In this document: one piece after another, positions 1 to 64,000 of the stretch
How the letters are laid out: each line of letters starts with the position of its first letter
Position numbering within the stretch: the stretch's first letter is position 1
IMG/VR virus record: IMGVR_UViG_3300045450_000055
Location: 1 to 64,000 of that record
Direction: 5' to 3' (one strand)
Length of the DNA stretch: 64,000 nt
Origin: a virus
The notes under the pieces: model-generated
What the model saw: the letters and a program-made list of their open reading frames with translations, nothing else
Databases searched by the model: none
Told to the model about the DNA's origin: nothing
Position numbers and translations under genes: made by a program

Positions 1-2
1 CC

Positions 3-326
3 GAGAAAGCGGCCAAGGTTCGTGAGTTCATCCTCGCGGCTCTGGAACGTCCAGAGTTCAAGTTGCTCGACCCTGAGCAGGACATCTCGTCGGTCGGCCA
101 CATTAATTACGTCGGCCAGAACCTGACCAAGGAAGCGTTCCTCGACGGACGACCGGTGACCATCATCGGCGGCTACGATATCTTCCGTGGCGGTATCCCG
201 TACGGCGACGAGCGGTACAACAAGTTCATCGTCAAGGACGGCGACGAGGAACGACTCGTCGAGCCCAAGCTGCTGCGTTTCCCGCTCAACCTCAACCCGG
301 TTGACGCACCGGAAGATTCGTCCTAA
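3..326 (+). CDS. hypothetical protein, C-terminal part (5' end outside window)
   Basis: frame open from nt 3; tail equals track ORF 63..326. Confidence 0.6.
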   Translation, partial: EKAAKVREFILAALERPEFKLLDPEQDISSVGHINYVGQNLTKEAFLDGRPVTIIGGYDIFRGGIPYGDERYNKFIVKDGDEERLVEPKLLRFPLNLNPVDAPEDSS

Positions 327-364
327 TATCAAATCAACGCAAACGAATCGGAAGGAGACGCCAC
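301..364 (+). promoter_or_regulatory. class A promoter-leader cassette 1
   Basis: TTGACG-N17(caccGGAAGATTCGTCC)-TAATAT, then ..ACGAATCGGAAGGAGAC leader/RBS before TTG 365. Confidence 0.6.
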
Positions 365-874
365 TTGAAGACCGCCATACAGAAGACGCACCGCTTCCTC
401 TGGTGTCTCGCCATGCACTGGTCGCGTTCGCCGGCTCTCCCTTACCGCGCTCGTGGGTGGGTTCTCCGTCGTCTGGGCATTTCCCTACCCAAGGATGGGA
501 AGATCAACCACGGGTCCGTCGTCGGGTCGCATCTTGTGACCTTCGGGAAGTATTTCCAGTCCAATATCGATTGCCATTTCGATGGATCGGCGGCGCTTAC
601 CTTCGGAGATTACGTCACGGTCGGAGCCGGCGCACGTTTCGTCACCGGTACGCATCCAATCGGACTCGCCTATCGACGCCGGGGCTGGGAAGAGAAGCCG
701 AACCCCATCAAGGTCGGCGACGGCGCGTGGATCGGCTGCGGTGCCATCATTCAGGCCGACGTGGCGGCGGGCTGCATCATTGCAGCAGGTGCGATCGTCA
801 CGAAACCAACGGAGCCCAACGGGCTCTATGCAGGAGCGCCGGCCCGGCGCATCCGCGATCTCGGGGAAGAATAA
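365..874 (+). CDS. hexapeptide-repeat (LbH) acetyltransferase, maltose/galactoside O-acetyltransferase-like
   Basis: TTG start after GGAGAC; hexapeptide turns ..VGDGAWIGCGAIIQADVAAGCIIAAGAIV.. Confidence 0.75.
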   Translation: MKTAIQKTHRFLWCLAMHWSRSPALPYRARGWVLRRLGISLPKDGKINHGSVVGSHLVTFGKYFQSNIDCHFDGSAALTFGDYVTVGAGARFVTGTHPIGLAYRRRGWEEKPNPIKVGDGAWIGCGAIIQADVAAGCIIAAGAIVTKPTEPNGLYAGAPARRIRDLGEE

Positions 875-1290
875 TGTTCGAGCTTATCGAGCCCAAGATG
901 TGGGCATCTCACCTTCTCCGCGAGAAAGCGGAGGCCAACATCGCGGCTGGTTACCCCGGTGCTGCCATCGACCAATATCGGAAGGTAGGCATGAACGAAT
1001 GTGAGTCCACGCTCGACGACACGTTCGCCAGCGCCACGCTCCGCGACAAGCTCTGGCAGATCGACGAGCGTCAGCAGCAGGCCCGTCGCCGGATCGCGGC
1101 AAACCGGCGGTTGCAGGCGCGGATGGCTACGGAGAAGGTCTTCGACTCCAAGCTCGACCGACGCTACATCGCGCAGCACACCCACGAAGATGAGGGTATC
1201 ATCATGGGCCTCGAACGCCTGTGGTGCGTCCTGTCCGACACGTATCCGGAGTACGTCTGGGAAGACGCTATCAAGGGAGGGCACCGTTGA
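874..1290 (+). CDS. hypothetical protein
   Basis: internal ATG of track ORF 187..1290; TAATG overlap with upstream stop. Confidence 0.65.
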   Translation: MFELIEPKMWASHLLREKAEANIAAGYPGAAIDQYRKVGMNECESTLDDTFASATLRDKLWQIDERQQQARRRIAANRRLQARMATEKVFDSKLDRRYIAQHTHEDEGIIMGLERLWCVLSDTYPEYVWEDAIKGGHR

Positions 1291-1499
1291 GGTATGGTAT
1301 CAATGTGTACGACGGTCGTCAGTACGAGATCGTACCAGCCAGTTCACTTCACTTCGAGACGTATCCCAGTCGTGAGGCGGCGTTAAACGCTTATATCGCT
1401 TCCCTTATCGAGGAGCGGAACATAATCAACGCCGTCATCAAGTCGGCGCAGAAGAAGCAGCGTCGCTGGGACGCACGAACCGAACGTAGGGGCTGCTGA
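1287..1499 (+). CDS. hypothetical protein
   Basis: TTG start 6 nt after AGGGAGG; overlaps upstream stop; tail of track ORF 1221..1499. Confidence 0.55.
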   Translation: MRYGINVYDGRQYEIVPASSLHFETYPSREAALNAYIASLIEERNIINAVIKSAQKKQRRWDARTERRGC

Positions 1500-1753
1500 T
1501 GGCTGATGACCACATGTACCGCGACGACACCGGCACTAAGATCGGCATTAACGATCGCGTCAGGGTCGTTCACGTCATGAACGCCCACACCATCGGCCGG
1601 GAAGGGATCACCGTAGGTCTGGGAAAGATGGACGAGCGGTACGGTATCCCGAACGAGGATAACGTCCTGTACGTTCGTCTTGACGGCGAAACCTCGCTGT
1701 ACGAGGTGTACCCCAGCCGCGTCCGGATCATCGCCAAGGGAGGAAACGCATGA
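1499..1753 (+). CDS. hypothetical protein
   Basis: track ORF; ATGA-type coupling. Confidence 0.65.
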   Translation: MADDHMYRDDTGTKIGINDRVRVVHVMNAHTIGREGITVGLGKMDERYGIPNEDNVLYVRLDGETSLYEVYPSRVRIIAKGGNA

Positions 1754-1929
1754 ACCACGTCCAGTTCATCGGCGATCGATATGGAGACCTGCTGGGCGAG
1801 GCCACGGTCGCTACGGTCCCGGCGGTAGGTGATATGGTCGCTGGCCTTCCACGCTTCGGCGGCCGGGTGAAATCGCGGGCCTTTAACGTCAAGGATGACC
1901 GCTGGACGGTGGTGATCGCCGATGTCTGA
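1750..1929 (+). CDS. hypothetical small protein (59 aa, below track cutoff)
   Basis: hand-translated MNHVQFIGDRYGDLL..; AGGGAGGA RBS; ATGA overlap with upstream stop. Confidence 0.5.
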   Translation: MNHVQFIGDRYGDLLGEATVATVPAVGDMVAGLPRFGGRVKSRAFNVKDDRWTVVIADV

Positions 1930-1935
1930 TATCGC

Positions 1936-2403
1936 ATGTCTGGTGTTCGGTATAGGTGCGGCGTTGCTCATCGATCGTTTCGTCTTCGGGCGCTGGCTCT
2001 GGCAGAGTCGGCGATAATGCCTGTCTATCATGGCAAGCCGCCCTATCTGGAGTGTTCATCAGCCGGTGACAAGCGGTTCTCTGCGTTCTTTGCAAGAGTA
2101 AAGTCGCACGGCAACGCTACGATCGAAGAAGTATACCAAGGCGCAAAGGAGTTCCGCAACGCAGACGGCTCCAAGTCATCTGGCTATTCTGTCAAGGAAG
2201 CCAAGGGTCATCGCCCCGCGAACTATCGAGAAATTACCAATCTGTACTCTCACCTCTGGGACGACTACATGATGGAGAACCCTCATCTTCTAGTTGTCCT
2301 CAAGCAGGTGACGGGCCTGTCGGATCGATTCGGCCGCCCCGGATCAGTGTGTCAGGCGACGGAGCTTTGGCGTATTCGCAATTCATGGATGCTTGACGCT
2401 TAG
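1936..2403 (+). CDS. hypothetical protein (alternative start 2017)
   Basis: track ORF; conserved-looking core PPYLECSSAGDKRFSAFFARV. Confidence 0.6.
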   Translation: MSGVRYRCGVAHRSFRLRALALAESAIMPVYHGKPPYLECSSAGDKRFSAFFARVKSHGNATIEEVYQGAKEFRNADGSKSSGYSVKEAKGHRPANYREITNLYSHLWDDYMMENPHLLVVLKQVTGLSDRFGRPGSVCQATELWRIRNSWMLDA

Positions 2404-2453
2404 GAAGATTCGTCCTATCTCCAGATCAACGCAAGCGAATCGGGAGACACGCA
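2393..2453 (+). promoter_or_regulatory. class A promoter-leader cassette 2
   Basis: TTGACG-N17(cttAGGAAGATTCGTCC)-TATCTC; leader GCGAATCGGGAGAC before GTG 2454. Confidence 0.6.
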
Positions 2454-2723
2454 GTGACAGCACGAGTGGTAGCGGGACTGGAAGCACGGGTGATCGCAGG
2501 CCCGAAACCCAGCGCAATGGATGCGATGGTAGAAGCCAGCAAGCGGGGCTATGGTAAGGCGAAAGCCGATGCGTTCGGGCAGGGTGTCATCGTGCAGAAC
2601 CAGTTCAATGGCGATCTCTCGCGCATGGGCTATACCGGCGGCACTCGCCGGACGGCGTGGATCAACGAAGGTATCAAGTGGGCGAAGGAAGAGGGCATCC
2701 GCCGCACAGGAGATGCCGCGTAA
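2454..2723 (+). CDS. hypothetical protein
   Basis: track ORF, GTG start after GGGAGAC. Confidence 0.65.
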   Translation: MTARVVAGLEARVIAGPKPSAMDAMVEASKRGYGKAKADAFGQGVIVQNQFNGDLSRMGYTGGTRRTAWINEGIKWAKEEGIRRTGDAA

Positions 2724-2902
2724 TGCCCCGTACCGCTCGCAGCAAGGGACGCATCTACCGAGGCTTCATCATCCGCCTCATGGCGGACGACCGCTACGAC
2801 GTGTTTGAGCAGGAGGAGGACGTGGTGGACGGCCGTCCGATCAACGAGAACTTCTCCGAGATCAGCAGCGCCATGGCGTGGATCGATGAGAGCCAGTTCT
2901 GA
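2723..2902 (+). CDS. hypothetical small protein (59 aa)
   Basis: internal ATG of track ORF 2657..2902; TAATG overlap. Confidence 0.55.
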   Translation: MPRTARSKGRIYRGFIIRLMADDRYDVFEQEEDVVDGRPINENFSEISSAMAWIDESQF

Positions 2903-3141
2903 TGACCCTCGCTGAGATCAACCGACGTATTCAAGTCTCTGATCCGCTGGTGACGCTACATCGCGGGCAGGGCTACCACTACTACGAGTTCGACAACATG
3001 TCGATCAAGGCACCTGACGATCGGCTAGTCTATGAGACTGCGAGCGTTATGGTCCCATTCCTCAAGCAGCAGCCGGCTGATGTATGGATCGCCGACGCGC
3101 TTGAGTTCGCCAGCCGCGTTCGAGAGGAGAATGATCTGTGA
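2902..3141 (+). CDS. hypothetical protein
   Basis: track ORF; TGATG coupling. Confidence 0.65.
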   Translation: MTLAEINRRIQVSDPLVTLHRGQGYHYYEFDNMSIKAPDDRLVYETASVMVPFLKQQPADVWIADALEFASRVREENDL

Positions 3142-3524
3142 CCGACGATATGCCCTTTTTCGTTCCCGGTGACATCACGGATATCGCCCATCTCGTCACC
3201 ATGATCGACGCGGCGTTCCACTCAGGCGTCGTGGTCATCACACCCGACACCCACACCGGCCTCGCTGGCACCAAGCTCACCAACATCTTCATCGACGAGA
3301 TCGACTTCGCGGTAAATCCTGAACTGGAGCGAGCAGCTAAGCATATCGAAGAGATCGAGGCGGAGCATCGCCGATACTACGCCTCGATCCAGCACGATCC
3401 TATGGTCATCGCCCTTCGGGACGCACACCGCGAGCCGGTTCCTCGACTACCGCCGCGGCAACATAGTCATCCGAGGTCGCCCAAGGAAACGAGACGGGCA
3501 CAGCGCAGGGGAGGGAGAAGATGA
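3138..3524 (+). CDS. hypothetical protein
   Basis: track ORF; GTGA overlap. Confidence 0.6.
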   Translation: MTDDMPFFVPGDITDIAHLVTMIDAAFHSGVVVITPDTHTGLAGTKLTNIFIDEIDFAVNPELERAAKHIEEIEAEHRRYYASIQHDPMVIALRDAHREPVPRLPPRQHSHPRSPKETRRAQRRGGRR

Positions 3525-3799
3525 CGAAGGTCTCTTACGATCAGGCGTACTCAGATCACCGGTATCTCTGGGAGACCTACGGCCCGGCGGACGACATGAC
3601 CGGAGGTTACGTCGATAGCCATGATCTCGATCGCCTGCTCAAGTCTCCAACTAAGGCAACCGCTCGCGATTGTCTGGTGGATCAGATCAACTACTGGTTT
3701 GAGACCGGCCCGGACTCGATGGGACACCTGCCGATCGATCCGGACGACGCGGTTCTGATCGACATCGCCGACCGCTACGGATACCAAATTCCAGATTGA
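3521..3799 (+). CDS. hypothetical protein
   Basis: track ORF; ATGA overlap. Confidence 0.65.
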   Translation: MTKVSYDQAYSDHRYLWETYGPADDMTGGYVDSHDLDRLLKSPTKATARDCLVDQINYWFETGPDSMGHLPIDPDDAVLIDIADRYGYQIPD

Positions 3800-3874
3800 C
3801 CTACCGGAAGATTCGTCCTAATTCATCTCCAATGCCAGCGAATCACCGCCGGCCTGATTACAGGAGGATCGTAG
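3796..3874 (+). promoter_or_regulatory. class A promoter-leader cassette 3
   Basis: TTGACC-N17(taccGGAAGATTCGTCC)-TAATTC; leader GCGAATC.. then AGGAGG RBS. Confidence 0.55.
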
Positions 3875-4222
3875 ATGAGCGGAGATGGTAACACCAATTA
3901 CACGATATCGATGATGACCGGTGGTATTGTTGAACCTGAATATCTTCTTTACAAGCTCTTCCGGCAGGTTCCCGGAGCCAAACACTACCTCAACGAATAT
4001 GGCACCTCTACCGGAAATGGCTACGACTGGCGGACGCTTGTGGAGGATTTGCGGACGTTTTCCGCCCATCATCCGGACGTGCTGGTCGTGGTCGCAGAAA
4101 GCGGCACCTACGACGGCGAACGGTTCGACGCTCGTCATTATTTCAAGGCCGGAGCCTACGCCCGCATCGAACCTGAGGTGGTCGTGAGGTGGCCCGAGTT
4201 CAACGAGGGGATGCTGGCATGA
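3875..4222 (+). CDS. hypothetical protein
   Basis: track ORF; AGGAGG RBS. Confidence 0.7.
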   Translation: MSGDGNTNYTISMMTGGIVEPEYLLYKLFRQVPGAKHYLNEYGTSTGNGYDWRTLVEDLRTFSAHHPDVLVVVAESGTYDGERFDARHYFKAGAYARIEPEVVVRWPEFNEGMLA

Positions 4223-4449
4223 GCGTCCGCAACAAAGCCACCGGCCAGAGCATCCAGCAGACGGAGGAGAAGGCAATCGCCGAGATGAAGGCTACCGGCT
4301 TCACCGAGCATCGTGGTTACTGGTTCGAACAGACGCATGAGCGCGGCCGTCCCGTCGTCTATGTGTGGAACAGCCTGTACATCATCTGCCGCGTCGCTGA
4401 CGACATGGATGATGCGAAGAACTGGGTATCTTGGGTGCTTGACGGATAG
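4219..4449 (+). CDS. hypothetical protein
   Basis: internal ATG of track ORF 4189..4449; ATGA overlap. Confidence 0.6.
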   Translation: MSVRNKATGQSIQQTEEKAIAEMKATGFTEHRGYWFEQTHERGRPVVYVWNSLYIICRVADDMDDAKNWVSWVLDG

Positions 4450-4501
4450 GAAGAATAATCCTATCCACAATCATCGACAACGAATCGGAGGGAGACCCGA
4501 T
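4439..4501 (+). promoter_or_regulatory. class A promoter-leader cassette 4 (AATAA spacer variant)
   Basis: TTGACG-N17(gATAGGAAGAATAATCC)-TATCCA; leader ACGAATCGGAGGGAGAC. Confidence 0.6.
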
Positions 4502-4696
4502 ATGCCTGACAACAAGAACCCAATCCCGTTCAACCCCGAGATGCTGACCATCCGGCAGTCCAAGGAAGCGTTGGACGCCCTTCATCTGATCTTCGCCGGC
4601 ATCGCCCGCGTGGATGCCGGCGAAGTGGATGCCAGCAACCTCCTCTTCCACATCCGCCAGCAGCGCGATTCGCTCGCCCGTATGTGGGAGCGCTGA
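4502..4696 (+). CDS. hypothetical protein
   Basis: ATG after GGGAGAC; tail of track ORF 4313..4696. Confidence 0.6.
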   Translation: MPDNKNPIPFNPEMLTIRQSKEALDALHLIFAGIARVDAGEVDASNLLFHIRQQRDSLARMWER

Positions 4697-4697
4697 G

Positions 4698-5132
4698 ATG
4701 GACCCGAACATCCGCTATTTCACTCGCGTGTCTGGCTGGACCTCAGACGGCCGCGGCGGCACCAAGCCGGGCGGCAAGGTTGAAGTCGAAGGACACGTCG
4801 ATCTCGCTACCGCTCTCGACGCAGGCGACAAAGCCGGCATCCTGATGCGCGATCGTGAGCATGTCACGATCGAGCATCTGGTGGAACTCAAGGTGCCTTC
4901 CAAGTGGAAGGGCAACGACCTTCTTGTGCAGTCCCTGAACGGGGATAATTTCATCAAGCTCGACGACGACGTGGATAACGAGATCGTCTTTCTGTCGGAC
5001 TCGTGGGGAGACTTCAATGCGTCCTACCCCTACGACGATAACGCCGGCCGGGAAGGCGCACGCGCCGCAGCAACGCGGACGGCGAAGTATCTGGCGGAAC
5101 AGCGCAACATCGAATGGGGAAGTAACTGGTAA
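4698..5132 (+). CDS. hypothetical protein
   Basis: ATG 1 nt after upstream stop; tail of track ORF 4614..5132. Confidence 0.65.
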   Translation: MDPNIRYFTRVSGWTSDGRGGTKPGGKVEVEGHVDLATALDAGDKAGILMRDREHVTIEHLVELKVPSKWKGNDLLVQSLNGDNFIKLDDDVDNEIVFLSDSWGDFNASYPYDDNAGREGARAAATRTAKYLAEQRNIEWGSNW

Positions 5133-6112
5133 TGAAGAACGTCCGCACACTCGTCCGCATCCAGCACGGCTCGCACCTGTATGGCACCTCGACGCCGGCC
5201 AGCGATCTCGACTACAAGTCGATCCACCTCCCGCCCGGCCGCGGTATCTTGCTCGGCAAGCCGGAGGACGTGATCGATCGCAAGGTCAAGCTGTCGGATA
5301 CCGTCAAGAACCAAGCCGGCGACATCGACGACCAGTCCTACAGCCTCGCCAAGTGGCTCAAGATGCTTTACTCGGGCGATACGGTCGGCACCGAAATACT
5401 GTTCTGCCCGCCTGAGTTCATCGTCGAGATGGACCCGCTCTGGCCGGAAGTACAGCAGCGAGCCAAGGGCCTCCTCAACAAGCAGGTCAAGGGCTTCGTG
5501 TCGTACTGCCAGCGTCAGGCGGCCAAGTACGGCGTCAAGGGCTCGCGCATGGCCTCGTGCAAGGCGATCATCGATCTGCTGGACACGAAGATCAAGACGC
5601 ACGGTCTGGGTGCCAAGCTGGCAGAGATCGGCGCGGAACTGAATCAGTTCTGTTCGGACCACGAGTTCGCCGAAATGGTGCCGATCAAGCAGCAATCTGG
5701 CGACGATCTCTACCATCTCGAAGTCGTCGATCGCAAGATTCCGGTGACCAACACACTCAAGGCGGCGCGCGACATCTACGCCAAGGTGTTCGACAATTAC
5801 GGCGAACGCGCCCGTGCTGCGATGGACAACAAGGGAATCGACTGGAAGGCGATGAGCCACGCCGTCCGCGTCGCCGGGCAGGCGCTCGAACTCCTCCGCA
5901 ACGGCACCATCACGTTCCCGCGTGTCGAAGCGCCGCTGCTCCTCCAGATCAAGAAGGGTGAGCTTCCGTTCGAGACAGTCGGCGCTCTGCTGGAAGACCT
6001 CGTGGACGAAATGGAGGAAGCGTCGGCCGGCTCCAGTCTGCCGCGCAAGCCGGATTTCGATCTGGTCGATCGGCTGATCCTCGACTACTACCTCCCTCAG
6101 GTGATCGGATGA
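5132..6112 (+). CDS. Pol-beta-fold nucleotidyltransferase, RlaP-like (RNA-repair-associated family)
   Basis: N-terminal HGSHLYGTSTPASDLDYK = GSxxYG..SDxD nucleotidyltransferase motif; family assignment from memory of PF10127. Confidence 0.55.
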   Translation: MKNVRTLVRIQHGSHLYGTSTPASDLDYKSIHLPPGRGILLGKPEDVIDRKVKLSDTVKNQAGDIDDQSYSLAKWLKMLYSGDTVGTEILFCPPEFIVEMDPLWPEVQQRAKGLLNKQVKGFVSYCQRQAAKYGVKGSRMASCKAIIDLLDTKIKTHGLGAKLAEIGAELNQFCSDHEFAEMVPIKQQSGDDLYHLEVVDRKIPVTNTLKAARDIYAKVFDNYGERARAAMDNKGIDWKAMSHAVRVAGQALELLRNGTITFPRVEAPLLLQIKKGELPFETVGALLEDLVDEMEEASAGSSLPRKPDFDLVDRLILDYYLPQVIG

Positions 6113-6228
6113 TCCTGACCAAAGGGACCAAGGTAAGGGTCCACGTCCAGCCGACCTACAAACAACGAAAGCGGTGGACCGTGTGGAAGTTGTTCGGCAT
6201 CACTGTCTGGTGGAAGAGGGTATCGTAG
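6109..6228 (+). CDS. hypothetical small basic protein (39 aa)
   Basis: hand-translated MILTKGTKVRVHVQPTYKQRKRW..; ATGA overlap upstream, stop abuts ATG 6229. Confidence 0.35.
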   Translation: MILTKGTKVRVHVQPTYKQRKRWTVWKLFGITVWWKRVS

Positions 6229-6693
6229 ATGTTGGCAGTAACTATCGGCTGTCCGGGCTCAGGTAAGTCCACTTGGGCAGATACGAACCTTCCTCTCACC
6301 ACTTGCCGTCTTGAGAGGGACAGGTTCCGGGAGTGTATCTTCGGCAGCCGGCGAGCTTATCACGAACATCTGTTCGAGCGTAGTTTCCTCAGCCGGGTCG
6401 TCACGCAATCCATGGGCGCTGCGATGTCCAACTGGCCGGTGGAAGAGTGGGCCATCACCGACACCGGGCTGGATTGGCCTGCGGTAGCGCCATTCGTGGA
6501 GTACGCAACCGGCGTTGGTGCGGAGGTGGTGCTTGTGGTCTTCGATCGACCGTGGGAGCTTCTTGCCGAGCGGAACACAACGCGAGACGAAGAGCATCGG
6601 ATACCGCACGACATTCTCGTCGAGCGTTTCGAACGCTTCAACGACCCTGAGGCATGGTGGCGTCACGCCCCTTACCGGAGACTTTTCGCATGA
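6229..6693 (+). CDS. P-loop kinase, polynucleotide-kinase/AAA_33-like
   Basis: Walker A GCPGSGKST at residue 7; small kinase-size ORF next to RlaP-like gene. Confidence 0.55.
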   Translation: MLAVTIGCPGSGKSTWADTNLPLTTCRLERDRFRECIFGSRRAYHEHLFERSFLSRVVTQSMGAAMSNWPVEEWAITDTGLDWPAVAPFVEYATGVGAEVVLVVFDRPWELLAERNTTRDEEHRIPHDILVERFERFNDPEAWWRHAPYRRLFA

Positions 6694-7250
6694 GCCTGAC
6701 ATCACTCCCAACCCCCGCCATGATCGACGCCGGCCTCCGCACACTCGCCGGCTCGACCCACAAGGATCGCGGTCTCGTCGCCGACATTTGGCTCGACATG
6801 GTGCGAAACATGGAAGGTCCAGAGTTCCCAGAATGGGACGATCTTCTCGAACGCCTCACCGCCGAGTACAAGGCAAACAACGGCACGCTGGATGGCTCGT
6901 GGGTCCCGCTGAACCCGGATGGCTTGCGGGCTCGCCAAGTGATCGAAGGCCAGATGGCCCTTATCTTCGCGTACGCTACGGATAGCGTCGATCGAGCAGA
7001 CTACGACCGGCTCCAGAAAGATTACGACGATGAGCGAGTCTCGTGCAACGAGCAATACGCCACGATCGTCGAGCTTGAAAAGCTGGTCGGCAAGCTCTTC
7101 ACTGCCCTCGAAGCCGCAGGCGGCCATCTCGATTACTGTGGCTACGGCGATCGGTATGAGCGAGAATGTGCCAAGGACGCCAAGCTCCCGGAGCAGGTCG
7201 AAGAGGCGCTGGAGGCTGGACGCCTGTCTGGTCGCGTACCGACAGTCTAG
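6690..7250 (+). CDS. hypothetical protein
   Basis: ATGA overlap; tail of track ORF 6654..7250. Confidence 0.65.
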   Translation: MSLTSLPTPAMIDAGLRTLAGSTHKDRGLVADIWLDMVRNMEGPEFPEWDDLLERLTAEYKANNGTLDGSWVPLNPDGLRARQVIEGQMALIFAYATDSVDRADYDRLQKDYDDERVSCNEQYATIVELEKLVGKLFTALEAAGGHLDYCGYGDRYERECAKDAKLPEQVEEALEAGRLSGRVPTV

Positions 7251-7308
7251 CTTGCATCAGTGACAGAATCAGCATAGTCCCATCATACCGAATCACTCAG
7301 GAGGCAAC

Positions 7309-8283
7309 ATGAAGACCACGAAGACCCATCTGTCGCGCGACGCCGTGCAGCTTTATGGCAGCGAGAACCCCGGCTATTATGTCATGGTGGTCGGCGGCGG
7401 GGCACCGACATACCTGCATCCCAACCGCTACGCGGCCGAACAGGAGGCCAAGCGTCTCGTGAACATGCTGCCGGGCAGCACTGTCCACGTCATGAAGGTC
7501 CGCTCGACCTTCCACAATATGCTGCCGGCCGACCGCCCCGAGCCGGCCGTCAACAGCAAGACGGCAGAGAGCGCCGAGCGCCGCGCCGCTCAGCGGGAAA
7601 AGCAGCTTGCCCGTCTGGCGGAACTGAAACAGGGTGATCGCGTCCGGATCAGCACCAGCCATCACCTTCACGCCGGCCGGATGGGGTTCATCCATCACCT
7701 TGGCGATGCTACCGACCCTACGGTCTACGTTTGCCTGTATGACGAGTCCGCGCCCCCTATCGTTATGATCGACAACGCCGGGACGCTGCGCTGCGCTTTG
7801 GGTTCCTATCAAGAGCCTACGCGCTTTTCGGCAACTAGCCTGACGGTGGATAACACCGATCCGTTCGCTCAGCGGAAGGAAGCTACCTCCCCTCCGAAGT
7901 CCGAGGACAAGGACACCGGCTTCGCTGCTTTCCTTGGCGCGTGTCTGGGCGGTCTCGTCAAGGCGGCGCTCACGCAGTCGCAGTCGGCTCAGGCGGAAGA
8001 GGCAGCCCCTGCGCCGAAGTTTTCGGAAGAACATCGGGATGTGTACGAGGCGGCCCGCGCCATCGAAGCCGGGGTCGAGGTGGCGGTCATCAACGACCAT
8101 CATCCCTTCCTTCCGATCACGACGGGCTATCGGGGCACGAAGGTCCGCAACGACGAAGACGACATCATGTTCGTTTTCGTCAACATGACCGACGAAGAGG
8201 GCACGACCCGCGAGTTCAAGGTCAACGGCTCGCGCGTCAAGCGCGTCGATGAGTTCGCTGGCGTGGTGGACGAGACGGACTGA
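7309..8283 (+). CDS. hypothetical protein
   Basis: track ORF; AGGAGG RBS. Confidence 0.7.
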   Translation: MKTTKTHLSRDAVQLYGSENPGYYVMVVGGGAPTYLHPNRYAAEQEAKRLVNMLPGSTVHVMKVRSTFHNMLPADRPEPAVNSKTAESAERRAAQREKQLARLAELKQGDRVRISTSHHLHAGRMGFIHHLGDATDPTVYVCLYDESAPPIVMIDNAGTLRCALGSYQEPTRFSATSLTVDNTDPFAQRKEATSPPKSEDKDTGFAAFLGACLGGLVKAALTQSQSAQAEEAAPAPKFSEEHRDVYEAARAIEAGVEVAVINDHHPFLPITTGYRGTKVRNDEDDIMFVFVNMTDEEGTTREFKVNGSRVKRVDEFAGVVDETD

Positions 8284-8648
8284 TGTCCTACGCCTCCGCT
8301 CTCATGGAGGTGCCCCGCGCTGCTGCGATCGAGATTGAGTCGGCCTTCGAGGAGGCCGGCTACAATCGTACCATCGTTACCGCGGATCGTACCGGCCTTC
8401 CTGTCGTGGCAATCGACATGGAAGGCATCGCTGTTATCGCCGTTGGCGATAGTGATATCTGCGTCAATGCCGGCCGCCTGTCCGATCTCCTACATGATGC
8501 CGGTCAGGAAGCCTTCATCGCTGGGTGGGAAGCGTGCATGGCTTCTCGCAAAGGACCAAGTGCAGCGGGATATCCTGACGATCCTCACGCAGCATGGGAC
8601 CAGTATTCGCCAAGTGAAGCGATCGAAGAGCTTCAAACAAAACTCTAG
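8283..8648 (+). CDS. hypothetical protein
   Basis: track ORF; TGATG coupling. Confidence 0.65.
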   Translation: MSYASALMEVPRAAAIEIESAFEEAGYNRTIVTADRTGLPVVAIDMEGIAVIAVGDSDICVNAGRLSDLLHDAGQEAFIAGWEACMASRKGPSAAGYPDDPHAAWDQYSPSEAIEELQTKL

Positions 8649-8658
8649 GATCGATGAC

Positions 8659-8985
8659 ATGAAGCAAATCACCATCACGGACGACACGTTTCATCGTCAC
8701 ATGGCAGATTCGGATCGTCCGGTACTGCTTGTCTTCAAGGCGAGCTTTTGTGGCCCGTCTGCAATGATCGACCCATTTCTTGACCAGATCATCGAAGACT
8801 ATGGTGACGACATCATACTCGCCGAGGTCGATGTCGAGAATTGTCCCAAAGTCACGAGGGAATTACAGGTGAAAGGCACCCCGTCTTTCATCGTCATGAA
8901 CCTTGGTGTACCGCTGGGCAGTCGTATCGGCACCTCGACTTATGAGGAACTTGCTGGGTGGTTGGATAAGCATCTCGCCACTTGA
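8659..8985 (+). CDS. thioredoxin-fold protein with monothiol CGPS motif
   Basis: ..VLLVFKASFCGPSAMIDP.. where thioredoxins have WCGPC; ..GTPSFIV.. cis-Pro region. Confidence 0.65.
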   Translation: MKQITITDDTFHRHMADSDRPVLLVFKASFCGPSAMIDPFLDQIIEDYGDDIILAEVDVENCPKVTRELQVKGTPSFIVMNLGVPLGSRIGTSTYEELAGWLDKHLAT

Positions 8986-9039
8986 CACCAAGGAAGATTT
9001 GTCCTACCCGATTTGTGTAACAACGAATCGGGAGACACC
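8982..9039 (+). promoter_or_regulatory. class A promoter-leader cassette 5
   Basis: TTGACA-N17(ccaAGGAAGATTTGTCC)-TACCCG; leader ACGAATCGGGAGAC. Confidence 0.6.
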
Positions 9040-9723
9040 ATGTCACGCTACGAAGAACCGGTCACCGTACCTCGCAAAGGTCCCGGTGGTGACGACAGCA
9101 CCGAAACCTCACATCCAGCGTTTGCACAGATCGGCGTGAGCCGCGTCAGCGGGCAAATTAACCTGCTGGACAGTGAGTTCGCTCACAACGCTTACATGGT
9201 TGTGCGGATCACTCCCACCACCCTGATGCGTAACCTGTCCCGAGACTGGTTCTTCGGCGGGCGGGTCCCTTACATCGAAGTCGCGATGTCGGAGTCGCAG
9301 TGGGCGACATTCGTCTCTTCGCCCAACATCGGCGACGGCGCTCCCTGCACTGTTCAGTATCTCAACGGCCAGCCGGTCCCACAGATACCTCGCATCACCG
9401 ATCGTAAGTCGCAGTTCCGTAACGAAGTGGCGAAGGACCTCGAAGAGATGGTCGCCGCAACCGACGAACTCTCCGAACTTATCGATAGCCTTGGGCTACC
9501 AAAAGGCAAGGCAGCCTTGCTCAAGAACAAGGCCACTTTCATCCGCAGGACGCTCACCGGCAGCATCCCGTTCGTCGCCGAGCAATTCGACGAACACATG
9601 GAGAACGCGGTCGAGAACGCCAAGCAGGAAATTCATGGCTATATGGGCGGCGTCCTCCAGCGAGCCGGTCTCGAAGCCATCACCGGCGGCGCGCTCCCTC
9701 TCCAGATCGAAAGCAAGGGATGA
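9040..9723 (+). CDS. hypothetical protein
   Basis: ATG after GGGAGAC; tail of track ORF 9013..9723. Confidence 0.7.
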   Translation: MSRYEEPVTVPRKGPGGDDSTETSHPAFAQIGVSRVSGQINLLDSEFAHNAYMVVRITPTTLMRNLSRDWFFGGRVPYIEVAMSESQWATFVSSPNIGDGAPCTVQYLNGQPVPQIPRITDRKSQFRNEVAKDLEEMVAATDELSELIDSLGLPKGKAALLKNKATFIRRTLTGSIPFVAEQFDEHMENAVENAKQEIHGYMGGVLQRAGLEAITGGALPLQIESKG

Positions 9724-10046
9724 GCCTCCACAAGATCAGGTTCGTGGTGACCATGTGGGGAGACTGCTTCTGGTCCACGAGCTTCCACGGCTTCCGCGAT
9801 TTTCTTGTCCGCCACGCCGTAGATTCTGGCTACGATATGGCGACCGAAGGCGCGTTCCGCCCGCTCGCCGGACGCCCCAAGTGGCTCATGAAGCCGTGGG
9901 GAGAAGACGGCGATCTTGAATCGACCCGTATCGACCTTCCATTCAACGGCTTCATCGAACCCCTCGACTGGACGGAGAAGGAGTTTGGGGAAGCCTTGAT
10001 CGAACTCGATGCGTGGCACGCATCCCAGATCAAAGCGGCAAGCTGA
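9720..10046 (+). CDS. hypothetical protein
   Basis: track ORF; ATGA overlap. Confidence 0.65.
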   Translation: MSLHKIRFVVTMWGDCFWSTSFHGFRDFLVRHAVDSGYDMATEGAFRPLAGRPKWLMKPWGEDGDLESTRIDLPFNGFIEPLDWTEKEFGEALIELDAWHASQIKAAS

Positions 10047-10219
10047 TGGGCGGCCGGGCACCGTATCGATCCAAGCGGGCTGCAAAGCGACGCATCCGGG
10101 CAATGCTCCACGCCCAAGGACTAGGCCCCCGCGACCCGGCCCGTAGAAAGGTGGTTGACCAACAGGAAGATTCGTCCTACACCACCGACATCGAAAGCGA
10201 ATCGGGAGACACGTTGTGA
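10046..10219 (+). CDS. possible small basic protein (57 aa), reads through cassette 6
   Basis: TGATG coupling, but ORF spans a promoter cassette; may be spurious. Confidence 0.3.
   Translation: MGGRAPYRSKRAAKRRIRAMLHAQGLGPRDPARRKVVDQQEDSSYTTDIESESGDTL
10155..10215 (+). promoter_or_regulatory. class A promoter-leader cassette 6
   Basis: TTGACC-N17(aacAGGAAGATTCGTCC)-TACACC; leader GCGAATCGGGAGAC. Confidence 0.6.
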
Positions 10220-10563
10220 CGATCACTACCATCTACGACGCGGATGAAAATCCGGTCGAGCTTCCGTTCAAGTGGGTGATCTGCGGACGGTGCAACGGGC
10301 ACGGTCACTATAACGATCACGTCTACACCGGCGACGAGTTCGAGGAAGCGTTCCCGACCGACGAGGACAAGGACGACTACGTGAACGGCCGGTACGACCG
10401 CACCTGCGAAAGCTGCGATGGCTCCGGTAAGGTGAAAGCCGTACGGACCGACCTGCTCACGGCCGAGCAGTTGGAAGCGTACGAGGATGCCGTCGAAGAC
10501 GAGGCAGTAGACCGCGCCGCGATGGCCGCAGAGATGCGGTACTGCTTCGGCCCCATGTACTAA
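10216..10563 (+). CDS. DnaJ-type zinc-finger (CxxCxGxG x2) protein
   Basis: CGRCNGHG and CESCDGSG motifs. Confidence 0.6.
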   Translation: MTITTIYDADENPVELPFKWVICGRCNGHGHYNDHVYTGDEFEEAFPTDEDKDDYVNGRYDRTCESCDGSGKVKAVRTDLLTAEQLEAYEDAVEDEAVDRAAMAAEMRYCFGPMY

Positions 10564-10581
10564 CTCTGGAGGGAGACAGAT

Positions 10582-11319
10582 ATGACCATCCGCCGCTGCG
10601 TTGATCTCAAGACGATCAACAACGACTACGGGAGCTTCGAGACGGCGTGCGGAGAAGCGCCCCACGGGGTCTTCGACATCGCCAAGACGATCCAACGCGT
10701 CTTAGGGGACGCTTGCGATAACCTGCTGGCTGATGCTCGGGCTTACTCGATCGAAGTCAGTACCTGCGATGGCATCCGGGAGATCGAGGCGTTGATGTTC
10801 GACATGATTCGCGCCAACGCCACGACCGCGCACCGCATGGAGATCGATGCGGCGATCGGCTGCGGCCGGGCACTCGACGCGGCCGACGACGCGGAGCGTG
10901 GAGCCATCATGCACCGGCTGGCGCGTGACAAGGGCTTCATCGCGACCCGTGAGGAATGGACCAAGCTCGGGTTCATCCGGGATGACGATTCGCCCAACAT
11001 GTTCGACGGACCGATGACCTACCGACAGGATAGCGACGCCTTGATCGCAGGTCCCGGCGACCTGTGGATGGTCAGGGTAGAAAGCAACCTCGACGAGTTG
11101 GATTACGTCGATATCGAGGTCAGGGCGTTGACCATGGAAGATGCGGCGGACAAGGCGGAAGCCCACGCACGTCGGCATCCGGACATGTACTTCGACGTTG
11201 CTCCGGTCTTTACCTGCTACGCAAAGCGTCAGGACATTCACCGTATCGACGAAGACGTGGATGACGGCGAAGACCGTTACGCCGGCAGCGACCTCCCTTA
11301 TCCCGGACAGGAGGGCTGA
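10582..11319 (+). CDS. hypothetical protein
   Basis: track ORF; GGAGGGAGAC RBS. Confidence 0.7.
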   Translation: MTIRRCVDLKTINNDYGSFETACGEAPHGVFDIAKTIQRVLGDACDNLLADARAYSIEVSTCDGIREIEALMFDMIRANATTAHRMEIDAAIGCGRALDAADDAERGAIMHRLARDKGFIATREEWTKLGFIRDDDSPNMFDGPMTYRQDSDALIAGPGDLWMVRVESNLDELDYVDIEVRALTMEDAADKAEAHARRHPDMYFDVAPVFTCYAKRQDIHRIDEDVDDGEDRYAGSDLPYPGQEG

Positions 11320-11320
11320 G

Positions 11321-11824
11321 GTGAAGTTCTATCAGGTCCAGACCCCAGCCGGCCCGCGATTCGCCCGTACCCAGTCCGAGGCCAAGGCGATCGACAAGAA
11401 CTTTCAGCTAGTCGATCTTCCGATCGATCAGGCGTCGCTCGTCGAGCGGTACAACGACCTGTTCGAGGAAGGGGCGCGGTTCGCTCAGAACTCCGGCATC
11501 AGGATCAACGACCAGCCGGCGACCGCGGCCGACGTGGTGGCGCTCGCCCAAGCCATGGACGACGAGGACGGAGGCTATCCACAACCGCCCGTCAGGGGCA
11601 AGAAGGCGGTTGAGAACACAAGCCCCACGGATTGGGGTTTGGCCCCTCCAGAGGGCTCCTGCGAGCGCTGCGTCGCCATGTCGCAAGCCTCCCGCGACAT
11701 CGAGGAGATCATGGCGATCACGAACATCGAATGGGCGCTGTACTATGCGTCTGACAAGATGCTCGATCGCGTCGAGGCGGCAGTAGCTGCCCGCCGGGCG
11801 GAACTGGCCGAAAAGGATCGATAA
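11321..11824 (+). CDS. hypothetical protein
   Basis: GTG after CAGGAGGG; tail of track ORF 11141..11824. Confidence 0.6.
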   Translation: MKFYQVQTPAGPRFARTQSEAKAIDKNFQLVDLPIDQASLVERYNDLFEEGARFAQNSGIRINDQPATAADVVALAQAMDDEDGGYPQPPVRGKKAVENTSPTDWGLAPPEGSCERCVAMSQASRDIEEIMAITNIEWALYYASDKMLDRVEAAVAARRAELAEKDR

Positions 11825-12168
11825 TGCGGCCTGTGTCCTATCCATCGGAACCGGAAGAAGAGATCGCGTGCGCCGCGAATCGATATCCCGACATTGGGGT
11901 ATTTCCGCTACCCGCACCTGCCCGGCATCATCACATCATGTGGACATACCTCATGATTTTCGGCAGCGGCGCGAACAGATGCGAGCAAGGCTTCCTTACT
12001 ACCAAGGGTCGCTTTGTCGATCGCATCGAAGGTCTGCGGATCGCTCAGGCGGCCGATCAGCTACTGGAGAAATGCGGCGACCCCACCCGCCTGTTCTCCG
12101 AGGACCTATGGCCTACCCCACCCGAAGCGGCGATGTATTCGATCGTTAAACTCGACGAAGACGATTGA
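11824..12168 (+). CDS. hypothetical protein
   Basis: track ORF; TAATG coupling. Confidence 0.6.
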   Translation: MRPVSYPSEPEEEIACAANRYPDIGVFPLPAPARHHHIMWTYLMIFGSGANRCEQGFLTTKGRFVDRIEGLRIAQAADQLLEKCGDPTRLFSEDLWPTPPEAAMYSIVKLDEDD

Positions 12169-12226
12169 CGACCCGGAAGATTCATCCTACTACAAGCCAT
12201 CAGCAGCGAATCAGGGAGACCAGCTA
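12165..12226 (+). promoter_or_regulatory. class A promoter-leader cassette 7
   Basis: TTGACG-N17(acccGGAAGATTCATCC)-TACTAC; leader GCGAATCAGGGAGAC. Confidence 0.6.
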
Positions 12227-12559
12227 ATGCCATTCCGTACCAACTTCTTCGGCGAGAAGATCATCCAGCCGGGGACCTCGCGCGACGAGATCGATGACGC
12301 CATCATGGCGCGGCCGGAGATCATCGACTTCAACATCTATTCGGCCGATGTGTCGCTGACCGGCGACGATGTGTACGGCTTCGGCGGCACCCTCCACTTC
12401 ACCACTGAGTCCGACACGGGCGAGATCGATGACGACGACTGCGAGGTCACCGAGCATGGCGACGGTATGCTGGAGTTCGACGGCTTTTCGTCCGTCGCCG
12501 AGGCTGTCGCGTGGATCGACTTCACCTATCCCGATCTCGATATCGTCGAGGTGGCATAA
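12227..12559 (+). CDS. hypothetical acidic protein
   Basis: ATG after GGGAGAC; tail of track ORF 12014..12559. Confidence 0.65.
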   Translation: MPFRTNFFGEKIIQPGTSRDEIDDAIMARPEIIDFNIYSADVSLTGDDVYGFGGTLHFTTESDTGEIDDDDCEVTEHGDGMLEFDGFSSVAEAVAWIDFTYPDLDIVEVA

Positions 12560-12561
12560 CC

Positions 12562-13146
12562 ATGCGGCTCGACAACAGCGATCTCGTCGGCATCCGCGAC
12601 CGTGCCAAGGCGGTCTGGGCGGACATTCACCACTTCACTGGCGGCGGTGCTTCGTCGGAGGAAGCGGAGACGGCCCTGACCGATACCCGCCACATCATCA
12701 CCCTGCTCGACAAGGCGATCGGCGATCGGCGCACGGCAGCAGTCGGCGTTCGCGACGACGACGAGATGACCAAGCTGCTGGCCGGCTGCATCGGCGCGGT
12801 CGAGGCCAATTCGTTCGAGGCCCACGCATTGTGGCAACTGAACGATGCGAAGGTCGCAGGCCGGAAGCTGACGTGGCAAGGCGGTACGTCTGGCCTTCTC
12901 GTATGTGTCGGCGAGGTGGGCGGCAACCCGATTTATATCAGCTTGCTGACGCCGACGATCGGCGGCCACAAGATGCTGTTCTATTACGCCACCAGCACCT
13001 TCGTCGATCACGACATGGTGCGAGCATGGCTGGATACGAACATGCCGGCGTCGGCACGACGCTCGGATGGCCGCATCAACCATACCGACGCCACCAATTT
13101 CCACAACATCTTCGGCTACGACCGGGAGCGCCAGTATGCAGATTGA
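12562..13146 (+). CDS. hypothetical protein
   Basis: internal ATG of track ORF 12511..13146. Confidence 0.65.
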   Translation: MRLDNSDLVGIRDRAKAVWADIHHFTGGGASSEEAETALTDTRHIITLLDKAIGDRRTAAVGVRDDDEMTKLLAGCIGAVEANSFEAHALWQLNDAKVAGRKLTWQGGTSGLLVCVGEVGGNPIYISLLTPTIGGHKMLFYYATSTFVDHDMVRAWLDTNMPASARRSDGRINHTDATNFHNIFGYDRERQYAD

Positions 13147-13369
13147 GGTGTTTTCCCTCATCGACGACACTGGGCGCATCCGATCGCTCGGCACGGCCGC
13201 CTCGTTCGGGGAAGCGCGGGATATGCAGAAGGCGAGCCTCCCGGACGATCTCAAGGATGCCTACGCCGGCATCGACGGCGGCCTCCCTCTTTTCTATGCT
13301 GAGTTCCTGACCCCGGCGTTGAAGGAGAAGTATCCGCAACTCGCCGACCGCATCGACGAGGACGGATGA
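13136..13369 (+). CDS. hypothetical protein
   Basis: internal ATG of track ORF 13067..13369; 11-nt overlap. Confidence 0.55.
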   Translation: MQIEVFSLIDDTGRIRSLGTAASFGEARDMQKASLPDDLKDAYAGIDGGLPLFYAEFLTPALKEKYPQLADRIDEDG

Positions 13370-13581
13370 CGATGGAGAAAGACGCCGAAAACGTCACGGT
13401 CAGCCTGACGCCGTGGGAGCGCGAAAAGCTCGCGTTCTTTGCGGTCAGCAATGCCCTCACCTACGCCACCCACGACGCACGGGGCGGCCTGTTCGAAACC
13501 GAGAAGAAGGAGATGGTCCGCTGGAAGAACCTCTCCGACAAGCTCTCGAAGAAGAAGGAAGACACCGATGAACCGTCGTGA
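13366..13581 (+). CDS. hypothetical protein
   Basis: track ORF; ATGA overlap. Confidence 0.6.
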   Translation: MTMEKDAENVTVSLTPWEREKLAFFAVSNALTYATHDARGGLFETEKKEMVRWKNLSDKLSKKKEDTDEPS

Positions 13582-14137
13582 CCTCATGATCGCCGCGGCT
13601 GCGGCATCACTCGCCACCATCGCCACGCCCGCTCTGGCGATCCCCAGCCGCATCACATGGGTCGGCGACGCGGCCTCCCACCCGCAGGCCCTGATGGTGA
13701 CCAAGGCACTTCACGAGATGATGGCGGCCGGCGTCATGTACACCACCGGCGAAGCCTATCTCGATCGCACCATCAAGCTGACCGACGCCCGGTTCGAGGT
13801 GCGGCGCGGCGGGTACATCTGGAGTTGGATCAACGGAGACATGGCCGAAGGAGGGCTGGTCATCGCGGCGTACGAACGGGGAGTCTTTCTGGGCGAAACG
13901 TTCATCGCAACGTCCATCAATTACGAGGAGTGCTGGCAGCGGCCGAAGCCACCCGAGTACCCGGATTACTTCCTCAAGCGGTGGCATACGCCCTATGAGG
14001 AAGAGTACACCAAGTCCGAACGGCGTCGGATCGTCTCCAGCCAGCAACTGGAAGCGCAACTTCCCAAGGACCATTTCGATTACGACATGAGGTGGCTCGT
14101 ACAGACCATCAAACAGGAAGGAGCATCAGCAGCTTGA
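13568..14137 (+). CDS. secreted protein with twin-arginine (Tat)-like signal peptide
   Basis: MNRRDLMIAAAAASLATIATPALA-IPS: RR + hydrophobic core + ALA cleavage-like site. Confidence 0.6.
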   Translation: MNRRDLMIAAAAASLATIATPALAIPSRITWVGDAASHPQALMVTKALHEMMAAGVMYTTGEAYLDRTIKLTDARFEVRRGGYIWSWINGDMAEGGLVIAAYERGVFLGETFIATSINYEECWQRPKPPEYPDYFLKRWHTPYEEEYTKSERRRIVSSQQLEAQLPKDHFDYDMRWLVQTIKQEGASAA

Positions 14138-14343
14138 AGATTGGATACGCACCGGGCAAGGTGACCGACAAGCACGACTGGCACCGGTATCAGGTCATGG
14201 CCGGCTTCGTCCACACCGTGGATCACGACGGTCAGCCCGACACCTTCGAGTTCGTCATGGGGATGCCGATGGAGCGTCGGCGGGGCGACAAGGGGTGGGA
14301 ATACCGTTTCCCTCTTGACTCCTACTGCCGGAGTGTTAGTTAG
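14134..14343 (+). CDS. hypothetical protein
   Basis: TTG start overlapping upstream stop, GGAAGGAG upstream; tail of track ORF 14092..14343. Confidence 0.5.
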   Translation: MKIGYAPGKVTDKHDWHRYQVMAGFVHTVDHDGQPDTFEFVMGMPMERRRGDKGWEYRFPLDSYCRSVS

Positions 14344-14367
14344 ACTTTCACTCGAAGGAGAATAGGT

Positions 14368-14565
14368 TTGACGGAACGACAAGGCACCATCGCCATCCGG
14401 CTGCTGCGTGAGCAGATCGCTCAGCGACAGCAGAAGAACGCCACGATCCGAAACGCGTTCGGTGACCGGATCACCACGGCGCTGGATCAGGAGTGCCAGC
14501 AGCGGGACGAGGAGATCGCTGCTCTGGAAGCCGCGATCGTGGCGGTACAGCGGACCGCGGCGTAA
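14368..14565 (+). CDS. hypothetical coiled-coil-like protein
   Basis: track ORF; AAGGAG RBS, TTG start. Confidence 0.55.
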   Translation: MTERQGTIAIRLLREQIAQRQQKNATIRNAFGDRITTALDQECQQRDEEIAALEAAIVAVQRTAA

Positions 14566-14569
14566 CACT

Positions 14570-14603
14570 AGCCCCGTCAGGACCACCCTGACGGGGCTTT
14601 TCT
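14570..14603 (+). terminator. rho-independent terminator
   Basis: AGCCCCGTCAGG-accac-CCTGACGGGGCT + TTTTCT. Confidence 0.8.
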
Positions 14604-14613
14604 GTGAGGCATC

Positions 14614-14802
14614 ATGAACCACAATATCAACGACCTGCCCGACGAGACGGCGATCGAAGCACTCGAATGGCTAACCGATCCCGCCAAGGTGGTGCTGGCC
14701 TGCGGATGTGTCGAGCCTATCGCACCGGGCGATGTGCTGTACGTTACGCCATCCGGAGACGGCTTCGCTCCAATCGCAATCGATCGTGTGACCATTCACT
14801 GA
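14614..14802 (+). CDS. hypothetical protein
   Basis: track ORF. Confidence 0.55.
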   Translation: MNHNINDLPDETAIEALEWLTDPAKVVLACGCVEPIAPGDVLYVTPSGDGFAPIAIDRVTIH

Positions 14803-14815
14803 CTGTTATTTTAGC

Positions 14816-14843
14816 TTGACATAGGGGCGATTAAGGCTAACAA
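14816..14843 (+). promoter_or_regulatory. class B promoter (TTGACA .. GCTAACAA)
   Basis: CTGTTATTTTAGC-TTGACA-N14-GCTAACAA; near-identical to 37153..37194. Confidence 0.6.
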
Positions 14844-14862
14844 GGCGGTCAAGGAGATCGCT

Positions 14863-15192
14863 ATGACCCGCCCTACCCTCAACCAACTCTACCACGCAAT
14901 GCGTCGCGCCGCTCTCATCCTGCCGCTGGACAGCTTCTGGCAGCACCAAGCGTCTGGCGACGTTTACCAGATCACCAGCCATCACATCCGCGAAACTGAT
15001 GGTGTCGCCAGTGTCGAATATCGACCGGCCGGCGACTTCGATCCCCTCTTCCCTCTCCGCTTCTCGCGACCGGTAGATGAGTTTTTCGAGCAGGTCTTCC
15101 TTGGTCCGCAGCAGACCGGGATCGACGAAGCCCCTCCACTGGGACAGCGCTTCGTGGAAGTCAGCCAGAAGATGGAATGGGCGCGTGTCTGA
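14863..15192 (+). CDS. DUF1653-like protein
   Basis: GDVYQITSHHIRETDGVASVEYRP....FSRPVDEF resembles the DUF1653 pattern (from memory). Confidence 0.5.
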   Translation: MTRPTLNQLYHAMRRAALILPLDSFWQHQASGDVYQITSHHIRETDGVASVEYRPAGDFDPLFPLRFSRPVDEFFEQVFLGPQQTGIDEAPPLGQRFVEVSQKMEWARV

Positions 15193-15469
15193 TCTCGTTT
15201 ACGTTAACGGCCGCCCGATCGGCAGGATCGTGTCCTTCGATATCGAAAGCTGCTCCCTCAACCGGCTGGACCCGCCTTCGATAGCGCTCGGTATCCGAAC
15301 ATGGGAAGGCACCTTCACCACCACGTTCGTGGATACCGAAACTTTCTCCCGGCTGTTCCCACCACAGCCGGCTCCGAAACCACGACCGTTGCGGTGGGTC
15401 TATCGAAGCCTTCGGGCTCTGCCGCTGACAGCTATCATCCTTGCCTTGCTTTATGGGATTATCCGATGA
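15185..15469 (+). CDS. hypothetical protein with C-terminal TM helix
   Basis: GTG start overlapping upstream stop; tail of track ORF 15077..15469. Confidence 0.5.
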   Translation: MSDLVYVNGRPIGRIVSFDIESCSLNRLDPPSIALGIRTWEGTFTTTFVDTETFSRLFPPQPAPKPRPLRWVYRSLRALPLTAIILALLYGIIR

Positions 15470-15996
15470 CCGATGTGAAACCGTATCAGGACTTCGATAT
15501 CGAGGAAGTCGCCACGACGCTTCTGGAGACCAGCCGCTTCGGGTCGTTCCGATTCCTCCACCGTCCGGCGCGTGCCGCCATGCTGCTGCGTGACCTGTGG
15601 AGCGATCTCCAAGACGCCCTCGCCGATCTCCAGTTCGAGCGGACCGACTTCGGCAACTACCGTCGCCGCGAAGAAGAGCGTCTTCGCGACGCACGTAAAG
15701 ACGCGCTCAAGCTGAGCAAGCGTATCGATGCCGCTCTAACGGAGATGGGAGCGAGCAAGGGAAGGTGGCCGGGCGAAAAGCCTGTCGCAGTTGTACTGTC
15801 GCCTTACCAATACGAAGAACTTACCCTTCATGGGTATGATCGTTTCAGAAAGGGTCAGCAATACTCCAACGTCTCGATCTACACTGCCAAAGGGTTCTAT
15901 GGTCCGGCTGTCCTGACTCAGGACGCTTTCAACGCGGTGACGCGGATGGCACCCGAACTGAACTTCCTCGCCAAGGACCTCACCCGTGAGCGGTGA
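15466..15996 (+). CDS. hypothetical protein
   Basis: ATGA overlap; tail of track ORF 15301..15996. Confidence 0.65.
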   Translation: MTDVKPYQDFDIEEVATTLLETSRFGSFRFLHRPARAAMLLRDLWSDLQDALADLQFERTDFGNYRRREEERLRDARKDALKLSKRIDAALTEMGASKGRWPGEKPVAVVLSPYQYEELTLHGYDRFRKGQQYSNVSIYTAKGFYGPAVLTQDAFNAVTRMAPELNFLAKDLTRER

Positions 15997-16099
15997 GTTC
16001 GCGGCTGGGGCAGCCCTGCTGGATATCAGGAGGATCGTTATCCTGTTCGTGCTGGCAATGTTTGGCGGGCTGGTCATCGCCGCGGCGCTCCCGCTGTGA
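15986..16099 (+). CDS. possible 37-aa single-TM peptide
   Basis: hand-translated VSGEFAAGAALLDIRRIVILFVLAMFGGLVIAAALPL; coupled at both ends. Confidence 0.35.
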   Translation: MSGEFAAGAALLDIRRIVILFVLAMFGGLVIAAALPL

Positions 16100-16554
16100 G
16101 GGACTTCCCTAACTCGCTGGTAGCCCGGATCGAGTATTCCGACACCAACCTTGTTGGTGAGGGGATTCGCATCTGCGCCACCGGCGGCCGAGACTTCGAC
16201 GATCTCGGCTTCGTCTGGTCGCATCTGGATGTTCTCCACCACTTCCGGACCATCCGGGAGATCGGCATCGGCTGCGCCCAAGGCGTGGACGCACTGGTGC
16301 TGGCATGGGCCAAGGCTAACAAGGTCCCGTGGACCCGCTACGTCGCTGATTGGGATCGTCTGGGCACGGCCGCGGGAGCGCTCCGTAACGGTGTCATGCT
16401 AGAGGATTTTCAACCCGACCTCCTGATGGTCTACCCCGGCGGAGTAGGTACGACGGACTGCGCTCGCAAAGCCCGCAAGATGAAGATCGAGCGGGAGTTC
16501 TACAATCTCGACGACGGTTCCGACCCGTTTGTCGAAGCTACCAAATGGGGCTGA
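16096..16554 (+). CDS. DUF2493 / SLOG-fold (YspA-like) protein
   Basis: ..ICATGGRDFDD...IGIGCAQGVDALVLAWA....YVADWDRLGTAAGALRNGVM.. matches remembered DUF2493 pattern. Confidence 0.6.
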   Translation: MRDFPNSLVARIEYSDTNLVGEGIRICATGGRDFDDLGFVWSHLDVLHHFRTIREIGIGCAQGVDALVLAWAKANKVPWTRYVADWDRLGTAAGALRNGVMLEDFQPDLLMVYPGGVGTTDCARKARKMKIEREFYNLDDGSDPFVEATKWG

Positions 16555-16558
16555 TCTG

Positions 16559-17029
16559 ATGAAATGTTCGACCATCATGCGAGGCGAACTCAAGGGCTGG
16601 GAGACAGGTCCCAAGCTCAAGCGTGGCGAACCAGCCCTCAAGGCATATCGCTGCCCGGCCGGCGTCTGGACCATCGGCTGGGGTGCAACCGGCAAGGGCA
16701 TCACAGCCAAGTCGGTAGTGACCCGTGACTGGTGCGAGAAGCGGTTCGACGCCGACCTGATGTACTTCGAGCATGGCGTCGAGCGCCTGTTGAAGGGGCA
16801 CCCGGCGACCCAAGGCCAGTTCGACGCCTTGGTGAGCTTCGCCTATAACTGCGGTCTCGACGAAGATGCCGACACCAAGGCGGAAGGTCTGGGAGACAGC
16901 ACATTGCTCCGACTGCATTTGGCCGGAGATTACGCCGGTGCTGCTGCCGAGTTCGGCAAGTGGACCAGCGGCGGTATGGCCGGTCTCGTCTCTCGTCGCG
17001 CTGTCGAGAAGCGTTTCTATTTGTCCTAA
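16559..17029 (+). CDS. GH24 phage lysozyme (endolysin)
   Basis: ..KAYRCPAGVWTIGWGATG......FDALVSFAYNCG.. lysozyme core; Cys at the usual Asp position. Confidence 0.8.
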   Translation: MKCSTIMRGELKGWETGPKLKRGEPALKAYRCPAGVWTIGWGATGKGITAKSVVTRDWCEKRFDADLMYFEHGVERLLKGHPATQGQFDALVSFAYNCGLDEDADTKAEGLGDSTLLRLHLAGDYAGAAAEFGKWTSGGMAGLVSRRAVEKRFYLS

Positions 17030-17057
17030 TAGGGCAGTTAAACTAACGGTGAGACCA

Positions 17058-18317
17058 GTGTCGCTATTTTCATTTATCACGACGCAAGTGCAAAGCAATC
17101 AGATCGCTCAAGCCGCTATCATGGCAGGTCCGGCGACGGCACTGGCTTACTCTGCCAAAGCACTTCCGCTTAAACTTCTTCGAGGAGCAAAGAAGCTCGT
17201 AAGCGTTGATGTGCGTTTCAACAGCGACATGGCGGATTTTGAAGCCGTACTCCGCTTCGTAACGAACAACGTAGTCAAGGATGCGTTCAGCAGGAACTTC
17301 GTCTACACGACGGAGAGCAAGTGGGACACCGAAGACTATGAGATGGTTCACAAGCACCATGGCCTGACCGCGGGCTATGGCACTCACTTGGGCTTCTTCA
17401 ACCGACATCCTGTGCTGGTTGATCGATTTCTCGACGACGGCAACAACACCGAAAAGTTCAAAGAGCATCTGGTGGTGACGTTCTTCACCCGCTCCAAGCG
17501 CGTGGTCCGTGAGTTCTCGACAGAGGTAGCGAAGGCGGCGGGTAATAATATCGAGAGCTTCGAGAGCGTTCCTGTCCATGTCAATGGTGGGAACTACTGG
17601 GACCGGATGGGGAAGCTGCCCCTACGACGAATGAATACCGTCCTTACGTCTGACAATGCTGGTGAGAAGCTGGTTGCATCCATCCGAGAGTTTGAGGGCC
17701 GTAAAGAGGAGGACCATCGTCTTGGCTTGCCGCATCACTTCGGTGCCATGCTTCACTCCGAACCGGGCTGCGGGAAGTCGAGCCTGATCCACGCCGTTGC
17801 TTCGGAACTGGAGCGCTCCATCTATTATCTGAACATGGGGTCACTGGAGAAGGACCGCGATCTCCTGAACCTGCTCAACGGCCGCAACGACTGGTCACGT
17901 ATCCTGCTCGCGATCGAAGACTTCGACGCAGCCGGCGTCGATGTATCCAAGCGCACCGACGACGAACCAGACACGATCGAGTGCGACGAAGGGGTTGTTG
18001 TCCTCCCCCAGCCCGCCAAGCCTGCGAAGAAGTCGCCCATCACGCTCAGCGCGCTCCTCAACGTCTTGGACGGCATCCTCTGTCCGGATGGTCTCGTTGT
18101 CATCGCGACGACCAATCATCACGATAAGCTCGATCCGGCCATCACTCGTCCGGGCCGGTTCGATCAGACGTTCCGTCTTGGCAAGCTGAATTACCGCGGC
18201 TTCGTCCAAATGTGCGAGTTGTTCGGCAAGCGGCCCAGCGACTTCCCTCAGATCGGAGAGGATGTCTTGATGACCGGTGCCGAGATGCGTGCCGTTATCA
18301 TGGGAGCTTCGGCATGA
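17058..18317 (+). CDS. BCS1-like AAA+ ATPase
   Basis: Walker A EPGCGKSS, Walker B LLAIEDFD, ..ATTNHHDKLDPAITRPGRFD..; GTG start after GGTGAGAC (alt ATG 17121). Confidence 0.75.
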   Translation: MSLFSFITTQVQSNQIAQAAIMAGPATALAYSAKALPLKLLRGAKKLVSVDVRFNSDMADFEAVLRFVTNNVVKDAFSRNFVYTTESKWDTEDYEMVHKHHGLTAGYGTHLGFFNRHPVLVDRFLDDGNNTEKFKEHLVVTFFTRSKRVVREFSTEVAKAAGNNIESFESVPVHVNGGNYWDRMGKLPLRRMNTVLTSDNAGEKLVASIREFEGRKEEDHRLGLPHHFGAMLHSEPGCGKSSLIHAVASELERSIYYLNMGSLEKDRDLLNLLNGRNDWSRILLAIEDFDAAGVDVSKRTDDEPDTIECDEGVVVLPQPAKPAKKSPITLSALLNVLDGILCPDGLVVIATTNHHDKLDPAITRPGRFDQTFRLGKLNYRGFVQMCELFGKRPSDFPQIGEDVLMTGAEMRAVIMGASA

Positions 18318-18616
18318 GCCCTTACATCCAATACTTCACGACGAGAAAAGGCGGTGCGGTAATTCACGTCAACCGCCAGCATATAGCGATGAACGCCAAG
18401 GATGGCGGTAACCGACCGGTCTACACCATCAAGCCAAATGGGCCGAACTCAAAACCGATCTACGCCAGAGAGGTCGAGATCACGGGACCGTCCAAGCTGG
18501 TGTACAACGGTAAGCAACTCTCCTGTGGCGCTCGCGCGTGGATCGAGGTGCCGGCTGGTGTCCTCATCAACTTGATCGACGGCATGACTTACGACGACGC
18601 TAAGGAGGCTATTTGA
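18314..18616 (+). CDS. hypothetical protein
   Basis: ATGA overlap; tail of track ORF 18212..18616. Confidence 0.65.
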   Translation: MSPYIQYFTTRKGGAVIHVNRQHIAMNAKDGGNRPVYTIKPNGPNSKPIYAREVEITGPSKLVYNGKQLSCGARAWIEVPAGVLINLIDGMTYDDAKEAI

Positions 18617-18879
18617 TGAAATCCCAGATCGCGATAGTGGTGCATAATCACGATATCCGTGGCCGATTGGCGCAGTTGTTCGATCCATCCGCCTATCGCA
18701 TCATCGTCCCCGGACAGGCACTTAATGGCTTTCGTTTCAGAGGCGTCGTCATGACAAGCGGGGCATTGGACCGCATGAGGATGTATGCGTCGCCAGCAGC
18801 AACGGAGCGCATGGATCGATGGTACAACAACGAACTCGCCGCGAGCCTCCTACCCGGCGCAAAGGTAGTGCATATCTAG
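18613..18879 (+). CDS. hypothetical protein
   Basis: track ORF; ATGA overlap. Confidence 0.6.
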   Translation: MMKSQIAIVVHNHDIRGRLAQLFDPSAYRIIVPGQALNGFRFRGVVMTSGALDRMRMYASPAATERMDRWYNNELAASLLPGAKVVHI

Positions 18880-18927
18880 GGAACCTATGTTACTGGTGGC
18901 AGTTGGGGCTGACCACCGGAGGGACCC

Positions 18928-19143
18928 ATGTACTTTGTAACGCCTACCAATGACCACACTGGCAAGTTTGCGGTAGTGAAGCCGTCCCCCGCTGGTGGCG
19001 TCCAACCACCTATCCTGATCGGACTGTACGACTCGGAAGATGAGGCCGAGGACGCCCGCGACGAACTGAATGACGCGTGTGGCGCTGAGGACGAGGTGGA
19101 GGATGTCCCGGACGACCTCACTCAATTTCTCAAGCGCATCTGA
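18928..19143 (+). CDS. hypothetical acidic protein
   Basis: track ORF. Confidence 0.55.
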   Translation: MYFVTPTNDHTGKFAVVKPSPAGGVQPPILIGLYDSEDEAEDARDELNDACGAEDEVEDVPDDLTQFLKRI

Positions 19144-19150
19144 GCGTGTG

Positions 19151-19179
19151 TTGACAGCCACAGGCGTCGCCGCTAGTTT
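19151..19179 (+). promoter_or_regulatory. class B promoter
   Basis: TTGACA-N17-TAGTTT (GCTAGTTT). Confidence 0.5.
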
Positions 19180-19221
19180 GGCTAGGCACTCAATAGAGTG
19201 CGACTGTCAAAGGAGACAACC

Positions 19222-19482
19222 ATGACCGACTCCCCGACGACCGGCCAGCAGCAGTTTGGCACCGTGGACGACAACCTCGCCACCGCCATTCTCCGTGAAG
19301 CCGCGATCGGCCGCCAGCAGCAGGCGGGATCGCTCGAACCCAGCGCCGTCGAAGACATCCGCATGGGCAAGCAGGATCAGTCGATCGGCTTCGAGGACGC
19401 GAAGTTCGCGCTCCAGAACGCCGACCATCTGTGGGGCAAGGCCCAGCAGGTGATGGGTGACGTGGGCAAGTCGATCTCCTGA
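19222..19482 (+). CDS. hypothetical protein
   Basis: ATG after AAGGAGAC; tail of track ORF 19198..19482. Confidence 0.65.
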   Translation: MTDSPTTGQQQFGTVDDNLATAILREAAIGRQQQAGSLEPSAVEDIRMGKQDQSIGFEDAKFALQNADHLWGKAQQVMGDVGKSIS

Positions 19483-19505
19483 TCGACACCACCTCGTAGA
19501 CAAGA

Positions 19506-19535
19506 AAGCCCGGCGCTAACGCGTCGGGCTTTTTC
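19506..19535 (+). terminator. rho-independent terminator
   Basis: AAGCCCGGCG-ctaa-CGCGTCGGGCTT + TTTT. Confidence 0.7.
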
Positions 19536-19555
19536 GTACCTGCGGCCAAGCCTTG

Positions 19556-19614
19556 TTGACATACAGGATGATTCTTCCTATTGCCGGACCAGCAAAACGA
19601 ATCGGGAGACGCTT
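19556..19614 (+). promoter_or_regulatory. class A promoter-leader cassette 8 (diverged spacer)
   Basis: TTGACA-N17(tacAGGATGATTCTTCC)-TATTGC; leader ACGAATCGGGAGAC. Confidence 0.6.
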
Positions 19615-19848
19615 ATGACGATCGAAAATCCGCAGATCACGCAGACCTACGTTGGTCGGGAGTTCATGTGGGACTTCCTGTCCGAGGTCGATTACGACCT
19701 GCTGCGCCAGAACCGGTACGCTGCCGCCTACGTCCTCGAAAACCCCGACGATTTCCCCAAGGCGGACCTCACTGCGCTCGAACGGAAGGTCGCTGAGATC
19801 GACTCGTTCTATGACCAGTACCCCGAGCGCCTTGGAGCATGTGCATGA
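19615..19848 (+). CDS. hypothetical protein
   Basis: track ORF. Confidence 0.65.
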   Translation: MTIENPQITQTYVGREFMWDFLSEVDYDLLRQNRYAAAYVLENPDDFPKADLTALERKVAEIDSFYDQYPERLGACA

Positions 19849-20330
19849 GCGAGTTCCGGGAAGCCACCACACCGGAGGATGCCGACACGCTCCGGGCCTT
19901 GCTCCCGCCGCCCGAGCGGGAGATCGGCCAGAAGGTCTTCTGGGCCGCGGACGACGCGACCGGCAGCACCGTTTTCGAGGGACGCATCACGCGCATCGAG
20001 ATCGGCCGCTATGGCTACAGCGACAACAGCGCCACCCGGAAATATGTCGCCGTAGCTGACCGTGCTTGTCACATGGACTACCGCGGCAACGCGACATGGC
20101 GTGAGAAGGGTGAGTTTCCCCGCAATCAGGAATGGATGATCGATTACTATTCCGGACTTTCCGGCGATTGGTGGTCGCGCTTGTTCCTTACCCTCGACAA
20201 GGCGTTGGAGAAAGCTGCCGAAAAACGCGACTGGTGGGCCGCTGGTGCGGAACGAGACGCCAAGGATCGTCGTCGCGACGCTGCTACGTGGCGTTCCATG
20301 AAAACTCAGCAAGAGGATGTGGTAGCATGA
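19845..20330 (+). CDS. hypothetical protein
   Basis: ATGA overlap (alt ATG 19839). Confidence 0.65.
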   Translation: MSEFREATTPEDADTLRALLPPPEREIGQKVFWAADDATGSTVFEGRITRIEIGRYGYSDNSATRKYVAVADRACHMDYRGNATWREKGEFPRNQEWMIDYYSGLSGDWWSRLFLTLDKALEKAAEKRDWWAAGAERDAKDRRRDAATWRSMKTQQEDVVA

Positions 20331-22351
20331 CTGGAAAGTTGACCCGTATCGAACCCGGCTCGACGAAGCGGATGTCGGCCCCTGATGAAGAGTCCCTGCT
20401 CGGGAAGTGGTTCTGGTTGCATACCCGTGCGCCAAGCGACTATGATAAGAAGCGGGCACCGCATCACTACCGACTAGGAGAGGACGGTCGGTGGTCAGTG
20501 CTAGTCTGTGTTATGGGCATCGGCTCCAACTATACCAATGTTGAGAGCATCAGCATGGGTGAACACGGTAGCCGCTATACGCATCGCGTTCACCACGACA
20601 ACTTCTTGTCCGAACTGACTCCAGAACCTAATGCTGAGGCGATCATCGCTGGCAATGTCGATCGCTATCAGCACCAGATGGACTCGATCATGGGACGGAT
20701 CAAGGAGACCACCGCCCGGCTCGGGGTCGTGCCCATGCAGTCGATCGAGGATCGTACCGGCGACGGCGCAAACGCACTCGCCGTGGTGTCGTCGCAGGTG
20801 GACACCGACGCCTACAAGAACGCGCTCATCCTCGCCAAGAAGGAGACGCTGCCGGCGCTCTTCGAGGAGATGAAGCACGCGTCTTCCAATCTCACCCACT
20901 GGATGAAAGCCACGTCGCTTCCGATGATGGCGGCGATCGGCCCGATGAAGGACTCGATCGAGGCGATCGACGACCGTATCTACACGATCGAGCTATACGC
21001 CGGCCTGACCGAGGACGCGGTGAAAGTCCGCGACGGCGACCCCGCCCAGACGTTCGAGAAGCTGCGCGTCATGCAGCGCCGCCTCTACATGGACGAGGAG
21101 TGCCTAGCCAACTATACGGCAGGCGGCATCGACATCAAATCGATTGGTGCGTTCGACCAGTGGATCGCAGAGCCGGAGAACTTTGAGCGTCTGCTGCCCT
21201 TCCCACGCTGCATGGTGGCGTTCCGCGTACGTCGCTTTGACAAGGATCGAGAGGTGGAAAACCTGATGGACCTCCTCGTCAACATCCAGTTACAAAACGC
21301 CGACAAGTTCACCTATCTGTATATCCGCAACGGAGAACAGGTGTGGCGCGTAACCTGTAATTTCGAGTTTGAGGAAAAGGTGTTCCCGGACATCGGGCAA
21401 TTCGATGTCACTCGACCGCAGATGGTGAAGATGTTCGCCGGCCGCGTGGACCAGATCATGGACCGCGATCGGTGGGAGTTCTTCATGGAGGAGGAACAGG
21501 CCAAGGTAACTGCCCAGCAGATGAAGCATGACGCATGGAACGCCGAACAGGACCCGGCCATGGTGAACAAGTCGTTCCACAATCCTCACCGGGTGAACGA
21601 CTACAAGTTGCGGGAGCTTCGCGAGTATGAACCGTTGAACCCAACGAACGTCTATTTCGATGAAGCGTCGAAGTTCATCTCGGATGAGATCAAGAAGTTC
21701 AACCGTGTTGCCATCATCATTCAGGGACTGTTCGATCGCAGCCTCGTCCTGCACCCGCACCCGCCGGTGCAGGTCTGGCATCCGTCGAGCATGATACAGT
21801 CGCTGGAGTTCATCTACGACGCCACCTTTACCTTGTCGGATGGTGAGAAGCCTGACTTCGAGGCGTACCGAGCCAAGCTCAACGCCTTGATCGGACCCGA
21901 CTCCATCGTGACCGGACAGGAAGACTTCTGGCGGCGTCTGGAAGCGATCAAGGAGAACGCCCGGATCGAGAAGGAAGGATACGACTCTCGCCGACACCGC
22001 CCGAACTACAAGCGACTGACGCCTAGCTATAGCGACGGACCGGGTTTAGTCAGCAACATGACCGAATGGAAGGTACGAGCGAAAAAAGCCGTGTTCCGCT
22101 TCGTCCGCAACCGGGGACGCTACGGCTTCGGTGATGAAATCAGTACGTCTGTGGACGTGCCGGTTAGTGAAATTCTGAATGTCTCCGCCTACACGCCCGG
22201 CGACTACAAGATGTTCCTGTCCGATCACCGCACCCGGCAGGAGTACATCAAGTGGGCTTACCTGTTGCTGGCAGCAGAAGACTACCATGCCGGTAAGCTA
22301 CCATTGAACGTGGCCGGTCATCGGTGCCGCGGCCGGCACAATGGATCGTAA
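20327..22351 (+). CDS. large hypothetical protein (674 aa)
   Basis: ATGA overlap; tail of track ORF 20132..22351; no motif recognised. Confidence 0.75.
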   Translation: MTGKLTRIEPGSTKRMSAPDEESLLGKWFWLHTRAPSDYDKKRAPHHYRLGEDGRWSVLVCVMGIGSNYTNVESISMGEHGSRYTHRVHHDNFLSELTPEPNAEAIIAGNVDRYQHQMDSIMGRIKETTARLGVVPMQSIEDRTGDGANALAVVSSQVDTDAYKNALILAKKETLPALFEEMKHASSNLTHWMKATSLPMMAAIGPMKDSIEAIDDRIYTIELYAGLTEDAVKVRDGDPAQTFEKLRVMQRRLYMDEECLANYTAGGIDIKSIGAFDQWIAEPENFERLLPFPRCMVAFRVRRFDKDREVENLMDLLVNIQLQNADKFTYLYIRNGEQVWRVTCNFEFEEKVFPDIGQFDVTRPQMVKMFAGRVDQIMDRDRWEFFMEEEQAKVTAQQMKHDAWNAEQDPAMVNKSFHNPHRVNDYKLRELREYEPLNPTNVYFDEASKFISDEIKKFNRVAIIIQGLFDRSLVLHPHPPVQVWHPSSMIQSLEFIYDATFTLSDGEKPDFEAYRAKLNALIGPDSIVTGQEDFWRRLEAIKENARIEKEGYDSRRHRPNYKRLTPSYSDGPGLVSNMTEWKVRAKKAVFRFVRNRGRYGFGDEISTSVDVPVSEILNVSAYTPGDYKMFLSDHRTRQEYIKWAYLLLAAEDYHAGKLPLNVAGHRCRGRHNGS

Positions 22352-22364
22352 TGAAAGGATCACT

Positions 22365-22781
22365 ATGAACACCGAAGACCCGCTCATCCTGTACGTCCTG
22401 ATGAGGACGGACCTGCCCGACTATCAGGCCGGCAAGAGCATGGCGCAAGCCAATCACGCCGGCACCCGCTTCATGCGGGACATGGCGAAGCTCTCCGCCG
22501 ACCACCTCCGTCTCCTTCGCAGCTACAACGAATGGCTCCAGCAGGCGGATGGCTTTGGTACGTGTATTGTACTGGGCGTGACCCGTGCCGAGCTTCACCA
22601 GCGCTTGGCGACAGGTGCCGGGAGTGTGGAGCGTATATCCGGCCTAATCCATGACCCCACTTATCCTATCCGGGACGGAAATCAGGTTCTTACTCTTCCG
22701 ATCGACACCTGCGGTTACGTTTTTGGAAGAAAGTCGGCGTGCTACTGGGCGACGACGGGATTACACCTCTTCCGGGATTGA
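22365..22781 (+). CDS. peptidyl-tRNA hydrolase, PTH2 family
   Basis: LILYVLMRTDLPDYQAGKSMAQANHAG.. = v-v-R-x-DL-x4-GK-x-AQ-x-HA motif; C-terminal ..TGLHLF. Confidence 0.65.
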   Translation: MNTEDPLILYVLMRTDLPDYQAGKSMAQANHAGTRFMRDMAKLSADHLRLLRSYNEWLQQADGFGTCIVLGVTRAELHQRLATGAGSVERISGLIHDPTYPIRDGNQVLTLPIDTCGYVFGRKSACYWATTGLHLFRD

Positions 22782-22836
22782 CTAACCGGAAGAATAATCC
22801 TACCACAATCGTATCGAAACGAATCGGGAGACAGTC
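22778..22836 (+). promoter_or_regulatory. class A promoter-leader cassette 9 (AATAA variant)
   Basis: TTGACT-N17(aaccGGAAGAATAATCC)-TACCAC; leader ACGAATCGGGAGAC. Confidence 0.6.
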
Positions 22837-23103
22837 GTGAACAAGGAACGTCGCAAGGCAATCGCAGCCGCCATCGCCGTCATCGAAGAGGCGCGTGAAA
22901 AGCTCGACATGGCGAAGGAGATGATCGACGATATCAAATCCGAAGAGGAAGAGTACAAGGAGAACATGCCGGAATCGATGCAGGACGGCGACAAAGGTCA
23001 GCGTGCCGACGAGGCGATCGACGCCCTTGGCGAAGCATACGGCCTGATCGAAAACTTCGACATCGACGAGATCACCGGCCAACTCGAAACGGCCGCCCAG
23101 TGA
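22837..23103 (+). CDS. hypothetical acidic helical protein
   Basis: track ORF, GTG after GGGAGAC. Confidence 0.65.
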   Translation: MNKERRKAIAAAIAVIEEAREKLDMAKEMIDDIKSEEEEYKENMPESMQDGDKGQRADEAIDALGEAYGLIENFDIDEITGQLETAAQ

Positions 23104-23441
23104 GGGTCGAGCCCAAGCCGGCGTACCTCAAAGCGTCGTCACCAAAACAGGCGATGATTGCCTTCCATGCGGAGCAGGTCGAGTTCTTGCGGACGTGTAT
23201 CCGCGAGCATCGCGAGTTCTGCATGGTGTCGGACAGCGACCGCGGCGTCAAAATCGATGAGATGTGGTTCAAGGAACACGAGGAACGCATCGCTACCCTC
23301 AAGTGGGAGGACGGATCGGTATCGGCCGTCTGGCGTGATCGTCTGGCCTTCCACGAAGCGTCACTGGAGTATCTGACCCATGCGTATCGGCCGTCTGGCG
23401 TGATCGTCTTGCCTTCCACGAAGCGTCACTGGAGTATCTGA
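23100..23441 (+). CDS. hypothetical protein with frameshifted tail created by a 65-bp duplication
   Basis: track ORF; last ~21 codons are duplicated DNA read in another frame. Confidence 0.6.
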   Translation: MRVEPKPAYLKASSPKQAMIAFHAEQVEFLRTCIREHREFCMVSDSDRGVKIDEMWFKEHEERIATLKWEDGSVSAVWRDRLAFHEASLEYLTHAYRPSGVIVLPSTKRHWSI

Positions 23442-23452
23442 CCCATGCGTGA
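23323..23452. repeat. 65-bp direct tandem duplication (2 copies, few mismatches) across a gene junction
   Basis: CGGCCGTCTGGCGTGATCGTCT(G/T)GCCTTCCACGAAGCGTCACTGGAGTATCTGACCCATGCGT.. at 23323 and 23388. Confidence 0.9.
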
Positions 23453-23849
23453 TCTTCGCCTACCTCTCGATATCCAAGCCGCTCAGCGCTCATTCGAGCG
23501 CGCCCGCGAGGAGGAGACCAACGACCTGTTCTGGCCGGATATCGATGGCTTCTTCCAAGGCTGGGCGGCGCACAAGGAATACATCAAGGCGCTCGAACGC
23601 CATCGTTACGACGATTCACACTGGCGGATGGCAGGCGTCATGCTGATCGGCATCGGTGGTATGCTCGGCGTCGCTTCGCTTTTCCTCTATCTCAGCACGC
23701 CGGCCAGTCGTCTTGTTGACGACTGGGAGTGGCGCACGGTGTACCCTGCCATCGGTCTGCTGGTCATCGGCATCTTCGCGCTTCGTCGCGGTTTGGCTAA
23801 GAACCGGGAGAGCCAAGCTGTATTTGACGAACGGTGGTACGGAAAATAA
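23445..23849 (+). CDS. membrane protein (2 predicted TM helices)
   Basis: track ORF; hydrophobic stretches GVMLIGIGGMLGVASLFLYL and YPAIGLLVIGIFAL. Confidence 0.65.
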   Translation: MRDLRLPLDIQAAQRSFERAREEETNDLFWPDIDGFFQGWAAHKEYIKALERHRYDDSHWRMAGVMLIGIGGMLGVASLFLYLSTPASRLVDDWEWRTVYPAIGLLVIGIFALRRGLAKNRESQAVFDERWYGK

Positions 23850-23861
23850 CCATCGAATCGT

Positions 23862-23921
23862 TTGACGGGTAGGAAGAATAATCCTACCCGTATCTCAGCA
23901 ACAACGAATCGGGAGACAGAC
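23862..23921 (+). promoter_or_regulatory. class A promoter-leader cassette 10 (AATAA variant)
   Basis: TTGACG-N17(gGTAGGAAGAATAATCC)-TACCCG; leader ACGAATCGGGAGAC. Confidence 0.6.
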
Positions 23922-24137
23922 ATGAAGCTCAAGAAAAAGACGGAGTTCGGGGTCATCAAGGTGCAGGACGAAAACGGCGGCCCGGTGGCCGCCTTCTCGA
24001 ACGACCACGCCGGCTCGATCGCCTACGAGTGCATGAAGAGCGGACTGGTTCACTACCCCGGCGCTACCCTGTTCGATGAGGATGTCGGCCAGATGATGGT
24101 CGGCGACGTGTCCGATCTCGTTGGGAACCCGATCTGA
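23922..24137 (+). CDS. hypothetical protein
   Basis: ATG after GGGAGAC; tail of track ORF 23862..24137. Confidence 0.65.
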   Translation: MKLKKKTEFGVIKVQDENGGPVAAFSNDHAGSIAYECMKSGLVHYPGATLFDEDVGQMMVGDVSDLVGNPI

Positions 24138-24328
24138 TGCAGAAGGAAGATGTCGCCAAGACCGTCGCCGGGACGCTGGCCTTCGCCGCCCGGCAGGCTT
24201 CCAGTCCTTTGTTCGAGGACATCATCCACGGCCCGCGTCGCGACGAGGTGACACTCACGGTGGCCTTGCCGGGGCTTCCGCGCTTCCGCCTGCGGATCGA
24301 GCAGATCGAGGAGGCCGCTGATGGCTGA
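24137..24328 (+). CDS. hypothetical protein
   Basis: track ORF; TGATG coupling. Confidence 0.6.
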   Translation: MQKEDVAKTVAGTLAFAARQASSPLFEDIIHGPRRDEVTLTVALPGLPRFRLRIEQIEEAADG

Positions 24329-24536
24329 GGCACGAAACGTCACCGCCATCAAGCGCTGGGTCGCGGAGAACAGGCCGGATATGGTCAGCCAAATCGACCA
24401 GATCGTCAACGACATCGGACCCCGCGGCGCAGCCTTTACCCTGCTCATGGCAACCTCATTCGAAGCAGGTCGCATGTTTCAGGCGACTGAGGTTGCTCAC
24501 CCGGATCGCTATATCCCGATGCAGGAAGTGTACTGA
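24321..24536 (+). CDS. hypothetical protein
   Basis: track ORF. Confidence 0.6.
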   Translation: MAEARNVTAIKRWVAENRPDMVSQIDQIVNDIGPRGAAFTLLMATSFEAGRMFQATEVAHPDRYIPMQEVY

Positions 24537-24538
24537 CC

Positions 24539-24760
24539 ATGCGGTATCCGACACCCACGCTCACCGGCCACTTCTGGGCCAAGCAGAAGCTGACCGACAC
24601 CGAGACCGAGTCGCCTTCGGGCGATTGGGAGGTCGTGCAGGTCTTCTACTGCGATGACAACGAGGTTCTTCGCGTGTTCGTCCCCGGCTTCGGCTCGTCG
24701 GAGTCGATCGAGAACTTCTTCTGGGGACCCGAAGTCCTCCTTCCCAAGGAACTTTCCTGA
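24539..24760 (+). CDS. hypothetical protein
   Basis: track ORF. Confidence 0.6.
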   Translation: MRYPTPTLTGHFWAKQKLTDTETESPSGDWEVVQVFYCDDNEVLRVFVPGFGSSESIENFFWGPEVLLPKELS

Positions 24761-25092
24761 TGGTCATGAGCGCAGCGGCACTGGCTGGCATCCGCGACAA
24801 CGGACACGGCTGGAAGTATGATATCAGTCTTGGTGGCCTGACCGCGACCATCGGGGCTATGGGATACAATACGCCCGATAGCGAAGTTGAGCAGTGTGCC
24901 GTCCGAATCGCCGAAGCAATTCGTAGGTTCGCCACCATCATTCACCGGCGTGACGAGCGTCTGGCTACCGTGCTGGACGACGAAGCCAACGAGATCGAGT
25001 ACGTCGCCGACTGCGGCCTCGACGAGGTTCGTGAACGGCTGTCCGCCATGTACGACACGTTCGATTATGAACGCATCTGCGTGGTCGGCTGA
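24760..25092 (+). CDS. hypothetical protein
   Basis: track ORF; TGATG coupling. Confidence 0.6.
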   Translation: MVMSAAALAGIRDNGHGWKYDISLGGLTATIGAMGYNTPDSEVEQCAVRIAEAIRRFATIIHRRDERLATVLDDEANEIEYVADCGLDEVRERLSAMYDTFDYERICVVG

Positions 25093-25250
25093 TGGCTGAC
25101 AAAAAGCCGTGGCAATCGCAGCTTCCGGGCGGCGGTAATAACATCCCCGAAAGCTATCTGCGAAAGCTCGGCCTTCGCGGCGAGACCGGCAAACGCGACG
25201 ACGATCCTGAGGACGGTGATCTTGCTCGTTTCATTCGAGACGAGCTATGA
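25092..25250 (+). CDS. hypothetical small protein (52 aa, below track cutoff)
   Basis: hand-translated MADKKPWQSQLPGGGNNIPESYLRKLG..; coupled at both ends. Confidence 0.45.
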   Translation: MADKKPWQSQLPGGGNNIPESYLRKLGLRGETGKRDDDPEDGDLARFIRDEL

Positions 25251-25594
25251 AGCTCTGTCACGATGCGCCGTGCCCTGAATGTCCGTGGCGAAAGGCTTCC
25301 GCAGCAGGATGGCTCGGAGGGTGGCCGCCTGAGATGTACGCTGATGCGGTACATGGCAACGAGGTCCCGGCCTGCCACATGCAGGATTTCGGCCCTGACA
25401 GCCCACGTACCGCAATGTGTGCGGGGGCCTTGTCGGTAATGGCGAACTCCGCCACATCGGCATGGAAGACGCCGGGCGGCGACGACGCGAAGCGAGCAGT
25501 AGGACAACGAGAAGATACGTTCCGACACCCGTCGCTCTTTTATCAACACCACACAGGCGAAGAGTGGGTTCACCCGCTCCTTCGTAACAAATAG
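25247..25594 (+). CDS. Cys-rich hypothetical protein
   Basis: track ORF; CHDAPCPECPW.. cluster. Confidence 0.6.
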   Translation: MKLCHDAPCPECPWRKASAAGWLGGWPPEMYADAVHGNEVPACHMQDFGPDSPRTAMCAGALSVMANSATSAWKTPGGDDAKRAVGQREDTFRHPSLFYQHHTGEEWVHPLLRNK

Positions 25595-25607
25595 CAGGAG
25601 CTTCGAA

Positions 25608-25994
25608 GTGTTTCAGGTCGTGTACTATGACAAGGACGCCATCAACGCGGCCGTAAAGGAAGCAGGGCTTGCTCCTGATATGGCTGACACCTTTGCCCAA
25701 GCGGAGGAGGAGACCTATCGACGGGTTGCTGATTACAATAGCCTCGGCACCGCGGTTGCAGCAGCCGTAAAGTTGCTTCATCTCGATACCGACTTCTTCG
25801 GCACCATTCACATCCATCACATGGCACTCGTCAAGCGCGGAGACGCCGAACCGGCATGGGAAACCTTCGCCCTGTGGGAAGTGATTGCCGACAGCGACGC
25901 AGCCGACTTCAACGTGGATGATCCGCAGTACACGTATGATCTGGGGCTCGGTCCCGACGACGAGATCGTCCTGACCACTAACGAAATCGTCTGA
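25608..25994 (+). CDS. hypothetical protein
   Basis: track ORF, GTG start. Confidence 0.6.
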   Translation: MFQVVYYDKDAINAAVKEAGLAPDMADTFAQAEEETYRRVADYNSLGTAVAAAVKLLHLDTDFFGTIHIHHMALVKRGDAEPAWETFALWEVIADSDAADFNVDDPQYTYDLGLGPDDEIVLTTNEIV

Positions 25995-26380
25995 TGGAGC
26001 AGGAAGCAGTGACGCTGCCGTTGAGCCGCAAGGAGGCAGAAGCGATCATGTGGGGCCTTGCCCAGATCGGCGACTATCTCGATCGCGAGCCGACCGACCC
26101 GGCCGATCCCTTGCGACGCCTGCTCGATCTCGGATACACCCGAGAATCGATCGGAGAGACGTGTGAGGGCCTGTTTGCGGTCGCCTACGGGGATTGGCTG
26201 GCGTCGCCGCTTACGTCCCTAGAAGGGGATATTCTGAGGATGTGCGTGGAGTCCACGTCATGGGTCGCCGCGTACAGCCTCGAAGGTATTTCCACCACGG
26301 AAGCGCGGACCACGCTCCGCTCCCTCGCCGCCAAGCTCGACAAGCTCGGCATCGACATCAACCACATCCCCAACAACTAG
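25994..26380 (+). CDS. hypothetical protein
   Basis: track ORF; TGATG coupling. Confidence 0.6.
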   Translation: MEQEAVTLPLSRKEAEAIMWGLAQIGDYLDREPTDPADPLRRLLDLGYTRESIGETCEGLFAVAYGDWLASPLTSLEGDILRMCVESTSWVAAYSLEGISTTEARTTLRSLAAKLDKLGIDINHIPNN

Positions 26381-26388
26381 GAGGAATC

Positions 26389-27453
26389 ATGCACGACGTT
26401 TTCTGTTTCGCGCTCCGTGGACGCCCCTACGGCCCGCAGCACGAGTTCAACATCCTGCAAGGGCTGGAGATCGCCCAGTACGGGTTCATCTTTATCGGTT
26501 CGGCCGAAGAGCCGATCAACTTCCGCAATGCGTTCACGGCTGCGGAAGTGGCGCAGATGATCCGCGGCTCGCTGACCGCAGCCCAGAACGATCGCATCTT
26601 CATCTTCGCAGTCGAGGATCAAGACAGCGATCCTCAGTGGGCGACCCTGATCCAGCGCCTCACGGCCGAGACCGCAGCCACCCTGTCGCTCGGGCACCCG
26701 CCCCGCGTCACGTTGGTCGGACACGCCAAGGACCATTCGTCCTATTACCTCAAGCTGTTCCCGCAATGGGAATCGTACAATACGCCCAACTTCGGCAACA
26801 ACATGTCGGCGACGGACCTGCGTCACGCGCTCTACAACGCGACCGATCCCATGACCGAACTCAGCGTGATCCATGCACGCGATCGTCTTCCGATCGGCAC
26901 CTTCACTTTCCTGCGCCAGTGGGTCCGGTCGCCGGCCTTCGAGAGGATGCGGGACGAGTATCTGTTCAACGTCAAGGAGGACGCCAAGTACGGCCCCCAC
27001 CCTTATCGTCAGGTGCATATCCACGCGACCGCCGACTACTGCCTGATGCAGTCAGGCGCGGTGCTGCTGGTCCGGCGCGGCGAGATGCCGGGTAAGGGAC
27101 AGTGGGCGCTTCCGGGCGGCCACATTGGTGACCATGAGCGGTTCCGCGACGCTGCTGTCCGTGAACTGTGTGAGGAGACCTCGATCCTCGAACTCAACAG
27201 CACGCTGGACAAGGGCGACCTGTACGCTGCGATCAAGGCAGAGAAGGTGTACGACGATCCGTGGCGTTCGACCCGGATGCGGACCATCGACATGGCCTAT
27301 GGCGGCATCCTTCACCGGACCACGCGTCCGCTGGTCGAAGGCACCGACGACGCCGAAGCGGCGCGGTGGTGGAACCTCGACGAGGTGGTGCGCTCCATGA
27401 TGTTCGAGGATCATTACAATATGATCCAATTCTTCTCTCAGACTCTGCGCTAA
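26389..27453 (+). CDS. NMN adenylyltransferase-like / Nudix hydrolase fusion (NadM-Nudix type)
   Basis: TAGGAGGA RBS; C-terminal Nudix box GGHIGDHERFRDAAVRELCEETS; N-terminal domain has RGRPYGPQHEFN where NadM has GRFQPxHxGH. Confidence 0.65.
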   Translation: MHDVFCFALRGRPYGPQHEFNILQGLEIAQYGFIFIGSAEEPINFRNAFTAAEVAQMIRGSLTAAQNDRIFIFAVEDQDSDPQWATLIQRLTAETAATLSLGHPPRVTLVGHAKDHSSYYLKLFPQWESYNTPNFGNNMSATDLRHALYNATDPMTELSVIHARDRLPIGTFTFLRQWVRSPAFERMRDEYLFNVKEDAKYGPHPYRQVHIHATADYCLMQSGAVLLVRRGEMPGKGQWALPGGHIGDHERFRDAAVRELCEETSILELNSTLDKGDLYAAIKAEKVYDDPWRSTRMRTIDMAYGGILHRTTRPLVEGTDDAEAARWWNLDEVVRSMMFEDHYNMIQFFSQTLR

Positions 27454-27464
27454 GGGGCGTCACC

Positions 27465-28961
27465 ATGCAGTTCTACGACGATATCGGCGACCTCCTTCGC
27501 CAGCCGATCATGAACAAGGATACGTACAAGGCCAGTCACTGGACCTTCGAACATCCTGAGTTCACTTCCACATACGGATACATCGAAGCCCGCAAGGGTG
27601 GCGAGTTCAATGAGGTGATGTGGTTCGGTAACCTCTATACGCTGCGTTACTTCCTGACGCAGCGCTGGACGCCGGCCTTCATCGACCACGCCGCGGTCTT
27701 CCTGCCGCTGCACGGCGTACCGTTCGATCGCAAGGCCGCGATGGTCGTGTGGGAGAAGTATGACGGCCGCCTGCCTGTGCGGGTCAGCCAGCTTCCGGAA
27801 GGCATCGTCGTGCCGCAAGGCACCGTCCTGTCCACGGTCGAGTCGCTCGATGAGGAGTGCGCCGGTCTGGCGATTACCATCGAGACCCTACTGTTGCGCT
27901 GCTGGTTGCCGACGACGCTGGCGACCCGCGGGATGCGCTGGTGGCGGCTGATCGAAGAATATCTGGAGATCAGCGGCACGCCCGGCACTGCCGAGTTCAA
28001 GGTCGTCGATTTTTCGGCTCGCGGCTGCCGCTCCACCGAAGATGCCGGTATCTCCGGCATGGCTCATCTGGTCAACTTCAAGGTGACCGACAACCTGATG
28101 GGCATCCTCTTCGGCCAGCATACCTACCGGACCGACGAGATGCTGGGATACTCGATCCCGGCGACCGAACACTCGGTCACCACGTCGTGGGGACGGGACC
28201 GCGAGCAGGCGTTCTTCGAACACATCCTCGAAGTCCACGGCCAGTCTATCAACCCGCTGGGTGGGCGCTACCCGGTATCGGTGGTGATCGACACCTACGA
28301 TCAGGACGAAGCGATCAAGATGTGGTTGACGCCGGCTGACAAGGGCGGATGTGGGCTGCTGGAGAAGCTGATCGCGTCGAACATGAAGCTGGTGCTTCGC
28401 CCCGACTCTGGTGATCCCATCATCAACGTCGTCCATGTTCTCGATCTGGTCGAGAGTCTTGTCGGCTCGACGAACAACGCCAAGGGCTTCCGGATGCTCC
28501 CGGACTTCGTGGCGGTCATTCAGGGCGACGGTATCAACGAGGACAGCCTGCGGCGTATCCTCCAGCGCGTCACCTACCACAAGTGGTCGATCGACAACCT
28601 GACGTTCGGCTCGGGCGGCGGCCTGATGATGCACGAGGTCGAGCGCGACACTCACCGCTTTGCCATGAAGGCGTCGGAGGTAATCGTGGGCGGCGTCACC
28701 AGCGCCATCCAGAAGACGGTTAAGACCGACCCGTCGAAGGCATCGAAGGCTGGTCGCTTCGCGGTGGTTCGCCGGGAGGTTCCGCACTTCCCGGAGCCCT
28801 ATATCGACTTCGTGACGATCGCAGAAGCCGACCTGCTGCCGGGCGAACTCAACTGGCTCCAGCCGGTGTTCGAGCATGGTGAACTTCTCGAACCGGCGCA
28901 GACCTTCGAGGATGTCCGGGTGAACGCCGCCTACTGGCGCAACCAGACGCGTCCCGCCTGA
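27465..28961 (+). CDS. nadV: nicotinamide phosphoribosyltransferase (NAMPT/NadV)
   Basis: ~500 aa; ..DTYKASHW.., ..DFSARG.., ..SIPATEHS.., ..RPDSGDP.., ..GDGI.., ..FGSGGGL.. NAMPT-type motifs. Confidence 0.85.
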   Translation: MQFYDDIGDLLRQPIMNKDTYKASHWTFEHPEFTSTYGYIEARKGGEFNEVMWFGNLYTLRYFLTQRWTPAFIDHAAVFLPLHGVPFDRKAAMVVWEKYDGRLPVRVSQLPEGIVVPQGTVLSTVESLDEECAGLAITIETLLLRCWLPTTLATRGMRWWRLIEEYLEISGTPGTAEFKVVDFSARGCRSTEDAGISGMAHLVNFKVTDNLMGILFGQHTYRTDEMLGYSIPATEHSVTTSWGRDREQAFFEHILEVHGQSINPLGGRYPVSVVIDTYDQDEAIKMWLTPADKGGCGLLEKLIASNMKLVLRPDSGDPIINVVHVLDLVESLVGSTNNAKGFRMLPDFVAVIQGDGINEDSLRRILQRVTYHKWSIDNLTFGSGGGLMMHEVERDTHRFAMKASEVIVGGVTSAIQKTVKTDPSKASKAGRFAVVRREVPHFPEPYIDFVTIAEADLLPGELNWLQPVFEHGELLEPAQTFEDVRVNAAYWRNQTRPA

Positions 28962-28964
28962 TCC

Positions 28965-29024
28965 TTGACACCCCGCCTCAGATAGGACATTTCTTCCTTA
29001 TCTGAGGCGGTAGGAGACTGATTC
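28965..29024 (+). promoter_or_regulatory. variant cassette: TTGACA plus 15-bp-arm palindrome carrying the class A core in inverted orientation
   Basis: CCGCCTCAGATAGGA-catttct-TCCTTATCTGAGGCGG, then TAGGAGAC RBS before GTG 29025. Confidence 0.5.
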
Positions 29025-29702
29025 GTGGGCATTGCTCAGCGCGAGATGATGGGAGACGTTATGCGTGTCCTGCACGAGGTAGGCGCTGTACCCATCGACA
29101 AAGGTTACGATGGCGGTGGGCATCAAACCATCACCTTCGATTACAACCAGAAACGTACAACCTTCCATTACCCCTGCACCGGCAGGATGAATGGCAACAG
29201 TCGGCGTAACGTCATCGCCCGCCTTCGCCGCATCATCCGAGAGATACCGGAACCGACAGCACCGGTGGTGACATCACTCCCACCGCTCCCCGTCCAACCT
29301 GTCTCCCTGATGCTGGCTCCAGCGCCGCCCCCACCAACGCCGCCAGACCCAAAGCGTATGACGGCTGAACGGCGACGGGAGCTTGCCAAGTTCTACCTGA
29401 CGCATCCCCTCGTCGAGACCGCGGGCCGGTTCAACGTCACGCCCGACAAGGCACGCGAGATCATCTTGTCGCAACGCGGCCAAGCCGCCGACAAGCTGAA
29501 ACGCGAGGCTAACGTCGCCCGGATGGAAGCCGCTCGACGTACCCGCCCGGTGCCGAGCCCACCACCGCCTCCGCCCATCACTCGGCAAGAGCGCAATCGG
29601 CGGATCAAGGACTTGTACCTGAACTCGACGACAACGCTCAAAGAGATCGGTCGTCGATTTGGTGTATCGATCTCGACGGCATGGCGGATAGCGCGGCGAT
29701 GA
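29025..29702 (+). CDS. DNA-binding protein with two HTH-like modules and Pro-rich linkers
   Basis: ..LVETAGRFNVTPDKAREII.. and ..LKEIGRRFGVSISTAWRIARR (sigma region 4 / resolvase-HTH-like). Confidence 0.5.
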   Translation: MGIAQREMMGDVMRVLHEVGAVPIDKGYDGGGHQTITFDYNQKRTTFHYPCTGRMNGNSRRNVIARLRRIIREIPEPTAPVVTSLPPLPVQPVSLMLAPAPPPPTPPDPKRMTAERRRELAKFYLTHPLVETAGRFNVTPDKAREIILSQRGQAADKLKREANVARMEAARRTRPVPSPPPPPPITRQERNRRIKDLYLNSTTTLKEIGRRFGVSISTAWRIARR

Positions 29703-30550
29703 TCCTGATCGACAAGTTGACCGAGAGCAACGAGCAGTTCCGTGAACTGATGTTCAATAGTCGTGTCTTGCGATTTCATCGTGATGTTTATGACATGGCG
29801 ATGGACTTGGTGGAGAATGACAAGGGACAGATCGAGAGGATCGCACCGTTTGTCTGCTGGCCGGACAATGATACTTGGATAGAGGTGGACACTGGGGATT
29901 GGAAGCGGTTCGGTTTCCTGTTCCAAGCCTCTCGCGACGGCAACACCACTGGCGGGATCGGTATGCTTGTCATCGAAGACAGAAAGGATGAAGAGCCGCT
30001 GGTCTTGACGTGTGCCTATGATCTTCCGTCTTACCGTATGACTCCTTTCTCACCCCGTGAAGAGTTAGCCTCGCGTCTGTTCGCCAATCCGAGCCTTACC
30101 AAGCAAGTACCGGCTTGGTTAGTAGATCGTCTGGGTAAGGGTGATCCTATTTTGGAAGCGGCATCAGTCGCTCCATTGATGGCGGCCTTCAAACCTATTC
30201 TTTTCTCCCTACTAGCTCTCATAAATAGTCCGAAACTTGTAAGCCTTCGATCGGTAGATCAGTCTAAGATCAACAGAGCTAGAAAGAAAAGAGGCAAACC
30301 GTTATTTCATCCTCACCATGTCATCCGCTTGAACGTGGACTCTACGAGGATCAACGTGACACGAGGAGACGGAACGGGGCCGAAAAGGGAGCAGCATTTT
30401 GTCCGAGCCCATCCCCGCTTCTTCGTTCACCGTCGATACAAGAACGTCAGTGTGGTGATGATCCCACCCCACTATCGCGGCGATCCCAAGCTCGGGACAC
30501 GCTATACCGAATACAAAGCCGATCGCTCACAATCAAAATGGAAGGACTAA
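29699..30550 (+). CDS. hypothetical protein
   Basis: ATGA overlap; tail of track ORF 29681..30550; locally AT-richer 30190..30310. Confidence 0.65.
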   Translation: MILIDKLTESNEQFRELMFNSRVLRFHRDVYDMAMDLVENDKGQIERIAPFVCWPDNDTWIEVDTGDWKRFGFLFQASRDGNTTGGIGMLVIEDRKDEEPLVLTCAYDLPSYRMTPFSPREELASRLFANPSLTKQVPAWLVDRLGKGDPILEAASVAPLMAAFKPILFSLLALINSPKLVSLRSVDQSKINRARKKRGKPLFHPHHVIRLNVDSTRINVTRGDGTGPKREQHFVRAHPRFFVHRRYKNVSVVMIPPHYRGDPKLGTRYTEYKADRSQSKWKD

Positions 30551-30551
30551 G

Positions 30552-31124
30552 ATGACACCAGCTTTCTGCCAGCGCTGTGGCAAGCCAGTCGCAAGCGCCA
30601 CCGGCACCCATCCCTTTGTCTGTGAAAACGGACATGAGACTTGGGTTAACCCGCTGCCTGTCGTGGTGTGCCTCCAGCCGGTGACGCATACCTTCAAAGA
30701 CGGGCACCAGCGTACCGGCCTTGCCATCGCCCGACGCGGCATCGAGCCCAAGTTGGGGACATGGTGTTTCGTTTCAGGACACGTCGAGGACGGAGAAAAT
30801 CTCGAAATTGCGGCTGCCCGCGAGTGGTCGGAGGAAACAAACCTGCACTGGCCGCACGATGCCCACCTGTATGAAAGCTACGCGAACGGGAAGGGTCATG
30901 TTCTCGTTGGCTTGCTTGCTCCGTATATCCGGCTCGAATACTGGCGCGATGCGGTCCTTTGCAAGGAGAACACGGAGTTCGGCGTCTTGTGGTCGCTGGG
31001 GCAGGGTCTCGAACTTGGCTTCCCTATCCATAAGTGGATGGCTGAGCATTGGTTTGTGACCCAGCCGGCCCAGCCTGTAATGACCGCAGCGTGCTATGCG
31101 GAGGTAAAAGCACCCACCGAATGA
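30552..31124 (+). CDS. Nudix hydrolase with N-terminal zinc ribbon (NudC-like)
   Basis: CQRCG..x12..CENGH zinc ribbon; Nudix box GHVEDGENLEIAAAREWSEETNL. Confidence 0.6.
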   Translation: MTPAFCQRCGKPVASATGTHPFVCENGHETWVNPLPVVVCLQPVTHTFKDGHQRTGLAIARRGIEPKLGTWCFVSGHVEDGENLEIAAAREWSEETNLHWPHDAHLYESYANGKGHVLVGLLAPYIRLEYWRDAVLCKENTEFGVLWSLGQGLELGFPIHKWMAEHWFVTQPAQPVMTAACYAEVKAPTE

Positions 31125-31172
31125 AAAACGTAGTTAACAAGCTCTAACCAATATCATTACACGATGTAGAGC

Positions 31173-31201
31173 TTGACTAACCCCGCGAATCGCCCTAGAC
31201 C
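31173..31201 (+). promoter_or_regulatory. class B promoter of the VWA-TerB-TerC operon
   Basis: TTGACT-N17-TAGACC; preceded by CAAGCTCTA..TAGAGCTTG inverted repeat. Confidence 0.5.
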
Positions 31202-31240
31202 GCAGTTCTCGACAACGAGACACACCGAAAAGGAGACATC

Positions 31241-31840
31241 ATGACTGCACTTACCCCGGAAACCGCTTCCGAGTTCGACTTTCTTGCGCTGATCGACGCG
31301 TCGGGTTCGATGAACAACCCCTCGCTGCGTTTCCCCGGCAAGACGCGCTGGCAGGAACAGCAGGAGTCGGTCACCGGCCTCGCGTTCGCGCTGGAGAAGT
31401 TCGATGCCGATGGTATCGACGTGGTGGCGTTCGGCCCCGGCGTCGATGTCGAGGAGGGCGTGACCGGTGCCGCGGTGCCGGCGCTGTTCGCTCGCCGTGG
31501 TCCGCGCGGCTCGACCCCGCTGGCCCCTGCGTTGCAGGTCGTCATCGACAAGCAGAAGCGTACCGGCAAGAAGACGGTCGCCGTGATCTACACGGACGGC
31601 GCTCCGGACAATCCCGATCTCGTCGTCAAGACGATCACGGATGCCTCGAACGCGCTGTCGGCCGACGATGAACTGACCTTCCTGTTCATTCAGGTCGGCG
31701 ACGATCCCGATGCGCGCCGCTTCCTCGACCACCTCGACGACAAGCTCACCGGCAAGTTCGACATCGTGGATGTCGTGTCGGTGGCCGACGCGGACAATCT
31801 GGAGCCGCTGGAACTCATCACCAAGGCCATCGCCGACTAA
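31241..31840 (+). CDS. von Willebrand factor A domain protein (TerY-like)
   Basis: MIDAS LIDASGSM; ..GSTPLAPAL.., ..VIYTDGAPD.. Confidence 0.7.
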   Translation: MTALTPETASEFDFLALIDASGSMNNPSLRFPGKTRWQEQQESVTGLAFALEKFDADGIDVVAFGPGVDVEEGVTGAAVPALFARRGPRGSTPLAPALQVVIDKQKRTGKKTVAVIYTDGAPDNPDLVVKTITDASNALSADDELTFLFIQVGDDPDARRFLDHLDDKLTGKFDIVDVVSVADADNLEPLELITKAIAD

Positions 31841-31909
31841 TCATCGGCTTCAACCACCACACGGAGGCGGCGGGGACATCCCCGCCGCCTTAGCGGGAGA
31901 CAAGAATAC

Positions 31910-32350
31910 ATGTTCGGAAAACTCATGGGTCTGGGTAAGACCCTCATGGCCGACGCCGACAAGGCACTCGGCCGCATCACGTCCAAGCCGACGCTGGTCC
32001 GCGTCTGCCAAGCGTCGTACCTGATCGCCGCGGCGGACGACAACTTCTCCGACGCGGAGAAGGAAATGCTCCAGAAGGTCGTGCAGCGCAAGCTCCCCGG
32101 CTTCAAGATGGCCGAGATCGCTGGCGCAATCGATGCAGCCGTCGATGAACTCGCGTTCAGCAAGGTCGCCGGCAAGCGCAACCTGCTGGCGAATATCGAG
32201 GAAGCGGCCGGCACCGATCAGGCTGACATCATCATGCTCGCCGTCCTCGCCGTCGCCAACGCGGACAACGAGTTCGCCGATGTGGAGAAGGCGGTCGCCC
32301 GCGAAATCTGCATGAAGCTGCGGCTTCCGCTCCGGGAGTATGAGCTTTGA
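31910..32350 (+). CDS. TerB-like helical protein
   Basis: two ..AADDNFSDAEKEML.. / ..ANADNEFADVEKAVA.. repeats typical of TerB-type modules. Confidence 0.45.
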   Translation: MFGKLMGLGKTLMADADKALGRITSKPTLVRVCQASYLIAAADDNFSDAEKEMLQKVVQRKLPGFKMAEIAGAIDAAVDELAFSKVAGKRNLLANIEEAAGTDQADIIMLAVLAVANADNEFADVEKAVAREICMKLRLPLREYEL

Positions 32351-32970
32351 TCGCGGACTTCATCAATCAGGTCGTGAGCGACCCGTGGGTCCTGCTCCAG
32401 ATCATCATGCTCGATATCGTGCTGTCCGGCGACAACGCCGTCATCATCGGCGCGCTGACGGCATCCCTGCCGGCCCATCAACGCAACAAGGCGCTGATCT
32501 TCGGCACGCTCGCCGCGGTCATCATGCGGGTCGTCCTGTCGGCGCTCGCCATCTACGTCCTCAAGATTCCCGGCATCCTCGTCATCGGTGCTTTGCTGCT
32601 GGCCTATATCGGCGTCAAGCTGACACGCGATCTGCTGGACAACCACAAGGCCGATGGCTCGACCGAGAAGGTGGCGGTCACTGGCACGTTCGCTTCCGCG
32701 ATCTGGGCTATTGCCGTGGCCGATTTCTCGATGAGCTTGGACAACGTGGTCGCCGTCGCTGGCGCTGCCCACAACGTCCCGGTCATGGTGTTCGGCCTGA
32801 TGCTCTCGATCGTCCTGATGGCGGTCGCCGCCAAGGGCGTCTCGAAGCTGATCGAGCGCTACTCGTGGATCGCATGGATCGGTGTCGTGCTGATCTTCTA
32901 TATCGCCGGCAAGATGCTCTACGAGGGCGTCCCGATCGCGATCACGCAATTCAACCACCTGTTCGGCTAA
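32347..32970 (+). CDS. TerC-family integral membrane protein
   Basis: ..LDIVLSGDNAVIIG.. and ..DFSMSLDNVVAVAG.. paired TerC motifs; about 7 hydrophobic helices. Confidence 0.8.
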   Translation: MIADFINQVVSDPWVLLQIIMLDIVLSGDNAVIIGALTASLPAHQRNKALIFGTLAAVIMRVVLSALAIYVLKIPGILVIGALLLAYIGVKLTRDLLDNHKADGSTEKVAVTGTFASAIWAIAVADFSMSLDNVVAVAGAAHNVPVMVFGLMLSIVLMAVAAKGVSKLIERYSWIAWIGVVLIFYIAGKMLYEGVPIAITQFNHLFG

Positions 32971-32978
32971 GCCGGTGA

Positions 32979-33008
32979 AAGGGGAGCCTCCGGGCTCCCT
33001 TTTTATTT
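32979..33008 (+). terminator. rho-independent terminator
   Basis: GGGAGCC-tccg-GGCTCCC + TTTTTATTT. Confidence 0.8.
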
Positions 33009-33014
33009 GCCCTG

Positions 33015-33074
33015 TTGACGAACAGGAAGATTCGTCCTATCCCCAATTCAACAACGCGAATCGGGAGACAGACG
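33015..33074 (+). promoter_or_regulatory. class A promoter-leader cassette 11
   Basis: TTGACG-N17(aacAGGAAGATTCGTCC)-TATCCC; leader GCGAATCGGGAGAC. Confidence 0.6.
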
Positions 33075-34019
33075 ATGTGCAACACCTGCGGTAACAAAGC
33101 TCACGACGACCTGAACGACGACCTCGATCTCGAAATGTTCGGCACCGAAGCGCACATGCTCGCAGTGTTTCGCGAAGACTTCGGCCTGTCTGGTGAGACC
33201 AAGCCCGGTTATGATCCGGCGACCGATCCGGCGCTGCTCGACCAGCTTCACTATGAGACGTGCAAGAAGTGCCGCGGAACCGGCCGTTTCGTCCGGGGAT
33301 ACACCTTCTCCGGCCAGTGCTTCGCCTGCAAGGGCAAGGGCAAGATCGGCTACAAGACGGCACCGGAAGTCCGTGCCTCTGCCCGTGACGCCGCAGCGCA
33401 GAAGAAGCGGCTCGCGTTTGCTGCTTTCATGAAGGATCATGAGTCTGAGCTACGGTGGATGATCGATCGCACGCCGACATTCGGTTTCGCCAAGTCGATG
33501 CTGGAAGCGGCCACGAAATACGGCTACCTTACCGAGCGTCAGCTTGAAGCAGTCCGTAAGTGCATGACGCAGGACGCCTTGCGCGACGAACGCATCGCGA
33601 CCGATAAGGCTGAGAGAGCGGTTGCGGCCCGTAGCGCCCCCGTCATCGACGTGTCGGTCATCGAGACGGCGTTCGCCCATGCACTGGAGCGTGGCGTCAA
33701 GAAGCCCAAGCTGAGGCTTGATACCTTTCACTTCTCGCTTGCACCTGCCACGGGCAGCAACGCTGGTGCGATCTACGTCAAGGAGATCGAGTCGGGGGAA
33801 TATCTCGGCAAGGTCATGGGCGGGAAGTTCATGCGCGTGCGTTCCTGCACCCCGGAACAGGAGGCGCGCATCATCGCAGCAGCCTCCGATCCCGGCGCAG
33901 CAGCCAAGGCATACGGCCAGCGGACGGGCACCTGCTCGATCTGCGGACGCAAGCTCACCAAGGGTGAGTCCGTCGATCGGATGATGGGTCCGATCTGTGC
34001 CGACAATTATGGATTTTGA
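33075..34019 (+). CDS. zinc-ribbon protein (2x CxxCxGxG plus C-terminal CxxCGRxLT...GxGPxC)
   Basis: CKKCRGTG, CFACKGKG, CSICGRKLTKGESVDRMMGPIC. Confidence 0.6.
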   Translation: MCNTCGNKAHDDLNDDLDLEMFGTEAHMLAVFREDFGLSGETKPGYDPATDPALLDQLHYETCKKCRGTGRFVRGYTFSGQCFACKGKGKIGYKTAPEVRASARDAAAQKKRLAFAAFMKDHESELRWMIDRTPTFGFAKSMLEAATKYGYLTERQLEAVRKCMTQDALRDERIATDKAERAVAARSAPVIDVSVIETAFAHALERGVKKPKLRLDTFHFSLAPATGSNAGAIYVKEIESGEYLGKVMGGKFMRVRSCTPEQEARIIAAASDPGAAAKAYGQRTGTCSICGRKLTKGESVDRMMGPICADNYGF

Positions 34020-34029
34020 AAGGAGACGT

Positions 34030-34350
34030 ATGACAGTAAACGACGTGGAGATCGAGTTTGGAATGGGCGTGGTGGCTCTTGTCGCCGGCTATTCCGATGC
34101 GATCCAGAACGGGCGTACCGACGCTGACATCTTGGATTACCTCAAGGGAGAGGTAACCGAACTGGAAGAGGAGATCACCGCGGACGATCCGGGCGAGGAT
34201 GGTATCTTCGGGGAAGCTATCGATGTCATGGTCAACTGCATCGATCTCATTCGCCGCCAGTATCCCAACGCCACGATGTCGGAGTTGGAACACATGGTGA
34301 AGATGTACGCAGCCAAGAAATGTGACAAATGGAACAGGAGGTACGGATGA
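34030..34350 (+). CDS. possible MazG-like all-alpha NTP pyrophosphohydrolase
   Basis: AAAGGAGAC RBS; LKGEVTELEEEI...GEAIDVMVNCIDLI resembles the MazG ExxE..D pattern. Confidence 0.4.
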   Translation: MTVNDVEIEFGMGVVALVAGYSDAIQNGRTDADILDYLKGEVTELEEEITADDPGEDGIFGEAIDVMVNCIDLIRRQYPNATMSELEHMVKMYAAKKCDKWNRRYG

Positions 34351-34628
34351 ACAAGATCGTCGAAAGTATTCTGAGCGCTTCGGTGATTACCGGTATTGTC
34401 GCAGCTACGGTAGAGCCGGCGTCGGCTCAGCGCTACCGCTCTCGCGAGACGACCAGCACCCGGCAGACCTATCGCGACATCATTCGATCGGGGCGTACCG
34501 AACGCCGGGTGACCGAGAACCGCCGGCTTCGCGATCGGCAGCAGCGTAACGCCGAAGACCGGGCGCGTCGGTGGGGCCGGGATCGGGACGCCGACAGCTA
34601 TTCGATGGACTCGATCGATGAGGATTGA
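34347..34628 (+). CDS. secreted basic protein with Sec-type signal peptide
   Basis: MNKIVESILSASVITGIVAATVEPASA-QRY; AGGAGG RBS. Confidence 0.6.
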   Translation: MNKIVESILSASVITGIVAATVEPASAQRYRSRETTSTRQTYRDIIRSGRTERRVTENRRLRDRQQRNAEDRARRWGRDRDADSYSMDSIDED

Positions 34629-34629
34629 A

Positions 34630-34869
34630 ATGCCTCTCAAACGCTGGTGGCAGGACCTCGCCGCATATTGCGCCGCGGCGCGTAGGCCGTACAGCGGGGT
34701 CGCGAGCATGGTGGTCTGCAACCCTGATGGGCTGGAGATACTGAAAGTCGATACCTACACCGGGCGGACCATCATTCGGCACCACCCGGACATGGTAATA
34801 GTGTACGGCGACGGGCCGTTGGTCGATCCAGAGGCAGTTGACTCACCGGAAGATTCATCCTACCGGTGA
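34630..34869 (+). CDS. hypothetical protein (alt start 34618)
   Basis: track ORF 34618..34869. Confidence 0.55.
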   Translation: MPLKRWWQDLAAYCAAARRPYSGVASMVVCNPDGLEILKVDTYTGRTIIRHHPDMVIVYGDGPLVDPEAVDSPEDSSYR

Positions 34870-34893
34870 TTCGTTATCGAGGGAGACAGACAA
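34838..34893 (+). promoter_or_regulatory. class A promoter-leader cassette 12
   Basis: TTGACT-N17(caccGGAAGATTCATCC)-TACCGG; leader GATTCGTTATCGAGGGAGAC. Confidence 0.55.
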
Positions 34894-35550
34894 ATGGCAA
34901 TCACCAAGGCAAACTACGACCGCTTCGTCGCGATCCGCAACAACTCGCTGATCCATTCCAACCTCCAGTTTTCCGCCGACGCCAGCACGGCTGGCATCGA
35001 AGGCTGGCGGCTCTCGGATGTCGAGAAGCAGGACGACGGTTCCTACATCTGGCAGACCCCGTATGGGATGCTGATCGAAGAGGGCGGCGTCCTGCGTCTG
35101 TGTTCGTTCAAGCCGACACCGGCGGAGTGGGCGATCATCAAGGACGTGGCGTTCCGCGGGCACGACACCCAGACCAAGGCGATCACCAGCCCGGCAGGTG
35201 TCCGTCTGGAGCTTCGGATGAGCATCAATACCGAAGACAGCAGCTTGCCGCGTAGCCTCAACATGCTCATCACGGCCGGTACGCGGGGCGACCTCAACGA
35301 CGTTGACCTGTACGACTGCTCCGATGCCTATACTGACGCTTTCCGGCAAGGCGTACCGTTGACGAAGGAAGGCGACGGCATCTTCGACTTCTACATTTAC
35401 AACCGCTACGATCGCGACGGTGATCTGGCCGGTAATGTTCTGGTCAGGGTTACAGGAGGCAAGATGTCGCACATCTGGATCGAGGGCGGCAAGAACTGGT
35501 CGTGGACGCCGGAAGGCGACATCCAGCCGGTCGCGGGGAGGGGACGCTGA
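34894..35550 (+). CDS. hypothetical protein
   Basis: track ORF. Confidence 0.7.
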   Translation: MAITKANYDRFVAIRNNSLIHSNLQFSADASTAGIEGWRLSDVEKQDDGSYIWQTPYGMLIEEGGVLRLCSFKPTPAEWAIIKDVAFRGHDTQTKAITSPAGVRLELRMSINTEDSSLPRSLNMLITAGTRGDLNDVDLYDCSDAYTDAFRQGVPLTKEGDGIFDFYIYNRYDRDGDLAGNVLVRVTGGKMSHIWIEGGKNWSWTPEGDIQPVAGRGR

Positions 35551-35903
35551 TGGCACGCTCAGTTAGCTGCCTGATCGATGTTCATCACGCTATCAAGGCG
35601 GGTGAGGTGGGTCACAAGAAAGTCGAGCGCCTGCTGATATTGCACGGGCGCACCAAGAAGACCGACGACGAGTTGGTCGAATACTGGGGACTTCGGGGAT
35701 CGATCGGCAAGGCAGCAAGCCGTCCTGACGACGCTGACGGATCAGCGGCCGTGAACGAGCTTCTGAACACCTACGACGGCCTTGAGTGGAGTCGGGGCGT
35801 CACGCTACCAGCGTCGATCGAGGTGAGGGAACACAAGAAGGACCTGTTCTGGGTTCTTCGCACACGGCTTGCCAACGATATCGAAGCCCACAACGCCGCT
35901 TGA
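35550..35903 (+). CDS. hypothetical protein
   Basis: TGATG coupling; tail of track ORF 35502..35903. Confidence 0.6.
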   Translation: MARSVSCLIDVHHAIKAGEVGHKKVERLLILHGRTKKTDDELVEYWGLRGSIGKAASRPDDADGSAAVNELLNTYDGLEWSRGVTLPASIEVREHKKDLFWVLRTRLANDIEAHNAA

Positions 35904-35964
35904 CGAACCGGAAGAATCGTCCTACACCACCTTCATCAACAACGACTCGGAGGGAGACCCGTTC
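35900..35964 (+). promoter_or_regulatory. class A promoter-leader cassette 13
   Basis: TTGACG-N17(aaccGGAAGAATCGTCC)-TACACC; leader ACGACTCGGAGGGAGAC. Confidence 0.6.
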
Positions 35965-36420
35965 ATGAAGAAGCACAAGTTCAACTCGAACCAGTACGCC
36001 AAGAACGTAGATGCGCTGCCGGAGCTTTGCTTCGCCAAGTCGATCATGGAGGATGATGTACTGGTCGTCATCAAGCGCGGCGAGCGGGGCTACTACCCGG
36101 CCGACATGGTGAAGTACCCGCTGGCGACGGGTGAGACCAACGAGCAGCGCGTACGACGCCTCAACGAAAAGCTCGGCGTCACCACCGCCCAGCGCATGGC
36201 GATGGTGATGGGCTCGGTGGCCGGCTTCGATGTCGGGGGAGCCCATCCCAAGGAACACCGTGAACACGCCCTCGTCGAGGACCTGTTCAGCGTCAAGGAT
36301 GTTCTCGGTCACGAGGCCAAGCACATGTTCGAGTCTGGGGCGACCTACGACGAGGTACACGCCCGGATCAAGAGCATCGTCGAGCAGGCCGCGGTCGGCC
36401 GCGAGGAGTTGGTCGCATGA
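35965..36420 (+). CDS. hypothetical protein
   Basis: ATG after GGGAGAC; tail of track ORF 35869..36420. Confidence 0.65.
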   Translation: MKKHKFNSNQYAKNVDALPELCFAKSIMEDDVLVVIKRGERGYYPADMVKYPLATGETNEQRVRRLNEKLGVTTAQRMAMVMGSVAGFDVGGAHPKEHREHALVEDLFSVKDVLGHEAKHMFESGATYDEVHARIKSIVEQAAVGREELVA

Positions 36421-37055
36421 TCGAAGACGCCATCTACGTCAACGCCCGCGGCGTCGGCATCAGCGGCGGGTGGGCATCACTCGTCACTGGCGAACTCGTC
36501 TCGCACGGACCCGACCTGTCGCTGTTCGTCAAGTCGCGCTCGGACGCCTACAAGCTCGTGGACTGGATCACGCCCATGCCGGAGCGTAGCGACTCGATCA
36601 CCCTCCCCAAGCGCATCGATCGCGCCTATGTCGATTATCGCACCTCGGAGCCGAAATGGTTACAGGTTAAGCTCATCGTCGAGGAAGAGCATGAGGCGGT
36701 ACTGGAGCGACTGTATCAGGCGCTTGTGGCTCGTGACGGCTACCTGACACCCGGTCTCGTCAGGTGGGCAATCGACCCGGTATCGCTGGAGCCTCAATGC
36801 GCTCGGATCGGCCAGTGGTACGAGAAGCGGATCACCGAACTGACCGAGATGCTGGAGAAGACCCGCAACCAGCTTTCGACCATGGCGACGATCGTTACAC
36901 AGGGCAACCCGCTCGCCTACGAATCTGACGACGCTGCGGTGCTTCTACACGAGAGCGGTGTCGCCGACGCGCTGGTCCCCGAGATCACCAAGTTGCTCGA
37001 CAAGGAAGGTCGTTTCACGCCGACGTGGCCGATCATCCCGGAACTGACCGTCTAA
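36417..37055 (+). CDS. hypothetical protein
   Basis: track ORF; ATGA overlap. Confidence 0.65.
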   Translation: MIEDAIYVNARGVGISGGWASLVTGELVSHGPDLSLFVKSRSDAYKLVDWITPMPERSDSITLPKRIDRAYVDYRTSEPKWLQVKLIVEEEHEAVLERLYQALVARDGYLTPGLVRWAIDPVSLEPQCARIGQWYEKRITELTEMLEKTRNQLSTMATIVTQGNPLAYESDDAAVLLHESGVADALVPEITKLLDKEGRFTPTWPIIPELTV

Positions 37056-37153
37056 TGCCCCAGCCGGCCAGCCAGATACGCCTCCGGGTGATCGTCGGGC
37101 TGGTCGGCTTGCTTGCGGTCGTAGGTAGCTGCGGGATCGGCTGCATCTGGTGA
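37055..37153 (+). CDS. possible 32-aa single-TM peptide
   Basis: hand-translated MPQPASQIRLRVIVGLVGLLAVVGSCGIGCIW; TAATG coupling. Confidence 0.3.
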   Translation: MPQPASQIRLRVIVGLVGLLAVVGSCGIGCIW

Positions 37154-37165
37154 CTGTTATTTTGC

Positions 37166-37194
37166 TTGACACCGTGAGGTAGTCTAGCTAACAC
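37166..37194 (+). promoter_or_regulatory. class B promoter (TTGACA .. GCTAACAC)
   Basis: CTGTTATTTTGC-TTGACA-N15-GCTAACAC; twin of 14816..14843. Confidence 0.6.
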
Positions 37195-37200
37195 CGCGGC

Positions 37201-37803
37201 ATGGACACCAACGATTTCCCACTGTTTTCCCCGCCGGGCTGGCCGGAGGACACGATCGGCTTCTTCTCTGAAAAGGGGGAGCCACTTGCCTGTATCAAGG
37301 GTATTTCCTCCGAAGACACCAAGCCCATTTCGGTATTCGAATCAGTCCATGACGGTTTTCGACAGCATCTCGATCGCACGGCGCGTCCGCAGCAAGAGGT
37401 CAAGATCGACTACATTCCGATCGACCGGGACAACTTCCACGTCCGTCTCAAGCCGATCGAAGACGAGATTCGTGAGAGGATCGCGCGGCGTCATGACAAG
37501 AAGGTCCTCGACGCCATCGGCATCTCGACCACCCAGCAACAGCCCAGCGAACCACTGACGATCGACAAACTCATGGCTGACATCGATAGCATGTACGCCA
37601 AGAAACTAGAGATGGACAAGACGCTGATCCGGGCTCTGGTGGAGGCGGGTATCGACATCAAGGTCAGCGACACCAGTGGTCGGCCGACCTGCACCTTCCC
37701 GAAGAACATGGCCCGCGCCGTCGCGGAAGTCCGCAAGGAACTCCAGACCACGCCACTGGGATCGGTGTTCGATACCTTCACCAAGGGTATGATCCTGTCA
37801 TGA
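37201..37803 (+). CDS. hypothetical protein
   Basis: track ORF. Confidence 0.65.
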   Translation: MDTNDFPLFSPPGWPEDTIGFFSEKGEPLACIKGISSEDTKPISVFESVHDGFRQHLDRTARPQQEVKIDYIPIDRDNFHVRLKPIEDEIRERIARRHDKKVLDAIGISTTQQQPSEPLTIDKLMADIDSMYAKKLEMDKTLIRALVEAGIDIKVSDTSGRPTCTFPKNMARAVAEVRKELQTTPLGSVFDTFTKGMILS

Positions 37804-38384
37804 GCAAGCGCTTCGGCCGCAACCAGCGTCGCAGGCTCCGTGAGGAGGTCGCCCGTTTAACCTTAACCAAGGACTCGGCCATCGCCGCCATGGCGATCAT
37901 GGACATCGGCCCGTGGTTACCAGCGACGCCAAAGATCGCCCGGCTGGAGGACCTGTGCCTCTACTTCAAGGAGATCGAGGTCACCGAGAGCATGACCTAT
38001 CGCGGCATCCGCCGCAAGGCGAGGGTATCTCTCATCATTGATGACGCCACCTTTCGTCGTCTTAATGATGCTCACTATTCCTCCGTCGCTTGGCGGGGTA
38101 TCCAATGGAGGATGGATGCTGTCGATTACGACCACTATCGCGGACTTCGCGAAGAGAATGAGATCGAAATCGATCTCGACGCGATCGGAGCCGGCAACCG
38201 TCTCTGGCCCGACCTCACACCCGAACAGGTTGCAGCCCTCAAAGGCGAGCGGAGCGACTGGGATGCCGACGCATGGCGTCGTCTCTACCAAGCCCAGCCC
38301 CTCCCCAGCTACCGTCCTCGATCGATTGGCTCTGGAGGATATGATCGACTCTCTGGCGGTCGCGCCTCCTCCTTTGCCTTTTAA
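37800..38384 (+). CDS. hypothetical protein
   Basis: track ORF; ATGA overlap. Confidence 0.65.
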   Translation: MSKRFGRNQRRRLREEVARLTLTKDSAIAAMAIMDIGPWLPATPKIARLEDLCLYFKEIEVTESMTYRGIRRKARVSLIIDDATFRRLNDAHYSSVAWRGIQWRMDAVDYDHYRGLREENEIEIDLDAIGAGNRLWPDLTPEQVAALKGERSDWDADAWRRLYQAQPLPSYRPRSIGSGGYDRLSGGRASSFAF

Positions 38385-38473
38385 GCTCTTCGCCGCGGGT
38401 CCCCGTCAAGAGCAAATCTTCCGTAAATGTTACCCCGGCATCGAGATTGTCAGGGTGGAAAGGATACCTCACC

Positions 38474-38665
38474 ATGTCTGTTGAGCCCATGTATATCGTC
38501 TATGGTGGCGTCTTCAAGGACACCACGTTTCGGGAGATCGACAACAGGACGTACGAGCAGTACGGACCGTTCGAGACCTATCAGGAAGCCGTCAACGTCT
38601 GGCGAGGCAAGATGGGCCTTAACATCGACATCTGCGAACACCGGCTGTTCGTCTCTCCGGTATGA
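38474..38665 (+). CDS. DUF4170-like small protein
   Basis: MYIVYGGVFKDTTF..YGPFETYQEAVNVWRGK..D.CEHRLFV pattern (from memory). Confidence 0.5.
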   Translation: MSVEPMYIVYGGVFKDTTFREIDNRTYEQYGPFETYQEAVNVWRGKMGLNIDICEHRLFVSPV

Positions 38666-38916
38666 TGGTCCTCTCTGTAGCTCAGCAGAGGAAGGTAGGT
38701 GACGCCGCTCGACGCGTTGGCGGGTACGACGAACTGTCACGCCTAGCGAGCAAACATCGCCGGATCGTAGAATCCGGCGGCAAGCCAGTGGTGAAACGGC
38801 TCGCAGACGGTCGCTACGACGTGGAAGAGGATAAGGACGACGCACCACACCCCACACAGTCTGAAAACCGCCCTACGGGCATCCTACGCCGTTTTTGGCG
38901 CATCCTAAGGAGATGA
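38662..38916 (+). CDS. hypothetical protein
   Basis: track ORF; ATGA overlap. Confidence 0.55.
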   Translation: MMVLSVAQQRKVGDAARRVGGYDELSRLASKHRRIVESGGKPVVKRLADGRYDVEEDKDDAPHPTQSENRPTGILRRFWRILRR

Positions 38917-38917
38917 C

Positions 38918-39181
38918 ATGCACATTGACGTACCAGTAGCGAAAGGTGGTGTCATCATGCACGAAGGTGAACTCTATCTGGTCGAGGAAATTACCGTCCG
39001 GGCCAACATCACGCTCCAGAAGCTGGAGCCCCTGATCGATCGCTTCCAGCACTTCGAGAGCCACCTTCGTAGGTATGCTGACGAAGCGTTCGGACATAAC
39101 CCGGTCTTCGCTTTCCTCGAAGGAACGCCAACCGATCCCATCATCACGAACCTACAAGTTCTCACAACACCGAAGGACTGA
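38918..39181 (+). CDS. hypothetical protein
   Basis: track ORF. Confidence 0.6.
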   Translation: MHIDVPVAKGGVIMHEGELYLVEEITVRANITLQKLEPLIDRFQHFESHLRRYADEAFGHNPVFAFLEGTPTDPIITNLQVLTTPKD

Positions 39182-39182
39182 C

Positions 39183-39530
39183 ATGACTCCCAACGACATC
39201 GGCCCGCACCCCGACGCACCGGCCTCTTACTTCTTCATGGGCAAGCCTTCCGACTGGTCGGAAGAGGACTGTGGCAGTCTGGCGATCCGCCGGGTCGGAG
39301 CAACCGGCGAGATGCTGGTCGAGCCGGCCGCACGCATCATCCAAGACGACCTGCCGTCAGGGGACGCCATCTATCCTGCCTACCTGTCGCAGTGGACGGC
39401 CACGGAAGCGGAACGATCGCAGATCGCCGAACTGCTGGTGACCGGACAGCCGATCGAGTTCCGTACGCTTATCGCCGGCAATGCGCTGCCACCGATGTCG
39501 ATCTGGCTCCGCGGACACGGCGAAATCTGA
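39183..39530 (+). CDS. hypothetical protein
   Basis: internal ATG of track ORF 39075..39530. Confidence 0.6.
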   Translation: MTPNDIGPHPDAPASYFFMGKPSDWSEEDCGSLAIRRVGATGEMLVEPAARIIQDDLPSGDAIYPAYLSQWTATEAERSQIAELLVTGQPIEFRTLIAGNALPPMSIWLRGHGEI

Positions 39531-39766
39531 TGAGGGCGCTCTTCGATCACCAGCACCCACACTACGGCCAAGCCCTCAGCCTGAGGGTCTGCCTGTACCA
39601 CCTTCTTGGCGAGGAGTACGAATCCCTCCACGAGACGTATCACGACATCCGCGGGGAATACTGGGACCAGACCCTTTCCCGCTGGCTGGACGACGATGCG
39701 GACGTGGGTAGGCAGGTCTATTTCCGCGCCATCGTCACTCGCTTCATGATGCTGGTGAACGACTGA
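39530..39766 (+). CDS. hypothetical protein
   Basis: TGATG coupling; tail of track ORF 39392..39766. Confidence 0.6.
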   Translation: MRALFDHQHPHYGQALSLRVCLYHLLGEEYESLHETYHDIRGEYWDQTLSRWLDDDADVGRQVYFRAIVTRFMMLVND

Positions 39767-39772
39767 AACGAA

Positions 39773-39806
39773 CTGAGCCCCGCACCATCGCTGGTACGGG
39801 GCTCAG
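39773..39806. terminator. bidirectional terminator at the convergent junction
   Basis: CTGAGCCCCG-14 nt-CGGGGCTCAG between the plus and minus blocks. Confidence 0.65.
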
Positions 39807-39869
39807 CCACCGAACGGAACATGCGGGAGGCACCTTCCGCGATCTACCTAGCCGGCAAATAAGCCGGCG

Positions 39870-40115
39870 TCAAGCGTCGGCTAATTCCTTGGCGTGCATA
39901 TCCGCCAACTCCGCCATGACCTTGATCCCGTACTTATCGGCATAGGTCATGAGGATCGTCACGTAGAACGGTGCGCCTTCCGCTTCCCAGCGACGCGTCG
40001 CCCGGCCCTTCGACGAGAACCCCAGCAACTGATCGAGCCGCGCCTGATCGAGGCCGTGGCGTTCGCGGAAATCGCGAACGTCGCCGGCAGGCGTCTTGAG
40101 CGGAATGTCGGACAT
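39870..40115 (-). CDS. XRE-family helix-turn-helix protein
   Basis: VRDFRERHGLDQARLDQLLGFSSKGRATRRWE; TGATG coupling to upstream gene. Confidence 0.6.
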   Translation of the reverse strand: MSDIPLKTPAGDVRDFRERHGLDQARLDQLLGFSSKGRATRRWEAEGAPFYVTILMTYADKYGIKVMAELADMHAKELADA

Positions 40116-40813
40116 CAGTGTTTCCCTTTCACAGGATCGGGACGAGACCATCCCCACGTCGCCGCGGCATGATCCTGCTGCTCGGCGACGCGCCGGTATA
40201 CCTCTTCCATCGTGATCGGCGTATAATCTATGTGTTCCATCGAGACACACAAGTAGGCCGGGTCGATCTCCTCGGTTGACCAGTTCCCGCGCCCATGCTT
40301 AGAAAAATCTGAGTGCCTGATCGTCTGCATGACGCGATCGGTGTGCAGGTGACCGTGGACGTTCGCCTTCCAGCGCTCCTTGACCGACGCCGGATGAAGC
40401 GGGATATGTGAGCAGATCAGATCGTCGAACACTTTGTACGCGGTGATCTCCTCGAAATACTCCGCGTAGTCGGCGTTGTTCTTGCGAACGAAGATGTCAT
40501 GGTTGCCCATACGGAGACGCAGACGGCCATTGAGGCGGCCGAGGATGTGACGAGCCGTACGGCCGATGAACACGTCGCCCAGCACCTCCACCTTGTCCTT
40601 GGGACCGACGACAGCGTTCCAGCGCTCGACCATCGCTTCGTCCATGGCCGCGACGCGCTCCATGACCTCCGCTTCGGTGATAAGGCCCTCCTCGATACCA
40701 CGCTTGCCGACAGGCGCACCCCACGGCCGGATCGGGCGACCGTCCGGCGTCGTGAACATGACCATGCCCCGGTGGCTGAAATGGGGGTCGGCGCAAAAGA
40801 AACGCTCAGCCAC
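40115..40813 (-). CDS. calcineurin-like metallophosphoesterase
   Basis: FFCADPHFSH, GDVF, GNHD, GHLH motifs; GTG start preferred over track TTG 40837. Confidence 0.75.
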   Translation of the reverse strand: MAERFFCADPHFSHRGMVMFTTPDGRPIRPWGAPVGKRGIEEGLITEAEVMERVAAMDEAMVERWNAVVGPKDKVEVLGDVFIGRTARHILGRLNGRLRLRMGNHDIFVRKNNADYAEYFEEITAYKVFDDLICSHIPLHPASVKERWKANVHGHLHTDRVMQTIRHSDFSKHGRGNWSTEEIDPAYLCVSMEHIDYTPITMEEVYRRVAEQQDHAAATWGWSRPDPVKGKH

Positions 40814-41078
40814 GGCGACCACCGAACTCGGCCACAAGCTGACCGGCAGTGCGAATCATCGAACTGAGCTTGGGGCCGTTCTCGGTGAAGAGATGTGCCG
40901 CACGCTCGTCGAACTCACCGCTACGGGGCTCACTACCCTTGATCGTCTCTCTCGTCCGGCGAAGAGCCCGGAGAGCAGGACCGATGGCCCAGTCATAATC
41001 GTAATAGAAGGTGCCCTCCTCGATACGATGGATGACCTCATCCAGTGTCGTCTCTTCGCGTAGTGATTCGTCTGCTAT
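40806..41078 (-). CDS. hypothetical protein (90 codons) with no canonical start; candidate ATA initiation
   Basis: not in track; open frame IADESLREETTLDEVIHRIEEGTFYYDYDW..; GGGAGG 5 nt upstream of ATA; stop overlaps next GTG. Confidence 0.5.
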   Translation of the reverse strand: MADESLREETTLDEVIHRIEEGTFYYDYDWAIGPALRALRRTRETIKGSEPRSGEFDERAAHLFTENGPKLSSMIRTAGQLVAEFGGRRG

Positions 41079-41108
41079 GTCAGCCTCCCGTGGTAGATCG
41101 ATGATCCA

Positions 41109-41136
41109 GACATACGTCCACCGGAAGATTTGTCAA
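41109..41136 (-). promoter_or_regulatory. minus-strand promoter
   Basis: TTGACA-N16-TATGTC; spacer holds CCGGAAGATTTG (class A core) on the opposite strand. Confidence 0.5.
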
Positions 41137-41140
41137 CGAA

Positions 41141-41175
41141 AAAGGCCGCGGCGATCGGTGATCGCCGCGGCCTTT
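41141..41175 (-). terminator. palindromic rho-independent terminator
   Basis: AAAGGCCGCGGCGATC-ggt-GATCGCCGCGGCCTTT; T-run on minus strand. Confidence 0.8.
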
Positions 41176-41193
41176 GCCGTACTGGTGAAGGAA

Positions 41194-41577
41194 TTAGCCC
41201 GCTGCTGGAGCGGAGCCGGCGTCCGAAGGCTTGTCAGCAGTACGGCCGAAGGTCGGCATGACCAACCGCCACATGTCGGCGAAAACCTTGATCGGCGAGT
41301 CCTTGAACTCTTCCGACGCCTTGAACAGACCGAAGATGACGTTCTCTGCCATGATCGCCGCAACACCGCAGATCGGGTATACCCACTTAGAACCTTCGAA
41401 CACATGTCCGGCAAGCGAAGCACCGGCACCGCCCAGCAGGCACGATAGAATAAGACGCCACCACACACGGCGGGTCCCTGAGAGGATCGACTGGAGGAGA
41501 ACAAGCATTGAACCACCGGCAGCGATCCACATCTCATGCTGAACCTGCGGGTTACGCAGGAAGGTGAAGTCAAACAC
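41194..41577 (-). CDS. membrane protein (3 TM), holin-like size
   Basis: track ORF; hydrophobic helices; no family recognised. Confidence 0.6.
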   Translation of the reverse strand: MFDFTFLRNPQVQHEMWIAAGGSMLVLLQSILSGTRRVWWRLILSCLLGGAGASLAGHVFEGSKWVYPICGVAAIMAENVIFGLFKASEEFKDSPIKVFADMWRLVMPTFGRTADKPSDAGSAPAAG

Positions 41578-41926
41578 GGTCAGGACCCCAAAGGTTCTCG
41601 GTGCCGCTGCCGCGACGCTTGAGAGTGAAATGAATGTAGATGTGCGCCGCGGTGAGCAAGATACCTACAGCGGCGTGAATGGAGAACCACTTTTGGATGC
41701 TGTATCCGACACCCCATTCCGGAGTAGCTGCGTACTGGATACAGGCGATGGTATGGGCGAGCGAGAACATGGTCGAGAATGTCACCCAGACATACAGAAG
41801 GGCATTGCGCTGACCCTTAATGATGTCTACAGGCTCGTAATCCCAGCGCTTACCGGAACCTACGGCGACGATGCCTGTGATTAGCGCCATAGCGCTGAAA
41901 AAGATGGCTGCGTAAACGAAGCCCAT
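41570..41926 (-). CDS. membrane protein (4 TM)
   Basis: track ORF; 8-nt overlap with downstream gene. Confidence 0.6.
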   Translation of the reverse strand: MGFVYAAIFFSAMALITGIVAVGSGKRWDYEPVDIIKGQRNALLYVWVTFSTMFSLAHTIACIQYAATPEWGVGYSIQKWFSIHAAVGILLTAAHIYIHFTLKRRGSGTENLWGPDRV

Positions 41927-41976
41927 TGCGGAATCCTTACAGGGAGCGCAGGGCTCGGAACCTGCAAAGATCGCGC

Positions 41977-42005
41977 ATTATAGACCAAGCAAGTCTAAAA
42001 GGCAA
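41977..42005 (-). promoter_or_regulatory. minus-strand promoter with consensus -10
   Basis: TTGCCT-N17-TATAAT. Confidence 0.65.
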
Positions 42006-42034
42006 GAAAAAAGGCTCCTGAAACAGGAACCTTT
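42006..42034 (-). terminator. rho-independent terminator
   Basis: GGTTCCTG-tttc-AGGAGCC + TTTTTTC on minus strand. Confidence 0.65.
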
Positions 42035-42057
42035 CTTCTTCCAACCTTTCCAGCAGG

Positions 42058-42225
42058 TTAACCACGCCACCCTTTGGTAAGGTGATATTCCTGCATCTGG
42101 CCCGTCTTGGGGTTCATCTTGAGGATCACCCTTGCACAGGGAGTACCACCTTCACCCATACCGGGACCCACATAGTGATCGGTAAGTTTCCTCTGTCGGC
42201 GTAACTTACGCTGTAGTCCGCTCAT
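42058..42225 (-). CDS. hypothetical small basic protein (55 aa, below track cutoff)
   Basis: hand-translated MSGLQRKLRRQRKLTDHYVGPGMGEGG..; ATGA overlap. Confidence 0.5.
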   Translation of the reverse strand: MSGLQRKLRRQRKLTDHYVGPGMGEGGTPCARVILKMNPKTGQMQEYHLTKGWRG

Positions 42226-42611
42226 CCCTGCTTCCCTTTCTTCCTGTTCAGTATCCTGCGAAGAACAGTTCCCCCCATTGAACCGGGCTTATATCGCAAG
42301 ATCATGGCACCATAGGTCGGTGTAATCTCGTGTAGGTAACGAAGTTCAACTAGATCGGCTAGGTCTTGTGCGAACTCCTCTGGCTGGAGCCGGGTAATAG
42401 CTGCAATTTCTTGAACCCTTGGGAACGTCCTGCCCTCAGAAATCTTGATACACAACTCTACCGCCATCAGCAATTTCAGATGTCGCATTGATAGCTTGCG
42501 GCTGTTGAAGTGTTCCAGACCCTTAATCATTGCTTGGAGTGTCATGACTTCGGGGTCTGCGGAGGCTATTTCAATTGGGCCTCCGATTGAGCTTCCCGAG
42601 GTCTTTGGCAT
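42222..42611 (-). CDS. possible winged-helix (MarR-like) DNA-binding protein
   Basis: GGAG 6 nt before ATG 42611; ..RVQEIAAITRLQPEEFAQDLADLVELRYL.. Confidence 0.4.
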   Translation of the reverse strand: MPKTSGSSIGGPIEIASADPEVMTLQAMIKGLEHFNSRKLSMRHLKLLMAVELCIKISEGRTFPRVQEIAAITRLQPEEFAQDLADLVELRYLHEITPTYGAMILRYKPGSMGGTVLRRILNRKKGKQG

Positions 42612-43017
42612 CCACTGCTCCGTACGAGTCACACATTTCACCGACGTGCCGGCAGATAGCTTCGTAGATAGTAGGGGCTCGCTGCGGAAGCTCAGCCCGT
42701 TCCAGACCAAGGCTGACCTTGCCATCGTCCGTCACAGGAATGACGATCGTCTTACCAGACTTGAGGTGCCGCCAAAGCTCCTCCAACGTCCCCAGAACTT
42801 CGTCGAGATCAGCTTCGCTATCGTCCTTGAAGAACGATCCCGGCGACATCGACGGCTTGCGCTTGGTCGGGACACCGAAGGCGTTGGGCTCATCGCGGAT
42901 GATCGCTTGACCACCCTTCCCGAACCCCCGCAGATTGTCCCCGAACACGAACAGTTTTTCGGGGTGGAGTTGACACAGAGCCGGCGTCAGCCAGCCTGAG
43001 TACCTGATTACGCCCAT
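42571..43017 (-). CDS. hypothetical protein with FGDNxxGxGxGGQA..NAFGVPTK motif
   Basis: internal ATG of track ORF 42571..43263, 4 nt after upstream stop. Confidence 0.6.
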   Translation of the reverse strand: MGVIRYSGWLTPALCQLHPEKLFVFGDNLRGFGKGGQAIIRDEPNAFGVPTKRKPSMSPGSFFKDDSEADLDEVLGTLEELWRHLKSGKTIVIPVTDDGKVSLGLERAELPQRAPTIYEAICRHVGEMCDSYGAVDAKDLGKLNRRPN

Positions 43018-43021
43018 CGAC

Positions 43022-43291
43022 TTAATCCTCGTCCTCTTCCTCAAAACGACGCGGATCATAACCCCGCGGCACGACGCCTTCGTACCCTTGGGCGATGATG
43101 TCATCGACATCACCACTGGCCGGGCCGAAAGCCGATTGGGCTTCTCCATGGTAATACCGCAGATAGGCCAATTCTTCGGCGTCGGTGACTGTGCAGGGAT
43201 GGGAAAGCAAAAGCTGCCCAGCACTGTTCCAGTCACCAGCGCCACAGCGAATACAATCGCCATGCTGCATGATATGGCTGGCGTCGATCAT
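43022..43291 (-). CDS. hypothetical protein
   Basis: track ORF. Confidence 0.6.
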   Translation of the reverse strand: MIDASHIMQHGDCIRCGAGDWNSAGQLLLSHPCTVTDAEELAYLRYYHGEAQSAFGPASGDVDDIIAQGYEGVVPRGYDPRRFEEEDED

Positions 43292-43509
43292 TGTTCAAGC
43301 GTCCTCATAATTTCCCCAGCCAAGAACGCCTGTCCGGCTTCGGTCAGGACGAACTCGGCATCCCAAAGAGATGAGCGATAACGGGGAGTGAAACGGAAGT
43401 AGCTAGGATGCTTCTGATACAGCATCATTAGCGCCGCCTTGAGCGGTTCGTGGGCCGATGCCGGTACAAGGATTTCCGCTTCTTCGCGGGTGTCTGGCAG
43501 CAAGCTCAT
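43288..43509 (-). CDS. hypothetical protein
   Basis: internal ATG of track ORF 43288..43533; ATGA coupling. Confidence 0.55.
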   Translation of the reverse strand: MSLLPDTREEAEILVPASAHEPLKAALMMLYQKHPSYFRFTPRYRSSLWDAEFVLTEAGQAFLAGEIMRTLEQ

Positions 43510-43619
43510 CGATCGATGCTCCTCTTCGCCCACATCACAAGCTCATCGAGCTTCGTCAGGGCGGCTGACTTGGACCGCTGATCGACATCACCCGGCATCG
43601 CATTGAGGAAGTCACGCAT
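43506..43619 (-). CDS. possible 37-aa protein
   Basis: hand-translated MRDFLNAMPGDVDQRSKSAALTKLDELVMWAKRSIDR; coupled both ends. Confidence 0.4.
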   Translation of the reverse strand: MRDFLNAMPGDVDQRSKSAALTKLDELVMWAKRSIDR

Positions 43620-43745
43620 CTAACATTCACGCTGCCAGAGCATGGACATGAGAGTGCGTTCCTCCGCCGTACGTTCCCGTAACGGCTCGATCAGATGGTT
43701 CGGATTGTTGTCGGCATGGCGATTGCCGAGATGTCCGTTGTACAT
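43620..43745 (-). CDS. possible 41-aa protein
   Basis: hand-translated MYNGHLGNRHADNNPNHLIEPLRERTAEERTLMSMLWQREC; starts 3 nt after rtcB stop. Confidence 0.4.
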   Translation of the reverse strand: MYNGHLGNRHADNNPNHLIEPLRERTAEERTLMSMLWQREC

Positions 43746-43748
43746 GGA

Positions 43749-45050
43749 TCAGCCCTTGACGTTGACGACCTGCTTGAGCGAGTAGACGATCTCGACGAGA
43801 TCGGACTGCGCCGCCATCACGGCCCCGATGTTCTTGTACGCAGCCGGGCTCTCGTCGATGACATCGGCGTCCTTGCGGCACTCGACGCCAGCGGTCGCCT
43901 TGGCGTGGTCCTCCAGCGAGATCATCTTCTTGGCCTGCGTCCGGCTCATCACGCGCCCCGCGCCGTGGCTGCAAGAGCAGAACGACTCCGAGTTGCCGAG
44001 ACCGCGGACGATGAAGCTGCCGGTCGCCATCGAGCCGGGGATGATCCCCATGGTGCCCTCACGGGCCTGCACGGCACCCTTGCGGGTCACCAGCACCGGC
44101 TCGCCGAAGTGCTGCTCCTTGGTGACGTAATTGTGATGGCAGTTGATCGCCACTTCCGTCAGCGCGAACGGCGGGATGTAGTTGCGATCGACCAGCGTCT
44201 GGAGCGCCTTGACGACCGCGGCCATCATGGCGTTGCGGTTCTCGCGAGCATAGTCCTGACCGAGACCCACACCTTCCATGTAGTCGTCATACATGACATC
44301 ACCCTCCGTCAGGAACGCAAGGTCCTGATCGGGGAGGAAGGTCTGCATGTGCCGACGCGCCATGTCCTCCTTGGCTCGCTCGATGAAGAACGAGCCGATC
44401 TTGTTGCCGACACCACGCGATCCGGAGTGCAGCATCAGCCACACGTCGTCGTTCTCGTCCAGACACACCTCGATGAAGTGGTTGCCGGTGCCGAGCGTAC
44501 CCAACTGGTGGGCCGGCGACTTGTGCATTTTGAGCTTCGGATACTTGGCGAGGATCGCATCATAGCGCTCGGCCAGACTGAACTCGGTAACACGATAGGG
44601 GACACCGAAGGTCGGCTTGCCGTTGAACCAGCGGTTTTCGATGGTCTCCGGCACGCCACCCCACGACCCCGGATCGCGACCGCTGCTGATCTGCTGCTGC
44701 GTGCCCCGGCCGTGCGGAACCGCGCGCTCGATCGCATCACGCATCTCGAACAGGTTGTCGGGAAGCTGATCGGCCCGGAGGGTAGTCTTGATCGCCATCA
44801 TGCCGCAGCCGATGTCAACGCCGACCGCCGCAGGGACGACCGCGCCCTTGGTGGCGAACACCGTACCGACCGTGGAGCCAATACCAGCATGTGCATCCGG
44901 CATGACAGCGACATGCTTAAACACGAAAGGCATCCGGGCCATATTGCGAATTTGCTCGATCGCCTGCCTCTCGAAAGGGATGCCGTCCGGCTCCCACATC
45001 TTCATGAGGCCCTTGGCCCCGTTGATCCGCTCGACCTGCTCTACGCGCAT
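43749..45050 (-). CDS. rtcB: RtcB RNA 3'-phosphate ligase
   Basis: ..MPDAHAGIGSTVG.., ..DIGCGM.., ..GTGNHFIE.., ..HSGSRGVGN.., ..NCHHNY.., ..PGSM.., ..SHGAGR..; ATG after GGGAGAC. Confidence 0.9.
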   Translation of the reverse strand: MRVEQVERINGAKGLMKMWEPDGIPFERQAIEQIRNMARMPFVFKHVAVMPDAHAGIGSTVGTVFATKGAVVPAAVGVDIGCGMMAIKTTLRADQLPDNLFEMRDAIERAVPHGRGTQQQISSGRDPGSWGGVPETIENRWFNGKPTFGVPYRVTEFSLAERYDAILAKYPKLKMHKSPAHQLGTLGTGNHFIEVCLDENDDVWLMLHSGSRGVGNKIGSFFIERAKEDMARRHMQTFLPDQDLAFLTEGDVMYDDYMEGVGLGQDYARENRNAMMAAVVKALQTLVDRNYIPPFALTEVAINCHHNYVTKEQHFGEPVLVTRKGAVQAREGTMGIIPGSMATGSFIVRGLGNSESFCSCSHGAGRVMSRTQAKKMISLEDHAKATAGVECRKDADVIDESPAAYKNIGAVMAAQSDLVEIVYSLKQVVNVKG

Positions 45051-45065
45051 ATTCTGTCTCCCTGT

Positions 45066-45257
45066 GTGGGCCTCGTGAGGTACTTCCACCCTCACGAGGC
45101 CCTTAAATACAAACCTTTACCTGCACAAATCCTGACCGAGATGGCGGCCTCCCATTCAATTAACGCATAAAAACCTCCCTCATACGAGACGAACCCGGAA
45201 CGAACCGTGATTCGAAGCGATGAGGGAGGTATAGGTGTTAGTCAGACTGTCTGTCAA
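45066..45257 (-). promoter_or_regulatory. structured rtcB leader: promoter overlapping a terminator hairpin, plus a 13-bp hairpin
   Basis: TTGACA(45257..45252)-N17-CTATAC; CCTCCCTCAT/ATGAGGGAGG stem (45174..45229) + T5; GGGCCTCGTGAGG/CCCTCACGAGGCCC (45066..45099). Confidence 0.5.
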
Positions 45258-45287
45258 GCGCCCAGCGCTGGACTCGTGGTGATGGGA

Positions 45288-48200
45288 TCAACGCATTTTG
45301 ATTGCCTTGACCGCCTCCTCGGACATAGCCTCGATATCGAGTCCTTTGCTCTCCTTGAGCTTTGCGCGGGCTTCGGACAGTGGCGGGAAGATGAAGGTCC
45401 GCTTCTTGTTCGACCCTGAGTCGGTAGCCATCTTGACTTCTTTGGCCCCGAACCAGTCTTGGACCACCGTCGAGATGTCATCGTAACTGGTCTTCGCCTT
45501 GTCCGAAGAGAACCGGAAGCGCACATAGTCTTCCACCGCAGCACGCATATCGACAGCATAGACCATGGTCTCGCGATCGGTATTGAGTTCGATCGGCGTA
45601 ACCTTGTCATCGTGCGTTTCGTAGACGCCTGCCTTGACCAGTTCGAGCATGAACTTCTGCACACCGGACAGAGATTCGATCTGCTGCTGCTGGAGATGCT
45701 GGGTGACTGGGGGATTGAACAGCGACGAGAACGTACCGCCGACCGGCTCCCAGTGCAGGAGATCATAGAGGAGCGCTTCGAGACCGCCCTTCTTCTCCAT
45801 CTGGTCTCGCATCTTCTCGAAGAACACGATGTCACCGCGACGAGCCGACGAGCAGCGCAGCACGAAGAAGCGACGCTCGTCCTTGAGCGAAGCCGGGACG
45901 ACCCACTCGTTGTTCGAGATCAGCGCAAGCCGCGTATAGTTGAGCGACTGAATGGGGTCATACCCCTTCTTTTCGATCAGCACCGACTTGTTGGTAATCA
46001 TGTCCTTCAACACGCCTTCTGCCTGCGGATCGGCAGCCCAGAACGCTTCTTCGCAGACCATCAGCAGGGTCGTCGCAAGGTGGCCGTTGAACTGCCCGAC
46101 GATCTGCTTACGTTGCGACACGGTGATCCCGCATCGACCCAGTAGCTGGTTGATGTAGTCGAACAGGGTGGACTTACCCGTACCCTTCTCACCGGTGACG
46201 ACAACGGTGGAGCCGGGCTTGCCATCGGGCTTCTGGAAGAGCATCGCCAACCACGTCATGAACCACTGGAAGTACACGTCGTTGGACTCGCAGATGTTCT
46301 CGTATAGATGCCCGCGGAGCATCGACCAGTCACCGGCGACGGGTTCGTCCTTGTTCTCCAGAATATCCGTCCACTTCGTCTCGATCGGGTCCATCGGCCA
46401 TCCTCGGAATAGGTTGTAGGTGTCACGCGGTGTGGATTTACCGGGAGCGAATACGACGTTGCGGTAGGTCCGACGTTTTTCCCATTCCAACCAGAGCTTG
46501 AACGCCTCCAGCTTCTTGGTCGCCTTACCTTCCGTGATCCAGACGATGCGGTTCTTCTCGAACAGCGCAACGTCATTTTGGGACTCGAAGCCCACATCGT
46601 CATCGGACGCCCGCGGCTCCACCAGAATCTTCACGCCACCAGACGTTCGGATCACCGCGTAGCGACGGTTGAACGCCCGCAGCATGGAGTCCTCATCATC
46701 TCCGAAATCGTCATCCGACACTTCGTCAGCTTTCGGTCGAGCCGAAATCTCTCCAGTGTCAGTTCGACCTCGCGATTGATGAGCCGGTCGAGCTTCTTCT
46801 GCCGCTTTTGCTCGCGGCTTTTGTGGCTCTTCTTCATCCTCCTCGTCCTCTTCCAGTTCGAGCAGGTAGTCCTTGCTCTTGAGATCATCGACGGTAATCA
46901 TCTCCTGATCGATCATCTCGCACAGGAAATCGAGACGGTCACGGCCGGAGCAAGCGTTGTGGACGCAGACGAAGGTGAAGCCTCCATCGTGACCTTCATC
47001 GGCGTTGTCGGAGGCGTTGACCACGAAGGTGCCACCACCGCCGAAGCCGCTGTGTTCGGCCTCGAAGGGACATTCGATGTGCGTACCGGGCTTACCACCA
47101 CGCGGCTCTCGGATCATGTCACTATCGCAACACTCCTCGATCATCGTCTGGACCTCAAAACGCTTGGCGTTCTTGATCGCCCAGCCCTTGAGGTTGAAGC
47201 CGTCCTTGGTAACGTACCGCTCGCGATCGTCGTCATCGTCGTCGGTGCCAGCTTCGGTGAACGCGTTCGAGCCAACTGCACGACGCTTGCCGTCCTTGCC
47301 CCGCTTCATCTTGACGCGATCGAACTTGTCCAGATCGAGCGGATCACCCAAGATCAGCCACGACCCGAACGTCTTGTCCTTGGGAGCGTGTCGGGGCATG
47401 TAGAACAGGCGGGCAGGATCGACGCACTTCTCGTCGAAGAACAAGCCGAGATCGGTACAGAAGCCGGCGTAGCGCTCTTTCCATTCGGCGATTGCGTCCT
47501 GCTGAGACCCGCCGCGCTTGGCGAACACAAACGGCTCCGTCAGCGGAAACACCGCCCGGAACTTCGGCATCGGCTTGTGCTGGACGAGGACGACAATGCC
47601 CTCTTCGGTGTGGTGCGCTTCGTTGACGATCGCCAGTTCCTCGACGATCTCCGGCAGGACACCCTTCTTCTGGATCAGGTAATCCCTAACCGCATCCTCT
47701 TCGACCGTCGTCGAGTCAGCCCACTTGAGAAAGTGGTCGCGTTTGATGACGCTGGTGTCCTTGAGGTGGCTGTGGGTGGTGTAGATCACCGCCTCCAGCC
47801 CATGTTTCTGGATCGTCGCCATCACGTCCGACAGGGGAGCGCCCGAATCGAGATCGACCCCAAGGATGTGGTTCTCGATCATGGCGACGGCCTTGCGAGC
47901 CCCGCCGGCCGATTTGCCTTGCAGGAAGCAGGTGCCGTCCTTCTGGCCTTCCTTGTGATCCTGCAACACCGTCTCGAACTGGCCGAAGGTCGAGGAGATT
48001 TCCTTCCAGCGTCCCTGCGCTTCGTCCCGGCGTCGGCCGGTCATCAGGGTGATCTCACGCGCCGTCCCGGCCGTCGTCAGATCGAGAAGATCGGGAGCGT
48101 AATAGTTGAGACCTTCGAGATCGACCTTTCCGTTATGGAGGAATACCGACAGGGGGCACAGGTGCAAGCCCACCCGCTGACCGGCAACAGGGTCGCCGTC

Positions 48201-48458
48201 GAGCATGTAGACCATACCACCATCGACATCGAACGACGGTTGCGGCGTGACGGCGTTAGGGTTACCTGCCACGAAGAGGCCGACTGCCTCGCCGACATCG
48301 GTGACCAGATCGACCCACGGATCGTCGGTGTTGGAAGCGAACTGGCCTACCTTCATCAGGTCATCGGAGGTGAACGATTCGCCGGACGCGCCGACGACGG
48401 TCACAGCCCCTTCGGCACGGCCGAACAGGTCGTGAATGAGTTGCGTATATGCTGGCAT
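45288..48458 (-). CDS. DNA primase / superfamily-3 (D5/P4-type) helicase fusion
   Basis: 1056 aa; Walker A VVVTGEKGTGKST, Walker B-like LLMVCEE; central Cys/His cluster ECPFEAEH..FVCVHNAC; acidic linker. Confidence 0.75.
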   Translation of the reverse strand: MPAYTQLIHDLFGRAEGAVTVVGASGESFTSDDLMKVGQFASNTDDPWVDLVTDVGEAVGLFVAGNPNAVTPQPSFDVDGGMVYMLDGDPVAGQRVGLHLCPLSVFLHNGKVDLEGLNYYAPDLLDLTTAGTAREITLMTGRRRDEAQGRWKEISSTFGQFETVLQDHKEGQKDGTCFLQGKSAGGARKAVAMIENHILGVDLDSGAPLSDVMATIQKHGLEAVIYTTHSHLKDTSVIKRDHFLKWADSTTVEEDAVRDYLIQKKGVLPEIVEELAIVNEAHHTEEGIVVLVQHKPMPKFRAVFPLTEPFVFAKRGGSQQDAIAEWKERYAGFCTDLGLFFDEKCVDPARLFYMPRHAPKDKTFGSWLILGDPLDLDKFDRVKMKRGKDGKRRAVGSNAFTEAGTDDDDDDRERYVTKDGFNLKGWAIKNAKRFEVQTMIEECCDSDMIREPRGGKPGTHIECPFEAEHSGFGGGGTFVVNASDNADEGHDGGFTFVCVHNACSGRDRLDFLCEMIDQEMITVDDLKSKDYLLELEEDEEDEEEPQKPRAKAAEEARPAHQSRGRTDTGEISARPKADEVSDDDFGDDEDSMLRAFNRRYAVIRTSGGVKILVEPRASDDDVGFESQNDVALFEKNRIVWITEGKATKKLEAFKLWLEWEKRRTYRNVVFAPGKSTPRDTYNLFRGWPMDPIETKWTDILENKDEPVAGDWSMLRGHLYENICESNDVYFQWFMTWLAMLFQKPDGKPGSTVVVTGEKGTGKSTLFDYINQLLGRCGITVSQRKQIVGQFNGHLATTLLMVCEEAFWAADPQAEGVLKDMITNKSVLIEKKGYDPIQSLNYTRLALISNNEWVVPASLKDERRFFVLRCSSARRGDIVFFEKMRDQMEKKGGLEALLYDLLHWEPVGGTFSSLFNPPVTQHLQQQQIESLSGVQKFMLELVKAGVYETHDDKVTPIELNTDRETMVYAVDMRAAVEDYVRFRFSSDKAKTSYDDISTVVQDWFGAKEVKMATDSGSNKKRTFIFPPLSEARAKLKESKGLDIEAMSEEAVKAIKMR

Positions 48459-48465
48459 GGTGACC

Positions 48466-48909
48466 TTAGTTGAGGGTGGAGTAGTGGAGGGCGGTCACCG
48501 GGCCGCCTGAGTTCTTATCGTGACAGGAGGCGGCAAGGACGGCCTCTTCGGCTGTGGCTCCATGAGCCATCGCGCCTAGTGCCAGCATCGCCCCTGAACC
48601 GATTGCGGTGTAATCGGCGTAGATGGGGATAAGAAACCCGCTATCGAACTCGTGGGCTTGGCCCTGCTCGTCGATAATGAGCGCCGTGAAGTTGTCCTCG
48701 TTCTGCATTAGGAGAGTGGGGACGGCATCCTCCGGGCAGCCTTCCTCTGCCCAAGTTTCGAGAGCCGTACGCAGGAACGCCTTACCGGCCAGAGCGACCA
48801 TGAAGCGACCACACTTCGCGATCTTGGGTCGGTGACCATTGGTGATCGTGTTGTAGGCGATCATCGTATCGGCCGCGAGTGTGCCGGAGCGGTATGCGAT
48901 CGTTGTCAT
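48466..48909 (-). CDS. Ntn-hydrolase, HslV/20S-proteasome-beta-like peptidase
   Basis: starts MTTIAY (Thr after Met as in HslV); ..IAKCG.., ..ALAG.., ..AIGSGAMLALGA.. pattern. Confidence 0.6.
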   Translation of the reverse strand: MTTIAYRSGTLAADTMIAYNTITNGHRPKIAKCGRFMVALAGKAFLRTALETWAEEGCPEDAVPTLLMQNEDNFTALIIDEQGQAHEFDSGFLIPIYADYTAIGSGAMLALGAMAHGATAEEAVLAASCHDKNSGGPVTALHYSTLN

Positions 48910-48939
48910 GTGCTAACCCTGCTCGATTTGGTGAGGCAC

Positions 48940-48967
48940 GGTTAAGCTAAACTGCCGCCAGTGTCAA
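48940..48967 (-). promoter_or_regulatory. class B promoter
   Basis: TTGACA-N14-GCTTAACC on minus strand. Confidence 0.55.
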
Positions 48968-48991
48968 GTATGAATAACCATCAGCGCCACA

Positions 48992-49034
48992 ACGAGAAAG
49001 GCCCGACGCTCACCAGATGGGAGCGCCGGGCCTT
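48992..49034 (-). terminator. terminator of the tmRNA/ncRNA transcription unit
   Basis: AAGGCCCGGCGCTC-9 nt-GAGCGTCGGGCCTT + TTCTCGTT on minus strand. Confidence 0.6.
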
Positions 49035-49079
49035 ATGCCGGGATCGAAGATGAGGGAGACAGCCTGCTCCCGGCAATCT

Positions 49080-49252
49080 GGTGGATGACAACGACTACGG
49101 CAATATTCCGCGACGGCTCATGGGACACCCGTTGGGTGATTAGGTATCCCTTCGTGGGAGGCTGTCCACACCTCATGCCCCCTCCCACACGACCGGAAGC
49201 TACCGTTCAGAGGACCGCGCAATCCTCTTAGCCGTAGTCGATGTCATCCACC
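49080..49252. repeat. 173-bp element closed by 22-bp inverted repeats (structured RNA module or MITE-like)
   Basis: GGTGGATGACAACGACTACGGC (49080..49101) vs GCCGTAGTCGATGTCATCCACC (49231..49252), 1 mismatch; three hairpins inside. Confidence 0.7.
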
Positions 49253-49389
49253 TCTCAAGAGGACGTTGGGTTTACTATCCGTGCGAAGCACGTACCGGAT
49301 ATTGGCAGAGGTCATGACTCCCCCACATTATTCTCCGTTTTAGCCTCAATCGATGCCCTTCCATGGTGGCAGCAACCTCTTGGCTGACA

Positions 49390-49684
49390 AGGGACCCTCA
49401 CCTAAGGGGTCCGAGCCCAACGCCCACCTGAAAGGTGGTGGCCTGTTCTGTTCCAACGTCAGGTTCCCCACGCGGCCTGCCGGGGTCAACCAGCAGGAGT
49501 TTTTGCCTTACTTCACCAGCGAACTGGCTCCGATCGGCGGGTAGGAATTACGCCGCGAGGCGCATTTCCACGACAGTGTTGTCGTTCGCATTTACATGCT
49601 TTGGCCTGTTCGCCCCGGAGGACAGGTCAGCCATGCCTAATCGCGTCTTCTCTTCGCCTTGCCCGTCGATCCTAGTTCGTCCCC
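49390..49684 (-). ncRNA. ssrA: tmRNA coding piece of a two-piece permuted ssrA; 3' end uncertain
   Basis: 5' GGGGACGAACTAGGATCGACGGG (cf. E. coli GGGGCUGAUUCUGGAUUCGACGGG); tag GCG AAC GAC AAC ACT GTC GTG GAA ATG CGC CTC GCG GCG TAA at 49589..49548; pseudoknots downstream. Confidence 0.75.
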
Positions 49685-49749
49685 ATCAACGACACAGGCC
49701 CTGTGAGTGGGCTAGGTCCCTTCACAGGCGATAACGGTGCCTGTGCCGA

Positions 49750-49835
49750 TGGTGGAGACGACGGGTACTGCCCCCGTGTCCGAGCCAAAGTTCCGATCGT
49801 CCGAATTACGATCATCTCACCATCACTGGTGACGA
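49750..49835 (-). ncRNA. ssrA: tmRNA acceptor piece; 5' end uncertain
   Basis: ..CTCGGAC-ACGGG-GGCAGTA-CCCGT-CGTCTCC-A-CCA ends at 49750; CGTCTCC pairs with GGGGACG giving G3:U70. Confidence 0.7.
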
Positions 49836-50672
49836 GGACACTGAACTGGAAATCTGCCCCACTGGTTCCAACCAGCTATGTCAACTAGGGGTTAATGCCG
49901 GTTCGGCGGCTCAGATGTTCAGTGTCCACATCACTGGTGATGAGGACAATGAGAATGATTGGCACGCGCGCCGCCCACTTTTACGATACCGTTTACCTCA
50001 GGGAGTCGAACCCCCGGCACCGTTCTCATTGTCCACATCACAAGTGACCATCACACCCTATGAGGAGACACCAAGCTCGTCAAGGTCACTACTCCCGACT
50101 TGCCGGCCCAGTGTAGACCCACATGGAAGGGTGTTTCTGCCCCGCCTTGCTGTGTCCCCACATAGGGAGTGATGTATGTCGGTTGGGGCTCAGGCTTCGG
50201 CACCGCACTCCGGGTATGATCTCCCGGCTCTCTTGGTCCTACCACTCTGGCCCCACCCGGATCGTCAGATCAGTTTGGGTATGCTCCCGCGCCTTTGAGG
50301 CTGATGGAGCTAGTCTGAGTTCGACTCAGTGTAGCGATTATTCTCGCGACTATCGGAAAATGCACTACGCCTCCTATATAACGGCGCAGCGCCTGCATCG
50401 CTTCCGGCTCAGCCGGTCACATCTACCGCAGCTTCATGGTCGGGAACTCCCCATTCGACGATCACGCCCCACGATCGCAGGGGCTGGAAACAAAGTGGGA
50501 GGCATCTAACCCTCCCGCACCATTTAGCCGCCCCTGAGTACCGCGCCAAATAGCGCACCTCAGATGTCCTCCTCGGGACCGGCAGTCAAGGGCGTGGACC
50601 CCTACACCATTCTGCGCCGCGAGGCAGTCTCCGGTCCCGGCGGGGAAACCCGGCGACACCCTCGCTTGGTGT
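49836..50672 (-). ncRNA. candidate large structured RNA (unknown family) upstream of the tmRNA
   Basis: own promoter; no credible ORF on either strand; many nested helices; two tandem stem-closed modules at 49836..50034. Confidence 0.4.
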
Positions 50673-50678
50673 GGGCTC

Positions 50679-50707
50679 TGTCTATGGCGATTCGGGGGAA
50701 GTGTCAA
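50679..50707 (-). promoter_or_regulatory. minus-strand promoter of the ncRNA/tmRNA unit
   Basis: TTGACA-N17-TAGACA. Confidence 0.5.
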
Positions 50708-50772
50708 CTGAAAATTTCAGTGATGTAAGGTTTTTCGTAAACCTTCTTCTCAACGCCGTCATCGGCGGAGGC

Positions 50773-50847
50773 TGGCAGGGGAGTAAGGAATCGAACCTCA
50801 GACACGCGGGATTGGAAGCCGCTGCTCTACCACTGAGCTACACCCCC
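50773..50847 (-). tRNA. tRNA-Trp(CCA)
   Basis: hand-folded cloverleaf; anticodon loop TTCCAAT; T-loop TTCGATT; CCA encoded; 31:39 C-C and one acceptor mismatch. Confidence 0.8.
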
Positions 50848-50863
50848 AAGGTGGTAAATGCAC

Positions 50864-50937
50864 TGGAGACGCCTCCCGGAATTGAACCGGGGATACCGGA
50901 GTTGCAATCCGGAGCCTTACCACTCGGCCAAAGCGTC
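50864..50937 (-). tRNA. tRNA-Cys(GCA)
   Basis: anticodon arm CCGGA-TTGCAAC-TCCGG; T-arm CCCGG-TTCAATT-CCGGG; CCA encoded. Confidence 0.85.
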
Positions 50938-50947
50938 GATCACAGTG

Positions 50948-51033
50948 TGGCGGAACGTGGAGGCATCGAACCTCGTACCTTGCGGTGCCTACCGGTTAGC
51001 AACCGGTTCGAGGAGCCAACCTCAGCACGCTCC
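50948..51033 (-). tRNA. tRNA-Ser(GCT)
   Basis: class II; ACCGG-TTGCTAA-CCGGT; long variable arm; CCA encoded. Confidence 0.8.
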
Positions 51034-51048
51034 GTATTCAAGAAATAT

Positions 51049-51122
51049 TGGATGCCCGTCCCGGCATCGAACCGGGATTTCAAGAGTCAAAGTCAAGCGA
51101 CTTGCCGTTAGTCGAACGGGCA
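51049..51122 (-). tRNA. tRNA-Gln(TTG)
   Basis: U1:A72; loop CTTTGAC; anticodon stem has two U-U mismatches; CCA encoded. Confidence 0.65.
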
Positions 51123-51179
51123 ATAACCCGTTGTCGATCGATAACAGTGTCGGAGTTCATTTTGTTCTCCACAAAAAGT

Positions 51180-51257
51180 TGGTTCCGCGCCGTGGACTCG
51201 AACCACTATCTTTCCACATTCAGAGTGTGGCGGCCGGACCTGCCAGCAAAGCGCGGA
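51180..51257 (-). tRNA. tRNA-Gln(CTG)
   Basis: U1:A72; CCACA-CTCTGAA-TGTGG; atypical 5-bp D stem GCTGG/CCGGC; CCA encoded. Confidence 0.7.
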
Positions 51258-51275
51258 ACATGTCCATGGGCTAGG

Positions 51276-51349
51276 GGTGACCGGCGGGGTTCGAACCCGC
51301 TATATCCCGGATCACAACCGGGCACATCATCCAAGTCTGCCTCGGTCAC
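51276..51349 (-). tRNA. tRNA-His(GTG)
   Basis: CCCGG-TTGTGAT-CCGGG; T-arm GCGGG-TTCGAAC-CCCGC; weak D stem; no CCA; flanked by 12-bp complementary leader/trailer. Confidence 0.7.
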
Positions 51350-51379
51350 ACCTAGCCCATGGAAGCTAGGATTTGAAAA

Positions 51380-51454
51380 TGGAGCCGGAGGTCGGGATTG
51401 AACCGACGACCATCCCTTTACGAGAGGGGCGCTCTACCACTGAGCTACACCGGC
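51380..51454 (-). tRNA. tRNA-Thr(CGT)
   Basis: loop CTCGTAA; T-arm GTCGG-TTCAATC-CCGAC; CCA encoded. Confidence 0.8.
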
Positions 51455-51464
51455 CTTCTTAGAA

Positions 51465-51548
51465 TGGTGGGGACGGAGGGACTTGAACCCTCAAGCCTTT
51501 CGGCGGCAGCATCTCAAGCCGCTGCGTTTACCATTTCACCACATCCCC
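51465..51548 (-). tRNA. tRNA-Leu(GAG)
   Basis: class II; GCGGC-TTGAGAT-GCTGC; T-arm GAGGG-TTCAAGT-CCCTC; CCA encoded. Confidence 0.8.
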
Positions 51549-51556
51549 ATCGAGCT

Positions 51557-51642
51557 TGGTGCGCCGGGAGGGAGTCGAACCCTCAATTCCTTTCGGACCA
51601 CAGGGTCTGAGCCTGCTGCGTATCCCGTTCCGCCACCGACGC
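51557..51642 (-). tRNA. tRNA-Leu(CAG)
   Basis: class II; GCAGG-CTCAGAC-CCTGT; T-arm GAGGG-TTCGACT-CCCTC; CCA encoded. Confidence 0.8.
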
Positions 51643-51689
51643 GTTAAGCTCGTAACCTTAAAAGTGTACTCCCATCTGGAGATTAAGAA

Positions 51690-51773
51690 TGGTGGGCCGG
51701 GAAGGTATGTGCGCCTTCACAGAATTAACGGGGGATTTACAGTCCCTTGGGCTCACTCGTGCCCAGCCGACCC
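51690..51773 (-). tRNA. tRNA-Tyr(GTA) with aberrant 8-nt T-loop (possibly defective)
   Basis: acceptor GGGTCGG/CCGGCCC, canonical loop CTGTAAA, long variable arm, but T-arm GAAGG-CGCACATA-CCTTC lacks TTC. Confidence 0.6.
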
Positions 51774-51774
51774 G

Positions 51775-51813
51775 AAAACGAAAAAGCGCCAGACACCCGA
51801 AGGTATCTGACGC
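51775..51813 (-). terminator. terminator-like hairpin inside tRNA array 1
   Basis: GCGTCAGA-12 nt-TCTGGCGC + TTTTTCGTTTTC on minus, immediately 5' of tRNA-Tyr. Confidence 0.5.
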
Positions 51814-51823
51814 TGGGAAACTT

Positions 51824-51907
51824 TGGCGGAGGGTGAAGGAATCGAACCCTCAACCTTTCGGTTGGCCCGGCTTTCGAAACCGGTTTGCCACCTTAGCGCC
51901 ACCCTCC
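51824..51907 (-). tRNA. tRNA-Ser(CGA)
   Basis: class II; perfect acceptor GGAGGGT/ACCCTCC; CCGGT-TTCGAAA-GCCGG; CCA encoded. Confidence 0.8.
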
Positions 51908-52027
51908 TTGGAATAGGAGTGGCGCGTCAGAACCACTCCCTTAGAGGGATGAACTCGTATGCAGTTGGCAATAATGCCACTGCGTGCCGGTTAGGCTCAA
52001 GGTGTGGGTCTGTGTCATGTTGAGCGC

Positions 52028-52056
52028 AGTATATGTCCGTGTTTGTGGAATGTCAA
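52028..52056 (-). promoter_or_regulatory. internal promoter of tRNA array 1
   Basis: TTGACA-N17-TATACT with A/T-rich upstream. Confidence 0.65.
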
Positions 52057-52085
52057 CAACTATTTTCAGTGCGACACGAAAAAGA

Positions 52086-52160
52086 TGGTGGCAACGGGTG
52101 GGATCGAACCACCGACGCGGAGATTTTCAGCCTCCCGCTCTACCGCTGAGCTACGTCGCC
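52086..52160 (-). tRNA. tRNA-Phe(GAA)
   Basis: GGAGG-CTGAAAA-TCTCC; T-arm GGTGG-TTCGATC-CCACC; CCA encoded. Confidence 0.85.
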
Positions 52161-52162
52161 AT

Positions 52163-52238
52163 TGGTGCCCCGCTCAGGAGTCGAACCTGAAACCCTTCGC
52201 TTCGTAGGCGAGCGCTCGTCCAGTTGAGCTTCCGGGGC
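52163..52238 (-). tRNA. tRNA-Arg(ACG)
   Basis: loop CTACGAA; T-arm TCAGG-TTCGACT-CCTGA; CCA encoded; 7:66 G-G. Confidence 0.8.
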
Positions 52239-52243
52239 AAACT

Positions 52244-52281
52244 TGGTGGACCCTCTCGCTAGATACCAGCGGTGGAGGATC
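52244..52281 (-). other. 13-bp hairpin ending ..GGGTC-CACCA (tRNA-minihelix-like)
   Basis: GATCCTC..CGCTGG-tat-CTAGCG.GAGGGTC then CACCA; lies between tRNA-Glu and tRNA-Arg. Confidence 0.4.
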
Positions 52282-52290
52282 AATGTGAAC

Positions 52291-52367
52291 TGGTAGTGCG
52301 TACGGGATTTGAACCCGTGATCTCCTCCTTGAAAGGGAGGCGTCCTTGACCGCTAGACGAACGCACC
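52291..52367 (-). tRNA. tRNA-Glu(TTC)
   Basis: CCTCC-CTTTCAA-GGAGG; T-arm ACGGG-TTCAAAT-CCCGT; CCA encoded. Confidence 0.85.
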
Positions 52368-52390
52368 GTGCTGAAAGCACAAAATAAAAC

Positions 52391-52467
52391 TGGTAGCGCG
52401 TACGGGATTTGAACCCGTGATCTCCTCCTTGAGAGGGAGGTGTCCTTGACCGCTAGACGAACGCGCC
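52391..52467 (-). tRNA. tRNA-Glu(CTC)
   Basis: 100-bp-offset paralogue of 52291..52367; loop CCTCTCAA; compensatory acceptor change. Confidence 0.85.
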
Positions 52468-52468
52468 A

Positions 52469-52544
52469 TGGCGAGGAAGACGGGGCTCGAACCCGCGACA
52501 TCGGGATAGACAATCCCGCGCTCTACCAACTGAGCTACATCCCC
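52469..52544 (-). tRNA. tRNA-Asp(GTC)
   Basis: CGGGA-TTGTCTA-TCCCG (U at position 37); T-arm GCGGG-TTCGAGC-CCCGT; CCA encoded. Confidence 0.8.
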
Positions 52545-52551
52545 ATGGTGA

Positions 52552-52626
52552 TGGAGCGGGCGGTGGGGATCGAACCCACGCTGGGAGGGTGGAAGCCTCC
52601 TGCCTTGACCGCTTGGCTACGCCTGC
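52552..52626 (-). tRNA. tRNA-Gly(TCC)
   Basis: GGAGG-CTTCCAC-CCTCC; T-arm GTGGG-TTCGATC-CCCAC; CCA encoded. Confidence 0.85.
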
Positions 52627-52663
52627 ATCATCACCACCGGCTCAAAGCCGGGAACCATGTATT

Positions 52664-52739
52664 TGGTGGATCGGGTCGGTCTCGAACCGACAACCCTCGG
52701 ATTAAAAGCCCGCCGCTCTACCAATTGAGCTACCGATCC
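52664..52739 (-). tRNA. tRNA-Lys(TTT)
   Basis: loop CTTTTAA; perfect acceptor GGATCGG/CCGATCC; CCA encoded. Confidence 0.85.
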
Positions 52740-52760
52740 GTAGCCGAGAGAAGCGGACGC

Positions 52761-52790
52761 GAAAAACCCCACCGGCGTGGGCCGATGGGG
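52761..52790 (-). terminator. terminator-like hairpin inside tRNA array 1
   Basis: CCCCATCGGCCCACGCCGGTGGGG + TTTTTC on minus, between the two tRNA-Lys genes. Confidence 0.55.
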
Positions 52791-52811
52791 TGACAAAACT
52801 CGGTGCTGATT

Positions 52812-52887
52812 TGGAGGACGGACAGGGGCTTGAACCCTGCACCTTCGGAGTAAGAATCCGCTGCTCTACCTACTGAGCTATCCGTCC
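52812..52887 (-). tRNA. tRNA-Lys(CTT)
   Basis: loop TTCTTAC; perfect acceptor GGACGGA/TCCGTCC; CCA encoded; complementary leader/trailer. Confidence 0.85.
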
Positions 52888-53026
52888 GCTAAATCAGCAC
52901 CGGAAGCTCAGGCACGCCACCGGTTAGAGGGTAAACCCTCGTTCGCCTTCTCGGCGATCCCGTTTGCGATCGAACATCATGACTAACTCGAAATCCTTTT
53001 GACGCATGATTGCGTCTGTGAGGCGA

Positions 53027-53055
53027 CTTATACACAACCACATAGGCTGTGTCAA
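53027..53055 (-). promoter_or_regulatory. promoter of tRNA array 1
   Basis: TTGACA-N17-TATAAG. Confidence 0.65.
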
Positions 53056-53065
53056 CATAAAAATG

Positions 53066-53098
53066 AAAAAGCGGAGACTTTTTCAGTCTCCGCTTTTC
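53066..53098 (-). terminator. rho-independent terminator (bidirectional palindrome)
   Basis: AGCGGAGACT-ttttc-AGTCTCCGCT flanked by A5/T4. Confidence 0.8.
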
Positions 53099-53125
53099 AC
53101 ATTCGCTCGAAAATGTCAGTTCGTA

Positions 53126-53803
53126 TCAGACCATCGCGTATCCGCGGTGGCGGCGACGCATCCGGGACGCCGCGCCGACCATGGCGAAGCCGACCATCAT
53201 CATCGCCCACGTCGCCGGCTCGGGGACCGCGCCGATGGTCATGCTGTCGATCTCGAAGCCGTTGACCGTCGAGTTGAGGCGCACGCCCTTGACCGCCTGA
53301 TCGGCATCGGTGAAGGTGAAGGTAACCAGACGGTTCGTCAGATCGCTGGTCCAGTCACCGTTGGGGTCGGCCGGGGCGACCACCGCCGCGCCGGTGAACA
53401 GATCGCCGATCGCATATTCCGTCGCGCCGTCGAGGCCGAAGAACTGGAGGCTGTTGTGATGATCCGCGGAGCCCCAGAGGAAGGAAACCGTCGAGATGCC
53501 GGTGCCGATCACGTCGAAGAAGATCGAACCGATGCCCTCGCCGGGACCGTTGAAGGTGGGGCCGACCGAATAATAGCTGCCGGCGCTGCCGACCGGGACC
53601 GCGTGCTGGTTCTCGACGGAGGGCGGCGTCACGATCGCGCCACCGGTGTTGACCGGCGTCTTGCCGTCGAAGTCGTAGGTGATCGTGTCGGCATTGGTCG
53701 TCGAATAGTCGGTCGGGGCGGCGACGCTGGTGACGGTAACCGCGGCGCTGGCGACGGACGGGGTGGCGAGCAGCATGGCTGCCATCATCAAAATCTTGTT
53801 CAT
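53126..53803 (-). CDS. PEP-CTERM (PEPxxWA variant) sorting-domain secreted protein
   Basis: signal peptide MNKILMMAAMLLATPSVASA; C-terminus VPEPATWAMMMVGFAMVGAASRMRRR. Confidence 0.75.
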   Translation of the reverse strand: MNKILMMAAMLLATPSVASAAVTVTSVAAPTDYSTTNADTITYDFDGKTPVNTGGAIVTPPSVENQHAVPVGSAGSYYSVGPTFNGPGEGIGSIFFDVIGTGISTVSFLWGSADHHNSLQFFGLDGATEYAIGDLFTGAAVVAPADPNGDWTSDLTNRLVTFTFTDADQAVKGVRLNSTVNGFEIDSMTIGAVPEPATWAMMMVGFAMVGAASRMRRRHRGYAMV

Positions 53804-53886
53804 GGTGTCTCCTTCTCGTTCAGTGGTAAGACCTCGTTACGGGAACAAACCGATTCGCACAAGAAGGAGACATACTTAACCGGGTG

Positions 53887-54054
53887 TTAACTACGATTCT
53901 TGCGGACCAGACGTTCGAGACGGCTGATCTCAGGGGACAGCAAGCCGTTGGCAAGGCTCTCGACGTTGTTGAAGGTGCCATTGACCATGTGGGAGTAGAG
54001 ATGTCGAAGCTGCGCCAAGGCGAACTCGATGTTCATCCGATCTTCGTTATTCAT
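53887..54054 (-). CDS. hypothetical small protein (55 aa, below track cutoff)
   Basis: hand-translated MNNEDRMNIEFALAQLRHLYSHMVNGTF..; TAGATG junction. Confidence 0.5.
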   Translation of the reverse strand: MNNEDRMNIEFALAQLRHLYSHMVNGTFNNVESLANGLLSPEISRLERLVRKNRS

Positions 54055-54375
54055 CTACGCCATCCCCATTGCGTTTCGAATCTTTTGCTGAGCGGTAAGG
54101 GTGCCTTCACGCCGGCCGATCTCTCGCTCCTGCTTGCAGATGCGGAGCATGGTCACCACTCCCTCAACCGTCATGGTTCCGGGAATCGAGGTGAGACCGA
54201 TTCCGCCACGCTCCCGGCTGCGGAAGCCATTACGATACGAGATCAGGCTGTGCGGCCCGGTCTCCCTCTCGTAGGTCATGAGTTGCAAGGGCTCGCCCTC
54301 GTACTCGAAGTAGAATGTCCGGTAACCTTTACGGGCGTCCGGCACCTCCTCGAACGGTGTGGGGTCGTGGTTCAT
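54055..54375 (-). CDS. hypothetical protein
   Basis: internal ATG of track ORF 54055..54393; TAATG coupling. Confidence 0.6.
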   Translation of the reverse strand: MNHDPTPFEEVPDARKGYRTFYFEYEGEPLQLMTYERETGPHSLISYRNGFRSRERGGIGLTSIPGTMTVEGVVTMLRICKQEREIGRREGTLTAQQKIRNAMGMA

Positions 54376-54584
54376 TACTGGTCCTTCAACCACACCGACA
54401 CGACAGGGTAGACCATACCGATAGTATGCAGGCCCCAGTGTACGTCGTGTACGGTTCCACCGACCACTTCATTACCCTTCTCATCGCGGATGGTGATGCT
54501 CTCACCTATACGCGGGACGGCAATCATGTGGTCCTGCCACGACCGCTCGTGGGCATCGGTGATAATCACCATGGGCGGCATCAT
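54375..54584 (-). CDS. hypothetical protein
   Basis: track ORF. Confidence 0.6.
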   Translation of the reverse strand: MMPPMVIITDAHERSWQDHMIAVPRIGESITIRDEKGNEVVGGTVHDVHWGLHTIGMVYPVVSVWLKDQ

Positions 54585-54946
54585 TGTTGCTTCTCCATCA
54601 TCTCGCGGATCGCCGCGAGGTCAGCCTTGATCTGCTCTTGCTCGGCGTGGGTGAACGCATCACTATCCACGACCAGCTTGGCAGTGATGAGAGCGGTCAT
54701 CACAGGGAAGGCGAACCCCGGACCGAAGTGCATGAGGAAGAGGGCGATACACCTACCCACCCATGTGACAGGGTACATGTCGCCGTATCCCGTCGTGGTT
54801 GCTGTCGTGAAGGCCCACCACAAGCTGTCTGTGATGTTCTTGCCTTCGGCCAGATCGTAAGCGCCTGCTGCCACGATGACGATGACCGTATAGATCACCG
54901 CCACCGTGGCGAAGCTGCTGCCGACCAGTGTCAGCAGCCGACGCAT
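54581..54946 (-). CDS. minimal two-TM potassium channel (KcsA/Kcv-like pore)
   Basis: TM1 - pore helix - selectivity filter TATTTGYGD - TM2; 121 aa. Confidence 0.75.
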   Translation of the reverse strand: MRRLLTLVGSSFATVAVIYTVIVIVAAGAYDLAEGKNITDSLWWAFTTATTTGYGDMYPVTWVGRCIALFLMHFGPGFAFPVMTALITAKLVVDSDAFTHAEQEQIKADLAAIREMMEKQQ

Positions 54947-55092
54947 CAGTCGAAGGCCAGTTCAGCCAGACTGGACAGCATCTCGCCGACGAGTTCGAAG
55001 ATCACGGCGACGAGCTTGCCGATCGCGAACTTGATGGCGAGGTAGATGGCAACGATCGCTGTGAGGATCAGCGAAAGGAAAAGAACGGTCAT
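54946..55092 (-). CDS. 48-aa single-TM protein (below track cutoff)
   Basis: hand-translated MTVLFLSLILTAIVAIYLAIKF..; GGAGAC RBS; TGATG coupling to channel gene. Confidence 0.5.
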   Translation of the reverse strand: MTVLFLSLILTAIVAIYLAIKFAIGKLVAVIFELVGEMLSSLAELAFD

Positions 55093-55113
55093 GGCCGTCT
55101 CCAGTTCGAGGGA

Positions 55114-55689
55114 TTAACGACGACGGCTGCGGCTGCTGCTGTACGACCGGGTGGTCGTGGTCGTCGAGTACGAAGGACGCGAGTACGACGGACGGGTATA
55201 GGACGGTCGAGTGAAGCCGCTCGAACGACGCGTGGTCGTGGTCGTCGTGGTCTTGCGGCCGAACAGACCACCGTTGCGAGTGGTGGTCGTCACGACACGC
55301 GTGGTCGGCATGGACGTGATGGGCCGGCGATAGCGCACCGAGTACGGACGATAGTTGGGCCGGGTGACATAGCGATACGAGTTGTCGTAGCGTCCGATCG
55401 GCACGAAGCGGCCGTGGTAGCTGGGATCGCGCTGCATGTAGTAGCGAGGACCGCTCGGGGTCATCATCTTGGCGAGCATGTAGCCCGCCGCAGCGCCGCC
55501 CAGACCGCCGACCAGATACTTCGACACGTCACCACCGGCGTCGCGGAACTGGCTGCACTCCTGCGGGTTCTGCGCCTGCAAGCACTGGTCGTCCTGCTGA
55601 GCGAACTGGTCCTGCGGGACGGCATTGCTGCCGCAGCCGGCGGTGAACATCGAGACGGCCACGGCCGCGGCGATGATGAGCTTGTTCAT
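55114..55689 (-). CDS. lipoprotein with Thr-rich and RPSY repeats
   Basis: lipobox ..MFTAG-C; TRPSYTRPSYSRPSY and poly-T runs. Confidence 0.65.
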   Translation of the reverse strand: MNKLIIAAAVAVSMFTAGCGSNAVPQDQFAQQDDQCLQAQNPQECSQFRDAGGDVSKYLVGGLGGAAAGYMLAKMMTPSGPRYYMQRDPSYHGRFVPIGRYDNSYRYVTRPNYRPYSVRYRRPITSMPTTRVVTTTTRNGGLFGRKTTTTTTTRRSSGFTRPSYTRPSYSRPSYSTTTTTRSYSSSRSRRR

Positions 55690-55737
55690 GTAGTCTGTCT
55701 CCTGTTGTTGATTCGCTGTGAACTTCTGAGGCCCTGA

Positions 55738-55765
55738 CTGTTAGCGATTCTTTCCAGCGTGTCAA
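55738..55765 (-). promoter_or_regulatory. minus-strand promoter
   Basis: TTGACA-N16-TAACAG. Confidence 0.5.
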
Positions 55766-55777
55766 CAGGAATCAGAA

Positions 55778-55822
55778 AGGCCCGGAACTTTCTCGCATTT
55801 CGTGCAAGAGAGTTCCGGGCCT
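55778..55822 (-). terminator. terminator of tRNA array 2
   Basis: AGGCCCGGAACT..-loop-..AGTTCCGGGCCT long hairpin. Confidence 0.7.
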
Positions 55823-55830
55823 TGGCATGT

Positions 55831-55905
55831 TGGTTGTTCCGGGAGGATTTGAACCTCCGACCTACCGGTTATCAGCCGGGCGCTCTACCCCTGAGCTACG
55901 GAACA
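55831..55905 (-). tRNA. tRNA-Ile(GAT)
   Basis: loop CTGATAA; T-arm GGAGG-TTCAAAT-CCTCC; U1:A72; CCA encoded. Confidence 0.8.
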
Positions 55906-55910
55906 ACAAG

Positions 55911-55985
55911 TGGCTCGCACGGTAGGATTTGAACCTACATCTGACCGGTTAACAGCCGGACGCTTTACCATTAAGCTACGTGCAA
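55911..55985 (-). tRNA. tRNA-Asn(GTT)
   Basis: loop CTGTTAA; T-arm GTAGG-TTCAAAT-CCTAC; CCA encoded. Confidence 0.8.
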
Positions 55986-55994
55986 TCGACCGGC

Positions 55995-56069
55995 TGGTGG
56001 AGAAGGTGGGATTCGAACCCACGGCATCCTACTTGCAAGGCAGGCGCTCTACCCCTGAGCTACATCCCC
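55995..56069 (-). tRNA. tRNA-Ala(TGC)
   Basis: loop CTTGCAA; G3:U70 present; T-arm GTGGG-TTCGAAT-CCCAC; CCA encoded. Confidence 0.85.
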
Positions 56070-56084
56070 GTAGCCGGTTGAAAC

Positions 56085-56171
56085 TGGTAGTGACACCGCT
56101 GCTCATCGCTTCGAACCGGTACGCGAGTCGTCAACTCATCTGCCGGTCTAGGCGTCCACGTTGGTGTCACT
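56085..56171 (-). other. 87-nt tRNA-sized RNA with 9-bp terminal stem and ACCA tail, no canonical D/T arms
   Basis: AGTGACACC....GGTGTCACT-A-CCA; internal GACCGG/CCGGTT and GAGT/ACTC helices; sits in a tRNA slot of the array. Confidence 0.4.
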
Positions 56172-56221
56172 CTTACAGGGAGACTAACCCCTGCGTTTCA
56201 GGCGTTTCACCGCCCTCTATC

Positions 56222-56296
56222 TGGTGCCCCGAGAGGGACTCGAACCCCCGACCCTGCCGGTAGAAACGGCGCGCTCTATCACTGAGCTACCGGGGC
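56222..56296 (-). tRNA. tRNA-Arg(TCT)
   Basis: loop TTTCTAC; T-arm GGGGG-TTCGAGT-CCCTC; CCA encoded. Confidence 0.8.
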
Positions 56297-56302
56297 GGAG
56301 GA

Positions 56303-56377
56303 TGGTACGGGCTGACGGGATCGAACCGCCGGCCAGTCGCATGTAAAACGACCGCTCTACCGCTGAGCTAAGCCCGC
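56303..56377 (-). tRNA. tRNA-Val(TAC)
   Basis: GTCGT-TTTACAT-GCGAC; T-arm GGCGG-TTCGATC-CCGTC; CCA encoded. Confidence 0.85.
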
Positions 56378-56424
56378 ACACTAATCGCTTGGACCATCCG
56401 ACTTCACGGATACCGGGTCCTAAC

Positions 56425-56499
56425 TGGTGCCGGCTCTCGGGATTGAACCGAGGACCTACCGCTTACAAGGCGGTTGCTCTCCCGCTGAGCTAAGCCGGC
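56425..56499 (-). tRNA. tRNA-Thr(TGT)
   Basis: ACCGC-CTTGTAA-GCGGT; perfect acceptor GCCGGCT/AGCCGGC; CCA encoded. Confidence 0.9.
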
Positions 56500-56594
56500 G
56501 TATTCGCCCCAAACCTTTATCCCGCCAACCAATTCGTGACGGACCTCGCGCTTCGCAGCGGCGTAGGGGGGAGGAAGGGTTCTCCCATGGAAAC

Positions 56595-56672
56595 TGGTGC
56601 CAGATAGTTGGATTTGAACCAACGACCTTGAGGTTATGAGCCTCCTGCTCTACCAGACTGAGCTACACTGGC
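56595..56672 (-). tRNA. tRNA-Met(CAT), type undetermined, one extra nt in 3' acceptor strand
   Basis: loop CTCATAA; T-arm GTTGG-TTCAAAT-CCAAC; CCA encoded; no initiator hallmarks. Confidence 0.7.
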
Positions 56673-56689
56673 GTATTGAAATCACTGCT

Positions 56690-56766
56690 TGGTCAGGGCG
56701 GCGGGATTTGAACCCGCGACCTCACCCTTCCGAGGGGCACGCTCTACCGGACTGAGCCACACCCTG
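56690..56766 (-). tRNA. tRNA-Pro(CGG)
   Basis: C1:G72; loop CTCGGAA; T-arm GCGGG-TTCAAAT-CCCGC; CCA encoded; complementary leader/trailer. Confidence 0.85.
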
Positions 56767-56779
56767 ACAAAGCAGTGAA

Positions 56780-56855
56780 TGGTCTCGGTGACAGGTCTCG
56801 AACCTGCGGCCTCCTGCTCCCTAAGCAGGCGCTCTACCAACTGAGCTACACCAAG
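56780..56855 (-). tRNA. tRNA-Pro(AGG), unusual A34
   Basis: C1:G72; CCTGC-TTAGGGA-GCAGG; T-arm GCAGG-TTCGAGA-CCTGT; CCA encoded. Confidence 0.75.
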
Positions 56856-56856
56856 A

Positions 56857-56891
56857 CAAAGAAAAGGCCCCGGAACGAATGTTCTGAGGCC
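56857..56891 (-). terminator. terminator-like hairpin 2 nt upstream of the first tRNA of array 2
   Basis: GGCCTCAGAAC-attc-GTTCCGGGGCC + TTTTCTTTG on minus. Confidence 0.5.
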
Positions 56892-56924
56892 CAAAATCGT
56901 GGTGTGTCAGGTAGTGTAGCGGGC

Positions 56925-57020
56925 TTAGCCTACACTGCCTCCGTCATCGACACGCACCATCACAATCGCCGCGACGGCGGCGATCATTGGTGCGGGGTTG
57001 TTATTGATGACGGTTGTCAT
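56925..57020 (-). CDS. possible 31-aa leader peptide (or non-coding leader)
   Basis: hand-translated MTTVINNNPAPMIAAVAAIVMVRVDDGGSVG; weak RBS. Confidence 0.2.
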   Translation of the reverse strand: MTTVINNNPAPMIAAVAAIVMVRVDDGGSVG

Positions 57021-57053
57021 GGCGGAAACTACTTATCCTTGAATTGAAGCCGA

Positions 57054-57082
57054 ACTATAACCAACTACTTGCTGGTTGTCAA
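57054..57082 (-). promoter_or_regulatory. promoter of tRNA array 2
   Basis: TTGACA-N17-TATAGT. Confidence 0.7.
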
Positions 57083-57091
57083 GAAGAAAAT

Positions 57092-57570
57092 GAAGCCGGG
57101 AGGATTTGAACCTCCGTATGGACACTCAACGGACCCCTAGCGTCCTCGCATCCATTATTGCTTGGGTCACCGATAAACCGGGCTCCGGCACGGCTGCTGG
57201 TGAACCCTGAGGCTCACCCTTGACTACCGGACTTACGTCCGGGATCACCAACAATGAGGACAGCCAGAGGGGAGACAATGACTGCCCACATTGTGGGTGA
57301 AACGAATGTACCGGTTGTTTACCGGCTAGGAATCCCGGTCATCAGTCACCATTGCGACCTACATACCACCCAGACATTCTCGACGGGTTGAGATTACACC
57401 GTCTGCGATCCGTCGTTCGTGCGGATTATAGCAGCCTTGCGAGCCACCTTCCCGACTTATCCACCAAGCCCCTTGCGGTAGCCCGGTCCCAGATCAACGC
57501 CGCCTACTTTTCCCGGTTCTCACGGGGCCGCTGGCTGTTGCGGCGACACTACGGACCTTTCAGCAGCTTC
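57092..57570 (-). ncRNA. candidate ~480-nt structured RNA closed by a 7-bp end helix stacked on a canonical T-arm
   Basis: 5' GAAGCTG pairs 3' CGGCTTC; adjacent GGAGG-TTCAAAT-CCTCC; many internal hairpins (e.g. CCGGAC-gtaa-GTCCGG); no credible ORF; T-run follows. Confidence 0.4.
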
Positions 57571-57728
57571 CAATCCGCCGACGCTCTCACGCCGTTAAGG
57601 GTTTGCGGCCCAACGAACCTTCATCTACTAAACCCTCCTCGACTTGCGGTCTTAGCGGGCACCACGTTGAGACTAGCTCCGTGGCGTTAGGCGTTTTCAG
57701 TTCCGTAGTCGTGACAATCTTTGCGTTT

Positions 57729-57803
57729 TGGTTGCGACTACCGGGGTTGAACCGGCGATCTACAGATTAAGAGTCTGTTGCTTTACCACTAAGCTAAGTT
57801 GCC
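57729..57803 (-). tRNA. tRNA-Lys(CTT)-like with two acceptor mismatches (possible pseudo-tRNA)
   Basis: D-arm GCTT-AGTGGTA-AAGC; ACAGA-CTCTTAA-TCTGT; T-arm GCCGG-TTCAACC-CCGGT; G1-A72 and A4-C69; CCA encoded. Confidence 0.5.
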
Positions 57804-58228
57804 AAGCCACCGAGACGAGCTATCACCTAGTTTCCATGATGTTTCCACCGCAGAAATGCTAGTCGCCTCATGTCCTCTCATGCCGCTAAGCACTACTAGA
57901 ACGGTTGATTCAGGAGGTTCTAAATCCCCTGACCAACTGATTGACGCCCTCGACCGCTAAGTCTCGAACCTTCAACCTTGTGCTTTGTCATCAACAACTG
58001 GTAGTTAGTGCAGAGCTTCGGGTACTACCCCGACGTTTAGTGAACACCGTTGGCCTCCACCTATCCCTTACGGGCCTCATTCTACCAGCAGCCTATCTCC
58101 TGTCACCAGAAGAAGCCCTCGCGAGCCTAACTGCACCTGCCTGAAATCTCCGGTTGCCCGGCGGAGTTAAGTGGCCTTACCTCCTTTGGGGTTCCTTGCG
58201 GAACCTTGTGCCCCTCAGGCGGGGTGTG
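57804..58228 (-). ncRNA. candidate ~425-nt structured 5' RNA of the same transcription unit
   Basis: starts after promoter 58235..58263; no credible ORF; hairpins e.g. GGTTCC-gcaa-GGAACC, CCGG-gcaa-CCGG. Confidence 0.3.
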
Positions 58229-58234
58229 TCGTTG

Positions 58235-58263
58235 CATCTACAGAACGATGTGACTGTTGTCAA
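58235..58263 (-). promoter_or_regulatory. minus-strand promoter of the 58.2-57.1 kb RNA unit
   Basis: TTGACA-N17-TAGATG. Confidence 0.5.
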
Positions 58264-58372
58264 CAACTTTCTTCGAGGTATCCACATTTTTCTTCGTGTC
58301 AGTCATACTGCCTGATGCGAGGAGAAATGTGGGTGGGAGATGCCTAGACACCTCCCAACCGATTCGCAAGCG

Positions 58373-59137
58373 TTATTCGCCGCCTGCGAGCCAGACCCGG
58401 CGGCCGGTGACCAGCGGACCTTCACCGTTGACCCGCTCGGTCGTCTTACGCGACCAGAAGACCTTGCCGGCCTCCTTGTGGCGCTTGCGGCCCGACGCCA
58501 GCCGATCGTCGGCCTTGTCCTCGTCGGGGATGAAGAACGACGGCCCGACGATCTCGCCCTTGACCTTCTTCGCAGGGGTCAGTTCGCCGAAAGGATACTC
58601 CTCCGGCTTCGGCGCACGGGAGATACGCGTCACCATGGGCATGACCGAGATCAGTACGCCCTTGGTGCCGCCACGCGTCTCCTTGCCCGCCGCCTTGCCA
58701 GACGTGTCGGCATCCTGCCGCTCGGCCGTGCCAGCTTCCTGCGTCTGCTTGCCCTCGTCAGGATCGCGCCCGGACATACGCGCCCGGCTACGGTGAAGTG
58801 CTTCGGACATCGACATGTCCGCCTGCTTCTGCCCGTTGGCACGACCACGCCCCGAACCTGCCGGCTGGGTCTCGACCTTGCCCTTGCGCCGGGGAGCCGG
58901 CTTCTGGACTTCGGCCGCGGCAGCAGCCTGTGCCTGCTTGCCGATCGGGTCGGGCTGCTTGTTCGATGCCCGGCGGTTCGGCTTGGCCGGCGGAGTCTCC
59001 GCTGCCTTGCGACGCGAAGAGGCAGGTGTTGCCGCCTGCGTCTGGGTGTCGGCTGCCTTGCCGCGGCGCTTGGCCGGAGCCGGGACGGGCTCAGCGGCCT
59101 TGCGACGACGTGGGGTGCCTGCTGCTTGTGTTTCCAT
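58373..59137 (-). CDS. highly basic low-complexity protein (histone-H1-like N-terminal half)
   Basis: AAGGAGG RBS before ATG 59137; K/R/A/P-rich repeats; globular C-terminal ~90 aa. Confidence 0.6.
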   Translation of the reverse strand: METQAAGTPRRRKAAEPVPAPAKRRGKAADTQTQAATPASSRRKAAETPPAKPNRRASNKQPDPIGKQAQAAAAAEVQKPAPRRKGKVETQPAGSGRGRANGQKQADMSMSEALHRSRARMSGRDPDEGKQTQEAGTAERQDADTSGKAAGKETRGGTKGVLISVMPMVTRISRAPKPEEYPFGELTPAKKVKGEIVGPSFFIPDEDKADDRLASGRKRHKEAGKVFWSRKTTERVNGEGPLVTGRRVWLAGGE

Positions 59138-59206
59138 GAGATGCCTCCTTTCGTTGCTCGGTGATTCGGTCACTAGGAAGTTCCACGGCAACCGTCAAGA
59201 GAAAAA

Positions 59207-59833
59207 TTAGATTGCCGAAATAAGGTCGAAGGCATCCTCGGAGAACTCGACGTAACGCTCGGTGGTGTCGAGACGGGCATGACCCATCAGGCGCTGCACG
59301 TCACGGAGAGAGCAGTGATGAAGGTTGGCCTCACGGGCGAGCTTGGTTCCGAATGTGCGGCGGCCAGAGTGGCTGCTGGTGCCTTCGAACCCTGCCTCCG
59401 CCAACAGACGCCAGTAGTAGTTGGTCAGGGCGGTGACCGACATACGACGCAGACGAGGGTTCACGGGGATGGGACCACCACGCGTCAGGATGTAACGGAA
59501 AGGCTGGGAGGAGATCGCCGGGTACGTGGCGGTAGGAAAGGCAAGGCGGAAGTCGCCGATCGCCTTACGAAGAAGAGGGTGCATGGGGATCGAGCGCTCA
59601 CGACGCTTCTTACCGACATCCGAGAAGACGTTGATCGTCTTGGCGATCTTACCTTCGGCGTCGAGCATGGCGACCAGATCGATCTTGGCGATCTCGGCGA
59701 CACGGAGCCCGGCCTTGAACGACAGGAGAACGATCAACTTGTCCCGCTCGGGAAGGATCGAGTTCTCGTCGATATGGTGAAGCAGCTTGGCAAGCTGCGA
59801 GTCGTCCAGTGTCTTTGCGCGCTTGTTAGCCAT
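59207..59833 (-). CDS. tyrosine recombinase / phage integrase family (short, catalytic domain only)
   Basis: ..GLRVAEI.., ..HSGRRTFGT.., ..LMGHARLDTTERY.. (R..HxxR..H..Y). Confidence 0.85.
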   Translation of the reverse strand: MANKRAKTLDDSQLAKLLHHIDENSILPERDKLIVLLSFKAGLRVAEIAKIDLVAMLDAEGKIAKTINVFSDVGKKRRERSIPMHPLLRKAIGDFRLAFPTATYPAISSQPFRYILTRGGPIPVNPRLRRMSVTALTNYYWRLLAEAGFEGTSSHSGRRTFGTKLAREANLHHCSLRDVQRLMGHARLDTTERYVEFSEDAFDLISAI

Positions 59834-59868
59834 GTGAAAACTCCCTGCTGACTGTCTCCGATAACCTC

Positions 59869-59897
59869 ACATAGAGTGGGTCGGTGGAGGCTGTCAA
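59869..59897 (-). promoter_or_regulatory. promoter of the recombinase gene
   Basis: TTGACA-N17-CTATGT. Confidence 0.5.
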
Positions 59898-59920
59898 CAG
59901 GGAGTTAAGGAGGAACGTGG

Positions 59921-60322
59921 TTAATGAATGAAAGGGAACGGTGGTGTTGGCACGTCACGCTTGAGGTGATCGAGGTGCCAGTTGATCCGCTGGATGGCTA
60001 GGATCAGGGTTGCCGTGTGGAAATTGAGTTCGTCGGTTGTGATGTGATTGTGATAGTGGAGTCTGCTGTGGTAGTCCAACTGTAGCAGGGCTAGATGCTT
60101 TGTGGCCTCTACCACCGACGTGTCCTTACACCTCACAGCGTTGGTGAAGTCATAGGTGGAAGTGAGATCGATCACCTCACACTCGAAGACTTCAACGACA
60201 TACAGGATGCGATCCTGATTGCTGCACCCATCCGGACCGATCGGCCGGGTATCGTTCATCAGTTCGTAGGTGATCTGTTCACGGTCAAGCACGGGGGATT
60301 CCTTCACAGCGGCATCGTTCAA
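59921..60322 (-). CDS. hypothetical protein (alt GTG start 60292)
   Basis: track ORF; locally lower GC. Confidence 0.55.
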   Translation of the reverse strand: MNDAAVKESPVLDREQITYELMNDTRPIGPDGCSNQDRILYVVEVFECEVIDLTSTYDFTNAVRCKDTSVVEATKHLALLQLDYHSRLHYHNHITTDELNFHTATLILAIQRINWHLDHLKRDVPTPPFPFIH

Positions 60323-60464
60323 ATTCCGGGTCGGTATCGTCGATCAATGCCCCAGCCCAGCCGGGACAGAAATGAAGGGTGTCGTTGAGGAACAGGCACT
60401 CGTCCGGGATGGTCTCCGAGCGCTCGATCTCGTTGCACTTGATGGGGCTAAGTCCGCGGGGCAT
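60285..60464 (-). CDS. hypothetical Cys-rich small protein (59 aa)
   Basis: internal ATG of track ORF 60285..60629; GC3-rich codons. Confidence 0.5.
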   Translation of the reverse strand: MPRGLSPIKCNEIERSETIPDECLFLNDTLHFCPGWAGALIDDTDPEFERCRCEGIPRA

Positions 60465-60645
60465 CTTCGATCCTTGTGTTGCAGCCGTGGATCGGGCAGT
60501 GCTGGTGGTAGCGGAGATAGGTCTTCCAGACCCACTTCCCGTTCTTGTCCTGTATGCGGTGCATGTAGTCGATCCGCTTATCCTCGGGGACCTTACCCTG
60601 ACACAGGCAGTCTTCCGGGTCCCAATCAATACTCTCGTCCGTCAT
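60448..60645 (-). CDS. Cys/His-rich small protein
   Basis: internal ATG of track ORF 60448..60696; DCLCQ...YHQHCPIHGC. Confidence 0.5.
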   Translation of the reverse strand: MTDESIDWDPEDCLCQGKVPEDKRIDYMHRIQDKNGKWVWKTYLRYHQHCPIHGCNTRIEDAPRT

Positions 60646-60672
60646 GCACCGCTCACTGTTATCCAGACTGTC

Positions 60673-60717
60673 ACTATAGCGATTTTGGCTTGACATTGCA
60701 AGCTAAATGGTTATTCA
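60673..60717. promoter_or_regulatory. overlapping divergent promoters
   Basis: minus TTGCAA-N17-TATAGT (60701..60673); plus TTGACA-N16-TATTCA (60690..60717). Confidence 0.55.
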
Positions 60718-60739
60718 GGCTGCCTCACAGGAGACAAAA

Positions 60740-61429
60740 ATGAGCATCGCATCCAGCCTTTCGGCTTTCTTCCGTTCGATCGGGCAGCGGTTCCGTCCCA
60801 AGCCGCAGAACCCCACCAACTTTCCATTCGAAGGTCCCACCATCAGCGCCGACAAGATCGTCGCGTCCGCTATCTCCGCGCCGAAGATCAGTGTCGCGGC
60901 GCTCTCATCGCATACGGCCGAGATCGGCATCCTCAGCGAAGAGACGACCCGCCAGACGTGGGAGCGCTTCGATGCCATCGGCGCGGCGACAGCCGTCCGA
61001 GCTAAACTCCTGACGCAGCAGCAGTCCGATGATTACCTGATGGACTGTAAGGCCCGTTACGAGCGCATCTTCGACGCTTCCGGCGAACTGCGTGGACCTC
61101 ACGAGCGTCACACAGTAGCGCGACCCATCCTCAAGTACGCCCAAGCAACCGTCACGCCGGGGCGGATCGTCATCGCGGGTGATACCAAGCTGGAGGACTG
61201 GCGCTCGCTGCCTGATACCACCGCCATCCACGGCGGTAGCATCACGTCCGGCACGGTTACTGTCGGCAGCCACTCCGCCATCCGCGTCTTCACCACCAAG
61301 CGTGGTAAATTCTTCACCGAGGCGGAGATCGTTTCGGCGCTGGAAGGTCGATCGGTCCGCGCCGCGGGCAAGCTGCTCGATGTCAACTACTCCACCCTCC
61401 ACGGCTGGAAGAAGAAGATCGGTCAGTGA
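60740..61429 (+). CDS. hypothetical protein with C-terminal HTH-like segment
   Basis: ATG after AGGAGAC; ..SVRAAGKLLDVNYSTLHGWKKK. Confidence 0.6.
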   Translation: MSIASSLSAFFRSIGQRFRPKPQNPTNFPFEGPTISADKIVASAISAPKISVAALSSHTAEIGILSEETTRQTWERFDAIGAATAVRAKLLTQQQSDDYLMDCKARYERIFDASGELRGPHERHTVARPILKYAQATVTPGRIVIAGDTKLEDWRSLPDTTAIHGGSITSGTVTVGSHSAIRVFTTKRGKFFTEAEIVSALEGRSVRAAGKLLDVNYSTLHGWKKKIGQ

Positions 61430-61587
61430 TGGTTATCCATAACAATGCCGATGATCCGGACGAGGTGGAAGTGATGGACAAGGTACATTCCCTTCTCATC
61501 CATCACCCGCTCGTCCAGTCGATCAACTCATCGTGGAAAGATGGGATCGAGAAGACCGTCATCACTCTCAGGAAGCCAAAGCAATGA
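61429..61587 (+). CDS. hypothetical small protein (52 aa, below track cutoff)
   Basis: hand-translated MVIHNNADDPDEVEVMDKVHSLLIHHPLVQ..; coupled both ends. Confidence 0.45.
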   Translation: MVIHNNADDPDEVEVMDKVHSLLIHHPLVQSINSSWKDGIEKTVITLRKPKQ

Positions 61588-62051
61588 GCGATTTCCTCAT
61601 CACAGTCGTCGGCGAAGCAGCCACCGGCAAGACGACGATCCTCGATCTGATCCTCAGCACCTTGGCCGACAACGGGCTGCTGACGGTCGGAGATACCAAG
61701 CGCTACACGGAGCATCCCCGGAGCTTCATGGCACACACCCGGATCGACAACACGGACAGCATGGAGTCGATCGACATCGAGATCGACGGCGACGCGCTGA
61801 TGCAGTTCGGCAAGAACATGCGGGACTATCGTGTCGGCATCCCGGACGTTGGGAGTGATGCTCCGACCGAGACGTTCCGCTATGTCGCACGAGAGCATGA
61901 CTCGGGTTGGTGGGTGGTGATCGACACCCAAACAGGACGAGAGATCGATGACAGCGGCGACGGCGGGTTGTTCCCCAAGAACGCAGAGATCATTGCCAAC
62001 GCCCTGAACCGGGCAGGAGCGGACCTGTGTGGGGACTGGTCGAAGCACTAA
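61584..62051 (+). CDS. small P-loop protein
   Basis: Walker A VVGEAATGKTT near N-terminus; internal ATG of track ORF 61533..62051. Confidence 0.55.
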   Translation: MSDFLITVVGEAATGKTTILDLILSTLADNGLLTVGDTKRYTEHPRSFMAHTRIDNTDSMESIDIEIDGDALMQFGKNMRDYRVGIPDVGSDAPTETFRYVAREHDSGWWVVIDTQTGREIDDSGDGGLFPKNAEIIANALNRAGADLCGDWSKH

Positions 62052-62185
62052 GCTAGTACCGCGCCGTGCAGCCTCATCGCCAGCGCCACCCATGCGTCGT
62101 GAGACAGATCGGGCCGGTGAAACGATTTGGACCGCACGGCGCGGCCTATCCCTTCTGACACCACACAGAGTGATTCGCAAGCCCC

Positions 62186-63991
62186 ATGCACATTTACCTA
62201 AAGGATGGCCGGTTCATCGCCGAAGCGCGAGAGGTGGACTGGCCGAAGCTGCGTGAGGCGGGCTTCATCTTCGACCGCGGCCGTCGCCGTTACCAGACCA
62301 GCGACTGGAAGAACGCCGCGACGTTTGTCGATCAGGCGTCGGGTGATGCCTACGATCTGCTCCGGTCTAAACTGGACGAACACGCGGAGGCTATGTCTGC
62401 CTCCTATTCGATGTTCGCCGATGCTGACATCGTACGTCCCCACATTGTTAACCATAAGGGGGAGGTTCTGGATTACCTCCCCTACCAAAAGGCTGGTATC
62501 CTGTACGCCGCTGAGCGTCGGGACACCCTGATTGCCGACAGCCCCGGTCTGGGGAAGACGATCCAAGCGATCGGCCTCATCAACCACCTTGGTCTCCAGA
62601 ACGGCATCATCATCTGCCCGGCGACGCTCAAGCTGAACTGGTTGAAGGAGATGATGAAGTGGCTGGCGGACAAGAACCTTACCGTGGGTGTCGCTTATGG
62701 TAACGATCTACCCGACACCGACTTCATTATTATCAACTACGACATCCTAGCCCGCAACAAAGAGAAGCTGTGGGCGGAGCATTGGGATATCGTGGTGTGT
62801 GACGAGGCACAGTACCTGTCAAATGGAGACTCGAAGAGGACGCAAGCCGTATTCGGTGAGTACAAGTTCGATTTCCAGTCCAAGAAGCTCGTACGAAAGC
62901 CCACCCGGATCAAGGATCGCTGGTCGGAGAAGGTCGTCAAGGTTGCATGTCTACGTGCCGAGTATCGCCTGATGCTGTCCGGTACACCGATGATGAAGCA
63001 GCCCAAGGACATGTGGCCGATGATCCGGGACTTCGATCCCGGTGGTCTCGGTAAGAGTTGGGATGACTTTGCCTTCGAGTATTGCGACGCTGTGATGACT
63101 GGCTTCGGCCTGCAAGCAACCGGTGGGTCCAACCTCGACGAACTCAATGCGATCCTACGCAAGACGTTCATGATCCGCCGGCTCAAGTCGAACGTGTTGA
63201 AGAACCTACCGCCCAAGACTCGTGAAGTCCTTCTCCTCCCCGCGGAGGGGTTGAAGAAGATGATTAAGACCGAGCGCGACAAGTTCACCGATGCACTCGC
63301 TATGCTCGACGCCGCGAACACCGGTATCGAGTACAAGAAGAAGATGGTGCTGGAGGAGGTCGATCCCGGCCTTATGCTCGACACCATGGCTAAGATTCTG
63401 CCGCAGGGCTTCGACGCCCCGGATATGGATGACCTAGACGCTGGGGAATTGACGCCGGGCTTTGCGGCCTACTCGGAAGCACGTCACGATCTGGCGCTGT
63501 CCAAGGTCCCCATGGCGGTGGAACACGTCCAGCGCCTGCTTGATGCCGGTGAGAAGGTGTTGGTGTTCGCGATCCATAAGGACGTGATCGCCGCCATGTA
63601 CGAGAAGTTTCCACAGGCAGGTCGAATCATCGGTGGGATGACTACCAAGAAGGTGGAGGCTGACAAGCTCCGCTTCCAAGGAGACAAGGACAAGGGCCTA
63701 GAGCCTGACCCTGAGTGCAACATCATGCTGCTGAACCTAAAGGCAGGCGGTGTCGGTCATACCCTGACGGAAGCTACCGTGGTGGTCTTCCTCGAACTCT
63801 GGTCGGTGCCGGGTGACATGGAGCAGTGCGAGGATCGCGCCCACCGGATCGGTCTCGAACACAACATCCTTGTGCAATACCTCGTGGTCGATGGCACCAT
63901 GGACGCAATGACGATCCAGACGCTGATTGACCGTATCGCAATGATCCAACAGGCCGTCGATGGTGTCGAGCCTACAATGAAGATGGGGTGA
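62186..63991 (+). CDS. SNF2-family DNA-dependent ATPase/helicase
   Basis: motif I ADSPGLGKT, motif II DEAQYLSN, III LSGTPMMKQP, C-terminal ..LKAGGVGHTLTEA.. and ..QCEDRAHRIG. Confidence 0.85.
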   Translation: MHIYLKDGRFIAEAREVDWPKLREAGFIFDRGRRRYQTSDWKNAATFVDQASGDAYDLLRSKLDEHAEAMSASYSMFADADIVRPHIVNHKGEVLDYLPYQKAGILYAAERRDTLIADSPGLGKTIQAIGLINHLGLQNGIIICPATLKLNWLKEMMKWLADKNLTVGVAYGNDLPDTDFIIINYDILARNKEKLWAEHWDIVVCDEAQYLSNGDSKRTQAVFGEYKFDFQSKKLVRKPTRIKDRWSEKVVKVACLRAEYRLMLSGTPMMKQPKDMWPMIRDFDPGGLGKSWDDFAFEYCDAVMTGFGLQATGGSNLDELNAILRKTFMIRRLKSNVLKNLPPKTREVLLLPAEGLKKMIKTERDKFTDALAMLDAANTGIEYKKKMVLEEVDPGLMLDTMAKILPQGFDAPDMDDLDAGELTPGFAAYSEARHDLALSKVPMAVEHVQRLLDAGEKVLVFAIHKDVIAAMYEKFPQAGRIIGGMTTKKVEADKLRFQGDKDKGLEPDPECNIMLLNLKAGGVGHTLTEATVVVFLELWSVPGDMEQCEDRAHRIGLEHNILVQYLVVDGTMDAMTIQTLIDRIAMIQQAVDGVEPTMKMG

Positions 63992-64000
63992 AGATGAAAA

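Follow-up and report, generated by a model that had tools for sequence, protein, structure and literature searches.

A GOLLD RNA followed by a lineage-variable trailer of structured RNA modules beside a phage tRNA array

The closest described counterpart of the locus analyzed here is the GOLLD RNA, which reportedly goes back to Weinberg and colleagues in 2009 and for which, to our knowledge, the function is still unknown despite recent cage structures. In the structural report of Kretsch et al. (2025, PMC12286853), which presents a cryo-EM structure of a 14-mer nanocage, the 5' domain is variable and the 3' domain conserved, a disordered linker sometimes contains tRNAs, and GOLLD is placed in phages near tRNA islands. 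Further large non-coding RNAs of phages, ROOL among them, occupy the same niche, being structured, non-coding and located in phages beside tRNA arrays.

The window analyzed here is a stretch of 64,000 nucleotides (positions 1 to 64,000 of the IMG/VR record IMGVR_UViG_3300045450_000055), within which the interval 57092-57570 had been flagged as a single RNA of about 480 nt on the minus strand, closed by an acceptor-like helix. The interval is instead a composite on the minus strand, made up of the 3' end of a GOLLD RNA and a subsequent trailer of autonomous modules, and we assign a probability of about 80% to this reading including the co-transcription and processing proposed below. The original prediction was right about the general character of the region, a non-coding, densely structured RNA within a tRNA region: the motifs that it listed are found in the sequence where it placed them, and no credible ORF is present anywhere between 57021 and 58372. 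Rfam scans of the window gave no match to ROOL or another large non-coding RNA family beside GOLLD.

The GOLLD part of the locus comprises the following features.

58236..58264, minus strand: GOLLD promoter TTGACA-N17-TAGATG, read from the sequence, with a putative transcription start near 58229
57870..58229, minus strand: variable 5' domain of GOLLD, from homology (blastn, nhmmer) to XM05 and vB_EliS-L02 (L02), two phages of Erythrobacter, and to IMG/VR relatives
57385..57869, minus strand: conserved 3' domain of GOLLD, from Rfam RF02032 (model positions 1-416 of 416)
57729..57803, minus strand: tRNA-Lys(CUU)-like gene in the GOLLD linker, from ARAGORN and the Rfam tRNA model (59.8 bits)

RF02032 matches 57869-57385 over its full length with 137 bits (E 6.8e-38), which is 13 bits below the gathering cut-off of 150, so that membership by gathering score is not reached although the match is statistically unambiguous all the same. 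The Rfam gathering scan of the window reported nothing in the interval, and GOLLD surfaced only in a permissive E-value scan. Two Erythrobacter phages with the same GOLLD architecture score 141.9 and 120.4 bits, and because the whole clade lies at 120-142 bits, below the cut-off, Rfam-based annotation misses it. Few non-standard pairs occur in the covariance-model alignment, which retains the RF02032 helices as well as the pseudoknot strands marked by brackets, and the helices of the 3' domain are maintained by compensatory changes, 15 of the 47 pairs predicted in the GOLLD tail showing double changes among nine clade members. Homology to the relatives reaches 360-400 nt upstream of the Rfam-modelled domain, the window segment 58265-57382 aligning over 884 nt (blastn/nhmmer), and TTGACA-N17-TAGAnn is kept at the start of this homology in L001, L003, L004, L007, L009 and L011. 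The whole GOLLD extends from about 58229 to 57385 (~845 nt) behind its own promoter at 58264-58236 and shares with described GOLLD RNAs the variable 5' domain, the tRNA-holding linker, a length of ~800 nt or more and the position at the head of a phage tRNA island, which here consists of 28 tRNAs and a tmRNA on the same strand. The tRNA-Lys-like gene, which has two non-standard acceptor pairs, falls in the linker columns of RF02032, and in relatives this site is occupied by a tRNA for Lys, Ile, Arg or Glu. Differences from known GOLLD lie in the alphaproteobacterial hosts (CbK-like phages of Erythrobacter and relatives) and in the modular structured trailer that follows, of which no mention was found in the passages of PMC12286853 consulted.

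The nearest relatives of the locus are Erythrobacter phages. Eight CbK-like relatives (XM05, vB_EliS-L02 and six distinct IMG/VR contigs) share the order recombinase, hypothetical gene, GOLLD with embedded tRNA, spacer, promoter, sORF, terminator and tRNA-Pro, and searches anchored on the recombinase returned relatives of at most 63% identity. Hence a GOLLD that the Rfam cut-off misses is present in CbK-like phages of Alphaproteobacteria, two cultured lytic phages of Erythrobacter among them, and a search of the paper on vB_EliS-L02 returned no mention of GOLLD (PMC9127768). The cultured GOLLD-bearing Erythrobacter phages offer a tractable phage-host pair for genetics.

As GOLLD spans 57385-57869, the 5' end proposed for the flagged RNA lies midway through the 3' domain of GOLLD, the end of which makes up the 5' third of the interval (57570-57385, minus strand, 186 nt). 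A single RNA of about 480 nt with its ends paired as an acceptor-like helix stacked on the T-arm, which would be a new tRNA-mimicking non-coding RNA, draws on the fact that GAAGCTG (57570-57564) and CGGCTTC (57098-57092) can be drawn as a 7-bp helix with one G-U directly beside a perfect T-arm. This helix is at chance level, however, because 7-mers able to pair with CGGCUUC (Watson-Crick and G-U) occur about 1.9 times per kb (1.8-1.9 on both strands of the window); about 0.85 of them are expected by chance in the 450 nt upstream, and fourteen other 7-mers within 57120-57600 pair with CGGCUUC at 6/7 positions. Furthermore, GAAGCUG overlaps a covarying GOLLD helix, its CUG being part of AGUAG/CUGCU, which appears as GGUGG/CYGCC and GGUGC/GUGCC among relatives. 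In the eight relatives, the homologous GOLLD segment (GAAACUG, GGAACCG, GAAAGUG and others) shows no complementarity to the tRNA-like 3' strands, which instead pair locally with strands 145-165 nt upstream (GCCCGGA/UCCGGGC, GCGUGGG/CCCACGU) in a helix that covaries at 7/7 pairs. Considering also that the interior holds an independently conserved, self-closing motif (the S motif described below), one end-paired RNA is very improbable. The claimed unit and its acceptor-like closure are both given up on these grounds, as part of the region belongs to a known Rfam family (RF02032, 57385-57869) and the end pairing has no counterpart in the relatives; for the quality of such scans this corrects an attractive but chance-level long-range helix. 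Of the six hairpins listed for the interior, three lie in GOLLD (CGCCGC..GCGGCG, CGACGG..CCGTCG and ACCGGGC, the last locally paired to GCUUGGU), one lies in the S motif, CCGGAC-gtaa-GTCCGG stands free as the hairpin H2, and CCCAC-aat-GTGGG is displaced in the minimum-energy fold. The regions of all three GOLLD hairpins are kept in the eight relatives.

Downstream of GOLLD, the trailer and the start of the tRNA-array unit comprise the following features.

57305..57380, minus strand: S motif, from pattern, covariance model R1 and covariation
part of 57305..57380, minus strand: S motif stem P1, GAAUGU/ACAUUC
between the cores GGUGGUAUGUAG and UGAUGACCGGGAUUCC, minus strand: S motif hairpin P2, GUCGC-AAUG-GUGAC
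in the S motif, minus strand: hairpin P3, CCGGU-AAACA-ACCGG, listed earlier as CCGGT-aaaca-ACCGG
57245..57300, minus strand: long hairpin H1, UCACC.CACAAU / AUUGU.GGUGA (MFE -29.8 kcal/mol, z = -7.2)
57227..57242, minus strand: free-standing hairpin H2, CCGGAC-GUAA-GUCCGG with a GNRA tetraloop, from fold predictions
57199..57218, minus strand: hairpin H3, GGUGAGCC-UCAG-GGUUCACC, from fold prediction
57091..57197, minus strand: degenerate tRNA-like element of 107 nt, from ARAGORN intron mode, MFE folds and T-arm identity
within 57091..57197, minus strand: its acceptor-like stem GCAGCCG/CGGCUUC, with one C-U mismatch
within the element, minus strand: D-like arm containing the 'RNase P-like' CCCGGUUUAUCGG, from the fold
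within the element, minus strand: long middle arm AUGGAUGC...GUGUCCAU, from the fold
57115-57099, minus strand: perfect T-arm GGAGG-TTCAAAT-CCTCC
57091, minus strand: discriminator A, followed by TTTT
57090-57083, minus strand: T-rich stretch
57082-57054, minus strand: sigma-70-type promoter TTGACA-N17-TATAGT of the tRNA-array unit, from a promoter scan (11 of 12 matches)

The trailer (57380-57091, ~290 nt) holds one copy of the S motif, three plain hairpins and the degenerate tRNA-like element, and it is a lineage-variable set of autonomous modules. Homology between the relatives and the window ends exactly at the GOLLD end, 57382, and the spacer from there to the promoter varies from 186 to 1494 nt with varied combinations of modules; structured RNA modules gather in the stretch that separates GOLLD from the tRNA-array promoter. 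In XM05 and L011, GOLLD is immediately followed by a GC-rich hairpin and a U-run, and in L003 a run of U11 comes after the S copy; at least in these three, GOLLD may end before the other modules. As a whole, the trailer folds far better than shuffled sequences (z = -5.3), an effect driven by the hairpins. Its minimum-energy fold included a 13-bp long-range helix, ACUGAUGACCGGG/CCCGGUUUAUCGGU, and a closure by AUG-AGGUC, both of which were dropped because the cores conserved in the S motif make up their 5' strands. H1 supplants CCCAC-aat-GTGGG in the minimum-energy structure, and its flanks (UUCAC...AAUG / CAUU...GUGAU) look similar to the helix that closes a ~140-nt module in L001-L009, of which H1 is possibly, judging by this resemblance, a miniature closing stem ('module A' of the relatives). 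No homologues of H2 or of H3 were found.

The S motif is a conserved small RNA. Its family has the cores GGUGGUAUGUAG and GA(G/U)GACCGGGAU with a variable hairpin between them, a (C/A)AACA-loop hairpin after them and a closing stem, all of which are present in the window copy, where GGUGGUAUGUAG precedes and UGAUGACCGGGAUUCC follows P2, and which departs from the family at one core position (GAUGACC for GAGGACC). The pattern GGTGGTATGTAG-N5-30-GACCGGGAT has matches in at least 25 IMG/VR contigs, and model R1 scores the window copy at 44.5 bits (E 3e-9), its only match in 64 kb. Across 16 sequences, 89.5% of cells are paired as opposed to 28-46% in slid controls, and 24/28 pairs change on both sides, P1, P2 and P3 of the window all being compensatory with respect to other members. 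Same-strand tRNAs lie within 1.5 kb at 15 of the 17 S loci checked, and the copies of the window and of L003 are located between GOLLD and the tRNA array. A canonical S copy gave no match in Rfam 15 at E <= 10 and none to cultured phages by blastn, a literature search with the S core strings returned unrelated matches only, and the GOLLD-S junction pattern had 0 matches in the metagenome collection. The S motif is thus apparently an undescribed conserved RNA family residing mostly inside tRNA arrays; found in tRNA slots of at least 25 unrelated uncultured phages and lacking an Rfam family, it is a new candidate RNA class. With ~35 nucleotides that hardly vary, it may contain a core that binds a ligand, a protein or the ribosome, or one that is catalytic. 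A hammerhead reading of CUGAUGA in the window copy was rejected, as CGAGGA stands there in most S members and a GAAA core is not kept. Complementary 5-7-mers recur in S copies (UUAGAG/CUCUAA, UUGACA/UGUCAA, GGUCCAC/GUGGAUU), but where the 5' junction can pair with the P2 loop, loop shuffles reach equal length in 4-58% of trials, a weak control with which a junction-loop pseudoknot is only tentatively suggested. The window and L003 copies have the 6-bp P1 only, with neither the ~18-bp outer stem nor junction-loop complementarity; this long outer stem is not specific to S, because in L024 it also brackets an ordinary tRNA-Tyr.

Resemblance to RNase P RNA had been noted for CCCGGTTTATCGGT at 57182-57169, and a highly diverged RNase P or tmRNA relative had been considered. 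In a strongly reduced RNase P RNA, CCCGGUUUAUCGGU, by its likeness to E. coli M1 RNA, would be the P4/P2 strand on the 3' side and AAGUCCGG (57234-57227) could provide the 5' P4 strand, while a second tmRNA would account for a weak match to the tRNA-like domain. However, the RNase P families, run with permissive filters on the 1 kb of 56850-57900, gave no match at E <= 10, and neither did the covariance models of group I and group II introns and Y RNA, so that the scan suggested at the outset came back empty for all of these. The universal RNase P block GAGGAAAGUCCGGGC is absent from the sequence, and in fold predictions the look-alike strands are engaged in local hairpins, AAGUCCGG as the 3' arm of the GNRA hairpin H2 and CCCGGUUUAUCGG in CCG-GUUUAU-CGG. 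The tmRNA model aligns locally through its tRNA-like domain with 22.6 bits against a cut-off of 47, having 12 nt where the model has 326 and neither a coding nor a pseudoknot part, and the phage already possesses a permuted tmRNA at 49457-49842 (ARAGORN, Rfam). The terminal element is like a tmRNA domain in leading from an acceptor 5' strand to the T-arm, the acceptor 3' strand and a discriminator A with a G3-U70 register, and unlike tmRNA in lacking an mRNA-like domain, pseudoknots, a tag ORF and CCA. The probability of either identity is negligible.

The canonical T-arm reported beside CGGCTTC is confirmed, and the stretch ends in a real tRNA-like element. Together with its flanks, the T-arm is identical over 21 nt to the phage tRNA-Ile(GAT) at 55858; it is the sole such motif on the minus strand outside annotated tRNA and tmRNA genes, and the plus strand has one match in the 64 kb. 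In this setting the T-arm is more than chance, and the element either descends from tRNAs of this phage or has converged on them. Like tRNA pseudogenes and fragments of phage arrays, it has a perfect T-arm that matches a neighboring tRNA exactly, lies on the same strand and closes in a cloverleaf-like manner, but it differs in its 107 nt, its over-long D-like and middle arms and the lack of both a usable anticodon arm and an encoded CCA, the latter being present in 28 of the 28 window tRNA genes checked. Default ARAGORN and the Rfam gathering scan call no tRNA at 57091-57197, which places the element outside the cloverleaf class (RF00005 or ARAGORN). In intron mode, ARAGORN makes a weak call with mismatches, 'tRNA-Ala(agc) with a 12-nt intron'; a tRNA gene invaded by a large insert, as suggested for the 480-nt unit, is not supported at that scale and has a weak counterpart in the last 107 nt only. 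The same tRNA-like closure recurs in minimum-energy folds, and the fold energy of the element is ordinary (z = -1.0). Three candidate 5' acceptor partners exist (GCAGCCG, GAGGACG and AUG-AGGUC), and because each of them carries a flaw, the exact secondary structure is unsettled.

The terminal 107 nt could be a functional unusual tRNA or an aminoacylatable mimic to which CCA is added post-transcriptionally. The stem GAGGACG/CGGCUUC would give G3-U70 and A73, the alanine identity set, in line with the tRNA-Ala(agc) call of ARAGORN intron mode and with the tmRNA tRNA-like-domain alignment, which also sets G3-U70, and L02 is reported to have a nucleotidyltransferase-domain protein for tRNA 3'-end repair (PMC9127768). 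Against this stand the silence of default ARAGORN and of the Rfam gathering scan, the CCA that is not encoded as it is in the 28 checked tRNAs, a mismatch in every candidate acceptor stem and the lack of conservation. Moreover, we know of no bacterial splicing route for a 12-nt tRNA 'intron', and we consider a functional tRNA unlikely.

More probable, yet still doubtful, is an origin of the T-arm and acceptor strand as a relic, that is, a partial tRNA duplicate (e.g., of tRNA-Ile), a recombination scar or an attP-like core, with the hairpins upstream being incidental or terminators. The 21-nt T-arm identity to tRNA-Ile, a small tyrosine recombinase gene 2 kb upstream, the location in a spacer that is a hot spot of gain and loss, and the lack of CCA and of a homologue (none was found in IMG/VR, in genomes or in the R2 search) all fit a non-functional relic, which the element may be. 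On the other hand, the identity ends after CGG, short of the full acceptor strand, L02 is described as lytic (PMC9127768), and the trailer has its z of -5.3 against shuffles, hairpin-driven as this is. The exact 22-mer of T-arm and acceptor occurs 0 times in IMG/VR and 0 times in 185,579 species genomes, and a looser pattern shows no consistent tRNA species: an attP or host-tRNA origin was rejected after the loosened pattern hit 34 scattered loci of no consistent tRNA identity. Membership in the 150-nt 'module T' of the relatives, modelled in R2 as a 7-bp terminal helix, a long arm, a GGUUGAUC-loop hairpin, a T-arm and then N-CCA, was rejected as well; R2 scores its five source sequences at 110-134 bits and ordinary window tRNAs at 10-19 bits, and gives no match to 57091-57200 at E <= 10.

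Under the composite reading, GOLLD and its trailer would form one primary transcript of about 1.15 kb, in which two tRNA-shaped elements, the tRNA-Lys-like gene inside GOLLD and the tRNA-like element at the end, might serve as recognition handles for RNase P and RNase Z. Cuts there would yield discrete stable RNAs with protected ends, as for tRNAs in polycistronic arrays, and the S motif would be freed as a tRNA-sized RNA. It is conceivable, though less probable than not, that the trailer extends the GOLLD locus functionally and is not debris, with S as a new widespread tRNA-sized class recruited beside GOLLD and the tRNA-like end setting the ends of a GOLLD-S transcript. If so, S would join the linker tRNA as a candidate for a partner or cargo of the cage formed by GOLLD. 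A tRNA-shaped 3'-end element is also seen in tRNA punctuation of polycistronic transcripts, to which the processing proposed here would correspond, and in MALAT1-mascRNA and MEN-beta, where a tRNA-shaped RNA that has a canonical T-arm but does not encode CCA is found at the 3' end of a long structured non-coding RNA. The Rfam mascRNA-menRNA model scores 57092-57144 at 18.5 bits (E 0.86), far below its cut-off of 42.5, and mascRNA is eukaryotic, so that there is no homology.

The tRNA-like element abuts the A/T-rich region of the promoter for the leader ORF and the tRNA array. An A and a T-run had been noted after the proposed helix, and both are present, but the T-run is part of the A/T-rich stretch upstream of this conserved promoter. 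TTGACA after an (A)TTTTT-rich stretch is kept in 8/8 relatives, about 235 nt before tRNA-Pro, and independently of the type of RNA module upstream. A conserved candidate leader-peptide attenuator lies just downstream.

The locus consists of an unannotated GOLLD, the giant phage RNA of Rfam family RF02032, and a previously undescribed modular trailer that lies between the GOLLD end and the tRNA-array promoter. An Rfam scan at gathering thresholds gives no match in the interval. With E-value thresholds (56850-57900), RF02032 aligns over its full length (1-416) to 57869-57385 on the minus strand with 137 bits and E 6.8e-38, below its curated gathering cut-off of 150 bits. This score misses GOLLD in the whole alphaproteobacterial-phage clade, where copies reach 120-142 bits (E 1e-32 to 1e-38), and the GenBank records show no annotated feature at the GOLLD position.

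58264-58236, minus strand: GOLLD promoter TTGACA-N17-TAGAnn, conserved
57869-57385, minus strand: GOLLD (RF02032); further clade copies at 2504-2988 in L001 and 2500-2990 in L002, both from related phages or contigs
57803-57729, minus strand: tRNA-Lys(CUU) gene in unpaired linker columns of the GOLLD model

In a blastn search of 50,697 phage records, only the cultured Erythrobacter phages XM05 and vB_EliS-L02 match, solely over window 57382-57796, and both hold full-length sub-threshold GOLLD matches with an embedded tRNA (141.9 and 120.4 bits). Pairwise comparison extends the homology to relatives over window 58265-57382 (884 nt), a span that includes the promoter and stops precisely where the GOLLD model ends. 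Model match, homology span and promoter therefore place GOLLD from ~58229 to 57385, and its structure conservation is borne out across a nine-member clade alignment. The locus also fits the published description of a variable 5' domain, a universally conserved 3' domain and a disordered linker that in some cases contains tRNAs, encoded in phages and prophages close to tRNA islands (PMC12286853). All testable membership features except the curated bit-score cut-off support GOLLD.

The embedded tRNA-Lys(CUU) has two non-standard acceptor-stem pairs, and a second tRNA-Lys(CUU) gene lies in the main array (52812-52887, minus strand), so that the role of the embedded copy may be structural and not that of a functioning tRNA. 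The GOLLD 5' domain also contains a promoter-like site, GTGACA-16-TAGAAT preceded by a TG (58079-58106, minus strand; 10/12 matches), which may be due to chance, with 0.8 such sites expected per 2 kb. Six relatives (L001, L003, L004, L007, L009 and L011) carry a conserved, apparently non-coding block of ~150 nt (GGCCGGUCUGGU..GGAUACG..AGGGCGGGUAGAACGGGGGAAGCCCCGAGAUCACCGGCCCCC..GCGCAAGUG..GUCACGCGGUAAG) ~30-180 nt before the GOLLD promoter; the window lacks it and has the end of a protein-coding gene there, at 58373.

The original prediction had been of a single RNA of ~480 nt, closed by an acceptor-like helix on a T-arm. Its motifs are indeed found on the minus strand. GAAGCTG occupies 57570-57564, and the T-arm GGAGG-TTCAAAT-CCTCC (57115-57099) adjoins CGGCTTC (57098-57092), after which come an A and a T-run; CCCGGTTTATCGGT spans 57182-57169. 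The region is also non-coding as proposed, since the minus strand over 57021-58372 holds no ORF above 50 aa and no supported ORF at all. A resemblance to RNase P RNA was not borne out: the Rfam E-value scan of 56850-57900 identified no RNase P match, nor a second tmRNA, an intron or a Y RNA.

The predicted 5' end, 57570, falls in the middle of the GOLLD 3' domain. There, in an alignment of nine clade members, the window segment GGAAGCUGCUG lines up with CGAAGCUGCCG, CGAAACUGCCG, GGGAACCGCCG, AGAAAGUGCCG and similar segments, and its CUGCU forms, with AGUAG further upstream, a GOLLD helix that covaries (GGUGG/CYGCC, GGUGC/GUGCC). The T-arm-ended modules of relatives end in CCUGAUC, CCUGCUC, UCCGGGC, CCCACGU or CACCUAG, none of which complements the homologous segment of GOLLD; they pair locally with strands 145-165 nt upstream, in a helix that covaries at 7/7 pairs. 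Heptamers that can pair with CGGCUUC, G-U included, occur 120 and 116 times on the window's two strands (1.8-1.9 per kb); the 450 nt upstream would be expected to contain ~0.85. Another 14 matches at 6 of 7 positions lie within 57120-57600. The GOLLD-helix overlap, the local pairing in relatives and the heptamer frequency therefore put the GAAGCTG/CGGCTTC helix at chance level. A single RNA is not what is present: part of the interval matches a known Rfam family and the end pairing is not conserved, the two outcomes set beforehand as refuting it.

Anchoring on a small tyrosine recombinase 2 kb upstream recovered IMG/VR relatives, all of which share the order recombinase, hypothetical gene, GOLLD enclosing a tRNA for Lys, Ile, Arg or Glu, spacer, promoter, small ORF, terminator and tRNA-Pro. 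The spacer measures 186 to 1494 nt and contains recurring structured modules in differing combinations; the trailer is thus modular and lineage-variable. In the window it comprises the following elements and the T-run.

57381-57083, minus strand: whole spacer
57380-57305, minus strand: S motif, a small conserved RNA (covariance model, pattern search)
57300-57245, minus strand: hairpin H1 (fold z = -7.2)
57242-57227, minus strand: hairpin H2, GUAA loop
57218-57199, minus strand: hairpin H3 (fold)
57197-57091, minus strand: tRNA-like element (ARAGORN with introns allowed, folds)

The S motif, common to the window and the relative L003, reads GGUGGUAUGUAG, hairpin, GA(G/U)GACCGGGAU, hairpin with AACA loop. 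The pattern GGTGGTATGTAG-N5-30-GACCGGGAT occurs in 25 IMG/VR contigs, with ~1 match expected by chance from its 21 fixed bases on a rough estimate. A covariance model based on ten canonical copies finds the window copy at 44.5 bits (E 3e-9) as its sole match in 64 kb. Across 16 sequences, 89.5% of cells are paired, versus 28-46% with partners slid, and 24/28 pairs change on both sides. In view of this evidence, a minimum-energy long-range helix using GACCGGG is spurious. A canonical copy has no match in Rfam 15 even at E <= 10 or, by blastn, in cultured phages, and the core strings were not found in the searchable literature; as far as Rfam 15 and that literature show, the motif is undescribed. 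A GOLLD beside phage tRNAs is in line with expectation; the novelty lies in the S motif and the trailer.

S is co-oriented within a tRNA array at 15/17 loci checked, and the loci are tRNA-dense. The long outer stem seen in canonical copies is found around an ordinary tRNA-Tyr too, and S therefore fills a 'tRNA slot'. In the AT-rich IMG/VR phages with canonical S motifs (L024 772-895 and 600-707, and flanks in L025 and L028), one ~18-bp stem, AGUGUGYUUCNAUAUGGU ... ACCAUAUNGAAGCACAYU, brackets both tRNA-Tyr and S, an arrangement that points to cassette-like units in tRNA arrays that share a processing stem (RNase III-type?).

By inspection, the flanks of H1 look like the stem that closes a ~140-nt module in relatives. 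ARAGORN calls the tRNA-like element only with introns allowed, and then names it tRNA-Ala(agc), with an intron of 12 nt and GCAGCCG/CGGCUUC (one mismatch) as acceptor; minimum-energy folds give the same closure at an unremarkable energy (z = -1.0). A tmRNA model aligns only at its tRNA-like-domain ends (22.6 bits, 5' strand GAGGACG), in a register that yields G3-U70 and A73. The T-arm, the sole T-arm-like motif on the minus strand outside annotated genes, equals tRNA-Ile(GAT) with its flanks over 21 nt, and the element may be a mere relic of tRNA-gene duplication. Unlike the real tRNAs of the window checked, it encodes no CCA. Exact searches of IMG/VR and of 185,579 genomes gave 0 matches, a loosened pattern gave no consistent tRNA species, and a covariance model from the relatives' 150-nt T-arm-ended module did not detect it. 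It does not qualify as a tRNA, and would at most act in the way that tRNA-like processing elements do in long ncRNAs. That it serves as attP is a weak reading, as no host tRNA matches in the 185,579 genomes (exact) or with the loosened pattern, and vB_EliS-L02 is described as lytic (PMC9127768).

GOLLD and trailer would be co-transcribed from the promoter at 58264-58236. By analogy with polycistronic tRNA arrays, RNase P and RNase Z might recognise the tRNA-Lys-like gene inside GOLLD as well as the tRNA-like element at the end of the trailer, and cleavage would give discrete GOLLD, S-containing and tRNA-like RNAs. A terminator-like hairpin lies directly 3' of GOLLD in XM05 and the relative L011, and a U11 run follows S in L003, so co-transcription is perhaps not general.

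Other spacers contain further units. 'Module T' (~150 nt; L001 2156-2315(-), L003 8775-8927, L004 8411-8590, L007 9086-9239, L009 9072-9229) combines a 7-bp terminal helix that shows compensatory changes, a long arm, a hairpin whose GGUUGAUC loop is conserved, and a T-arm; it ends in U-CCA in 4/5 copies and receives no tRNA call from default ARAGORN. 'Module A' (~140 nt; L001, L002, L003, L004, L007, L008 and L009, e.g. L004 ~8590-8730) has a 12-bp closing helix, UCACUCGYAAUG/CAUURCNAGUGA, around a conserved GGGCGUAGUGACCCC...GAGCUUCGAGAGGCCCC, and often precedes more units that are closed by similar stems. A 56-nt mini tRNA-like core (GCCGCUUC..GGGUUCAAGUCCCU.AGGCGGCUUCAA) tops a ~22-25-bp stem of wholly different sequence in L002 and L007. 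Rfam (E <= 0.01) finds nothing in L001 and L002 beyond GOLLD and tRNAs.

The A and T-run, present as predicted, do not hold up as the tail of an RNA: TTGACA after an (A)TTTTT-rich stretch is kept in all relatives independent of the upstream module, and the run is therefore a promoter upstream region or a generic stop signal. Downstream follow:

57082-57054, minus strand: tRNA-array promoter TTGACA-N17-TATAGT (11/12 matches)
57020-56925, minus strand: small ORF within the candidate leader (56858-57082)
~56945-56911, minus strand: stop-codon hairpin of the candidate leader
56891-56866, minus strand: terminator hairpin, with U-tract 56865-58, then tRNA-Pro at 56855

This order of promoter, RBS, 27-31 aa ORF, hairpin over the stop codon and strong intrinsic terminator is alike in 9/9 phages, in all of which tRNAs for Pro, Pro, (Met, Val), Ile, Asn and Ala follow. 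The leader peptides (MTTVINNNPAPMIAAVAAIVMVRVDDGGSVG in the window) consist to 63-79% of P, M, V, I, N or A, to which the tRNAs directly downstream correspond, versus 32% in 5 window ORFs, this choice of amino acids having been made post hoc. Residue order is shuffled between clades while composition is kept, and the leader fold has z = -5.3. The region 56858-57082 (minus strand) is thus a candidate conserved leader-peptide attenuator of the tRNA array, for which a brief literature search found no precedent, and possibly the most interesting item of this neighbourhood.

The window is phage-like, and its 28 tRNA genes and permuted tmRNA all lie on the minus strand (ARAGORN; Rfam agrees). The tRNAs form two clusters set apart by a ~2.9-kb gap (52888-55830), and the two-piece, alpha-type tmRNA (49457-49842, minus strand; tag ANDNTVVEMRLAA) lies downstream of the array.
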